60,326 nt of DNA from Gekko japonicus (GCF_001447785.1 NW_015169926.1:23558-83883), one strand, 5' to 3'; counted from the first letter of the stretch, positions 1 through 60,326 are shown. Made by a program: numbers and translations. Notes: a model not told the origin generated them from the letters alone.

Positions 1-383
1 CTGAGATAGAAGGGAAAAAGGAATAGATCCACAAAGGAAGGAGCCAGGGACTTTTTTCTTTTAATGAAAATGGGGAACTCAGAGATCCTCCTCGACCTAT
101 CATTACAGCAATATTCTAATGCCATTTTTAAAAGGATGTGGGTTTTGTGCATCACTNNNNNNNNNNNNNNNNNNNNNNNNNNNNNNNNNNNNNNNNNNNN
201 NNNNNNNNNNNNNNNNNNNNNNNNNNNNNNNNNNNNNNNNNNNNNNNNNNNNNNNNNNNNNNNNNNNNNNNNNNNNNNNNNNNNNNNNNNNNNNNNNNNN
301 NNNNNNNNNNNNNNNNNNNNNNNNNNNNNNNNNNNNNNNNNNNNNNNNNNNNNNNNNNNNNNNNNNNNNNNNNNNNNNNNNNC

Positions 384-970
384 TCCCTTTCTCACAATAC
401 AAGAACTCGTGGGCACTCCATGAAATTGCTGAGCGGTCGGGTTAGAACAGATAAAAGGAAGTACTTCTTTACCCAAAGAGTGATTAACACATGGAATTCA
501 CTGCCACAGTAAGTGGTGGCGACTACAAGCATGGACGGCTTCAAAAGGGAATTAGACAAGCATATGGAGCAGAGGTCCATCAGTGGCTATTAGCCACAAG
601 GTATAGATAGGGGCTCTGGGGCAAGTGTTGCACAACAGTGGGAGGGCTTCTAATGTCCTGGCCCCACTGGTGGACCTCCTGATGACACCTGGTATTTCTG
701 GCCACTGTGTGACACAGAGTGTTGGACTGGATGGGCCTTTGGCCTGATCCAACATTGGCGTCTCTTATGTTCTTATGTACATGTGTACAGTGGGAGGGCT
801 TTTAATGCCCTGGCCCCACTGGTGGACCTCCTGATGGCACCAGGTATTTTTGGCCACTGTGGTGGACCTCCTGATGGCAACTGGTATTTTTGGCCACTGT
901 GTGACAGAGTGTTTGACTGGATGGGCCTTTGGCCTGATCCAACATTGGCGTCTCTTATGTTCTTATGTAC
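384..970 (+). mobile_element. CR1-clade LINE 3' end with a duplicated 3' UTR
   Basis: RTRGHSMKL..RKYFFTQRVINTWNSLP; (CTTATGTT) tails at ~765-778 and ~953-968. Confidence 0.85.
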
Positions 971-1635
971 ATTTGTGAGTTTCTTTAAAATGGTTGGTAA
1001 GTGTCAGAAGAACAAGGGGGGTGAAAGGGGGAGATGAGTGGGTGAGGTTATTGGTTGGTGATTGAGAGTGTGTGGGCAGAGCTATGAGGTGTGTGTGTCT
1101 GTGTGGAGAGAGAGAAGGCAGAGGGTTCAGTTTGAAGTCAGCAGCCAGCAGCTGTCAGTTGTGGTCAATCTGCACAGAGTCTGAGACATAGTCTTCTAAC
1201 TAGAATCATATAGAAGTGCTGTGAAAGGCATTAAGATTCTAAAGGAGGAAGAAAATATACTTGAGGGGGCATATTAGGAAAAACCCAATATAGTCAGAGT
1301 ATTTTAAGAATGTGAGGGGGAAAAGCTGACAGAGACCTGAATACGAAGGGAACAATTTTACTGAGCAACTTAATGAAACATCTTGTAGCCAATATGCTTC
1401 TTCTACAAATAAAGTTTTATCTTGTTTATTGCTAACCCAGAGTCTTATCCTCAGAAGCACATAGTCCAACAAAGGAGCCTTAGAGCTTGTCCACAATGCT
1501 GTGGGAAAGGTTAAGTGAAGACTGGAATTATATTCCTGGTGGCAGCATTGCATACATTGAGTGAGAGAAAGAAACAACAAGGAATTTAAAGCCACATCAC
1601 ACCTAACCACATGAAATAAGGGAGAGGTACCATCA

Positions 1636-1798
1636 CTAGTTCCAGCTCCTGCCAACCTAGCAGTTTGAAAGCAAGAAATTGCAAGTAGATAAATAGGTAC
1701 CGCTTCGGTGGGAAGGTAGCAGCGTTCCGTGCGCCTTGGTGTTTAGTCATGCCGGCCACATGACCACGGAAACATCTTTAGACAGCGCTGGCTCTTCA
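1636..1798 (+). mobile_element. Sauria SINE fragment
   Basis: Matches 28062-28225. Confidence 0.8.
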
Positions 1799-2145
1799 GG
1801 GTTGCCTTCTTTGGGACAATCCTTTAGGGCAACCTGCTGCCAGTGCTCCAGAGGTGTCTAGAAATCAGCATCGCATGGAAAGCAGATGAGTGTTGGGTAG
1901 GGCTTTCCTACTGATGGTTCCTCACTCTCCGGAAGCAGGCAAACTGATGACCATTGAGGGAGGAGGACCAGCAGGGGGAAGTCTCTTCCATCTTCACCTT
2001 CCCCTCTCCTTCCCCTCTGCTAGCTCTACATATTTCTGGCTAGGGAACCTGTGAGAACCCGAAAGCATCCAAAACAATTCATTCTAACATCTTAGAGTCA
2101 AGCGTACAGCAGAATCTGGACCATTGAACTAGAAGCATTCACCTT

Positions 2146-3090
2146 TCATGGAGACATCAGAGCAGACATCTGAACTGGGGGACGCCCACCGTTCTCCTCC
2201 TCCTTGAAAACCCTCTGTAGTATCACCTTCAGACTCTCCCTAGTTCGACTCCTTTTCTTCCTCCCAATCAGGAAATAGATGACTGGGTTCACACTGCTGT
2301 TTATGGAGGTACAGAAGAAACCCCAGATGTACAGGTCACGATAGGCGGAAGAATAAAAGTAATTGAGGATGTAAATGACATTAAATGGAAAGGCAAAAAT
2401 CAGGAAGAAGAGGAGAGAAAGTGAGATGGCCACTAGAAGCTTTCCCCACTTGCGCCGTTGTGATTTAAAGTGGACTTTGATGAACAGAGCCAGAGTCGAG
2501 ATACTCAGAAGCGGGAGGCAAAGAAGGGCATTCATGAAAAAGCACAGCTCCCAATAATCGAACTCCAAATTCCAATGGAGAATGAAGGGGAGTTCACAGA
2601 CCAGTAAAGAGATGACCCATATAATAGTAGAGACAATGGTGGACAGGTGTGGTGGCTGATGGCATCGATGCCAAATTGGGAAGAAGACCAACACACATCT
2701 GTCAATGCCGATGACTGTAAGTAAAAATTGACCAGCAGTGTATGTGACATTGAAGAGCTCGTGGAAGAACCAAACCAAATGCTCAATGTGATATTTGAAG
2801 ACAATTGGAAGCAGATTTGTACCCAGTGCAGCTGTGAGCACACCAAAGTCAGCCACAGCCAAATTGAGAATGTAGGTGGTGAAAGAGCTCCTCTTAATGC
2901 AGAAGCCAAGAAGACAGATGATGATTCCGTTCCCCACAAGTCCCAAAATGCAGACAGAGATGACAATAATTTCTGGAGTATAGTCTCGCGTATACTCTGA
3001 ACGATTTGCGTACGTGGACATAGAATCATATCCCTCGTATTCTTCTCCAGTTTCCACAGTGGAGAGGGGCATCTGGCTTGAATTGCTCAT
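2146..3090 (-). CDS. Mas-related G-protein coupled receptor (MAS1/MRGPR family), paralog A, 314 aa, the most divergent copy
   Basis: 7TM ORF with GLVGNG (TM1), YILNLAVADF (TM2), IGIDRC..FFPIWHRCHQP (TM3/ICL2) and NSSVNPVIYFLIG (TM7). The track start at 3099 is TTG; the first ATG is at 3090. A polypyrimidine tract plus AG acceptor lies at 3145-3170 on the minus strand. Confidence 0.93.
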   Translation of the reverse strand: MSNSSQMPLSTVETGEEYEGYDSMSTYANRSEYTRDYTPEIIVISVCILGLVGNGIIICLLGFCIKRSSFTTYILNLAVADFGVLTAALGTNLLPIVFKYHIEHLVWFFHELFNVTYTAGQFLLTVIGIDRCVLVFFPIWHRCHQPPHLSTIVSTIIWVISLLVCELPFILHWNLEFDYWELCFFMNALLCLPLLSISTLALFIKVHFKSQRRKWGKLLVAISLSLLFFLIFAFPFNVIYILNYFYSSAYRDLYIWGFFCTSINSSVNPVIYFLIGRKKRSRTRESLKVILQRVFKEEENGGRPPVQMSALMSP

Positions 3091-3261
3091 TGTGCTCAAA
3101 CTCTCCTTCGGAGGCTCTTGTCTCCTCTCGTCCTCTATATACCCCTGATAGGGAAAAAGAAAGAGGGATGTTCTGTTACTCCTACAGAGTTAAACAAATG
3201 GCACAGCTGAAGTCCCCCCCTTGTGCATCTGATCTCAGATACTGAATCAGTTTGACAACTT

Positions 3262-3500
3262 GTTGTGTGTGTTATGTGGTGTCACGTTGCTTCTGACTCA
3301 TGGTGACCCTATCAATTAATGATCTCCAAGATGTTCTGTCGTTAACAGTTTTGCTCAGGTCTTGCAAACCGAGGGCCTTTGTGGCTTCCTTTTTTAAGTC
3401 CATCCACCTCCTGTTGGGTCTTCCTCTTTTCCTGCCTCCTTCAACATTTCCTAGCATTATTGTCTTTTCCAGTGAGTCTTATCTTCTCGTGAGGTGACAG
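3262..3500 (-). mobile_element. RTE-clade LINE 3' end
   Basis: MLGNVEGGRKRGRP..RWMD..DRTSWR with a CA-rich tail. Confidence 0.8.
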
Positions 3501-4061
3501 AAGTAAGACAGCCACATACGATGGCTGCAACTTGACAGCACTTTACGCACACACAGGGGGGCCAGGACGTCCTGGATGGTCCCTCCATTCCCCATCATTA
3601 ACAGGCCAGTCGGGGGGGGGGGATAGACATTCCCCCTAGTGTTGCAGAGACATTTCCCGCACAATTCAGAAGTAACACCAAAAAGGTCTAGAATCAAGAT
3701 CTAGATGGGAAGGAAGCACAATAAAGTGCACTATGTTCTTCTGCCTTATCTGAATGTCAGTTTAAAACAAAAAGGGGTAAGGGCAGGGGAGAGCGAGAAA
3801 GAATTGCTTCTAATGGTCATATGCTTGAGAGAAAGAGATAGGAAGATGATTGCGTTTGCTCAGTTTGATAGCCAGAATCTTCTAGACTCACATGATGCAG
3901 CTCCATATAGAGAGAGATTAGGAAAGTCTAAGAACTGTAGAATGGGTAAGGTTTGTTTACTCCTGTAGACCTACCAGAATGTCACTGGACAGGAGACATT
4001 TGCGTTTTCCAATTATTTTTATCCATCTCCAGGTTTTAAAATCATCTACACATTACAAAGT

Positions 4062-4400
4062 CATAAGAACATGTGAACATAAGAGAAGCCAATGTTGGAT
4101 CAGGCCAATGGCCCATCCAGTCCAAAACTCTGTTGTCACACAGTGGCCAAAAATACCAGGTGCCATCAGGAGGTCCAGCAGCGGGGGCCAGGACACTAGA
4201 AGACCTCCCACTGTTGCCCCCCCAGCACCAAGAATACAGAGCATCCCTTGCCCCAGCCCGAGAGTTCCTATCTATACCTTGTGGCTAATAACCACTGATG
4301 GACTTCTGTTACATATGCTTATCTAATTCCCTCTTGAAGCTGTCCATGGTTGTAGCCGCCGCCACCTCCTGTAGCAGTGAATTCCATGTGTTAATCACTC
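4062..4400 (-). mobile_element. CR1-clade 3' end (same family as 384-970)
   Basis: Reverse-complement match to 480-778, including the tail. Confidence 0.85.
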
Positions 4401-5771
4401 TTTGGATGATTTTGTTTCCTGGGGAACCATATGAGGGTTTTGCATGTCATATGTACCAACCCAGATATAAACACCATACAATAACTGGGTTACAGATTTA
4501 GCCTTCCATACATGAATGGCCTCAGGGACATGTTGACCACCATGAATGTTAAAAAAAGGTATCATAGCAGTATTGGGATATTTGGTCAATACAGAAAAGT
4601 TTCCCCAATCATAGAAGCAGGACAATGAGTGCAGTAAATCAATATCCCAAGGAGAATGTTGCAAAAAAGGTAAACTTACATGTATTCAAGTCGATTCGGT
4701 TCACATTCAGGTTGTAGACAAATGAAGAGAGAAAAGCCTAACCTAAAGAGTACTGGACACTGGATCTACAGGAGAGTCCTATAGAGACATTTGTCTCCAT
4801 GGAAGGCCATGTGGAGGAAATGAGAGGACAAAGCGAGCGAGAGGGAAGGGGTCAGAGGGCAGCTCCCAGGTTAAGGCAAAGAGAGATATCCTATTCAAAG
4901 AGACAACAACTAGGAACCCTTAGAGTGATGTACCCCCCACCCAATGTCCAGGCATGCTGAGTTGCTCCCTCCAACAAATAGACAAGGTAAGTGCTTATTT
5001 TCATTGGATTGACCAGCCTTTATAATATTAAACATTTATTCCCAAATAGCTGGTATGGTATTGGCTCCACTGCACAACACCCATTTCTTCCATGACTACA
5101 GTGGAGCCAGTCTGAGCTCCACGGGGGAGTTTGGAGTCTAAAACTGGTTTGCCATGTATTCTGTGGGTACAAACAGAAAAATGCTGACAGGCACAAAATT
5201 CCCATTGCACATTTAATACACATCCCTCAGCAAAAATGAGGAGCCTGTAGATACACATACCTGTGAAGGAACAGCTTTCTTCAGGTATGGTGACTGGTAG
5301 CCATCTTGGTCTATGGTAGAACAGCTAGATTTGAGTCCAGTAGCACCTTAGAGACCAATAGGATTTCCAGGGTAGGAACTTTCAAGAGTCAAAGCTCTCT
5401 TCAGGAGATCCCATGGATTTCCACTCCATGCAGCTGAATCTGGTGCCGTCAATGGAGACAGTTTCCGAGGTTAGCCTTGTTGAGTGGAAGATGGCAACTG
5501 TCCATCGTCCTGGGCTGGAATGACGGCAGACTTGCAGATAGACCTTTCCAGTTCCAGCTGAGGAGGGGAAGTGTCTGCTGTTCTCCAAGCTCAGTTCAAA
5601 TGGTATAAAACATCTTACAGTTAGCTTGATAATATCATATGAGAAAATGTTCTTATCTTAGATGTTAAGACAGCCTTCAGCAGCAGATGGAGACTTTTGC
5701 AATGGGAGCCTGATGGCCTAAAAAGGCACTGTGAACCCAGATCTGAAGAAAAGTATTTCTTTGTTATGCTA

Positions 5772-6030
5772 ACATTAAGAACATGAGAACATAAGAGAAG
5801 CCAATGTTGGACCAGGCCAATGGCCCATCCTGTCCAACACTCTGTCACACAGTGGCCAGAAATACCAGGTGCCATCAGGAGGTCCACCAGTGGGACCAGG
5901 ACACCAGAAGCCCTCCCGCTGTTGCCCCCCCAGCACCAAGAATACAGAGCATCACTTGCCCCAGCCCGAGAGTTCCTATCTGATACCTTGTGGCTAATAG
6001 CCAGTGATGGACGTCTGCTCCGTATGCTTT
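5772..6030 (-). mobile_element. CR1-clade 3' end
   Basis: Near-identical to 4062-4320. Confidence 0.85.
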
Positions 6031-9000
6031 CTGCCATTCCATTTCCTTCCTCAATCTCTCCAACCGGATTATCATACTTATAAAATTGTATTGTATATAT
6101 GGGAGAGTTGTTACCTGCCCTGAGCCCATGTAAGGGATGGGTGGGATATAAATGCAATAAATAAATAAATAAATAAAACATGTGAAATAAAAATCCATAC
6201 ACAAATGTCAGAATCGGCAGACGGAAAATAAATCCTGAATCAGGTTGGAGAGTAGGGTTGCCAACCCCAGGTTGGGAAATCCTGAGAGATTTAGGGATGG
6301 AGCCTTGGGAGGGTGGGGTATGAGGAGGGGAGAGGCATTGTCAGTACATACCACCACACAGCCCTCCCTACAAAGCAGCCATTTTCTCCAGGGAAACTGA
6401 TCTCTGTAGCCTGGAGGTTGGTTGTAATTTCGGGAGAACCAAATGAAGAATTTAACTGGGAAGTTCGTTCATGAACCGAATCGGTTCGTAGTTCATCGCC
6501 TAGCAATCCCCATTGAAAGCGACTGCAGGCCTTTAAACGGTTTGCAGAAAGCCAAAAAATACAGCTGAGTGAGGGGGAACAACTTGCTCCTCACCACTGA
6601 GTGGTTTTTGCTGCTTTCGTGGTGAACAGAAAACAGGGGTTTAAAGGGACTCGGAGCCCTTTTAAACCCCTGCTTTCCACTCTATCCATGAACCACCTCA
6701 AATCAACACAAACTGCTTTTTGTCATCTTCGGGGCATTGAACAGGGGTCACTGGGGCCGTGGGGGGAAGTATTCATGAATTTCCTGCATTGTGTAAGGGA
6801 GTGATGACCCTTTCAACTCTATGATTCTAAAAATTCATGGAAATTCATGATGTTAGATCTGTCATGAACTTAGTTCAAGAACCACAAACAGGGCAAATTC
6901 CTAATGTCATCATTTGGCCCCCCGGAAGAGCTCAACAGCAACTGTAAACACTGGCAAGTGACACCAGACTTATAACTGGCAGGCAGCCAAGAAAGATGCC
7001 ATGCATGGTGGCACTCAGTCAGTGAGAGGGGAAGCTCCAGTGGCAAACAATTGAAGCAGTGCCTCAAGAATGCATTGTCCTACACATGTAAAAGTAGCCA
7101 TTGTTGGAAGGTGCAGGAAAATAACATGGAAAGACACACTGGGTAGTAGATCAGCGTAGATCACTCATCAGGATAACTAGGGTAGTTTGTGAAATATAGC
7201 CAGGCTAGACAATGTATTGAAATTTGTTTAGATAATCGGTTTCAAAAAGGCAAAAGTTTATTGAGGTCATAAGACCAGTCACCATAAATACAGATAAAAA
7301 GGACAATTCAAAATGAATGAATACATAAATAATAGATATATGTGTAAAAGACACACTCATATATGGCTAATCAGTTTCAAACACAAATCTCCAAGACAAA
7401 AAAAAACCCTTAGATTTTTTTGGACAGCAGTCTTTTCAATCTTTTCAATTTCTTGCTTTGTGCAGGGGGTTGGACTAGATGGCCCTGAAGCTCCCTTCCA
7501 ACTCTAGAAGTTCAGGGAAGTTTGTAACTTTATTTGAGAACCACAAACAGGCAAAATTCCTGACAAATTTTGTTTTGTGCTTTGATTTGTGCCCATCCCT
7601 AATCAGGATTCAGAACCATTCACTTCAAGGCACTTCCTATCACATGCAAAGCCCTTCATGGCCTTGGACCCCCATACCTGCAGAACTGCTTCTCCTCCTT
7701 TGCTCTACCACAATAGCTTTGCTCATCTGAGTAGGACCTTCTGGGAGTGCCACCCTGCAAACGGGGAAAAAACAGCAGATCATACATGTCTATAGACTGT
7801 ACTTTTCCTCCTGTGGAACCATTGTTGCCAATCTCCAGGTGGGGGCTGGAGATCACTTGTAATTACAACGGCTCTCCAGATGTCAGAGATCAGTTCTCCT
7901 GGAAAAAATGGTGGACTCTGTGTCATTATACCTTGCTGATATGGTGCAGGGTCTGCCAGACTCAGGTTCTTGCTATGGAAGCTGACTGGGTGATTCGGAC
8001 CACTCACATACTTTCAGCCTAACTTACCTCACAGGATTGTTGTGCAGATCAAAAGAGGGAGAGAAGAATTATGTGAGCTGCTTTGGTCCCCACTGGGGAG
8101 AAAGACTACTTTTCCTAGGTAGAGGTTGCAGGGAGCAGGGAAGAGTTGGAAACCTGAGGTCAGGGGGCAGATAACAGAAGGATGATGGTTGGCTGGGGAG
8201 GAGAGGGGTTGCCAACTCCAGGTTGGGAAATTTCTGGAGATTTGAGGGTGGAGCTTGAATAGACTGGGGTTTGAGAAGGGGTGGGACCTCAGCCAGATCC
8301 ATAGACTCCACCCTCCAAACCAGCCATTTCCTCCCTGGGAACTGTTGTTGCCAATCTCCAGGTGAGGGCTGGAGACCACTCAGAATTACAACTGCTTTTC
8401 AGATGGCAGAGATCAGTTCCCCTGGAGAAAATGGTGGTCTCTATCATTATACCCTGTTGAGATTGCCACAGCAAATTGACACTGAGTGCCCAAGGCTGTG
8501 GCACCCATCTAGTGTATTTATTTCCACAATGGGTCTTATTCCTATTAATATATAAAAGCCAAGCCATGTTGGTGACAACTTACCTACTCTCCCATTGGCC
8601 ACTGGAGAATCTACCTTGGTGCCTATTTGCCCATCCCACCAGCTGTTCCATTCTTATACCCCCACTTCTGATGTGTTGTACCTTGGGAGTTATAGCTCTC
8701 AGCTGGCCTTACTGCAGCCATAGCAAAGGGAATTAGAACTACAGCTCCCAAGCTGGGAGTCCCAAGAGGCTGTGGGGCATTAGCAGAGTGTCAGTTGTAG
8801 TGTTAATCAGTTAAACTGTTCAACAGGAGTTGGGGGGAAAAGCGCAGGACATCTCCCTGAATTACAATTGACCTCCACACTAAAGAGATCTGTCCCCATG
8901 GAGAAAATGGTTGCTTTGGAGGGTGAGCTCTATGGCAGTATACTTCACTAAAGTCCTTCAACTAAAGCCCCCACTAAACCTTCACTAAAGCCCTCCCCTA

Positions 9001-9518
9001 AGTATTGCCAACCTCTAGGAGATCTTCAGCTATTACATTGGAGACAATGGCTGCGTTGGGCAGTGGACTCTGTGACATTATACCCTGCTAAGGTCCCTCC
9101 CCACCCCAAACCCTGCCCTTCCCAAGCTCTACCCCTCAAATCTATGGGTATTTCCCAACCCAGAGTTGGCAAATTTGTACCTGACTACACAACCACTTTC
9201 CAGACCCTTGGAACCCAGAAAAGATGGCATAGGAGGAAGTGCACTCCTACCTTAGCTGCCACTGCATAACCCCAAACCAACATAAGTCAGGGGTAGAGGG
9301 AACCATATCTGTTACCATGTGGCTCTCCTCCCACACTACCCACCTGAGGCAGCAAAATGACTTGAGAAAACCCTGCCTTATAGCTAAGCAAAAGGAGATA
9401 AACATGGTTGGCCTCCCTCTAATTTCCCCTTCCCTCCGCCACCCCACCAACCACAGCCACTCACCTGTAGCCTCTTTCTAGAGCTCATTGTAGTTCTTCC
9501 CACAACAGGCCTTCCTCC

Positions 9519-9607
9519 GTGTGTGTGTATGTATGTATGTGTGTATGTGTGTGTGTGTGTGTGTGTTCGTGTGTGTGTCTTACTCAATTATTTATGTGTG
9601 TGTGTGT
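9519..9607. repeat. (TG)n/(TATG)n microsatellite
   Basis: Read directly from the sequence. Confidence 0.9.
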
Positions 9608-10676
9608 CTTACTCAATTGAGTAAGACGCAGCAGGGACAAAATGCGCTCCGTCAGCCATTGGCCAGCCAGCTGCTGCTCAAGGCTGCTGCCATGCCATTG
9701 GCTGGGAGGTGGGAGGCGAACACTGTGAGTGAACGCCGCAGCCAGGAGCCGGGGAAGGGAGGCTGCAATGCCAGGCAATGGTGCTGGGTTGGGAGTGAAG
9801 GCAGGGACGGCACCAGGAGGGTGCAGCGGTCCCGGAGAACCGGGTTGTCATCGAGGGGGACAGCAGAGACTGGGGATGGTGGAGGAGGAGGTCATTCCCG
9901 ACTGCCCGCCTGGTCCACCTCACTCCAACACCTTCTTCAGAGGCGGGGGCCCTCCACCAGGCCTGCCTTGCCTCCGGGATGGGGGGGGGCGGCCGCGCCG
10001 CCCTTCCCTCACCTGCTGCGGCCGGGGACAGTTAGGCAGCAGCCCCTTCTTCGGGGGACTTCCCTCTTTTGACCTGGGGACAGGGGAGGCGGCTACGACT
10101 CGCTTCCCCCACCTGCTGTGGCTTCGGCAATGGAGGTGGCGGGCCCTTCTTGTAAGGGGGAGCAGGCCAGCCCCCTTCCCCGCTGCCAGGCCTCTCTCTG
10201 GCCGCCGCGCCATGCTTCCCTTGCTCGGAGCAGCCTTCACTGTCCAGGCAGTGGGCCCTGCATTGGGGGAGGGCTCCACTTGCCCTGGCTGTGCTCGGGG
10301 AGGGGTGAGGCCACCACATGGCCCACCCCGGGACAGATTCGGGGGGGCAGCACAGCCCCCTTGCCCCGCAGCGACTGCTCTCCCTAGGGCTCATTGCCTC
10401 TTCCCGCAACGGGCATTCCTCCTAGTATGTATATATATATATAGCCATATATAATTATAAGTTACAATTCTATATATTTTCTAAGCTACAATGTCATATT
10501 TTCCTTTCTGGTTTTCCCCCCTGTTATTGTACACATATACATTTTGATTAAGGGATGTCCCTAACATTTGTAAGATTGACCTAACATTGTGATTTTGACA
10601 ACTATATTTTTATGCTTTCCTCCCCTTTCCCTTCCCCCCCCATTCTGTATCCCTCTAAAAATTCAACTAAAAATCT

Positions 10677-10731
<55 letters not shown>

Positions 10732-10733
10732 AA
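10677..10733. repeat. (GAAA)n microsatellite
   Basis: Read directly from the sequence. Confidence 0.95.
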
Positions 10734-11656
10734 TCTCCTAAAGCCTTGCAAAGCCCCTGTGAATCAGATGACTGGCAGTGTGTAAAATGCATTTCCTGCC
10801 CGCCAGCAAATGAGGCGGTGGGAGGCGAGATTGACACATACCTGTGAAGGATCAGCTTTCTTCAGATATGGTGACTGGAAGAGAGCTTCAGGAGATAGTT
10901 AGTCTGCAGTAGAACAGCTAGTCCAAGAGCCCCTTAGAAACCATCAAGATTTCCATGGTAGGAGCTTTGAAGAGTCAAAGCTTCCTTCCGGAGAACCCAT
11001 GGATTTCCGCTCCATGCAGCTGAAAGTGTTGCCTTCAATAAAGACAGTTTCTGAGGTTAGCCTTGTTGAGTGGAAGATGGCAATCGTCCCTTGTCTTGGG
11101 CTGGAATGGCAGCGGGCTTCCAGATGGACTTTTCCATTTCCCACTGAGAAGGGGAAGCGTCTGCTGTACTCCAAGCTCAGCTCAAATTGTATATGACATC
11201 CTACCGTTAGCTTGATATCATCTGGGGAAAAGTTCTAATCTTAGACATCAAGATAGCCTCCGCCCGAGGCTTATGCCCAAAAAAGGCTTGGTCCTAAAAG
11301 GCTCTGTGGGCCCAGATCCAATGAAACATTTTTTCCCCTTTCATATATTAACATTCTGCCTTTCCGTTCTCAGTCTCTCCAGCTCGATTATTGTGTGAAA
11401 TAAAAAATGAGTTCAAAATGTCAGAATTGTCAGATGGAAAATAAATCTTGAAAAAGGGTGGAGAGGAGGGTTGCCAGCTCCAGGTTGGGAAATTCTTGGA
11501 GATTTGGAGATGGAGCCTGAGGGGGAGGGGCATCGGCAGTCCCGGATTGACAATTAAGCAAGATCAGCACGTGCTTAGGGCATCAGCGGAAGGGGGGCAC
11601 CACAGAGGTTTCCCCCCTAGCTTTCCTGCCCTTAACTCTATCACCGCCACCCTCGA

Positions 11657-11759
11657 CTATGTAGGGCTATCTTTCGGCTATGCTCCTGCAGAGTGCAGGT
11701 GGGTTGGACTAGATGACCTGCTAGATCCCTTCTAACTCTAACATTCTATGATTCTATGA
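11657..11759 (+). mobile_element. CR1 3' terminus
   Basis: Matches 39453-39550; (ATTCTATG)2 tail. Confidence 0.8.
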
Positions 11760-12298
11760 CTTCAGTCAATTTTTGTGATTGTCCTTATCGGCTTTGTTCT
11801 ACTTTAAAGGTGTTGTCGGAGATCACATTTTGCTTCCATCTTGTCAGTTAAGTCATGGAAGGGCCAACGGGCACCATTGTGGGGCTTTCTTTAGTGCATC
11901 AGTTGGCCTTAATCCCGCCCTAGGGATGTTGCATCTCCGGTGGTGCAGAGCAGAACTGCCGAAAAAGGGAGTGCTCTGATGGTTCCTTTTTTTGGGGGGG
12001 GGGCTGGCTGGCTTCTTTTGACTTGGTGAGGGGAACATATCTGGATTCCAGTTTCTTATGGCAGGGAAGAAGGAATACAAAAGAACAATCCTGTCATTCT
12101 AAGGCCATTCTCCTCAGTTGAAGTTGGGTTGTGCCTTGCCAAAGGATAGTGGGGGGCTGTCTAGAGACAGAGAATTCATTTTAAAACTTTGACACAGAAC
12201 TGTCATAACTCTACAGATTTTCCTTATATGTCATTTAAGTACAATGGAATCTGCCTGTGAGAAAGAAAGCAGCTTTTGGCCCTTGGAATGGGCATCAC

Positions 12299-12739
12299 CA
12301 GGGGTCATTTCCTGCAGGAGCGCACAGGAGCGGAGCTCCAGCAGTAAAGAGCCCAGGGGGCGGGCACATGCAACAAGCCACACCCCCTGCTCCCAGAAGC
12401 CCTCAGTCAGACCAAGAAGAAGCCAGGTAAGCTGCAGAGCCCCCCCCCCCACCCCCTGCTCCCAGAAGCCCTCAGTCAGACCAAGAAGAAGCCAGGTAAG
12501 CTGCAGAGCCCCCGGTCCAAAACAGTCCAGTGGCACCTTTAAGACCAGGTTTTATTCAGGTACAAGCTCACCCTCCTCTGTGATAACAGATCTGCATGTC
12601 CCCCCCCCCAATAGCTAGCAATCCAAAACAGTCCAGTGGAGCCTGCGCTGTGGGTGTTGCCTTCTGACACACTTCCGGTGAGGTCAGGGTGTGTGGCATA
12701 TGCAAATGAGCTCCTACACCTCTTTTTCTGCGAAATGAC
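12299..12739. mobile_element. hAT-like MITE at the stop codon of paralog B, with an internal ~71-bp tandem duplication
   Basis: TIR CAGGGGTCATTTC / GAAATGAC (right end clipped); ATCAC duplicated at both sides; absent in paralogs C, D and E. Confidence 0.75.
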
Positions 12740-12740
12740 A

Positions 12741-13724
12741 TCACAACTGGGTTTCAACTCGGGTTCCATCCGTACAACTTTTTTCCTCTTTGAAAACCTT
12801 CTGGAGGATCATCTTCATGTTCTCCCTCTGTGTAGACTTCCATTGCCTCCCAACCAAGATATAAATAGCTGGGTTTACACTGCTATTTAAACAGGCAAAT
12901 AGCAGTGCACTGTCTGATGCGTATAATGGTAAGTGATTGAAAATACAGAGGATGAACATGACATTCAATGGAAAAGCAAAGAGGAGGAAGAAGAGAAGGG
13001 TGAGTAAGATGATGGTCAAAAGTTTCCCCCTCCGATGCTGTCGTGCTTTCAAACAGATTTTGATGAAGAGGGCCACAGTGGCAATCGTCATGACCGGGAG
13101 GCACAGCACAGCATTCACAATAAACTGAACACACCCTGCCATCTTTTCCCCCTCTAAATTAAGAAGCAGAAGAGTGTAGGTAACCGCGGTAAACAGGAAG
13201 GAGAGGACCCAAATCAGTGCACATACAATAGTAGACAAATGCGGTGGCCGGTGGCATCGATGCCAAAGTGGGAAGAAGACGGCCACACACCTGTCGATGC
13301 TGATAGCCGTCAGCAGAAATTGACTACTGCTGTATGTCGATAGGAATAGGAAAAAGAAGACAAAGAGTATAATGAGAGTATCATGAATAAATCCAACCCA
13401 AGAATAAACAACAAAAAATATAGCTGTTAGGAGGACCCCGAAATCAGCGACGGCCAAGTTCAAGATGTAGGTGCTGAAAGGATTCCTCTTAATACGGAAG
13501 CCGAGAAGCCAGATGACAATCCCGTTCCCCACGGCTCCAAGAATGCAGATGACCAATACGGAGATACGAATACCTACACTATCATCGATACTATTGTGGC
13601 TTTCAACATCAGTGGTATTACGAGATGAAATCTCTTCTGAAACGTTCCCATAATTGATACTGTCATTCGGGAGAAAAGAGTAAGTATAACTTGGGTGATC
13701 ATAATGATCCAGGGCAGCATCCAT
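12741..13724 (-). CDS. Mas-related GPCR, paralog B, 327 aa, intact
   Basis: GAVGNG, NLAVADFG, LLTAISIDRC, WHRCHRPPHLS, NSSVNPAIY. N-glycosylation sequons in the N-terminus, C-terminal ETQL, splice acceptor at 13810-13811. Confidence 0.95.
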   Translation of the reverse strand: MDAALDHYDHPSYTYSFLPNDSINYGNVSEEISSRNTTDVESHNSIDDSVGIRISVLVICILGAVGNGIVIWLLGFRIKRNPFSTYILNLAVADFGVLLTAIFFVVYSWVGFIHDTLIILFVFFFLFLSTYSSSQFLLTAISIDRCVAVFFPLWHRCHRPPHLSTIVCALIWVLSFLFTAVTYTLLLLNLEGEKMAGCVQFIVNAVLCLPVMTIATVALFIKICLKARQHRRGKLLTIILLTLLFFLLFAFPLNVMFILCIFNHLPLYASDSALLFACLNSSVNPAIYILVGRQWKSTQRENMKMILQKVFKEEKSCTDGTRVETQL

Positions 13725-14019
13725 AATGGGAAGGGTTGTCGGGCTGGATATTAGTTATGATGCTCAGTTTCTTCTTTCAGGATTCTGGTCTTGACTTGTC
13801 TTTACATTTCTGTTAGGAGAAAGGAAACCATGAACGATTCAATTCTTGTTTTTTGTTATCCCCCTCCCCCCGTGACACTCAGAATGGAGATGGAGGAAGA
13901 GGAACAGAGGATATTACCAGAAAAAAGGTAAACTAAGTAGATCCAGTTCACATTCATTGCAGGCATGGCAGGAAATAAATAGAAAATAATAAATAAATAA
14001 ATAAATTCAGATTGCAGTG

Positions 14020-14312
14020 AGGAGGAGAAGAGGAAGAAGAGATTGGATTTATACCCCGCCCTTCCCTACCCAAAGGTGTCTCAGGGCGGCTTACAATCTC
14101 CTTTCCCTTCCCCTCCCCACAACAGACACCCCCTGTGAGGTAGGTGGGGCTGGGAGAGCTCTTGACAGAAACTGCTCTTTTTCCAGGACAGCTCTTATCA
14201 GAACTACGGCTTGCCCAAGGTCATCCAGCCAAGTGCAAGTGGAGGAGTGGGGAATCAAACCCGGTTCTCCCAGATTAGAGTCCGCACACTTAACCACTGC
14301 ACCAAACTGGCT
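14020..14312 (-). mobile_element. tRNA-derived SINE (Squam3-like)
   Basis: Reverse complement of the 41958 copy; a partial near-identical copy is at 53904-54045. Confidence 0.75.
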
Positions 14313-15458
14313 GGAAAGAGAAGCCTACCCTAAAGAGTACTTTCCCTATCACAGATGGCCAACTTGTCGGGCATCATGTGCGTGGTGGAAGTATGAGGGG
14401 CTGGGCATTTAAAGGAGAGACTTGCAGAGACCGGGATCTCCATTGAAGGACATGTGAGAAGAGACAGTGAAAGAACACAGGGAGAGAGAGAGGAGGGGTA
14501 AGAAGGAAGCTCCCAGGTTAAGACAAAGAGAGGCATCCCATTCAAGGAGATAACACCTATACACGCTTAGAGTGATACAGCCAACCGCAGTGTCCAGCTG
14601 AGTTGCCCACTCCAACAAGGAGACATGCTGCAACTGGCCAAGGTAAGTGTGTATTTTCATTGGACTGACAAGCCTTTATTATGTTAAAAAAAATTACTCC
14701 CGACTATCTGAACTGCTTTATTTGTCTCTCAAAGTACTCTCTTGAGCTGTTATTGGCTCCACAGCACAACCCCCATTTCTTACATGGCTACAGTGGAGCA
14801 AACAGAAAAGAGCTGGCAGGCTCCTATCACCCATTTAATACACACTCCTTGTGCTGTCCTTCCGCAAACACGAGGAGCCTGTAGAGGGAGGCTTACATAA
14901 TCTTGGTCCACCATTTTGGAGAAGCATTAATGAGGCAGGGGAAATACTGATGGTGACACAGATATCTGGAGAGGGGATCTTTGACTCCTGAAAGCTTATG
15001 CCCCGAGAATCTCATGGGCTTCTATGGTGCAACTGGACTCTAATCTATTGGTTTTACATGATGCTAGAACAGCTACCCTCGTAAACTGAGAGAACAGAGA
15101 CAATATGAGGAAACTGGAACGGAATCAGAGAAAGGGAGAGAGGGGGATGGGAAGGACCCTTTCAGGGATATCAGCCAAAAAATGGGATAGGTTAGAGTCT
15201 GTCAATAACCGAGACATAGATGTTGTTTCAGAGGGTAGCCACGTCTGGCTATATTAGGCTGCGGTCACATGGAGCATTAGCCATGCTACAGAGACGGAAG
15301 ATAGGCGGATTTTCCAGGCGCGATCACACTGCAACATCTGGGAAGCGTAGAGCTCCCGTGTGTTAGAGTCTGTCAATAACCGAGACAAAGATGTAGTTTC
15401 AGAGGGTACCCACGTCTGCCTATATTAGATCAGCTAAATGCAAATCCAGTAGCCCCTT

Positions 15459-15781
15459 AAAGGTTCCCTTGCTCGAAAGCCAGTCAAATCCGACTCTAGG
15501 GTTGCGGTGCTCATCTCCGTTTCCAAGCCGAAGAGCCAGCGCTGTCCAAAGATGTTTCTGAGGTCATGTGGCCGGCATGACTAAACACCAAGGTGCACGG
15601 AACGCTGTTACCTTCCCACCAAAGTGGTCCCTATTTATCTACTTGCAATTTCTTGCTTTCGAACTGCCAGATTGGCAGGAGCTGGAACTGGAGACGGGAG
15701 CTCACTCTGTCATGCGGCACTCAGGTCTCGAACTGCTGAACTACCGACCTTCCACAGCCTGCAGTTCAGCGTCTTAACCAC
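15459..15781 (-). mobile_element. Sauria SINE
   Basis: Reverse complement of the 27963 copy; flanking duplication CTAAATGCAAATCCAGTA. Confidence 0.87.
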
Positions 15782-16456
15782 TAAATGCAAATCCAGTATC
15801 CCCTTAGAGACCCACAAGTTTGTGGGGGAAATCTTGTTGGTCTCTAAGGTACTGGACTCAAATCCAGGCATACATCTTTCCTTTATTTAAAACATCTTAT
15901 CCAACCTATCAGGATAAAGAATTTTTCAAAGGTCACTGTGGATCATTTTTCATACATTGATTTTATTTAGTTTATTTATAACCCTCATTTCTCCCCAGTG
16001 GGGACCCAAAGTGGCTCGCCTCATTCTCCTCTCCTCAATTTTATACTTTCAATTTTATACTGTGAGGGACGTCAGGATTCAAGAACATGACCTGCCAAAG
16101 GTCACCCAGTGAGTTTTCATGGCATGAGCGGGTATTTGAACCTAGGACTCCCAGATACTGGTCCAACAACACTCTTAACCACCATACCACATGAACATAT
16201 GACACTGCCTTGTGCTGAGTGGAACAACACTATGAGACATTCCAGGACAGTTTCTTCCAGCTGACAAGGAGTCTCCATGATCCCTGGAGATGCTCTGAAG
16301 GAAGGGTGCCTGTGGAATGCAGTATGTTCATCCTCTGGCATCTCCATTGAGAAACATCTACAGCCTTCAAGAGCCCCTGTGAATCAGACGACTGGTTGTG
16401 CAAAATGTATTTCCTGCCCCCAGAAAATGAGCTAGTGGGTGATGAGATTGACACCT

Positions 16457-16915
16457 ACCTGTGAAGGATCAGCTTTCTTCAGATACGGTGACTGGAAGAT
16501 GGTTTCAGAGGGTAGCCATCTTGGTCTGCAGTAGAAGAACCAGATCCAAGTCCTGTAGCAACTTAGGAACAGACACAATTTCCAGGGTAGGAGGTTTCAA
16601 GAGCCAAAGCCCCCTTCCGGAGATCCCATGGACTTCCTCTCCATGCAGCTGAATGTGGTGTCTTCAATAGAGACAGTTTCCGGGGTTAGCCTTGTTGAGC
16701 GGAAGATGGCAACTGTCCCTTGTCCTGGCCTGGAACGGCAGCAGACTTGCAGATACACTTTGCCAGTTCCGGCTGAGAAGGGGAAGTGTCTGCTGTTCTC
16801 CAAGCTCAGTTCAAATTGTATAAAACGCCTTACGGTTAGCTTGATAATATCATGTAACATTCTTATCTTAGGCATCACGGCAGCCTTCAGCGGAAGACGG
16901 AGGAAACTTTTGCAA
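16457..16915 (-). promoter_or_regulatory. Conserved upstream module, a probable non-coding 5' exon ending in a CAG|GTA donor (other copies at 5259-5750, 10840-11320 and 37481-38010)
   Basis: A ~450-bp block repeated upstream of the genes. All four copies keep CACAG|GTA(T/G)GT on the minus strand, and each coding exon has an acceptor. MRGPR genes commonly have a non-coding first exon. Confidence 0.5.
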
Positions 16916-17276
16916 TGGTATACTACAAAAACTAGAACAGAAAAAAGGGAAAGGGAAAGCTACATATAAGGGAGAAAGTAAAGAACCCACTACTAACTAA
17001 AAACCCAAGAGAGGAGATCTCCAACTAGCTTTTTATACTTCATTCAGACTTTTCATCTTTGTACTTCTTATGAACTGTGTCAATCTTTTAACCCTTTTAA
17101 CCATCCCCAGTTACATTTAATTGCCCAATAACAGTGCCCCCCATCATCCCCTAGAACCAAAGTTCTCAAAGGCACAATTCAGAGTCCTTCAGCCTTTACT
17201 TCTTCTCTCTCTTCCGCAGTTTGTAGGAACTTTTTGGGGCTGATGCCCCCTGCTCACCTGGAGGATTTTGATGAAG

Positions 17277-17703
17277 GGTTGCAACAGTCATAAATGATGA
17301 GAGATGCAGCAGGCTGTTATGTTCTCCACCAAAAGCGATCCCGCAAGCCTCAAAGCAAACATGAGAGATGCAGCAGGCTGTTAATGTTTCCCACAAAAAG
17401 CGATTCAGCAAGCATCAAAGCAAGCAACATGCCTCCCAGGCAAAAATTGTGTGTTTCGACAGATTCTTCTTCAGGCAGACACATTTTTTCCTGGAACCAA
17501 AGCTCACGATGCTACAGTGCACAAGTCGACAATTCTCCGCCTGGGAGGCGCGTTGCTTCCTTTGATGCTTGCTGAATTACTTTTTGTGGAGAACATAACA
17601 GCCTGCTGCGTCTCTCATGCTTGCTTTGAGGCTTGCTGAATCGCTTTTGGTGGAGAACATAACAGCCTGCTGCATCTCTCATCCTTTACAACTGCTGCAA
17701 CCT
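17277..17703. repeat. Foldback element: ~145-bp inverted arms, each with two ~63-bp subrepeats
   Basis: ATGAGAGATGCAGCAGGCTGTTA.. twice on the left arm and its reverse complement twice on the right arm. Confidence 0.85.
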
Positions 17704-18767
17704 CCACCAGTCTCTTATCAGGAGCAAGATAGTCTACGGCATTGGAATAGGTCTCTGTAGCTGTGGACTTTTCTGTTAGTAGATATATAATTCAGGGCTA
17801 TTTTTGTGCAGGAACACACAGGAACAGTGTTCCGGCTGGCTTCAGAGTTGGCCACGCCCACTACAGCCAAAACCTCTGGGTGCCTGGCTACAGAGGGAAG
17901 GCCTGGAGAGTGACCCCCCATTACTCCGAGATGGGTGGGCCGGGGGGGCTGGAAGGATCAGAGATGCATTTAAATGCCTCCCCTGGCTTGTCCAAGGGCC
18001 AGCTTGCCTGGGCTCCCCGCAGCTGCGGGGTGCCCAGACAAGCCAAGGGAAGGCATGGGGTGTGTGGCCTAATATGCTAATGTGCTTCTGCTGTTGGGTG
18101 TGGCTTATTATTTGCCGTGTTTCCCGTGTGTTTGTTGCTCACCTGTAGGATGGCAATTCTATCGGAGAAGCTTTGCATTTGCTACTTGCCAGGCTCTGTA
18201 AAGGCATCAGAAAGGCTGGCACGCATCCTGCTTTGTTGGAGACTCTTAAAAAGAGGTATCTTCGAGCACTCACTACCTTTTCTCTGTTTGCAGCCACACT
18301 CTTTGGCCCAATCTGCATCCAGCATTTGCTCCACTGTCTTACCAACCCCACGCTGGAACAGAAATTCCCCTCTGCATTGCATGCCACTTTCGCTTTGATT
18401 GATTGTCGGATTTTATGGCAGCATCCGGACTGCATGCTGCTTTCACTTTGTTTGCTCTCTGGTTTTATGGAAGTGTCTGCATAGATTTGTGGCCGTTTTA
18501 TGGCCATTCAGGGGTGACTCTGCAGTCAGTACGTCGTTGGCCCAGGGTGTTTGGATGTTGTTATGAGACAGACTTATTTATGATTTTATATCTGCTTACA
18601 CAAGGTAACAAATGGACTGTGCAAATACCATGAGCCAAAGAAAGCTGTTTGCATCACCTAGTGTGACAGAGGGATCTCACATAGGGAAAGCTTGCCTGTC
18701 TTCTATGTTAATGAAGCCAGCACACATTCAGCTCAAAGGATGATGGGAAGAAGAACCACATGTTAGC

Positions 18768-19501
18768 TGTACTAATGTTAGAGAGAATTGTTATAAAATG
18801 ATGTATAGGTGGTACATGACTCTGAAAAAAATTGCAAATATGAACCAGAATATGTCAAACAAATGTTGGAAATGCAAGAGTCACGAGGGCTCATTTTACC
18901 ATATGTGGTGGACTTGCGAGAAAGCTGTAGACTTTTGGACAAAAGTCCACAAAGAAATGCAAAAAATATTGAAATGCTCTTTCAAAAAGGCACCAGAAAT
19001 TCTGCTTTTGGGATTGAAAATGGAAGAAATCAATACGACTAAAAAGACCTTATTCTGGTACTTAATTACAACAGCGAGAATGATTTATGCACAATTTTGG
19101 AAAACAGAGAAAGTGCCAGAAATCGAAGACTGGATACAAAAAGTTCTGTTCATGGCAGAAATGGATAAAATTATGAAAAAGTGGAATAACAAAGAAGATG
19201 ACGTGTTTTTTCAAGAATGGAGTGACTTTAAAATATATCTGGAAAAGAACTGGGATGTGAAACAAAACTTAATATGTTTAGATCAATATTAAGTCAAATG
19301 ATGTTATCTTGAGATTGTAATGATAAGAAAATGATATAATTAATGATGTAAAGTAATGTGGAGTAGGGGGGGAAGCATTGCGGGAAGCCACTGGAGGGAG
19401 GGGAGGAAATGGGAATGGGGTAGACAATGGAAAGGATGAAATGGTTTAATTCTAAATGTTGAATTCCTAAGAAAATAAAATTTGTTTACCAAAAAAAAAA
19501 A
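18768..19501 (+). mobile_element. L1 lineage B, 5'-truncated, 17-bp TSD
   Basis: TSD AAGAA(C/G)CACATGTTAGC at 18751-18767 and 19502-19518; AATAAA plus polyA; the empty site is visible at ~20518-20547. Confidence 0.92.
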
Positions 19502-19531
19502 AAGAAGCACATGTTAGCCATTGTGGAGCAG

Positions 19532-19742
19532 NNNNNNNNNNNNNNNNNNNNNNNNNNNNNNNNNNNNNNNNNNNNNNNNNNNNNNNNNNNNNNNNNNNNN
19601 NNNNNNNNNNNNNNNNNNNNNNNNNNNNNNNNNNNNNNNNNNNNNNNNNNNNNNNNNNNNNNNNNNNNNNNNNNNNNNNNNNNNNNNNNNNNNNNNNNNN
19701 NNNNNNNNNNNNNNNNNNNNNNNNNNNNNNNNNNNNNNNNNN
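19532..19742. other. Assembly gap (others at 157-382, 32483-32647, 54355-55010 and 58272-58975)
   Basis: Runs of N. Confidence 0.99.
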
Positions 19743-20212
19743 GCTCGCTGTTGTCCGTCGTGGGGTTGGGACCAGCGGGGCTGCCTACCCGCACTAGAAT
19801 CCCACCTTCGTCGCCAATTGTTAAGTCTGCGCTCAACAAAATAGCCAGAGAGTGATTCAGCAAAACTCAGGTTTATTTCAGCTCAACGATCAACTTCTCT
19901 GACACGGTACAACTTCTCTTGATAGCCCGAACTCAGTAACTCAGTACTGATCTGATCAGATCATCATTGCAGCTTGTTCAGTATTTAAACATTCCGGGCT
20001 AATATAGCCACGCCTACTATACAGTTAAACAACCTATCAGGTTGAGACAATAAGGACCAATCAGAGTCTTTCCCGCTTATACACATTTGAATCCGATTGG
20101 ACGCAGTAGTCTTGAACTTCAATCCCTGTTCAAGACGAAGCTTAACATTGCTTCCCTATGAGATGATTCACAATCATCTTAATGCATTCTAGGCAGCATA
20201 GAATACATTACA
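19743..20212 (-). mobile_element. 5' LTR (19819-20212) and tRNA-Ser primer-binding site of an LTR retroelement; the internal region runs into an N gap
   Basis: TG..CA ends; minus-strand CCAAT and AATAAA; 19797-19816 GAATCCCACCTTCGTCGCCA matches, from recall, the 3' end of vertebrate tRNA-Ser(GCT) plus CCA. Confidence 0.82.
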
Positions 20213-20325
20213 CTTTGTTTGATCTCTGGTTTTATGGAAGCGTCTGCATAGATTTGTGGCCATTTTATGGCCATTCAGGGGTGACGCTGCAGTCAGTACG
20301 TCATTGGCCCAGGGTGTTTGGATGT

Positions 20326-21395
20326 TGTTACGAGACAGACTTATTTATGATTTTATATCTGCTTACACAAGGTAACAAATGGACTGTGCAAATACCATGA
20401 GCCAAAGAAAGCTGTTTGCATCACCTAGTGTGACAGAGGGATCTCACATAGGGAAAGCTTGCCTGCCTTCTATGTTAATGAAGCCAGCACACATTCAGCT
20501 CTAAGGATGATGGGAAGAAGAACCACATGTTAGCCATTGTGGAGCAGAACAACAACTAAGAGAAGGAAAATCCCCCATTGCTGAGAGACGGGATGTCATG
20601 TTCTACAGAGACCTGATCTGCATTTGTATAAGCAGTTTCCTGTTGATGCCTGAGATAGCCAAGATTCATCAGCGCAACAAAGGGATGCCTTGATGCCTGC
20701 AAGTCACACCTAGCCAAATGGTATTCCATGAGATAGAGGGTAGAATTTCAAATATTGTTACCACCCATAGCAACCTGCCCCTTTCTTGCATTCACCAATA
20801 AGGGTAGTTTATGGGATGGACCTAAAGGAAGGTGGGACCCCAAGCTGGCAAGCACCACCCACCTGGAGATTTCAACTATATAACGCAGAGACATGCTTTG
20901 GCTCTGGGCTGCTGGCTGGCCACATCCCCCCCCATCTTTCCTTGAGTTGAAGCTCTTTGAATCTCTCTGAGGTGCGCAGCCAGAGACATTCAGCCACAAT
21001 AGCTAGCTCATTCTAAGCATTGTGGATGAGCAATTAATCCCAGGGACCTTTCCCTTCCCTTCCAATTCCAATTGCAACAAGACAAGACTTCTAGAACAGG
21101 TGAGCATAAATCGAATTATTTACCTTCCCAACTCCAAGTAACTAAGCAACTATTTTTATATTCTTTCTGTACACCTAAAGGAAACTTCAGTGTTTGTGAA
21201 TATGTGAGACTGATGTTGTTGTATGCTTGATATTGAAATCCTTCAGTAAAAGTCTATTTGTTTTGGAAAAAAACACCTGTGTGGTCTCAGTTACTGGATT
21301 CCAGGTCCAAACAAGACCTCCGTAAACGCTGGCCAGAGACTCACGTTAAAAATTATAGTTGGCCATCTGTCGTAAATAAGGCATTTGGCGTAACA
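20326..21395 (+). mobile_element. Solo LTR (~1.07 kb)
   Basis: Termini TGTTACG...CGTAACA, 4-bp TSD ATGT, TATATAA at ~20877, AGTAAA at ~21245. Confidence 0.85.
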
Positions 21396-22367
21396 ATGTG
21401 GTTTTGAGCCGCATCTTTTTTTCTGCTCAGTGTGTGTTTCGTACAACAACGGAGCAAATGCTAGATGCAGATTGGGCCTTTAAGGAAGGAAGTGGTGGTG
21501 GTGGAGGAAAGCACCCTCAAGGCGTAGCGGAGTCATGGCAACCCCACAGAGTTTCAAGGCAAGAGACATACAGAGGTGGTTTGCCATTGCCTGCCTCTGT
21601 GAAGGGACTCTGGACTTCGTTGGTGGTCTCTCATCTCAGTACTAGAGGTGGTTTGTCATTGCCAGGGCCTTTTCAGTGGCGGCTCCTTACTGGAGGAACG
21701 AGCTCCCGGAGGAGATCAAGGTCCTGCGGGATCTTTTGCAGTCCCACAGGGCTTGCAAGATGGAGCTCTTCCACCAGGCTTTCAACTCAGGAGCCGCCCT
21801 CGCTATTACCGCCAACGAGCCCGACCCTCTGCCCTAACAACTGGCTCAGACCATCGAGTGATTCGGGAAGACCACAGAGCTGGAAACTGTCTGCTTGTAA
21901 ACATTTTTAGAATGCCACCCCAAGTAACTGAATGATCACTCCCACCTTATGAGTGTATGATGTCATTTGTATTTGAATTGTTTTAAATGATGTCGTGGTT
22001 TCATTGGTATTTTGTACCAACTGTGTTAGCCGCCCTGAGCCCGCTCACGGGGAGGGCGGGGTACAAATCAAATCAAATCAACAAACAAACAAATAAATAA
22101 ATAAACACATAAATAAATTTGCCTGCCTCTACACAGCAACCTTGGTTTTCCTGGGTGCTCCATCCCAATAGTAACCGGGGCTGATCCTGCTTACCATCTG
22201 AGATCGGATGAGATCAGACTAACACTGGGCCTACTTTACTAGCCCTGACCACCACAGAGATTTCTCCCAGATATAAATTGCACTCCTTTAGTGTATGGAC
22301 GCTTGAACTGTCAGTCAGAAGACGCTGGCTGGGTTCACTGGCTGCTTTGTGCAGTCCCGCCCAGTGT

Positions 22368-22671
22368 TTCAAGGTCTTTTGCATATGGAAGCTGATTGGA
22401 CTTCACTGCATTCCACACCTCAAATTCACCCCCCTCCCCGCAAGGCAGTTGGAATGTCAGTTGCATATGGAACCTTCAAGGTCTTTTGCATATGGAAGCT
22501 GATTGGACTTCACTGCATTCCACACCTCAAACTCACCCCCCTCCCCGCAAGGCAGTTGGAATGTCAGTTGCATATGGAACCTTCAAGGTCTTTTGCATAT
22601 GGAAGCTGATTGGACTTCACTCCATTCCACACCTCATACTCCCCCCCCCCCCCGCAAGGCAGTTGGAATGT
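22368..22671. repeat. 107-bp tandem repeat, ~2.8 copies
   Basis: TTCAAGGTCTTTTGCATATGGAAGCTG at 22368, 22475 and 22582. Confidence 0.92.
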
Positions 22672-25600
22672 CTGGTGGTGTGTAGGTCCCAGGATCATGT
22701 TTTAAAAGCTGCCTAGGGAGATGGGGACCTCAGACAGGTTACAGTGCCATAGACTCCACCCTCCAACCCAGCTATTTGCTCCTGGGGAACTATTGTTGCC
22801 AATCTTGGCCCAACACCCATCAAACCATTCTCTTCAACCCCCTGCTGTGCAGCATACTTTCCCCTAGGGTTGCCAAACTCCAGGTGGGACCTGGAGATCT
22901 CCCACTGCTACAATTGATTTCCAGATGACAGAGATCAGTTTCCCCTGGAGAAAATGGCTGCTTTGGAGGGTAGACCCTATGACATTATACCTGCTGAGTC
23001 CTTCCGCCCCCCCACCCCGCCCAATGCTGCCCACTACAGAATCCACCCCCCAAAACTCCAGGTATTTCCCTCCTTAGAGCTGGCAACCCTACATTCCCCT
23101 CAATGCCTGTTGGTAGGCAACTAAGCTTGGTCCTGTCACCTACTTTGGCCTTTGGGAGAAAACACATTGGGGCCAGTCCTGATAGGGTTGCCAACTCCAG
23201 ATGGGAAATTCCTGGAGATTTGAGGGATGGAGCCTGAAGAGGGTGAGGTTTGAGTAGGGGTGGGACCTCAGACAGGTACACTGCCATAGACTCCACCCTC
23301 CAAACCAGTCAGTCCCACATAGGGAACCATTGTTGCCAATCTCCAGGTGAGGGCTGGAGAGCACTCAGAATTACAACTGCTCTGCAGAAGGGAGGGCAGA
23401 AGTCAGCTGAAGTCAAAGGGGCAGATAATGGTAGGTTGATGGTTAGCTGGGAAGGAGATGGGGTTGCCAACTACATGCTGACAAATTCCTGGGGATTTGA
23501 GGGGTGGAGCCTGGAGAGGGTGGGGTTTGCAGAGGGGTGGGACCTCAGACAGGTAGAATGCCATAGACTACACCCTCCAAACCAGCCACTTTGTCCTGGG
23601 TAACAATTGCTGCCAATCTCCAGGTGAGGGCTACAGATCACTCACAATTACAACTGCTCTTCAGGTAGCAGAGATCAGTTCCTCTGGAGAAAACAGTGGA
23701 CTCTGTCATTATACCCTGCTGAGGTCACCACAGCAAATTGACACTGTTTGGCCAAAGCCAGAGCACTCCCCCAGAGCCTCTTTCTAGATCTCGTTGTATT
23801 GCTTTCACAACGGGCTTTACTGCTAGTAAATAACATAAATAAATTATCATGCTGCATTTAAGAATGGAAACCCCGACTCCTTCTGTGTGGAAATCTCCAT
23901 TACAAGTCTTCTTGGGGTCGTTATTCCATCTTACCTTCAGATTTGATCTGATTTTCTCATGTTCCCCTTCAGAGAGATGAACCGTTCTATTTCATTTTAT
24001 TTTCATTTTCCCCTCTTTTTTAAAATCATCGTTCTTGTATTTGATTTATTACACCTGTTCTCCTTTTCTTCAGTTAGGTTTTATTTTCATCAGATTTGGG
24101 GAGAGGAGCTTTTCAGTCAAGGATCCCTTTTCAAACCTTTGACTCTCAAAAACTTTCTCTCCCCAAATCCTCTTGGTCTACTGAGTGGCTACTGAACTGG
24201 AATCCTGCTCTTCTACGGCAGACCGATATGGCTACCCTCATGAAACATGATATAGGTCAGTAAATTATTATCCTGAGAACAAATGAGCTTTCTATTCCTA
24301 TGTGAAACTATCCCGACAGCCAAACGTTTCAGGAGTGTTTCAGTAGCGGATTAAAGGGGTGGGTTCACACAGGCACATCTTTCAGGTGTCCCCCAGCCGT
24401 ACTCAAGTACCTGGTGGAAGTGGTAGCAAACTGTGTGTAGAGCAGGTTGATTCCGGTTCTCTGACATGTGAATGCAAGCGCTGCTAAGGCGGGAACAACC
24501 CGCAGTCATTGATAATAGGCAGCTGGCTGTTTTTGCGGCAGGTGACTCTGCACCAATGCGCCCATGCACATAGGTGCATGCAGCGGAGTGCAGAAACAGC
24601 CACTAACAGCCCGCCAGGGGTGGGCCAACAGTGCAAATGCTCCCTTGCACTTCCTCCATGGTATCCTCCCACTTCATTTGCTGCAGTGTGAATGGGAATA
24701 CCGCGACCAAACCGTTCCGGGAATGTTCCGGGTCTTCTTTGCCACGACTCCCTAGCGCTTCAAATTGCCAGTCTGAACTCGGCCTATGTGACGAGAGAAG
24801 TGCCAGCCAGACATCATATCCAACTTTTTATTTGCAGTAGAGATAAGGCCACCAACAAGGCTGTAGACAGGAAATTTGAGAAGTACAGCGTCTGTGCAAG
24901 GAATATGTTGTCCTTCTGTGTCATTAGTATTACTTAGTTCTTTGCTGTATATCTTACAATGTGAGTAAGAAGCATCTGGCAGATGGACCTTTCAGGTAAA
25001 GAGGAAGCCTGTGGTTCTAGACATGCTTTCTCAGGAGGAAGAGCCACTGAACTCAGGAAGCACTTACGTGTGAGCAAGCACACATATGTTTTACAGCTTA
25101 AACAAGAAAGAGTAAAATCCTGCTCAACCAACATGCACTAAATTTGCCCAGACAACAAGACAGGTGGCTAGATTTTGTGCCCAGGTTCACAAGGCGCGTA
25201 AAATGCATGGCAATTAGATTTTTCAATATTTTATCTAAATTATACACAAATTTTATGGCTGTCTTATTTTACCTCTATGTTATAGTCATAGTTTTAAAAA
25301 TTTAAGTATGCCACGATTGGTTTTATCTTATATTTATTATTCAAATGTTTTTATGTACGATGATTGAGTGCACTGGTCGTTGACTGTAACAATACATTTG
25401 ACTTGACTTGGCCCAGTAGGTACCAAATGTACCCCTCTAATTTCCCACTGGTCAACATCTGTCCAGTTGTATCCTCAGCAAACTATCCTGCCCAGGGTCG
25501 TAATGCACAGGTTACACCAAGGGGGGGGGGAAGAGTGAGCGATGTGAACGAGGAAGCAGATGTTTCTTGAGATGCTGGGGAATTAATTCAAGTATGAGTT

Positions 25601-26272
25601 GTATGACTTGGTTGTGATGTTCAGCCCCGGAATAACCATCGAGCAAAATCAGCATGTGCTTAGGGCACCAAGGGAAGGTGGGCACCACAGAGATTATCCC
25701 CCCTAGCTATCACACCCTTAACTCTTTCACTGCCACATATGACCTTAGTCATTTTTTTGTAATTATCCTTATCTGCCACATTCGACTGTAAAGTTTTTGG
25801 CAGATATCACATTTGTTTCCATCTCACAGTGTGAGCGTGTCGCTTCCATCTTGTCAGTTAGGAAGGGCTGTGCTTAGAGCATCAATTGGCCTTAATCCAG
25901 CCTTGGTGATGTGACATCCATGGTGAATGACAGCAGAAAGGCCAAAGAAGTTAGCACTGTAATGGCTCCTTTCAGGGGCACTGGCTTACTTATTTTGACT
26001 TGGTGGGAGGAATATATCTGGATTCGAGGTGTTTATGGAAGGGAAGAAGTATTACAAGAGATGACTCATGGCATTCTAAGGCCATTCTTCTTGGTTGAAG
26101 TGGTGTTATGTGTTTTCAAGGGATATCATAGGGCTGTCTAGACACAGATAATTCATTTTAAATCTTTGATACAGAATCTGCCATAACCCTACAGGTTTTC
26201 CTTATGTGTCGTAGAAGTATGATGAAATCTGCCTATGACAAAGGAAGATGCTTTTGGCACTTGGAATGGGCA

Positions 26273-27241
26273 TCATAACTGGGTTTCAGCTGGGGTTTCC
26301 TCAGTACAGCTTTCTTCCTCCTTGAAAATCTTCTGGAAGACCACCTTTATGCTCTCCTTCTGCCTAGACTTCCATTGTCTCCCAACCAGGATATAAATAG
26401 CTGGGTTTACACTGCTATTTAAACAGGCTAATATTATTGCAACATCTGGTAAGTCCGGTGGTATGTAATTGAAAATATCGAGGATGGCTGTGACATTCAA
26501 CGGAAAAGCAAAGAGGAGGAAGAAGAGAAGGGTGAGCAAGATGATGGTCAAAAGCTTCCCCCTCCGATGTTGTCGTGCTTTCAAACAGACTTTGATGACG
26601 AGGGACACGGTGGCAATCGTCATGACCGGGAGGCACAGCACGGCGTTCACAATAAACTGGTAACACGCTGCCATCTTTTTTTCTTCTAAATTAAGAAACA
26701 GAAGAGTGTAGGTAACCGCGGTAAACAGGAAGGAGAGGACCCAAATTAGTGCACATACAATAGTGGACAAATGTGGTGGCCGGTGGCATCGATGCCACAG
26801 TGGGAAGAAGACGGCCACACACCTGTTGATGCTGATAGCCGTCAGGAGAAATTGACTACTGCTGTACATCGATAGGAAAAGGAACATGAACACTAAGAAC
26901 ATAAGGGGGAAAATATGAAGATATACAATCCACAGATAAGCAACAATAAATGGAACTGAGAGGAGGACCCCTAAATCAGCGATGGCCAAGTTCAGGATGT
27001 AGGTGCTGAAAGGATTCCTCCTAATGTGGAAGCCAAGAAGCCAGATGACAATGCCATTCCCCACGGCTCCGAAAATGCAGATGATAATAACTACGCTATC
27101 ATTGATTCTTGTTTCTCTTTCATAATCATTGGTATTATTAGATAAAATCTCTTTTGAAACATTCTCATAGCTGATACTGTCATTTGGGAAGGAAGAGTAA
27201 GTATAAATCGGGTTATCAAAATGATCCAGGGCAGCATCCAT
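26273..27241 (-). CDS. Mas-related GPCR, paralog C, 322 aa, intact (NRC instead of DRC)
   Basis: Same motifs as paralog B; acceptor at 27324-27325. Confidence 0.95.
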   Translation of the reverse strand: MDAALDHFDNPIYTYSSFPNDSISYENVSKEILSNNTNDYERETRINDSVVIIICIFGAVGNGIVIWLLGFHIRRNPFSTYILNLAIADLGVLLSVPFIVAYLWIVYLHIFPLMFLVFMFLFLSMYSSSQFLLTAISINRCVAVFFPLWHRCHRPPHLSTIVCALIWVLSFLFTAVTYTLLFLNLEEKKMAACYQFIVNAVLCLPVMTIATVSLVIKVCLKARQHRRGKLLTIILLTLLFFLLFAFPLNVTAILDIFNYIPPDLPDVAIILACLNSSVNPAIYILVGRQWKSRQKESIKVVFQKIFKEEESCTEETPAETQL

Positions 27242-27359
27242 AACGGGAAGGGTTGTCAGGCTAATATTGGTTATGATGCTCAGTTTCTTCTTTCGGGATT
27301 TTGGTCTCGACTTGTCTTCACATCTGTTAGGAGAAAGGAAACAATGGATGGTTCAGTTC

Positions 27360-27880
27360 TTGTTTTGGAAACACATGTCTAAAAGCTTCAGCCTGGTGTT
27401 GCTGCAGTTTTCAGCCTGGTGTTCCTCAATCCATTTCAAAATGGGTCGTGGTTGCTCCATTCTGGCTCCCAACTTATAGAATCGCCTGTCTAAGGAGGTC
27501 AGCAGGGCTCCCACTCTCACCTGGCTTTCTGCAAACAATGCAAAATGGAATTATTCAAGAAGGCTTATCTGCATAGGTAATAGGCTTGCACTGTAACAAG
27601 ATGGTTTAGAAGCTTACCTGGCGAAACAATTATGGACTGTGGTCTATACTGCTGTGTATAGCTTAATGCATGTAGGATCCTATTCAATCATTCTTGTACT
27701 GCTTAATGTGTCAAGTTAATACTTATGGTATGCGTCACTTCTTTCTGGTTTCCAGACTTCTACAAGCCTACTGCATTGCTTACTGAATGTCTCATTTTTT
27801 GTGATTGTGCTGGCTCACGATGCGTCATCTGCCTTGAGTCCCTTTGAGAAAGCTTGACTACAAAACGAGTAAATAAATAC
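27360..27880 (+). mobile_element. Degenerate L2-like LINE 3' end in the intron (paralogous copies at 47838-48763 and 54046-54165)
   Basis: Vestigial SIVAPVLWDCLP..KMELF frame and a (TAAA)n tail. Confidence 0.55.
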
Positions 27881-27962
27881 ATTATTGCTGAGGTTTATTT
27901 GAAATAAAGGCCATTACTCTTTCATCCCCCCCCCTCGCTTTATGCTAGTCTATGTCTATGGT

Positions 27963-28306
27963 GGCTCAAGTGGTTAAGACGCTGAACTGCAGGCTGTGGA
28001 AGGTTGGTAGTTCAGCAGTTCGAGACCCGAGTGTGCCGCATGACGGAGTGAGCTCCCGTCTCTAGTTCCAGCTCCTGCCAACCTAGCAGTTTGAAAGCAA
28101 GAAATTGCAAGTAGATAAATGGGGACCACTTCAGTGGGAAGGTAACAGCGTTCCGTGTGCCTTGGTGTTTAGTCATGCCGGCCACATGACCACGGAAACA
28201 GTCTTCGGACAGCGCTGGCTCTTCGGCTTTGAAACGGAGATGAGCACCGCAACCCTAGAGTCGGATTCGACTGGCTTTCGAGCAAGGGAACCTTTACCTT
28301 TTACTT
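27963..28306 (+). mobile_element. Sauria SINE, full length
   Basis: A box TGGCTCAAGTGG, B box GTTCGAGAC, core CCAGCTCCTGCCAACCTAGCAGTT, (ACCTTT) tail, TSD TATGTCTATGGT. Confidence 0.88.
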
Positions 28307-28905
28307 TATGTCTATGGTAATAGCTGTATAATTCCACCTAGGAATTCCCTCGTGGGTTCCAGTTATTGTAACCGCACTCCGCTCATCTGCAGACTTACAG
28401 CTGGGAGACAGAAAGGGGGTTGAAGTAGGGAGCCAGCAAGCTGCAAGCACAGACAATCAAGCTCTTGGTTCTGCAAGTGAGTCTTGAGGAAGCAGGACAA
28501 TGGCTCCCTTCCTCACTTGCCAGGTCATATCCACAAGGGACAGAGGCTAGGGATGAGCATGAACCTGCTCGCGATCTAAAGTTTGTGATGAATGTTGGCT
28601 TGTTTGTGGTTTGCAAACGGAAGGTAGTGGCAGGTCAACTGGCATGGACTTTCCATGGACTTTCAAGCAGTCTCTGGTGGTGCGTGAATGGAATCTGAAG
28701 TCTCTAGCTTGCACAGTCTGTTCCATACACTCCTGAAACTCCTGAACATATGCCTGTCATTTCCACAGAAAGTACTTTTCTTGGAGGCACCTTCCTTGGG
28801 GGTGGCCATAACTCAGAACCCATAAATACAATTCTCATCAAACTGGGAGGGCAGGTAGAATGGAGTCAGACAGAGATCCTCTGCAAGTGCGACATCTCTA
28901 GGATG

Positions 28906-29996
28906 TGTTGGGGAATGTGCAAATAAATTGCTTTTTATTTGTGTTTGCTGACATACACACACACACACCTGGACAGTGCCTGCAAGTTCTATGGGTTTTG
29001 GGAATGCTGTGTACTTTTGCTGATGTGGCTGTTGCACCTGGAAGCTGCTGGTTTGTCTGCACTGGTATGCTAATGCCACAGTGGGAAGAAGACGGCAACT
29101 CCATTGTGGTCAGCCAAGGAGTGATTAAAAACAACAACTTGTCCACCATGGAAGGATTACAAGCTAACAGGTAACCCTGAAAGGATCTGGTTTGCATCTG
29201 AAGAGACTATTTCCTGTTTACAGCTTGGGACCAAGCTAAAGTGATTTACAAGTCAAAGGTTGCCTTGACAACATCCACCCACCTTGACCAGATGCATTCC
29301 TTGAGCTAAGATCTAGAATTACAACATTGTCCCTCCCCTAGGGAAAACCTGCCCCTTTACACACTCAGCCAACCCAGAGTAATCATAGGTTGGTCTTAGA
29401 GGAGGTGGGATCCAAACAGGCAAAGCGCCTCCCACCTGGAATATAACTGACAGAGCACATTTTTAATCTGTGCACTTTGCACTTTGCACTCTGCACTCTG
29501 CACTTCTCCAGCTACCAACCCCCACACACACCTTCCTTTTAGGCAAGGCTCTTTGTGTGTGAACTCTCTGAAGATATACAACCTTACAGCTGCAGAGATT
29601 TCATGCCCACATTAGCTGGCTTGTTCTAAGCAATGTGGAAGAGCAAGTGATCCAAGAAATCCTTTTCTTAGTCTCCAATCTACTACTGCAACAGGACAGC
29701 TTCTGATCAGGCAAGTATGGAGCGAAATACCTACCCCAGACTCCCAAGTAACTAAGGAAACAATTTTGTATTCTTTTCTTTATTGCTATAGGAAATTTGT
29801 ATGTATGTAAGAGTGATTCTGTTTTTGTGTGCTTGTGAATTAAATACCATTCAGTAAAGAGAACAACTGATTTACAGACACCTTGTCGCGTTGTCTCTTT
29901 GGGTTGGATTCTCATTCTGATTCTTATCTCTGTATACACGGGCCGAAACCCCCCCTTAGCCCCCGCTGTACATAAAAAGCGGTATCTCGGCTAACA
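28906..29996 (+). mobile_element. Solo LTR (~1.09 kb), distantly related to 20326-21395
   Basis: TGTT...AACA, TSD GATG, shared CCAAGTAACTAAG and CAGTAAA motifs; empty paralogous site at ~49400. Confidence 0.82.
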
Positions 29997-31186
29997 GATG
30001 GCTGGAAGGAATTCTACCATGTCACAAACGGAACTGGTTTATTTGAGACCTAAAAGTTCAAGATGGTTCCTGGCTCAAGAACCGGGCACATCACAAACTA
30101 CGAACCAACAAGAATTGCATTTTCCCAGTTCATGCCCATCCCTAACAGAAACTGCTAAGAGCCAAATGGCTAGAAGAAAACTCTTCCTTTGGAACAGGAA
30201 GGGACAGAAAGTTTATCCCAAGGGGGGGGGGAGAGGGAGAAAGAGGTTATTTAAGCTCAGGGCACAAGGAAGAAGCTATCTCTTCTACAGCTTTGGATCA
30301 GGGTGGCACAAGCCAAGGGAGGCACAAGCATAGAGATAGAGGATTGAATCTATTCACCTTTTCTTTGTTCCCTTACTCAGCCTGAAAACCTGGACAGAAG
30401 AAGTGTATTCTCTTATTCATCTGTTGAACTTTCTCATATTATGAATTCCTTAAATCTGTCCACTGAACCCACATCACACCTATTCAGCCTTGCTATTGGT
30501 AGCACAGTAATGGGGAGGAGCAACAGGTCAGCTCACCATCCCTGGAGTGCAGTACTTTGAAACTGCAGGGTTTGGGTAACAAATCCCTTGCTAGTTGGCA
30601 GAGTGAAGTGGGAAGATGCAGCTGGTAGAGCCTTTAAACTGCAATGCAGGTGTGACTCTCTTTAGCAGGAAATACCCTATGACTCCCTGGTGGCAACAGA
30701 ACTTACCAAGTCTCCTTTGGTGTCTGCTGGGAAATGAGGGGGAAGGGGTGGTGTCACTGTGCAGCAGCTTGGGAGGACTACAAGGTTTTCCAACTCCCTG
30801 GTGACCTACCTGAGGGAACAGAAAGGGATTTGCGAGTCACCCTTCACAGTATTCTAGATTAGTTTCATTCTGTATGTTCTTACAGATATCCTAACTCTTA
30901 TTTTCTAAATTATATTTCCATGGATAATGAAAACAAATTATCTCTTGGGATCAAAATTATCTTCTTAAAGAAAGCTGAGATATAAGGAAAAAGGGCATAG
31001 CTCCACAAAGGAAGGACCTAGAAACTTTCAATGGTATACTGATGTATCGATGTTTTAATGCCATTTTTTTTTAAAAGATGGGGTTTTTGTGACATCAATT
31101 ATGACAGCATCCTCCCTTGCAAGTCCATTGTTGCTACACAGAGCCAGGCAATGGTAAACCACCTGTGTTTGTTCTTTGTCAGGGTT

Positions 31187-31457
31187 GAAGAAGAAGAGGA
31201 GGAGGAGGAGGAGGAGGAGTTTGGATTTATACCTGCCCTTCACTCGGAATCTCAGAGCGACATACAAACCCCTTTCCCTTCTCTCCCCACAACAGACACC
31301 ATGTGAAGTAGGTGGGGCTGAGAGAGCTCTTTCAAGAACTGCTCTGACAGAACTATGGCTTCCCAAAGGTCATCCAGCAGCTGCAAGTGGAGGATTGGGG
31401 AATCAAACCTGGCTCTCCCAGATTAGAGTCTGCGCACTTAACCACTACACCAAACTG
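31187..31457 (-). mobile_element. tRNA-derived SINE (Squam3-like)
   Basis: Same family; (GAG/GAA)n tail on the + strand. Confidence 0.75.
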
Positions 31458-33640
31458 ACTCTCACTTATGGTTGCCATGAGTCAGCAGCAAATTCACGAC
31501 AATTTCACCACCAGTATGTGCACACAGTTCTCTAAACTTCCCTCTTTTGGTTTAAAATAATAGTAAGTTCTTATCTACTTCTGTTGCAGAATTATAAAGG
31601 GAAAGGCATATCTCTGCAATGGAAGGTGTTAGAGATTTTTTGTCAATGAAAGCTGGGAATTCCGAAAACCCAGCATACATATTACTATACAGTTATCTCT
31701 CCTTATATATAGTTATGTTTTGGTCATGGACTCCCCTGAACATTCCAACATGCTCCAAAATCAGTTGGCTGAATGATCTGTCATTCAGAGGGTCTCCCTA
31801 TCCACTGGCTGTGTTGCCTGAGTCCTGCCTCCAACATTCTAAACAGTTTGCTGTTCCTCTCCCCCCCCCCATAGCCAGTCAGAACACAGAGGTCATTTGC
31901 ATATTTGGCCTGATTGGGCTTTGCCTCTAACTTTCTAAATAGTCTGCTGTTGCTGTTGGGAGTCCTGAGGTAAAATACATATCCCAAACTCCCTGTGGGG
32001 CCTGGAGATCTCCCCAGCCACAGCACATCATTTCCCCTACAGAAAATTTCCCAGGTATTACAACTGATGTCCAGATGACCAAGTTCAGTTCTCCTGGAGA
32101 CAATGTCTGCTTTGGCCAGAGGACCCTATGGCATTATACCCTGCTGAGGTCCCTCCCCACCCCAAACCCTGCCCTCCCCAGGCTCTACCCCTCAAATCTA
32201 CAGGTATATCCCAACCCAGAGTTGGCAACCCTGCAACTGGCTATGGAACTGTTTCCCAGACTCTTGGAAAGCAGAAGACATGGCATAGGAGGAGGTGGTT
32301 TTCTACCTTAGCTGCAACTAGGTAAAGGTAAATTTATTTTATTTTATTTATTTATTAAACTTATACCCCGCCCTCCCCACAAGCGGGCTCAGGGCGGCTT
32401 CCATAAAGCATAAATACATTAAAATACACAATATTGTACCAAACAATAAAACATTATAAATACAAAGTGCTGGCAGCTAATTNNNNNNNNNNNNNNNNNN
32501 NNNNNNNNNNNNNNNNNNNNNNNNNNNNNNNNNNNNNNNNNNNNNNNNNNNNNNNNNNNNNNNNNNNNNNNNNNNNNNNNNNNNNNNNNNNNNNNNNNNN
32601 NNNNNNNNNNNNNNNNNNNNNNNNNNNNNNNNNNNNNNNNNNNNNNNACTTGAGACACCCCTGCCTTATAGCTAAGCAGAAGGAAATAAAAATGGCTTGC
32701 CTCCCTCTATTTTCCCCTTCCCTCTGCCACCTCACCAGCCACAGCCGGGACACTCACCTGGAGCTTCCTTCTAGATACCGTTGTATTTCTTCCCACAATG
32801 GACCTTACTCCTAGTAGCGATATAATGCTATTCAGTTGCTGATATATATATATTTTTTTTTAAAAAGGTCCTCTGGGAGCAGGGGAAGAAATGGCTGTTG
32901 GGCAGCCAACCCTGGAGGAAGTTCAGAAGCCCATCAAGATGCAAAGCACCAACATGGTTCATTTTCAGATCCCCCTCCCCATTCATCACACGACAATCAG
33001 CTTTTGAAAATTAAAGAAATCTCAAAAGCAGCTTCTGGAGTGGTATTGACAGGGGTGACAATCTACTGTCACTAAATACACAGTTGGTTGGGGTTTGCGC
33101 CAGCCCTTCCCCACACCTGAAGATGTTTGAATCTGAGTCTCGATTGGAATTCATTTCGTAATATTCATTATATACCTTCTTCTTGGGCTCAAGACAGGTA
33201 ATGCAGATTTACCAAACCAATGCATTGCTTTTTATCTCTGAAGGATTCACAATAACTATAGTACAAAATGACAGCTGAAGCGAGCTCTAGCTCTGGAATC
33301 AAGATCTAGATGGGAAGGAAGCCCAGTGAAGTGCATTTTGTTCTTTCATCTTATCTAAACATAAGTTTAAACAAGTGAAGACGAAGGGCAGTGGAGTGAG
33401 TTCAGGGCCCATCTAGATGTAGAGCAAGAAAGAATCACTTCTAACGGTCATATCCTCGAGAGGAAGAGATACGGCGATGATCATGTTTGTTCAGTTTGAT
33501 AGCATGCGTCTTCTAGACTCACATGATTCAGCTCCGCGTGGCTCAGGACTCGGGAGATTTTAGAAAACTGTCAGAACTGGAGAATGGGTAAGGTTTATTT
33601 ACTTCTGTAGACCTACCGGAATACCACTGGAGGACAGGAC

Positions 33641-33845
33641 CAATGTTCCCTCTAAGCTGTGGGGTCTTGTGAGCAAAAATTCTACTTTGTGAGCTACTGG
33701 CATTAAAGTTGTGAGCCAGCGATTTGGCTCCTGCATAAATTAGTTGGCTCTGGAGCCATTCTTCCTGAGCTAAGACAAAAATTTGTGAGCCAGAGGCTAA
33801 AAACCTGTGAGCTAGCTCACGCTAACTCAGCTTAGAGGGAACACT
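33641..33845. mobile_element. hAT-like MITE
   Basis: TIR CAATGTTCCCTCTAAGCTG / CAGCTTAGAGGGAACACT; a half copy is at ~41170-41279. Confidence 0.75.
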
Positions 33846-34287
33846 TTATTTACTCCTGTAGACAGGACACATTTGCATTTTCCAGTTATTTTTATCCATC
33901 TCCAGGTTGTAAAAGCATAACTAAAAAAAGTAGAGAAAAAATAAAAAAAATAAAGTAATAGCCACAACTGCTCGCAGGTGAACTGCAGTTATGCATTGAT
34001 CCTGGCTCCCCAGTCCTATGTACATATCTGCATTTTCCTATGTGTGGTCAAGAGCAGATTAGATGACTCCTGTAAGACATAGAAAATGCATGCTCAGTGA
34101 CTGAGGGAAGGAGACAGTGCTCCTGGGGGTCCATCTACACATTACAAAGCCTTTTTGTGTGCTTGGGACCCACATGAGGATTTTGCACCTCATATGCACT
34201 GATCCAGATGGGAACACCAAACAATAGCTGGGTTACAGATTTACCCTTCCATACATGAATGGCTTCAGGGACATGCTAATTATTTAT

Positions 34288-34470
34288 CAGGGCTCTTTTT
34301 GTAGCAGGAACTCCTTTGCATATTAGGCGACACGCCCCTAATGTCGCCAATCCTACAAAAGCTTGCAGAGCTCTTCTTACAAGGTCTACTGTAAGCTCTT
34401 GGAGGATTGGCTACATTAGGGGGTGGGTCGCCTAATATGCAATGGAGTTCCTGCCACAAAAAGAGCCCTG
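34288..34470. mobile_element. Palindromic hAT-like MITE
   Basis: CAGGGCTCTTTTTGT..ACAAAAAGAGCCCTG; related elements at ~17793-18120 and ~58049-58236. Confidence 0.75.
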
Positions 34471-35874
34471 CTTATCATATTTATGAATCTCCCAGTCCCT
34501 GCCACAGCAGGGCTCTTGGCGATGTACAATAGCCATAGAACAAACAAGACAAAGTCAGAACATTAATAAAACATTTCAACCATCAGATGGTGAATAATTA
34601 TCCAATCCCAGTTTCAACTGCCAGCTACTTTGCACATGGTAGGGAGGGCGAGGTAGATGTAAATAGCAGAGAACAGAGAAGGGTGCCAGCCGAGATGGAA
34701 CTCTCACTGTCCTCAACTAAAAGCCTGGTGGAACATCTCTGCCTTACACGCTCTGTGGAAATACATCAGACATGGCAGAGAGTTCCACCAGGTTGGGGCC
34801 AGGACCAGAAAGGCCCTGCCCTGGTTGAGGACAGCCGGATGTCTTTAGGGTCGGGGACCACCAGCAGATCGCTGTCTAAGGAGCACAATGCTCCCCTGGG
34901 GACATAACGGAGGAGACTAGCACCATGGATGTTAAAAGGGGGTAACATGGCAGTGCTGGGACATTTGGTTAGTATAGCAGAGTCTGTCCAGTTATAGAAG
35001 AATGACAATGAATACAGGGGGGTGGGGGGTAGCCGTAGAAGTATATTGCAAAAATGGTACATTTGCTTTTCTTTAAGTAGATCCAGTTCACATTCAGGTT
35101 GCAGTCAAAGGAAGAGAGAGAAGCCTAACCTAAAGAGTGCTTTCCCTATCACAAATGGCCAGCTTTTCTGGCATCATGTGTCTAATAGGACGAGGGGCCA
35201 GGCATTGTATCTACAGGGGAGACCTGCAAAGACAGGGATCTCCATGGAAGGCCATGAGGAGAGAGGGAGAGGACAAAGCAAGCGAGATAAGAGGGGTCAG
35301 AGGCCAACTCCCGGGTTAAGACAGAGATCCCATTCAAGGAGATAACACCTATACACCCTTAGAGTAATGTAGCCCCCCCCCCCAATATCCAGGCCTCCTG
35401 AGTTGCTCTCTCCAACAAACAGATATGCTGTAACGGGCCAAGTTAAGTGCATATTTTCATTGGATTGACCAGCCTTTATTATATCAACAGTTTACCCCAC
35501 AATATCTGAATGGATTTATTTGTTCCTCAGAGTACTCCCTTGAGCAGAAATTGGCTCCACCATAAAGCTCCCATTTCTTACATGGCTACAGTGGACCCAG
35601 TCTGAGCTCCACTGGGAAGTTTGGAGTCTAAAGCCGATTTGCCCCGTCTGTTGTGGTTACAAACAGAAAAAAGTTGGCATGAACCTGGAAGGCACAAAAT
35701 TCCCATCACACATTTCATACCTGTCCCTCAACAAACATGAGGAGCATGTAGATGGAGCCTCACATGAACTTGGTCCACCATTTCTGAGAGGTCCACCATT
35801 TTGGAGAGGCATTCTAATGAAATAGGGGAAATACTGATGGTGACACAGAGATGTCAAAGATCCCTTCGACTCCC

Positions 35875-36456
35875 GGAAGGTTTATTTTACCATATGTGGT
35901 GGACATGCGAAAAAGCTGTGGACTTCTGGACCAGGGTCCACAGCCAAATGCAAAAGATTCTGAAATGTTCCTTTAAGAAAGCACCAGAAATTCTGCTCTT
36001 AGGACTTAAAATGGAAGAACTGAATATTACAAAAAGGACTCTATTTTGGTATCTGATTACAACGGCGAGACTACTCTATGCACAATGTTGGAAACAAGAA
36101 AGAATTCCAGAGTTAGAAGAATGGATACAAAAAACTTTGTTTATGGCGGAGATGGAAAAAAATTACAAAAAAAATTGAATAACAAAGAAGATCAGGAATT
36201 CTATGAAGAGTGGAGAGACTTTAAGGTTTACCTAGAAAAGAACTGGGATGTGAAACATAACTTACTATATTTGGAACAATATTGAAATAAGAATAGGATG
36301 TTATCTTAAGCTGTGCTGGAGGGACGAGGGGGGAAGCATTGCGGGAAGCCAGCGGGAGGGAGATATTGGTATGGGGTTAAAACTGAAATATTAACTTGAA
36401 CTGATGATAGGTCAATATTTTCATGAAAATAAAACTGTGTTAAAAAAAAGGGGAAA
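35875..36456 (+). mobile_element. L1 lineage B-related, 5'-truncated, 19-bp TSD
   Basis: TSD AAAGATCCCTTCGACTCCC at 35856-35874 and 36457-36475; FYHMWWTC motif; one frameshift in an A-run. Confidence 0.92.
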
Positions 36457-36629
36457 AAAGATCCCTTCGACTCCCAAAAGCTTATGCTCTGAGAATCTTG
36501 TGGGTCTCTAAGATGCTACTGGACTTTAATTTAGTGGTTCTGAAAGGGTCAAGCACATCTACCCTCTTAAACTAAAATGATAGAGAGAGAAAATGAGGAA
36601 ACTGGAATGGAATCAGAGAAAGGGAGAGG

Positions 36630-36660
<31 letters not shown>

Positions 36661-38148
36661 GGAGAGGGAGAGGGAGAGAGAGAGAGGGGGGGGACCCTTT
36701 TAGGGAGATCATCTGAATAATGGGATTTGTTAGAGACTATCAATACCAAGGCATATGTGTAGTTTCAGAGGGTAGCCATTTTGGCCTGCAGTTGAACAGA
36801 TAGATTTGAGTTGAGTACCAGTCCAGAGACCCCATGAGATTTTTGGAGGAAATCTTGTGGTTCTCTAAGGGGCTGGCCTCAAATCCAGGCATGTATGTTT
36901 CCTTTATTTAAAACATCTTATCCAACCAATCCTGATAAATAATTTTTTCAAAGGTAACTCTGGATCATTTTTGGTACATTTATTTTATCTTATCTTTTTA
37001 TTCTCCACATTTCTCCCCAGTGGGGACCCAAAGTGGCTTACCTCATTCTCTCTCTCGATGTTATACTCCAGACAGCCCTGTGAGGTATGTTAGGGCTCAA
37101 GAATATCACCTGCCAAAGGTCAGAAAATGAATTACCATGGGATGGGTGGGGATTTGAACCTGGGGCTCCACGATACTGGTCCCACTCTTTTAACCATTAC
37201 ACCAAATGAAGATAAGAAGCTGTCATGTGCTAAGTGAAACTTAGCTGTCTGTGAGGCAGTCCATTATTGTTTCTTCTATCTGACAAGGACTCTCCACGAT
37301 TCCCAGAGATGCTCTGAAGTGAAGGTGACTCTGGAATGGAGTAAGTTTATTCTCTGGCATCTCCACTGAAATGAATCTCCTTCACCCTTGCAGATCCCCG
37401 GGGAATCAGATTGCTGGCAGTGTGCTAAAAGCATTTCCTGCCCCCAGAGAATGAACTAGTAGGAGGTGAGATTGACACATACCTGTGAAGGATCAGATTC
37501 TTCAGATACGGTGACTGGAAGATGGTTTCAGAAGGTAGCCATCTTGGTCTGCAGTAGAACAGCTGGATCTGAGTCCAGCACCACCTTAGAAATCAAAACG
37601 TGCTTTCAAGAGTCCAAATTCTTCATAAGACCCTATGGATTTCCACTCCATGCAGCTGAATGTCAATGAAGACAGTTTTGGAGGTTAGCCTTGTTGAGTG
37701 GAAGATGTCAACTGTCCATGGTCCTGGGCTGGAACGGCAGAGGACTTGCAGATGGACTTTCCCAGTTCCAGCTGAGGAGGGGAAGTGTCTGCTGCTCTCC
37801 AAGCTCAGTTCTTTAGTATATGTGCTGCCGAAGCGAGCACTCCAAGCTCAGTTCTAATTGTATAAGACATCCTACAGTTAGCTTGATAATATCATGTGAG
37901 AAAACATTCTTATCTCAGACATCAAGACAGCCTTCAGTGGAAGATGAAGGAGACTCTGGCAAGGGGAGGCTTCTGTCCTAAAAAGGCACCGTGGGCCCAG
38001 ATCTGAAGTATATTTCTTTGTTACGTTAATATTCTGCCTTTTTATTTCCATTCTCAATCTCTGCGACAGGATGATCGTGTGACATAAAAATCCATACAAC
38101 ATGTCAGAATCATCCGATGGAAAATAAATCTTGAATCAGGTTGAAGAG

Positions 38149-38353
38149 TAGGGTTGCCAACTCCAGGTTGGGAAATTCCTGGAGATTTGGGGGTGGAGCC
38201 TGGGGAGGGTGGGGTTTGGGAAGGGGAGGGGCATTGGCAGTATATACTGCCACACAGCCCTCTGTACAAAGCAGGGAAACTGATATCTGAAGCCTGGAGA
38301 TTGGTTGTTATTCCAGGAGATCTTCAGGCCCCACCTGGAGGATGGCAACCCTA
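38149..38353. mobile_element. MITE with TAGGGTTGCCA TIRs (hAT-like)
   Basis: TAGGGTTGCCA...TGGCAACCCTA. Another complete copy is at 22865-23091, with many fragments at 6253, 7820-8460, 8860-9170, 11468, 23183-23725 and 32050-32232. Confidence 0.75.
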
Positions 38354-38469
38354 TCAGGGAGAAACTTTGCAATTGCTACTTGCCAGGCTCTGTCCTGGCA
38401 TCTGACTGGTTGGCACACATCTGACTGGTTGGCACAGAGGGCTGGGCTAACCAAAGTGGAGTTCTAAAG

Positions 38470-39550
38470 GAGAAATACCGGACATGCAACCGTTGGATGG
38501 ATTCATGGTTGGTTGAAAAATTGTACCCAACGAGTGCTCAAAAATGGCTCTGCATCTACGTGGAGGGAAGTCTCAAGGGGAGCGCCCCAGGGCTCGGTCC
38601 TAGGCCCGGTGTTGTTCAATGTTTTTATAAATGACATGGAGGAAGACATAGAGGGGATGCTTATCAAATCTGCAGATGACACGTAGCTAGGTGGGATTGC
38701 TGATTCTGAAGAAGACACAGAGTCAGGATTCAAAATGATCTAGATAGGCTAGAACAGTGGGCTGAGACAATTAAAATGAATTTCAATAGAGATAAGTGCA
38801 AAGTCCTGCACAGATATAGAATGGGAGGGACTTGGCTTGAAAGCAGCACAAGTGAAAGGGATCTAGGTGTTCTGGTTGATCACAAGCTAAACATGAGCCT
38901 GCAGTGCGATGTGGCTGCGAAGAAAGCTAATGCAATCTTAGGATGCATTAACAGAAGCGTTGTGTCCAGATGACGGGAGGTGGTAGTTCCGCTCTATTCT
39001 GCTCTGGTCAGGCCTCACCTGGAGTACTGTGTCCAGTTTTGGGCACCACATTTTAGGAAGGATGTTGACAAGCTCGAGTGTGTCCAAAAGAGTGCAACCA
39101 GGATAGTGAGAGGGTTGGAATCCAAGTCTTATGAGGAAAGGCTGAAAGAGTTGGGTCTGTTTAGCCTGGGAAAGAGAAGGCTTAGAGGGGACATGATTGC
39201 AGTCTTCAAGTATTTGAAGGGCTGTCATGTAGAAGATGGAGCAGATAGATTCTCTCTTGCTCCGGATTGCAAGACTAGATCTAATGGGTGGAAAGGACAA
39301 GGGAGTCGTTACCGGCTAAATATCAGGAGAAACTTCCTAACTGTAAGAGTGGTTGAGCAGTGGAACAGTCTGTCTCGGGAGGTGGTGGATGCTCCTTCGC
39401 TGGACGTTTTCAAGTGGAGGCTGGACGACCATCTTTCAGGTATGTTGTAGGCATGTAGGGCTATCTTTCAGCTATGCTCCTGCAGAGTGCAGGGGGTTGG
39501 ACTAGATGACCTGCAAGGTCCCTTCGAACTCTAACGTTCTATGATTCAAT
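38470..39550 (+). mobile_element. CR1 LINE 3' portion (degenerate RT and 3' end)
   Basis: [49 protein letters not shown], and the GGGTTGGACTAGATGACC..TTCTATGATTC terminus. Confidence 0.92.
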
Positions 39551-40211
39551 GAATATATAGAGGAAGGGAACTAAACCTTGTCCAACATGGAACTGTTTTT
39601 TCAACTCCATCCCTGATTCTCCTGCATCATTTTTAGGGCTCCCATGGCACTGGATTTTGTGGTGGTTCTCTACTTGGAATTCCCAATTGCAGCTGTGGAA
39701 GGGGAGTAATTAGTGGTTTCAGAGAGATGGTGCACTGGAGCCCTGAGAGAGGAATTCTGAGCACCCCTAGGTCCAGCTGAGATGGGGAGAGGGGGAGAAA
39801 GGCACTCATGGCCTGCCTTGAGCCTGCCTCCTGTGCTTTCTGTGCCTTCGGTAATGAAGCCCTCGCATCGAAGGGTCAGTGTGCTAGAGGCGTGAGCCTC
39901 TTGGCATGAGCTGAAAAATGTGGCATTTAGCCTTGGGCCCAGCTGTTTCATGCCACACTTGGAAAGAGTTACAAAACAAAAAAACAAACAAATACAATAC
40001 CTTTATTGGCATAAGAGATGAAATACAACATACAGCATAGAGCCTCAAGATAGCCAGGGGAGAGGAAGGAGTTCTATTAGTGTGTAAGACAGAGAGAGAC
40101 ACTGGTTGTGTGCCTGGAACATGGGAGCAGCACAGATAATGGACTAAAACAACATCAGTTGAACAACACTGGAATTCACTGCCACAGGAGGTGGTGGCAG
40201 CTACAAGCATG

Positions 40212-41022
40212 TTGTTGTTCAGTCGCACAGTCGAGTCCGACTCTTCGCGACCCCATGGACCATCTCCCGCCAGGCTCTCCTGTCTTCCGCCGTCCTCTGA
40301 AGTTGGCTCAATTTCATGTTCGTTGCATCGATGACACTGTCTAACCATCTCATCCTTTGCCGTCCCCGTCTTCTTTGACCTTCAATCTTTCCCAGCATCA
40401 GGGTCTTTTCCAGTGAGTGCTCCCTTCTCATTTGGTGGCCAAAGTATTTGAGCTTCAGTTTCATTATCTGGCCTTCCAGGGAACAGTCAGGGTTGATTTC
40501 TTTGAGGATTGACTGATTTGTTCTTCTTGCAGTCCAAGGGACTCTCAAGAGTCCTCCAGCACCATAGTTCAAAAGAATCTATTCTTCGGCGCTCGGCCTT
40601 CCTTATAGTCCAACTCTCGCAGCCATACATGACTACTGGGAATACCATTGCTTTGACCATGCAGACTTTTGTTGGCAGGGTGATGTCTCTACTTTTTATC
40701 ATGCTGTTTAGGTTCGCCATCGCTTTCCTCCCAATGAGCAGGCGTCTTTTAATTTCATGGCTGCAAGTCTGTGGTGATCTGGGATCCCAGGAACGTGAAG
40801 TCTGTCACTACTTCCACGACTTCCCCTTCTATTTGCCAAGGAGTGATGGGGCCGGATGCCATGATCTTAGTTTTTTTGATGTTGAGCTTCAAGCCCACTT
40901 TTGCACTCTCCTCTTTTACTCTGAGCAAGAGGCTCTTTAGATCCTCTTCACTTTCAGCCATTAGAGTGGTATCATCTGCATATCTGAGGTTGTTGATCTT
41001 TTCCCCAGCAATCTTAATTCCC
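40212..41022 (-). mobile_element. RTE-BovB LINE 3' portion, nested in a CR1 3' end
   Basis: NLRYADDTTL, GLKLNIKKTKIM, VFPVVMYGCESW, LEKTLMLGKIEG, (CAA) tail. GCATG is duplicated at 40207-40211 and 41023-41027, and the CR1 sequence resumes across the insertion. Confidence 0.92.
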
Positions 41023-41957
41023 GCATGGACAGCTTCAAAAGGGAATTAGATAAGCATATGGAGCAGAGGTCCATCAGTGCGCAGTGGTTAAGTGTGCAGA
41101 CTCTGATCTGGGAGAACCAGGTTTGATTCCCCGCTCCTCCACTTGCAGCTGCTGGATGACCTTGGGCACAAATTGGTTTGCTCTGGAGCCATCCTTCCTG
41201 AGCTAAGAGGAAAAAGTGTGAGCCAGAGGCTAAAAAACTGTGAGCTAGCCCACACTAACTCAGCTTAGAGGGAACAGTGGTTGTAGACAGGAAATCTGAG
41301 AAGTACAGGGTCTGAGCAAGGAATATGTCACCCTTCTGTGCCATTACTATTACTTGGTCACTTGGTGTATGTTTTGCAATAGGAGTAAGAAGCATTTGGT
41401 ACATGAACCTTTCAGGAAGAAGTTTGCTATTCTAGACATGCTCTACAGAACTCAACAAGCACTCACATGTGAGCAAGCACACATAGGATTTTACAACTTA
41501 AAGAAGAAAGGGTAACATCCTGCTCTATCAACCAACACTAAATTTGCCCAGTAGGTAGCAAACTTATCTCTCTCATTTCCCAGTGGCCAACAGCTGTCCA
41601 GTTGCATTCTCAGCAAACTACCCTACCCAGAGTCATAATGCTCAAGGTGCCCCAAGAGAAAAAAAGCATGAAATATGGGAATGAGGAAACAGAGGTTTCT
41701 AGGGATGCTGGGGAATTAATTCAACTAGTAGTTGTATGACTTGGTTGTGATGTTCAGTCCTGGAGTAGCCATTAAGCAAAACAAGCATGTCATTAGGGCG
41801 CCAGTTGAAGAGGGGCACCACAGAGGTTCCCCCCCCCCCCAGCTATTGTGCTCTTAACCCTTTGCCACAGAAAAATCTGGTTGGATTTGTTTCAATTGTC
41901 CTTATCTGCTGCGTTTGACTTTAAAGTTGTCGTTAGATATCTCATTTGTTTCTTTCT

Positions 41958-42238
41958 GAGCCAGTTTGGTGTAGTGGTTAATTACGCAGACTCTAATCTG
42001 GGAGAACCGGGTCTGATTCCCGTCTCCTCCACTTGCACCTGGCTGGATGACCTTGGGCAAGCCGTAGTTCTGATAAGAGCTGTCCTTGCAAAAGAGCCAT
42101 TTCTGTCAGAGCTCTCTCAGCCCCACCTGCCTCACAGGGTGTCTGTTGTGGGGAGGGGAAGGGAAAGGAGTTTATAAGCCGCTCTGAGACACCTTTGGGT
42201 AGTGAAGGGCGGGGCATAAATCCAATCTCTTCTTCTTC
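41958..42238 (+). mobile_element. tRNA-derived SINE (Squam3-like)
   Basis: TGGTGTAGTGGTTAA head, GGTCTGATTCCC B-box-like motif, (TCT)n tail; absent at the homologous sites in other units. Confidence 0.75.
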
Positions 42239-43020
42239 TCATGGTGTGAGCATTTCACTTCCATGTTGCCAGTTAAGCAATGGATGGCCAATGGGTATGT
42301 GCTTAGGGCATCAGTTTGTCTTAATCTGGCCCTGGGGGTGTTGTATCCCTGGTCGTGCAGAGCAAAACTGCCAAAGAAGGGAGTGCTGTGATGATTCCTT
42401 TCAGGGGTGCTGGCTCACTTGTTCTGGCTTGGTGGGAGGATCATCTCTGGATTCCAGTTTTTTTATGGCAGGGGAGAAGGATTACAAAAGAGCACTCATG
42501 TCTTTATAAGGCCATTCTTCTCAGTTGCAGTGGTGTTATGCCTTTCCAAAGGATATTGGGGGGCTATCTAGAGACAAAGAATTCATTTTAAAACTTTTAT
42601 ACAGAATCTGTCATAACCCTACGTGTTTTCCATATGTGCCATAGAATTCTAACGGAATCTGCCTGGGACAAAGGAAGACACTTTTGCCGGTTGGAATGGG
42701 CATTATAACTGGGTTTCAACTGGGGTTTCCTCAGTGCAGCTTTCTTCCTCCTTGAAAACCTTCTGGAAGGCCATCTTCATGCTCTCCCTCTGTCTAGACT
42801 TCCCTTGTCTCCCAACCAGGATATAAATAGCTGGGTTTACACTGCTATTTAAACAGGCTAATATCATTGCAACATCTGATAAGTCCGGTGGTATGTAATT
42901 GAAAATGGAGAGGATGACTGTGACATTCAATGGAAAAGCAAAGAAGAGGAGGAAGAGAAGAGTGAGCAAGATGATGGTCAAAAGCTTCCCCCTCCGATGC
43001 TGTCGTGCTTTCAAACTGAC

Positions 43021-43681
43021 TTTTTTTTAAAAAAATTATTTTTTCAATTTTTAACAATTCTAACACTTCAAACAGTGAACAATTAATTTTCCAATTACAT
43101 TCACATCCTGTAAATAGTTCCTGCGTATGTACAACGTTATAACATGTTCAAAGAATTACAATACATTACTCATCACACTTCCGAATATGTTTTCAGTAGA
43201 AAGATAACAGACTTAGCGTAAACTTGATAGGAACATTAGGAAGCAATCCGAACTATTGGAGCGGTAAGAAAGAGAAGAAAGAAAAGGAAATATTAGAGCT
43301 AGTGGAGAAGATATAAGTAAGTAAGTATGAGATCTTGCGGAACTGGTCATTGCATTAATCTTATATCCATTTGTGATATTGAGACCAATCAGATGAGATA
43401 AATTGTTTTTGTGACAGATAATCCAGCACTGGGTACCATTTCTCTATGAAATTAGACTTTATTGGGTTTTGTGACATGCAATTAAGTTTGTTGGAGACTG
43501 CATCCATTAAGTAATGAGTCCAAAGTTTCTTATACCATATTTCTACTGAGGGTGCCTCTTTCTCCTTCCAGTACAATGCTATTGCTGTTTTGGCTGCATC
43601 TAGAAGGACTTCTATTGTGCGTCTATGTACCCTTGAATTCAGATTTTCAGGCCAGATATTCAAAAACAAAATTTCCGGTTT
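43021..43681 (-). mobile_element. L1 3' end (ORF2 C-terminus, 3' UTR, A-rich tail), likely the continuation of lineage A
   Basis: KPEILFL..AAKTAIALYWK..PSVEIW..W* (stop at 43361), then a UTR and a T-run at 43021-43028 on the + strand. Confidence 0.88.
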
Positions 43682-43794
43682 TATCCACAAATCAACAGCT
43701 ATAAATGTAACTGAGAGAAGGACCCCCAAATCAGCGATGGCCAAGTTCAGGATGAAGGTGCTGACCCAGAAAAAGAAGTAGCTTTTCTGTTTGA

Positions 43795-46470
43795 ATGTGC
43801 ATAACTTCCTGTTTGGTTACACCCCTTCCAACACAATGGTGATAGGGTCGGAGCTATATGGGAAAGTCTGAGTGGAGTGATATACCACCTTGACATTATT
43901 TTGAGATTTTGTATTCTGACAGATATTACTTTTGTTTTGAAGCTTGATGAGTTCCATATGCGTTCCCACGTTTCGTCCGTGAGATTTTCTGTAATGTCTC
44001 TTTTCCACGCATTTTGATATGGTAGCTGTTTAGAGCATGATTTTTTAATTAACAGAGAATATATTTTTGAAATAAGGCCTTTGTTTTGTGCATCTGAATC
44101 TCTTATCAAGATTTCCATTTCTGTTTGAGCTTGGGACATTGTAGCTTTTATATTTAATTTGTTAAGCAGGTGTCTTAACTGCAAATACAAGTACCATTGT
44201 ATGGGAGAGCCTAGCTTTCGTTCAAGGTCAAGTTTACTTATGATACCGTTGTTATCAGCTATATCCCCTATCCGAGTAAGGCGTTTAAGTCTCCATTTTG
44301 CTGAAAGCATGGAGTCTGATCCAGGTGGAAATGATTTCTGGTTTAGAAACGTGTAGTATCGTGATACTGGGGGCAAAGAATGTCTAGCATGGTTCTTCCA
44401 ACATTGGAATGCTGGGAGTATGGTTTCAATAGCATTCCTCTCCGTAGCGGAAAGCTTCTCTTTGGCCCAGAGTGCACTATCTAGATACTTTGGAAATATC
44501 AAATCATCCCCTATATTCACCCACAGAGGTCTTACAGTAGTGTGTAACATTTTAACCGCTGTAGCTAACAAGATTGCTCTGTGATAAAATGCTATATCCG
44601 GGAGAGCAAAGCCCCCTAGATTTTTTGGCCTTCGTAAAATTGAGAAGCTTATTCTAGGTTTCTTTTTATTCCACAAGAAATTTTTTAAAGAAGATTGCCA
44701 TTTTTTGAGCATCGCATTTGGGATACTAAGAGGGATTGTTCTGAATAAAAAAATAAACTTTGGTAAGATAAAGGATTTAATTAAGTTATATTTTTCAAAC
44801 CAGTTAAGGTGTAATTTACTCCATTTATTCATCTTTTGAGTTATTTCCGCATGCATAGTCAAGTAATTTAGTGAAAACATTTTAGAGCTATCCAGGCTAA
44901 TCTTGATACCTAAATATTGCATCTCTGTGGTCGTCCAATTAAACTCAAATGTCTCCCTTATGAAGTTTTCTTCCATGCTATTTAGATGAATTGGCATCAG
45001 TTGTGACTTAGAGTCATTAATCTTTAATCCCGAAAATAAACCAAATTGATTTAAGAGCTCTTGCAGGGCAGGTAGAGACACTATGGGGTTTGTTAAGAAG
45101 AGCACCATATCATCTGCAAATAAAGCAATTTTATGTTCCTGTGTGCGTACTTTGATACCAGCAATGTCCGGATGTGCTCTTATGGCATTGGCCAGTGGCT
45201 CAAGCGATAACGCAAATAGGATGGGGGATAATGGACACCCCTGCCGAGTACCACGTAAAAGTGGGATGGGTTTGGAGCACATTCCATTAACTTTAATTCT
45301 AGTAATGGGAGAAGCATACAATGTTTTAATAGTAGACAAAAATCTCTGTCCAAACCCCATTGTTTCTAACACAGAAAAAAGATATGGGAACTCAACCGAA
45401 TCAAACGCCTTTTCCACATCAAGTGATAGAAAGGCCATATTAAGTTTGTTCCTTTGGGAATGACGAAGTAAGGACATCGTTTTGATAGTGTTGTCTGCCA
45501 AATCCCTACCAGGGATAAAACCGACCTGATCCTTTTTAATATATCTAGCTATAAATGTGTTTATTCTCTTGGCCAGAGCTGCCGTTAAAATTTTAAAATC
45601 TTGGTTAAGGAGGGAGATGGGTCGATAGGATGCCGGATCCAAAGGATCCCTATTCTTTTTTAGAATTACAACTGTGTGAGCTTCACGCCACGAAGGTGGA
45701 AAGTATCCTGAAGTCAGAACCTCATTACATGCTTCAGTCAGATGAGGCACTAGAGATTTTGCAAACATTTTATAGAACTCTGATGTGTACCCATCAGGGC
45801 CCGGGGTCTTCATAGGTTTTAATGATTTTATAACCTCCATAATTTCTTCATTAGTAAAAGGTTCTTCTAACAATAGCTTATGGCTCTCTTCCAATCTGGG
45901 CACTATGTCTTTGCCTTTTAGAAAAGAAATCATCCGTTCATGGTCTAGTGGACAGGAAGTGTATAATTTTTTATAGTATTCTTCAAAAACATCAGATATA
46001 GAATCATTGTTATTAAAAACGTCTCCATTCCGACTTTTTATAGCAGAGATCCTATTAGCTGACTTCAGGGCTTTCGTCTTATGGGATAGTAATTTCAAAA
46101 ATTTTGGTGATCTAAACCAATATTTTTGTTTGGTATAAATAAGCTGCGTCTTGATTTTATTTGATTCCAATTGTTCTAATTTTCTGCGCTCTGTCAAGAG
46201 CTGTTTGTATATCTTTTTACAAGGTTTCTCTTTATGTTGTGTTTCTAACATTTTTATTTTGTCAAGTAGTTCTGATTCAACTTTTTGTCTTTGTTTCTTC
46301 TGATAGGAAGACTTCGAGATTAGATTTCCCCTAAGCGTTGGTTTAAGTGCGTCCCATCTCATGTGTGGTCGAATTGATTCCTGCGAGTTTTCCTTAAAAT
46401 ATTGCAATATATCCTGATCAATTTCCTGTCGTGCGATTGGATCCATTAATAAAGAGTTGTTGAGTGTCCA
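43795..46470 (-). mobile_element. L1 LINE lineage A, ORF2 (RT plus part of the C-terminal Cys-rich domain), 5'-truncated, no endonuclease domain
   Basis: Uninterrupted frame: WTLNNSLL, KTPGPDGYTSEFYK, SYRPISLLNQDFKIL, SLDVEKAFD, RGTRQGCPLSP, LFADD, YLGI, CWKGC..H. Confidence 0.95.
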
Positions 46471-47459
46471 GTGTCCAGATTTATGATCTTTTTAGATCTG
46501 ACAAAAAAAACTATGGTTTTAGAGAGGAAAAAAATGAAATTGAAAAGGTTTGGGAGAGTGGAGGAGGAAAAAATATTTCTAAAATGTATAAGGTGTTGTT
46601 AAAATGGTATACTGAAGATGAAACTGTTAAAGAACAAATGTTAAAATGGGCTATTAATATGAATAAGGAAGTGGCTATGGAAACCTGGGAATATTTGTGG
46701 AAAAATTCTATTAAGATCTCGACATGTACTAATGTTAAAGAAAATTGTTATAAGATGATGTATAGGTGGTACATGACACCTAAGAAGATTGCAAATATGA
46801 ATCAAAATATGTCAAACAAATGTTGGAAATGTAAGAGGCATGAGGGCTCATTTTATCATATGTGGTGGACTTGTGAGAAAGCTGTAGACTTTTGGACAAA
46901 AGTCCACAATGAAATGCAAAAAATACTGAAATGTTCTTTTAAAAAAGCACCGGAAATTCTGCTTTTGGGACTCAAAATGGAAGAAGTCAATACGACTAAA
47001 AAAACTTTACTCTGGTACCTGATAGTGACAGCGAGAATGATTTATGCTCAGTTTTGGAAGACGGAAAAGGTACCAGAGGTTGAAGAATGGATACAAAAAG
47101 TTCTGTTCATGGCACAAATGGATAAGATTACAAAAAAACTGAATAACAAAGAAGACGATGAGTTTTTTGGAGAATGGAATGATTTTAAAATTTATCTGGA
47201 AAAGAACTGGGATGTGAAACAAAACTTAATATGTTTAGATCAATATTAAGTCAAACGATGTTATCTTTAGATTGTAATGATGAAAAACTGATATTGTTGA
47301 TGATATGAAGTAATTTGGAGCAGGGGTGGAAGCATTGTGGGAAGCCATTGGAGGGAGGGGAGGAACTGGGAATGGGGTAGACAATTGATAGAATGAAATG
47401 ATTTAATTTTATATGTTTTATTCCTGAAAAAAAAAAATTTTTTTACCAAAAAAAAAAAA
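46471..47459 (+). mobile_element. L1 LINE lineage B, 3' end with polyA
   Basis: ORF with KMMYRWYMTP and CWKC..EGSFYHMWWTC, stop at 47249, G-rich 3' UTR, polyA to 47460. Very similar to the copy at 18768-19501. Confidence 0.92.
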
Positions 47460-48108
47460 AGGATGAAGGTGCTGAAAGGATTCCTCTTAATGCGGAAGCC
47501 AAGAAGCCAGATGACAATCCCATTCCCCACAGCTCCAAAAACACAGATTAACAAAATGGGTATAGTAATAACTACATCATCGACGATGCTCTTTTCTCTT
47601 CTGTAATCAGAGGTATTATGAGATGAAATATCTCCTGAAACATTCTCATCATTGATACTGTCATTTGGGAAAGAAGAGTAAGTATAATTAGGATCATCAT
47701 CATAATCCAGGGCAGCGTCCATAATGGGTTGTCAGGCTGGTATTGGTTATGATGCTCAATTGCTTCTTTCGGGATTTTGGTCCTGACTTGTCTTTACATT
47801 TCTGTTAGGAGAAAGGAAACAATGGATGATTCAATTCTTGTTTTGAAAATGCATGTCTAAAAGTTTGAGGATGGGATTGCAGAAGTTTTCAGCCTTGTGT
47901 TCCTCAATCCATTTCAAAATGGGTTGTGGTTGCTCCATTGTGGCTCCCGTCTTATGGGACTGCCTGCCTAAGAAGTTCAGGAGGGCTTCCAGTGTCCTAG
48001 TTTTCCACCAACTATACAAAATGGAATTATTCCAGAAGTTAATCGGCTTGCACTGTACAAAATGGTTTACAAACGTACTTGGAGAAATGATTAGGGACTG
48101 TTGTCTAT

Positions 48109-48533
48109 TGTTAGATCCCCCAAGCATGAGAATAGATCCACGTTCAAAAGTAAAGCAAGATTTATTTCAAAGGCATGGTTGATCACGAACACACAGGAAT
48201 TGATTGGAATGACGTTAGTCAGCAGTACAGGTATAATAAAGGAATTTTGAACAAGGTTTGGACCAATGGTCCCACTTCCCGCTGGATACGGGGAGATTAG
48301 AAAGGGCGCGAAGGTACATGAGAAAGTAACGCCCGTTTCCCTAAACACAAGTTCATTTCACACGGGTAAGTCTAAACAAGCATGAGTGCGAAGACATAAC
48401 TCCCACTTCTCACCAGCTGGCGACCTTGGTTACAGCAGTTGCCTAAGAGGAGGAAAAATACGAGAGCAAAACAAGGGGGGTGAAAGGGAAGGGACGTGAG
48501 ATGTCCCAGCAGAGAGATGGCAGCTCGCTGACA
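48109..48533 (-). mobile_element. Solo LTR (425 bp)
   Basis: TGTTAG...CTGACA, TSD TCTAT/TCTAG, minus-strand AATAAA at ~48161; empty site at ~27645. Confidence 0.78.
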
Positions 48534-50401
48534 TCTAGACTGCTGTGTATACCTTACTGTATGTAGGATCCTATTTTATAATTCTTGTACTGCTTAATTA
48601 TTCAAGTTAATACTTATGCTATCCTTCTGCTTTTTCTGGTTCCAGACTTCTACAAGCTGAATGCATTAGTTAATGAGAGTCTCATTTTTTGTGATTGTGC
48701 TGGCTCACTATCCTTTGAGTCCCCCGAGAATGGTTGACTATAAATCATGTAAATAAATAAATACATTACTGCTCAGGTTAATTTGAAAGAAAGGCTATTC
48801 CTTTTTCAATTTTTTCCCCATGATGACTTTATTATACATCTATGATAGGAGCTGTATAATTCCACCCAGGAATTCACCCACAGTCTTTAGTTGTTGTGTC
48901 TACACTATAGCTGGCAGACAGGAAGGGAATTGAAATAGCAGCCAATGAGTTCTAAGCACAGACAATAAAGCTCTTGGTTCTTCAAATGAGTCTGGTGGAA
49001 GCAGGACAATGGCTTACTACCTCACACACCGCTGCCCGGTCACATCCGGAAGGTACTGAGACCAGGGATGTGCACAGACAGGATCACCATCGAAACTTTG
49101 TGATTAATCTTGGTTGGTTCGTGGATCACAAACTGAAACTTGTGACAGGTCAACCAGCACAAACTTTCCTTGAACTTTCAAGCATTTCTGGTGGTTCATG
49201 AATGGAGTCTGATGTCTCAAGCTTGAACAGGGTCTGTTCTATACACTCCTGAACTTCCTGAATGTGTGCCTGGACTTTCCTGGAGGGACCATCTTTGGGG
49301 GGGGGCATAACTCAGATCCCATAAATGTAATCCTCATGAAACTTGGAGGTTAGGTAGACCAGAGTCTCCTGGAGATCCCCTGCAAGGTTGATGCCTCCAA
49401 CATGCTGTGGGCATTTTACCACCATCACAAACCTCACCAACTGAACTGGTTTGTTTGACACCTAAAAATTCAAGCTGCTTTGTGACACCATGAACTACAA
49501 ACCAAAATTAACTGCATTTTCCCGGTTTGTGCCCATCCCTTTGGAACAGGAATGGATAAAAGGTTTATCCCATGGGGGGAGGGAGAAAGAGGTTTTTTTA
49601 AGGGCACAAAGAAGAAGCTGTGTAGCCAAGATGGACCTAAAGACCTAAAGACTCAATCTTGGCCACATGGCAAGGGACAATGGAGAGAAGTCTCAACCAA
49701 GAGAACTATGTTATGTGGTTATGTGTTTCTCCTGTATTGAATAGAGTCAACCTGTTAACCCCTAAATAATATGATGTTGGCTCTACAGTCCTAAGTGCAT
49801 ATCTGCATTCCTCTGTGTGCGGTCAAGAGGTCAAGAGCAGAGTTGATATTTCCTGCAATATATAGAAAATGCATGTTCAGTGACTCCGGGAAGGCGACAC
49901 TCCTCCTCAGGGTCCATCTACAAATTACGAAGTCCTTTTGTTTGCTGGGGGACAGCAATATGAGGATTTTGCACCTCATATGCACCGATCTAGATAGGAA
50001 CACCATACAATAGCTGAGTTACAGATATAGCCTTCCATACATGAAGGGCCTCAGGGACATGTTGACCACCATGAATGTAAAAAAAAAAAGGGCAGGAGAG
50101 AGAGTTCAGGACACATCTATATGCTGAGCATGAAAGAATTGCTTCTAACGGTCATATCCTTGAGAGGAAGAGATAGGAAGATGATCATGTTTGCTCAGTT
50201 TGATAGCCAGAATCTTCTAGACTCATGTGATGCAGCTCCATGTGATTCTATGAACTGGAGAATGGGTAAGGTTTATTTACTCCTGTAGACCTACCAGAAT
50301 TCTTGTTTAACTTCACCTTTAATGCTGAGAGCCTTTTTCCTTAACCTGTTATCTGCATTGACTTATGGTGTCCATTGACTTATGGCATCTTCTCCTATTG
50401 C

Positions 50402-50862
50402 CTGCATTGACTTACAGAGTGCATTGACTGACAGTGTCTTATCCTGTAGTCTGCATTGACTTACAGTGTGAATTGACTGACAGTGTCTTATCCTGTTGTC
50501 TGCATTGACTTACAGAGTGCATTGACTGACAGTGTCTTATCCTATTGCCTGCATTGACTTACAGAGTGCATTGATTGACAGTGTCTTATCCTGTAGTCTG
50601 CATTGACTTACAGTGTGAATTGACTGACAGTGTCTTATCCTGTTGTCTGCATTGACTTACAGTGTGAATTGATTGACAGTGTCTTATCCTGTAGTCTGCA
50701 TTGACTTACAGAGTGCATTGACTGACAGTGTCTTATCCTATTGCCTGCATTGACTTACAGAGTGCATTGATTGACAGTGTCTTATCCTGTAGTCTGCATT
50801 GACTTACAGTGTGAATTGACTGACAGTGTCTTATCCTGTTGTCTGCATTGACTTACAGTGTG
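50402..50862. repeat. 49-bp minisatellite, ~9.5 copies
   Basis: CTGCATTGACTTACAG recurs every 49 bp from 50402 to 50843. Confidence 0.93.
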
Positions 50863-52647
50863 TAATTTATTTACATTAGTTTTAGTCCACCTCTGACTAT
50901 GCAGTGTGTATAGTCTCAGGTGGACTATGAATAATGTAAATAAATGATCATGCTTCATTGAAGCATGGAATCCCCAACTCCTTCCGTGTGGAAATCTCCG
51001 TCACAAGTCTTGTTGAGGTCATTACTATTTCTTACCTTCAGATTTGATCTGCTTTTCTCAGGTTCCCCTTCAGAGACATGAACTGTTCCATTTTATTTTC
51101 TGTTCATTATTGTTTTTAAAATTATTGTTCTTGGATTTGATTTATTACACCTGCTCACTCCTTTTCTTAAGTTAGGTTTTATTTCCATTGACTTTGGGGA
51201 TGTGATTTTTCTAGAGTCAAAACTCCTTTTGCCAGACCTTTGACTCTCAAAAACTTATTCCACCAAAATCTTGTTGGTCTGTGAGGGGCTCCTGAATTGG
51301 AATCCAGCTCTTCTACGGTAGACCAACATGGCTGCCCTCATGAAACTTATTGTAGGTCTGTAAAAGATTAATGTGAGAATAAATTAGCTTTCCCTTTCTA
51401 TTTCTATGTGAAACTACACGGCAAGAGAAGAGCCAGCCAGATGTTATCTACAGGTTTTTATTGGCATTAGAGATAAGGCCATTCACAAGGTTATAGATAG
51501 GGAATTTGAGTAGCACAGCATTGGTACAATGAATACGTAATCATTCTGTATCATTATTATTACTTGGATACTTGCTGAATATTTTACAATACAGATAAAA
51601 AGCATCTGGTACATGGAACTTTCAGGGGAAAGAGTAAGTCTGCTATTCTGGACGTGCTTTCTAGAGAGGAAGATCCACTGAACTCAACACACACTTACGT
51701 GTGAGCAAGCACACATAAGATTTTACAGCTTAAACAAGAAAGTGTAAAATCCTGCTCAACCAACCTGCATTAAATTTGCCCAGCAGGTGCCCAATGTATC
51801 TCTCTAATTTTCCACCGGCCTACAACTGTCCGGTTGTATTCTCAGTAAACTCTCCTACCCCAAGTTGTAATGGGCAAGGAACCCCAAAGGAAAAAAAATA
51901 CATATGGGAACAAGGAAACAGAGGTTTCTAGGAATGCTGGGGAATTAATTCAGCTAGGAGTTGTGTGACTTGGTTGTGATCTTCAGCCCTGGATTAACCA
52001 ATGAACAAAATCAGAACATCCTTAGGGCACCAATGGAAGGGGGGCACCAAGGAGTTTTTCCCCACAACTGTCATGCCCTTAACTCTTTCACTGCCACACT
52101 CGACTCGGGTCGATTTTTTTTTGCAATTGTCTTTATCTGCTGTGTTCGACTTGAAAAATGCCACCAGATATCACATTTGTTTCTGTCTCATGGCATGAGT
52201 GTTTCACTTCCGTCTTCTCAGTTGTGCAATGGAATGGCCAACAGGCATCATTGCTGGGCAGTCTTTAGGACATCAATTGGCCTTAATCCAGCCCTGGTGT
52301 GGTCGCACCCCTGGGCAGAAGTGCCCAAGGAGGGAGTGCTGTAATGATTCCTTTCAGGGGGGCTGGCTGGCTTGATTTGACTCGGTGGGAGGAACATATC
52401 TGGATTCCAGTTGTATATGGCAGGGAAGAAGGATTGCAGAATAGTACTCAAGCCATTCTAAGGCCTTTGTTCTCAGTTGCAGTGGTGTTATGACTTTTCA
52501 AGGTTTATCAGGGGGCTGTCCGGAGACAGAGTATTCATTCAAAAAACTTTGATATATAATCTGTCATAACCCTTCAGGTTTTTCTTTTTGTGTCATAGGA
52601 GCATAATAGAATCTGCCTGTGACAAAGGAAGAAGCTTGGAATGGGCA

Positions 52648-53650
52648 TCATAACTGGGTTTCAACTGGAGCTTCCTCAAGGCAGCCTTCTTCCTCCTTGA
52701 AAACCTTCTGGAAGATCATCTTCATGCTCTCCCTCTGTCTAGACCTCCATTGTCTGCCAACCAGGATATAAATAGCTGGGTTTACACTGCTATTTAAACA
52801 GGCTAATACTATTGCTCCATCTGTTACGTATTCTGATAAGTCAGTGAAAATGTCGACGATGTATTTGACATTCAATGGAAAAGCAAAGAGGAGGAAGAAG
52901 AGAAGAGTGAGCAAGACGATGGTCAAAAGCTTCCCCCTCCGATGCTGTTTTGTTTTCAAACAGACTTTGATGAAGAGGGCCCCAGTGGCAATCATCATGA
53001 CCGGGAGGCACAGCAGGGCATTTGCAATAAACTGGTAGTATTCTTCCATGCTCACTGTTTCATTTAAATAAATAAATACGAGAGTGTAGGTGATTGTAGT
53101 AAGCAGGAAGGAGAGAACCCAAATTAGTGCACATACGATGGCGGACAAATGTGGTGGCCGGTGGCATCGGTGCCAAAGTGGGAAGAAGACGGCCACACAC
53201 CTGTCAATGCTGATAGCCGTCAGGAGAAATTGACTAGTGCTGTACGTTGATAGGAATAGGAACAAGAACACTAGGTATGTAATCTTATTTACATAAAAAT
53301 AATAATACCTAAATGCTGTCCTCATATCAAAAACAATAAATGGAACCGATAGAAGGACTCCCAGATCAGCGACGGCCAAGTTCAGGATGAAGGTGCTGAA
53401 AGGATTCCTCTTAATGCGGAAGCCGAGAAGCCAGATGACAATCCCGTTCCCCACGGCTCCGAAAATGCAGATGACCAATACGGAGATATGAATACCTACA
53501 CTATTATCAATACTATTGTGGCTTCCATAATCAGTGGTATTATGAGATGAAATCTCTTCTGAAACATTCCCATAATTGATACTGTCATATGGGAAAGAAG
53601 AGTAAGTATAACTTGGGTCATCATAATGATCATTAGTTATGATGCTCAGT
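52648..53650 (-). pseudogene. Mas-related GPCR paralog E: full 7TM frame open but start codon deleted
   Basis: The frame is open from ~53650 to the stop at 52648. Relative to paralog B, the 40 bp equivalent to 13710-13749 (containing the ATG) is absent at 53631/53632. The track start at 53478 is TTG; the first in-frame ATG lies after TM2. Confidence 0.75.
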
Positions 53651-55015
53651 TTCTTCTTTCAGGATTCTGGTCTTGACTTGTCTTTACATTTCTGTTAGGA
53701 GAAAGGAAACAATGAACGATTCAATTCTTGTTTTTTGTTATCCCCCTCCCCCCGTGACACTCAGAATGGAGATGGAAGAAGAGGAAGAGAGGATATTACC
53801 AGAAAAAAAAGGTAAACTAAGTAGATCCAGTTCACATTCATTGCAGGCATGGCAGGATATAAATAGAAAACAATCAATCAATAAATAAATTCAGATTGCA
53901 GTGAGGAGGAGAAGAGGAAGAAGAGATTGGATTTATACCCCGCCCTTCCCTACCCAAAGGTGTCTCAGGGCGGCTTACAATCTCCTTTCCCTTCCCCTCC
54001 CCACAACAGACACCCTGTGAGGTAGGTGGGGCTGAGAGAGCTCTTGTTGTTTTGAAAACGCATGTCTAAAAGTTTCAGGCTGGGGTTGCTGAAGTTTTCA
54101 GCCTCGTGTTCCTCAATCCATTTCAAAATGGGGTGTGGTTGCTCCATTGTGGCTCCCACCTTACAGGCAACTAAGCACTGAGGCAACTCTTCCTGACCTC
54201 TCATGATCTGCCAAAGTTCACAGAATCAGCACAATACTTGCAGATGGTGGCCATGGCTACCACATCACACTGCTGACTCATGTTCAGTATAAGATCTACT
54301 AAGTCTACTAAGTCCACAAGATTCTTAGCCAGTTAGTTCCTTGATCTTCTGAATNNNNNNNNNNNNNNNNNNNNNNNNNNNNNNNNNNNNNNNNNNNNNN
54401 NNNNNNNNNNNNNNNNNNNNNNNNNNNNNNNNNNNNNNNNNNNNNNNNNNNNNNNNNNNNNNNNNNNNNNNNNNNNNNNNNNNNNNNNNNNNNNNNNNNN
54501 NNNNNNNNNNNNNNNNNNNNNNNNNNNNNNNNNNNNNNNNNNNNNNNNNNNNNNNNNNNNNNNNNNNNNNNNNNNNNNNNNNNNNNNNNNNNNNNNNNNN
54601 NNNNNNNNNNNNNNNNNNNNNNNNNNNNNNNNNNNNNNNNNNNNNNNNNNNNNNNNNNNNNNNNNNNNNNNNNNNNNNNNNNNNNNNNNNNNNNNNNNNN
54701 NNNNNNNNNNNNNNNNNNNNNNNNNNNNNNNNNNNNNNNNNNNNNNNNNNNNNNNNNNNNNNNNNNNNNNNNNNNNNNNNNNNNNNNNNNNNNNNNNNNN
54801 NNNNNNNNNNNNNNNNNNNNNNNNNNNNNNNNNNNNNNNNNNNNNNNNNNNNNNNNNNNNNNNNNNNNNNNNNNNNNNNNNNNNNNNNNNNNNNNNNNNN
54901 NNNNNNNNNNNNNNNNNNNNNNNNNNNNNNNNNNNNNNNNNNNNNNNNNNNNNNNNNNNNNNNNNNNNNNNNNNNNNNNNNNNNNNNNNNNNNNNNNNNN
55001 NNNNNNNNNNATCAC

Positions 55016-55683
55016 TGTTGCAGGGTTGTGAATGGCTAACAGGCCTGAGCCACTCGTGACCCCTTTTTCCTATAAGAACCTATGTTCTTGGTAACTATGC
55101 CAGTGGGCTCTTGGAGTATTTTGGCCAAGCCTGGTCAATACTTCAAGCAACCCGCCATAATGCCATGATGCTTGGAATTATCCTCCTAAGGGAAGATGCT
55201 GTGTGGACTTGTACTTTGTGTCTTTGGACTTTGTTGCACCTTTGAACCTATTACGGGTAAAACTGCTTGTACATGCTTGTAAGTATTAGCTATGCTGGAA
55301 AAGCTTAGAGTTTGTTGTTTTGCTTCCTCACTACCTTAAGTCTCGTGTTTTATATAACTTTGCACAATTTTATTTAAATAAAGAAATTTATATTTTTACC
55401 TTTGTCTGGGTTACTTAGCCTTAAGAGTTTCAAAGCCTAAATCCTCGTGCCTTAAAGACTGCTGTTCTTCCTACTACCAATTTTGTCTTTTTGCTCAAAC
55501 TCTGTGGTGGAGGCTACAGAGCTTGTTCTGTGAATGGTGTTCCTGTATTAAGCCTGGAGACTTCCGTTACTTTGCTCCTGGCTGGGTGGGAACCCACAAG
55601 TAATGTGGTGGCAGACTACTGGTTTTGTGTTTTGTTCCTTGTAACCCAACCTGAGGTTCTGGAGAGGACCTGGGGTCATGACA
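55016..55683 (+). mobile_element. Possible solo LTR
   Basis: TG..CA, AATAAA at ~55378, flanks ATCAC/ATCCC; abuts a gap. Confidence 0.4.
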
Positions 55684-55908
55684 ATCCCTTCATCCAAATC
55701 ATTTATAAAGATGTTGAACAAAACAGGTCCCAGGACAGATCCTTGAGGCACTCCACTTGTCATTCCTCTCCATGAGGATGAGGAACCATTAACAGGTACT
55801 CTTTGGGTGTGATCCATCAACCACTGACAGATCTACCTAAAGGTAATATGATCCAAACTACATTTTACCAACTTTTCAACAAGAATATTATGTGGAACCT
55901 TATCAAAT
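55684..55908 (-). mobile_element. CR1 RT fragment
   Basis: [24 protein letters not shown]. Confidence 0.8.
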
Positions 55909-56381
55909 GGTGAGGTTAATTTGAAATAAAGGCCATTACTCTTTCATTTTCCCCTGATTTTAAACTATTATACGTATATGGTTATAGCTGTATAATTCCA
56001 GTCAGGAATTCACTCATGGGTTTCAGTTATTGTGACTACACTCTGCTCCTCTTCAGACTTACAGCTGGCAGACAGGAAGGGGGCTGAAATCTGGAGCCAA
56101 CAATATCCTAGCACAGACAATCGAGCTCTTGGTTAGGGAAATGAGTCTGGAGGAAGTAGGACAATGGCTTACTACCACGCACGCTGCTGCCAGGTCATAT
56201 CCAAAAGGGACAGAAACTTGGGATGGGCATGAACTGTAAAGTTTACTATCAAGTTTCATGTAAATACTAGAGCGCCACCACAGCATGTTGGCATCACTTT
56301 CCCTTTTTGCTGGAAATGTCATAGAAACATGAGGAATTCTGAATATGGTAGGCCTCCCACCTTTCAAAATCTCCCACCAGT

Positions 56382-57040
56382 CTGTTAGAGAATAAGCCTG
56401 ATATTTGCTTTATGGACTATTTATTGCTACACACAATGGACTGTGCACACACACATAGGCTCAGAAAGCTGTACACTTTAGGTCACCTGTTGTGATGCCA
56501 CACATAGAGGGTGCCTGCACATACCTTACATGAAAATAAGGTTTCAGCTGCACAGTTGCCCAGCCTGGTGAAGAAGCACAAACCTCCATTATTGTGAGCA
56601 ATGAGAAACAACAACTCTAGGAAGAGACAGCCCCCATGACAGAGCTGCTTGTAGTTAAGTACTACCCATCACCTGCTTTGTTCCTGAGATGGAATTTCTT
56701 GCCATATGGACATTTGGTTATCAAAGCAATTGGCCAGCTTCATCAGCACGACAATGGAGCATCCTGATGCCTAGATTTCACACCTGTCCAGATGCCATAC
56801 TCTGAGTAAGGTTTTAGGTTACAATATTGGCCACCCCTCTTAGGTAACCTCCCCTTCCCACATGCAACCAATAGGATTGTTTTTGGGACGGACTAACAGG
56901 TAGGTGGGTCAAGAGGTTGGCACAGTTACCACCCATCTCTTGGACCTCCTATAAAAGGAGAGAACCAGTCACCTGGCCCCTCCTACCTGGCTAGATAGCA
57001 TCTCCACTGCAACAACCCCTGTCTCCTTTTACCCCTCTTA
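56382..57040 (+). mobile_element. Truncated LTR of the same broad family
   Basis: TGTTAG start, shared TGGACTGTGCA and AACAACAACT blocks, TATAAAA at ~56950; no 3' end seen. Confidence 0.55.
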
Positions 57041-59551
57041 AGCAATGACTATAGTACAAAACTACAGTTGAAGAAAGCTCTAGTTCTCGGATCGAGATCT
57101 AGATGGGAAGGAAGCACGATAAAGTGCATTTCGTTCTTTCACCTTATTGGAACTTCATTCTAAACCACTAAAGACCAAGGGCAGGGGAGAGAGTTCAGGG
57201 CACATCCAGATGTAGAGCAGAAAGAATTACTTCAAGCAGTCATATCCTGGAGAGGAAGCGATAGGAAGATGACCATGTTTGTTGAGTTTGATAGTCAGAA
57301 TCTTGTAGACTCACATGATACAGCTACGTATAGGGCAGGAACAGGGAGAGATCAGAAAAGTCTAAGAACTGGGGAATGAGTAGGGTTTATTTACTCTTGT
57401 AGACCCACCAGAATATCACTGGAGGGCAGGAGACATTTGCATTTTCCAATTATTTTTATCCATCTCAAGGTTGTAAAATCGTAGCCAAAAAAAGAAGTAG
57501 AGAAAAATATAAATAAAGCAAAGGTCAGGAGCGTGCTCTTAGGTGAACTGCAGTTATATGATTCTCCCGCCAACCTGTTAACCCCGGAATGCATTGATCC
57601 TGGCTCCCCAGGCCTATGTACATATCTGCATTTCTCTGCCCCATTTGAACCTGGGGCACAGTCCTGGCCATTGCTTTGTTTTTATTTTTCTCTTTTGTGT
57701 GTGTGTTACGATTTTACAACCTGGATAAAAAAATAATTGTAAAACTGTGTGTGGTCAAGAGCAGAGTAGATATTTCCTGTAGTACATAGAAAATTCTTGG
57801 TTTGTGGCACAAGGAAGGAGACACTGCTCCTCAGGGTCCACCTACACATTAGGAAGTCACTTTGTTTGCTGGCGAACCACATGAGGATTCCGCATCCCAT
57901 GTGCACCAACCCAGATAAGAACACCATACAATAGCTGGGTTGCAGATGTAGCCTTCAGTACATGAATGGCCATGGACATTTTAAAAAAGGGTACTGCAGC
58001 AGTACTGAGATATTTGGTTAATATAGCAGGGTTTGCCCAGTCATAGAAGCAGGGCTATTTTTGGGCAGGAACACACAGGAACAGAGTTCCGGCTGGCTCC
58101 TGAGTTGGCCACACCCAGCAGGAACTCATTAGCATAATAGGCCACACCCAACAGCAGAAACTCATTAGGTTTGGCTACATTAGGGGTGTGTGGCCTAACA
58201 TGCAAAGGAGTTCCTGCTACAAAAAGCTTGTGCCCTGAGGACAACAAAGGAAACACAATAAGTAAAAGGTANNNNNNNNNNNNNNNNNNNNNNNNNNNNN
58301 NNNNNNNNNNNNNNNNNNNNNNNNNNNNNNNNNNNNNNNNNNNNNNNNNNNNNNNNNNNNNNNNNNNNNNNNNNNNNNNNNNNNNNNNNNNNNNNNNNNN
58401 NNNNNNNNNNNNNNNNNNNNNNNNNNNNNNNNNNNNNNNNNNNNNNNNNNNNNNNNNNNNNNNNNNNNNNNNNNNNNNNNNNNNNNNNNNNNNNNNNNNN
58501 NNNNNNNNNNNNNNNNNNNNNNNNNNNNNNNNNNNNNNNNNNNNNNNNNNNNNNNNNNNNNNNNNNNNNNNNNNNNNNNNNNNNNNNNNNNNNNNNNNNN
58601 NNNNNNNNNNNNNNNNNNNNNNNNNNNNNNNNNNNNNNNNNNNNNNNNNNNNNNNNNNNNNNNNNNNNNNNNNNNNNNNNNNNNNNNNNNNNNNNNNNNN
58701 NNNNNNNNNNNNNNNNNNNNNNNNNNNNNNNNNNNNNNNNNNNNNNNNNNNNNNNNNNNNNNNNNNNNNNNNNNNNNNNNNNNNNNNNNNNNNNNNNNNN
58801 NNNNNNNNNNNNNNNNNNNNNNNNNNNNNNNNNNNNNNNNNNNNNNNNNNNNNNNNNNNNNNNNNNNNNNNNNNNNNNNNNNNNNNNNNNNNNNNNNNNN
58901 NNNNNNNNNNNNNNNNNNNNNNNNNNNNNNNNNNNNNNNNNNNNNNNNNNNNNNNNNNNNNNNNNNNNNNNNNNNACTGATGCACGTCCCCAAACTGGCT
59001 CACCCTTAAAGGGATGTAGCCCCCCCCCCCCCAATGTCCACGCATGCTGGGCTGCTCACTCCAACAAACAGACGTGCTGCAACTGACCAAGTTAAGTGCA
59101 TATTTTCATCAGCTTGACCAACATTTATTATATTAAAAATTTACTCCCAAATATCTGCTCTATTTTCCACTCAAAGTACTCTCTTGAGCTGGTTTTAGCA
59201 CCACTGCGCAACAAACATTTCTGACATGGGTACCGTGGAGCCAGGCTGAGCTCCGTGGGAAAGCTTGGAGTCTAAAGCTGTATGCTGTGGTTGCAAACAG
59301 AGAAGAGCTGGCAGGCACCAGGAAGGCACCCAGAACTCCCATCACACACTTAGTACACGTCCCTTGTCCTGTCCCTCAACAAACACGAGGAGCCTGTCGA
59401 TGGAGCCTCACATAATCTTGGCCTGCCATTTAGGAGAGGCACTCTAATGAGACGGGGGAAGTACTGATGGCGACACAGAGAGAGCTGAGGAGGGGATCTT
59501 TGACTTCCGAAACCTTGTGCCCTGAGGATCTTGTGGGTCTCTAAGGCGCTA

Positions 59552-59897
59552 AAAGGTAAAGGTTCCCTTGCTCGAAAGCCAGTCGAGTCCAACTCTAGGG
59601 TTGCGGTGCTCATCTCCGTTTCCAAGCCAAAGAGCCAGCGCTGTCCGAAGACATTCCCGTGGTCATGTGGCTGGCATGGCTAAACACCAAGGCGCATGGA
59701 ACGCTGTTACCTTCCCACCAAAGTGGTACCTATTTATCTACTTGCAATTTCTTGCTTTCGAACTGCTAGGTTGGCAGGAGCTGGAAGTAGGGATGGGAGC
59801 TCACTCCGTCTTGCGGCGCCCAGGTCTCAAACGGCTGAACTACTGACCTTCCATAGCCTGCAGTTCAGCATCTTAACCACTTGAGCCACCACAGCTA
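59552..59897 (-). mobile_element. Sauria SINE
   Basis: Reverse complement of the 27963 copy; TSD CTAAGGCGCTA. Confidence 0.87.
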
Positions 59898-60326
59898 CTA
59901 AGGCGCTACGGGACTCTAATTTAATGGTTCTACCAGAGACTTGCACAGATACCATCTGAAACGAAGAGAACTGAGCTAAAATGTGGAAACTGGAATCAGA
60001 GAAAGGGAAGGAGAGAGAGGAACAGGAGCCTTTGAGGGAGATCAGCTGAATAATGGGATATGGTTAGAGACTGTCAATAACCCAGGCAAACATCTAGTTT
60101 CAGAGGGTAACCATTTTGGCCTGCTGTAGAACAGCAGATTTGAGTCGAGTAGCTACTTCGAGACCCCACAAGAGTTTTGGGGAAATCTTGTGGGTCTCTA
60201 AGGCGCTCCGCTCAGATCCAGGCTTGTATATTCCCCTTATTTAAAACATCTTATCCACCCAATCTAGGTAAAGAATTTTTCAAAGGTAGCTGTGGATCAT
60301 CTTTGATACATTAATTTTATTTTATC

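What the first reader, a model, noticed from the sequence alone, without database searches (positions are those of the whole stretch)
43021..47475. Double-tailed, head-to-head chimera of two different L1 lineages inserted into an MRGPR gene
Seen: the insert has an A-rich tail at both ends pointing outward (T-run at 43021 for minus-strand L1-A, polyA at 47460 for plus-strand L1-B). The two 5'-truncated ends meet at 46464-46477 across a GTGTCCA-GTGTCCA tandem. Both halves encode the ORF2 C-terminal Cys-rich region with very different sequences (RWYITP..CWKGCNQTGSYAH vs RWYMTP..CWKCKRHEGSFYH). Established: classical twin priming inverts the 5' part of a single RNA, gives non-overlapping halves and leaves one tail. 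Inference: two different L1 RNAs primed opposite strands at one locus and their cDNAs were joined 5'-to-5' ('two-template twin priming'). The ~890-codon stop-free L1-A frame suggests a recent event.
Basis: partly seen in the sequence, partly recalled or inferred. Interest (0 to 1): 0.8.

Follow-up and report, generated by a model that had tools for sequence, protein, structure and literature searches.

The report
Nested L1 insertions breaking a receptor gene
A lizard-type Mas-related receptor gene was destroyed by two young L1 retrotransposons of unlike lineages, and the structure fits one ordinary insertion followed by a second, messy one that deleted DNA, not a new "two-template twin priming" event.

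Summary
There are outward A-tails at 43024 and 47460, two L1 lineages head to head (27% aa identity in their overlap), an open ~890-codon frame, and a broken Mas-related GPCR gene.

The span is not one double-tailed insert, however. From left to right it holds:
- 43024-43683: an L1 3' end (L1-C, minus strand)
- 43684-43764: 81 bp of the host gene (TM2)
- 43765-43793: 29 nt of sense L1-B-like RT-domain sequence
- 43794-46475: L1-A (minus strand)
- 46476-47460: L1-B (plus strand, with poly(A))

A perfect 15-bp target-site duplication (43750-43764 and 47461-47475) encloses only the stub + L1-A + L1-B. The GTGTCCA tandem is L1-A coding sequence, and the A|B joint is blunt at 46475|46476.

L1-A and L1-C share lineage and strand, and only ~84 nt of L1 separates them.

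Best reading (0.5):
- A 5'-truncated L1-B inserted normally.
- One L1-A-lineage retrotransposition then started at a CTTT/GA nick. Its cDNA was interrupted by a 110-nt island of target DNA, and it ended inside L1-B. It deleted 334 bp of gene and ~1.1 kb of L1-B.

Each ingredient is already described for human L1. No read evidence spanning the unique junctions was obtained. The same scan's note s1-833056 flags the island on this window.

The parts
42703..43023 (-). 3' part of the broken Mas-related GPCR gene (ICL3, TM6, TM7, C-terminus, stop codon)
   Evidence: 90-92% identical to the paralogs at 26470-26593, 12938-13061 and 52845-52968. The frame is open, KVSLKARQHRRGKLL...ETQL*.
43024..43683 (-). 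L1-C: 5'-truncated 3' end of an L1 of the L1-A lineage. It holds the last ~107 ORF2 codons from (L)KPEILFLN, the 3' UTR and the A-tail (T-run on the + strand at 43024-43050).
   Evidence: ORF. It is 30% aa identical to the L1-B C-terminus. Its best hits among 120 ORF2 proteins are P0002 and P0001, the same two as for L1-A. Family contigs run on from 43683 into ...YDITSVQIPL(KPEIL). The tail meets the gene at CTTT/GA.
43684..43764 (-). Island, part 1: 81 bp of the host gene (TM2, STFILNLAIADLGVLLSVTFIAVDLW). The left TSD copy at 43750-43764 is included.
   Evidence: blastn gives 89% identity to paralog 26928-27009 and 86% to 53319-53399. Alignment A1. The 15-mer is identical to 47461-47475.
43765..43793 (+). 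Island, part 2: 29-nt sense-strand stub of an abundant L1-B-like element (RT domain, ..HPEKEVAFLF.. just upstream of the DAEKAFD motif). This is the likely 5' end of the resident L1-B insertion.
   Evidence: In raw reads X15, 131 reads run on leftwards from 43764 and 92 run on rightwards from 43793 into L1 RT-domain sequence. The context peptide's best hit is P0043, E 5e-9, which is also the best hit of L1-B.
43794..46475 (-). L1-A: 2682 nt of ORF2 without stops, from ..TGHWTLNNSLL (just after the endonuclease domain) to ..CWKGCNQTGSYAH. It has no EN domain, no 3' end and no tail.
   Evidence: Pfam RVT_1, E 1e-39. It aligns to P0001 aa 273-1156 at 38%. Family contigs differ from it by 0-2 letters per kb.
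46476..47460 (+). L1-B: the last 257 ORF2 codons, the 3' UTR and a 13-nt poly(A) of a different, high-copy L1 lineage
   Evidence: 88% identical to the copy at 18768-19504. 237 reads of the family run on upstream of 46476. 46% aa identical to the Anolis L1 protein P0043.
47461..47475 (.). Right copy of the 15-bp target-site duplication GGATGAAGGTGCTGA
   Evidence: Paralog coordinates 26994-27009 are matched by both 43749-43764 and 47460-47475.
47461..47722 (-). 5' part of the broken GPCR gene (start codon, N-terminus, TM1, ICL1 up to ..RNPFSTFI)

Best explanation
The locus records two successive L1 events in one paralog of a tandem Mas-related GPCR cluster.

Event 1 was an ordinary endonuclease-dependent target-primed insertion of an L1-B element on the plus strand. 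The element was 5'-truncated in the RT domain and would originally have been about 2.1-2.3 kb. It made the 15-bp target-site duplication.

Event 2 was one retrotransposition of an L1-A-lineage RNA on the minus strand.
1. It was primed on its poly(A) at a CTTT/GA nick in the gene, 415 bp from the L1-B insertion site.
2. After 660 nt (L1-C), the new strand continues with 110 nt of the pre-existing target: 81 nt of gene, including one TSD copy, plus the first 29 nt of resident L1-B.
3. It then resumes on L1-A RNA about 84 nt further upstream and runs 2.68 kb (L1-A).
4. It is joined blunt to the interior of L1-B.
5. The target DNA on either side of the island was lost: 334 bp of the gene and about 1.1 kb of L1-B.

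What is shown: the parts, their borders, the TSD, the deletion size and the lineage assignments. What is inferred: the order of events, and that L1-C and L1-A come from one RNA.

The island could arise in two ways, and the data do not separate them. The growing cDNA may have switched from RNA to target DNA and back. Alternatively, a second 3'-OH on the same strand may have primed the same RNA.
For: 1. Alignment to the paralogs shows 81 bp of gene between L1-C and L1-A, exactly 334 bp of gene missing, and 15-16 bp present twice.
2. The TSD-bounded unit starts with sense L1-B-like sequence and ends with the L1-B poly(A), which is the outline of a normal 5'-truncated L1-B insertion. Another L1-B copy in the window, at 18768-19504, also has a 15-bp TSD.
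3. L1-A and L1-C have the same strand and the same closest relatives, P0001 and P0002. In L1 coordinates they are separated by only 29 codons.
4. Read depth falls smoothly from 64 at the L1-C tail, through 21 at the L1-A 3' end, to about 1 at its 5' end. That is the pattern of one family with 5' truncation.
5. Differences private to this copy are about 0.3% in both pieces: 2 in 660 nt and 7 in 2682 nt.
6. If the pieces were independent, I estimate that the same lineage, the same strand and ends within 85 nt in the right order would coincide in well under 1% of cases. This is my own estimate, not a tool result.
7. The L1-C tail abuts a T-rich EN-like site and has no TSD, as expected for an insertion with a target deletion.
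8. The junctions have 0-1 nt of microhomology, which fits end-joining.
9. Patches templated from target DNA under 250 bp inside L1 inserts, and L1 insertion-mediated deletions, are documented for human L1.
Against: - No read or contig that spans the unique junctions (43683|84, 43764|65, 43793|94, 46475|76, 47460|61) was shown. The single read-laying run listed only the best-supported rows, so the assembly itself remains the only witness.
- No allele or orthologous locus with L1-B alone was seen.
- That the 29-nt stub belongs to the same family as L1-B rests on clade similarity and abundance. No full-length L1-B copy was available to check it.
- The stub could instead be a short captured cDNA piece.
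- Nothing explains why the cDNA would skip 84 nt of RNA and take up 110 nt of DNA.
- L1-B does not look measurably older than L1-A. All pieces are about 0.3% from their family majority, so the order of events rests on topology only.
Confidence: 0.5

Rival explanations
1. Homology-tethered repair. L1-C is an older, independent 5'-truncated insertion that made the 334-bp deletion. Later a break arose at or inside L1-B, 110 nt away. An L1-A-lineage RNA base-paired to the exposed antisense strand of resident L1-C. The unpaired 110-nt DNA flap then primed reverse transcription on that RNA a short way upstream, which gave L1-A.
For: This explains the same lineage, the same strand and the near-abutment, with 84 nt of RNA against a 110-nt flap. 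L1-C on its own has all the marks of a standard insertion with target deletion: an EN-like site, a tail, and 1 nt of microhomology at its 5' joint.
Against: No precedent was found in the papers read. It needs long resection and internal priming from an unpaired flap. The private divergence of L1-C and L1-A is the same (about 0.3%), which gives no sign of an age difference.
Confidence: 0.12
2. During L1-B integration, the reciprocal DNA end (the left TSD copy) was extended by reverse transcription on a different RNA, L1-A. This is twin priming with two templates. The 29-nt stub is a short extra cDNA piece caught at the joint. L1-C is an unrelated earlier or later insertion.
For: The TSD is preserved, and the arm next to the 5' TSD is inverted with its 3'-most position at the TSD, as in twin priming. 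Inserts with two oppositely oriented pieces from different RNAs, and extra cDNA pieces at internal joints, were seen in human cells. Two L1 lineages are both young here.
Against: The stub is sense on the strand of the reciprocal end, so reverse transcription of L1-B RNA from that end cannot make it. The model leaves the match of lineage, strand and coordinate between L1-A and L1-C to chance, which I estimate at under 1%. The supposed joint signature is L1-A's own sequence, and the joint is blunt.
Confidence: 0.15
3. Retrotransposition of a pre-existing composite. Somewhere else an L1-B element already carried an antisense L1-A fragment. Its transcript was mobilised in trans and 5'-truncated 29 nt before the L1-A joint. 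It inserted with a 15-bp TSD next to an unrelated L1-C.
For: It explains the TSD, the poly(A), the stub and both internal joints with one standard event.
Against: It needs truncation only 29 nt from the internal joint. It also leaves the L1-A/L1-C coincidence unexplained. Read depth over the 5' kilobase of L1-A is about single copy in X15 (0.7-2.8), so few if any further copies of that end exist.
Confidence: 0.08
4. Assembly artefact: reads of near-identical young L1 copies were joined wrongly.
For: L1-A, L1-B and L1-C all have near-identical copies elsewhere (0-2 differences per kb for L1-A). No junction-spanning read was displayed.
Against: A misjoin would not create a perfect 15-bp TSD, a gene island in register with the paralogs, or an exact 334-bp gap in gene coordinates. 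Two samples of the species hold 74-80% of the sampled words of the stretch. There are no N runs in 42.7-47.8 kb.
Confidence: 0.07

Closest known systems
L1 insertion-mediated deletion (Gilbert et al. 2002; Symer et al. 2002; Han et al. 2005, recalled from memory; term and PCAWG examples in PMC7058536, listed)
   Same: The L1-A-lineage insertion starts with a poly(A) at an EN-like T-rich site, has no TSD, and replaces target DNA (334 bp of gene plus about 1.1 kb of resident L1-B).
   Different: The inserted cDNA is split in two by a 110-nt island of the target that survived the deletion. The far end lies inside another young L1 of a different lineage.
Templated insertions / chimeric L1s by an SDSA-like step (Gilbert et al. 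2005, cited in PMC8087252; 22 cases in bioRxiv 10.1101/2024.08.27.596794; 3 cases in PMC11702581)
   Same: A short stretch (<250 bp) of genomic DNA from beside the integration site sits inside the L1 sequence.
   Different: In the reported human cases the template lies within about 15 bp of the insertion site and ends up duplicated. Here it lies 334 bp away and is not duplicated, apart from the older 15-bp TSD, because its original surroundings were deleted. The patch replaces about 84 nt of L1 almost length for length.
Twin priming (Ostertag and Kazazian 2001) and its two-RNA form (PMC11702581 section 7)
   Same: A TSD-bounded unit holds an inverted arm next to the 5' TSD and a direct arm ending in poly(A).
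   Different: The arms come from lineages only 27% identical and overlap by about 135 codons in L1 coordinates. A sense-strand stub of the direct arm's family lies between the TSD and the inverted arm, which twin priming does not produce.
Double-tailed L1 bridges from two synchronous insertions (bioRxiv 10.1101/2024.08.27.596794, section 9)
   Same: Two 5'-truncated L1s lie in inverted orientation, each with its own outward poly(A), and host DNA between the two priming sites is lost.
   Different: Those are somatic events in human tumours that bridge distant breaks and are bounded by heteroduplications. Here one element has a normal TSD of its own, and gene DNA remains between the parts.
Endonuclease-independent L1 insertion at breaks (Morrish et al. 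2002, recalled from memory; Sen et al. 2007, PMC1920257)
   Same: Taken alone, the L1-A piece lacks a tail and a TSD, is 3'-truncated, and comes with a target deletion.
   Different: A matching 3' end with a tail and an EN-like site lies 110 nt away on the same strand. The L1-A lineage insertion as a whole therefore looks EN-dependent.

Membership tests
L1 (LINE-1) clade retrotransposon fragments | ORF2 with a reverse-transcriptase domain and a C-terminal Cys-rich CX3C..H..C region | tested here: met
   L1-A matches RVT_1 at E 1e-39 and has 1987 ORF2 relatives carrying PF00078 and PF03372. The CWKGC..H and CWKCK..H motifs align with those of P0001, P0002 and P0043.
L1 (LINE-1) clade retrotransposon fragments | 3' poly(A) tail and target-site duplication of roughly 7-20 bp | tested here: met
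   L1-B has a 13-nt poly(A) and a perfect 15-bp TSD. L1-C has an A-tail but no TSD; it has a deletion instead.
Classical twin priming (one RNA, 5' inversion) | The inverted and direct arms are adjacent, non-overlapping (within a few bp) parts of the same element | tested here: not met
   The arms overlap by about 135 codons in L1 coordinates and are 27% identical at the aa level, with no blastn match.
Classical twin priming (one RNA, 5' inversion) | The inverted arm abuts the 5' TSD copy directly | tested here: not met
   29 nt of sense L1-B-like sequence lie between the TSD and L1-A.
   The left tail's element is interrupted by 110 nt of target DNA. L1-B has its own 15-bp TSD and 5' stub.
L1 insertion-mediated deletion | Poly(A) at an EN-like site, no TSD, and loss of target DNA relative to the empty site | tested here: inconclusive
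   The tail lies at CTTT/GA, and 334 bp of gene are missing relative to three paralogs. The true empty site (an allele or ortholog) was not available, so the paralogs stand in for it.
Mas-related G-protein-coupled receptor (host gene) | Rhodopsin-type 7TM protein whose closest characterised relatives are MAS1 and the MRGPRs | tested here: met
   The intact paralog at 26276-27241 matches 7tm_1 at E 6e-23. Its best solved chains are MAS1 (3e-48), MRGPRD, MRGPRE, and MRGPRX1, X4 and X2. The broken copy's three pieces are 82-92% identical to the paralogs.

The most novel reading that the evidence does not exclude
A single L1 cDNA alternated between its RNA template and the target DNA (RNA, then 110 nt of DNA, then the RNA again 84 nt upstream). 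Alternatively, a resident L1 copy recruited RNA of its own lineage to a nearby break and a DNA flap primed on it. Either way, an island of host DNA was left inside one retrotransposition product. If another note on this genome (s1-818648, a near length-neutral swap inside an L1 ORF2) reflects the same process, squamate L1 reverse transcriptases may make such length-matched template-switch patches repeatedly.
Probability: 0.2. Interest if true: 0.5.

Novelty: new member of a known kind. Interest (0 to 1): 0.3.

Why it matters
The locus is a clean natural germline example, outside mammals, of several L1 integration side-products that are mostly known from human cell culture and tumours. These are target deletion, a patch of target DNA inside the insert, and nesting of two co-active divergent lineages. 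It also shows how a tandem receptor gene family loses a member.

For the scan, the lesson is that outward tails on both sides do not make a single event. Alignment to paralogs, and read run-ons at each border, were what resolved the structure.

The near length-matched island that replaces about 84 nt of L1 is the one feature without a ready explanation. It would be worth a genome-wide search.

Tried and rejected
1. I first read the locus as two unrelated events: L1-C with a deletion, and a two-RNA twin-primed A/B composite. I dropped this once L1-A and L1-C proved to share lineage, strand and almost adjacent L1 coordinates, and once the 30-nt 'filler' proved to be sense L1-B-like sequence.
2. 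I considered that the 30 nt after GSYAH might be L1-A's own continuation (..RKATSF..). I rejected this because 131 and 92 reads of a high-copy element are flush with its two ends.
3. Two word-index protein searches, meant to find close full-length copies of L1-A and L1-B, gave only distant relatives (best 38-45% and 63% identity). No family reference could be obtained that way.
4. The stub and its run-on sequence have no other copy in the window.
6. Read laying (one call allowed) listed no junction-spanning pieces among the rows shown. This is neither support nor refutation.
7. A words search of the scan's findings for similar L1 chimeras found none holding all the words.
8. Gilbert et al. 2005 (PMC1190285) is not held in the library.
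Full report
**What is there**

The window carries a tandem cluster of Mas-related GPCR genes on the minus strand. Intact paralogs lie at 2146-3099, 12741-13724 and 26273-27241, and another paralog at 52648-53478 whose listed ORF (276 aa) begins inside TM1. The paralog at 26276-27241 matches Pfam 7tm_1. Its closest solved relatives are MAS1, MRGPRD, MRGPRE and MRGPRX1, X4 and X2.

The finding concerns a fifth copy that is broken. A blastn of 42900-47600 against the window, together with alignments to the paralogs, places three pieces of this gene:

| Window position | Matches paralog coordinates |
|---|---|
| 42703-43023 | 26273-26593 |
| 43684-43764 | 26928-27009 |
| 47461-47722 | 26994-27241 |

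Two things follow.
- Paralog coordinates 26594-26927, which are 334 bp, have no counterpart in the broken copy.
- Paralog coordinates 26994-27009 are represented twice. The duplicated 15-mer GGATGAAGGTGCTGA is identical at 43750-43764 and 47461-47475.

The span reported as one insert is therefore interrupted by 81 bp of host gene. A target-site duplication (TSD) encloses only its right-hand 3.7 kb.

**The L1 pieces**

*L1-A (43794-46475, minus strand).* This is 2682 nt of ORF2 without a stop. It matches RVT_1 at E 1e-39 and aligns to aa 273-1156 of its best full-length relative, P0001, at 38%. It begins just after the endonuclease domain (..TGHWTLNNSLL) and ends at ..CWKGCNQTGSYAH.

*L1-B (46476-47460, plus strand).* This is the last 257 ORF2 codons, a 3' UTR and a 13-nt poly(A). 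It is 88% identical to another copy at 18768-19504, which has its own 15-bp TSD with one mismatch. L1-A and L1-B overlap by about 135 codons of ORF2. They are 27% identical there and share no blastn match.

*L1-C (43024-43683, minus strand).* This is the last ~107 ORF2 codons from (L)KPEILFLN, a 3' UTR and the A-tail that forms the T-run at 43024-43050. The tail merges with the gene at a T-rich, endonuclease-like site, CTTT/GA on the primed strand.

**What the reads add**

Contigs of three runs and raw reads of a fourth were laid on 42850-47650 at 92% likeness.

1. *The 30-nt 'filler' is L1-B-like.* In the raw reads, 131 reads match from 43764 rightwards and run on to the left. Another 92 match up to 43793 and run on to the right. 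Joined with the window's letters, the run-ons read MDAIEYYEKHPEKEVAFLFVDAEKAFD on the plus strand, which is the RT-domain segment just before the conserved D-A-E-K-A-F-D motif. Among the 120 ORF2 proteins collected, this peptide's only good hit is P0043, an Anolis L1 (59%, E 5e-9). P0043 is also the best relative of L1-B. So 43765-43793 is a sense-strand stub of a high-copy, L1-B-like element. It is not filler, and it is not L1-A.
2. *The A|B joint is blunt.* 237 reads of the L1-B family match from 46476 and run on upstream (..EYEWLKYM-QIYDLF). Contigs of other L1-A copies, a 2245-nt one in X1 and a 340-nt one in X11, match through 46475 and then run on into unlike sequence. The joint is therefore at 46475|46476. 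The GTGTCCA-GTGTCCA tandem belongs to L1-A, where it encodes T-G-H-W-T.
3. *L1-C starts at 43683.* Contigs of the L1-C family run on from 43683 into ..YDITSVQIPL, in register with P0001's IRDISGVCIPKT. L1-C shares 1 nt with the gene at that joint.
4. *Depth falls smoothly from L1-C into L1-A.* Unique flanks in the raw reads have a depth of about 1-2. Depth is 64 at the L1-C tail, 37 at its 5' end, 21 at the L1-A 3' end, and about 1 near 46.3 kb. L1-B stands at 160-730.
5. *All pieces are young.* L1-A differs from family contigs by 0-2 letters per kb. Differences private to this copy come to about 0.3% in each of L1-A, L1-C and L1-B.

**L1-A and L1-C belong together**

- Their best relatives among the 120 proteins are the same two, P0001 and P0002. 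For L1-C the E-values are 1e-15 and 3e-11, against 3e-7 for the next hit.
- They lie on the same strand.
- In a mafft alignment, L1-A ends at the H of GSYAH (P0001 GNYIH) and L1-C starts at KPE (P0001 TPE). Only 29 codons, about 84 nt, of L1 are missing between them.
- In place of those 84 nt stand 110 nt: the 81-nt gene piece and the 29-nt L1-B stub.
- If the two pieces were independent, I estimate the joint chance of the same lineage, the same strand and ends within 85 nt in the right order at well below 1%. This is an inference, not a computed statistic.

**Reading**

The unit enclosed by the TSD begins with sense L1-B-like sequence and ends with the L1-B poly(A). That is the outline of an ordinary 5'-truncated L1-B insertion of about 2.1-2.3 kb. 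By the positions on P0043 (aa ~517 to ~884), its middle ~1.1 kb is now replaced by antisense L1-A.

The 110-nt island is exactly what lay to the left of that insertion's interior: gene, then TSD, then the first 29 nt of L1-B. It is one contiguous piece of the pre-existing allele.

The simplest history is therefore this.
1. L1-B inserted first.
2. One L1-A-lineage RNA was then reverse-transcribed from a CTTT/GA nick at 43023|43024.
3. After 660 nt the new strand carries the 110-nt island.
4. It resumes on the RNA 84 nt upstream and continues for 2.68 kb.
5. It is end-joined inside L1-B.
6. The target DNA on both sides of the island is lost (334 bp and ~1.1 kb).

I cannot tell how the island arose. 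The cDNA may have switched from RNA to DNA and back, or a second 3'-OH on the same strand may have primed the same RNA. I put 0.5 on this history.

**Rivals**

- *Tether model (0.12).* L1-C is older, and it recruited L1-A RNA to a nearby break by base pairing.
- *Corrected first-reader model (0.15).* Twin priming used two RNAs and the stub is a captured cDNA scrap. It fails to explain the link between L1-A and L1-C. It also needs a sense-strand stub on the reciprocal end, which reverse transcription of L1-B RNA from that end cannot give.
- *Pre-existing composite (0.08).* A composite RNA from a source locus elsewhere was mobilised.
- *Misassembly (0.07).* The exact TSD and the in-register gene island argue against it.

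The remaining ~0.08 is left to readings I have not thought of.

**Comparison with what is known**

- Non-mammalian vertebrates carry many concurrently active L1 lineages (PMC5381506 and PMC3787681, abstracts), so two lineages at one site is expected.
- L1 insertion-mediated deletions are well established (PMC7058536 and PMC1920257, listed).
- Patches templated from nearby genomic DNA under 250 bp inside L1 inserts were counted 22 times in ten tumours and attributed to an SDSA-like step (bioRxiv 10.1101/2024.08.27.596794). Three more were seen in an inducible-L1 cell system (PMC11702581). A de novo germline chimeric L1 of this kind is described in PMC8087252.
Oppositely oriented pieces from two different RNAs were attributed to ligation of opposite DNA ends extended on different templates. 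Bridges of two inverted 5'-truncated L1s, each with its own poly(dA), have also been reported.

**Limits**

- Only one read-laying run was allowed, and its output showed no piece spanning the unique junctions. The assembly therefore stands unverified at those points.
- No close full-length L1-A or L1-B copy could be fetched, so the family of the stub rests on clade similarity and abundance.

**Verdict**

The locus is a nested, deletion-associated L1 rearrangement of known kinds with one odd feature, the length-matched island of target DNA inside the L1-A lineage insertion. Interest is 0.3.

Noticed in passing
window 2146-3099, 12741-13724, 26273-27241, 52648-53478 (all minus strand): There are four further paralogs of the Mas-related GPCR in tandem, in the same orientation. 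Three are full-length open frames of 317-327 aa. The listed ORF of the fourth (276 aa) starts inside TM1. The cluster is evidently expanding and decaying.
   Followed up: partly
window 18768-19504 (+): This is a second 5'-truncated L1-B copy, 88% identical to 46725-47461. It has a poly(A) and a 15-bp TSD with one mismatch (GAAcCACATGTTAGC / GAAgCACATGTTAGC). An N run starts 29 nt after it.
   Followed up: partly
window 35876-36310 (+): This is an older relative of L1-B, 78% identical over 435 nt. Its ORF2 C-terminal frame has decayed.
   Followed up: no
window 38980-39450 (+) and 40219-40572 (-): These ORFs have the look of C-terminal ends of other LINE clades. The first resembles CR1 (..VQFWAPHFRKDVDKLECVQK..). 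The second resembles RTE/BovB (..KLKYFGHQMRREHSLEKTLMLGKIEGQRRRGRQRMRWLD..). I recognised them by eye only. They fit a squamate genome.
   Followed up: no
window 43765-43793: The 29-nt L1-B stub is partly self-complementary (CAGAAAAG..CTTTTCTG). This is a property of the L1-B RT-domain sequence itself, not of the joint.
   Followed up: partly
runs X10-X14; X11: Small runs (97-251 million letters) that lack the unique flanks still hold 38-55% of the stretch's sampled words. In X11, L1-B word depth is in the thousands, L1-C is 44-200 and L1-A is 2-8. These may be RNA or reduced-representation libraries. If they are RNA, all three L1 families are transcribed.
   Followed up: no
window 43334, 43484, 44251, 44975, 45150, 47418: At these positions the window's letter is absent, or nearly so, from all laid reads of the family. 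They are private substitutions of this copy, about 0.3% in each L1 piece, and could serve as markers to genotype the locus.
   Followed up: partly
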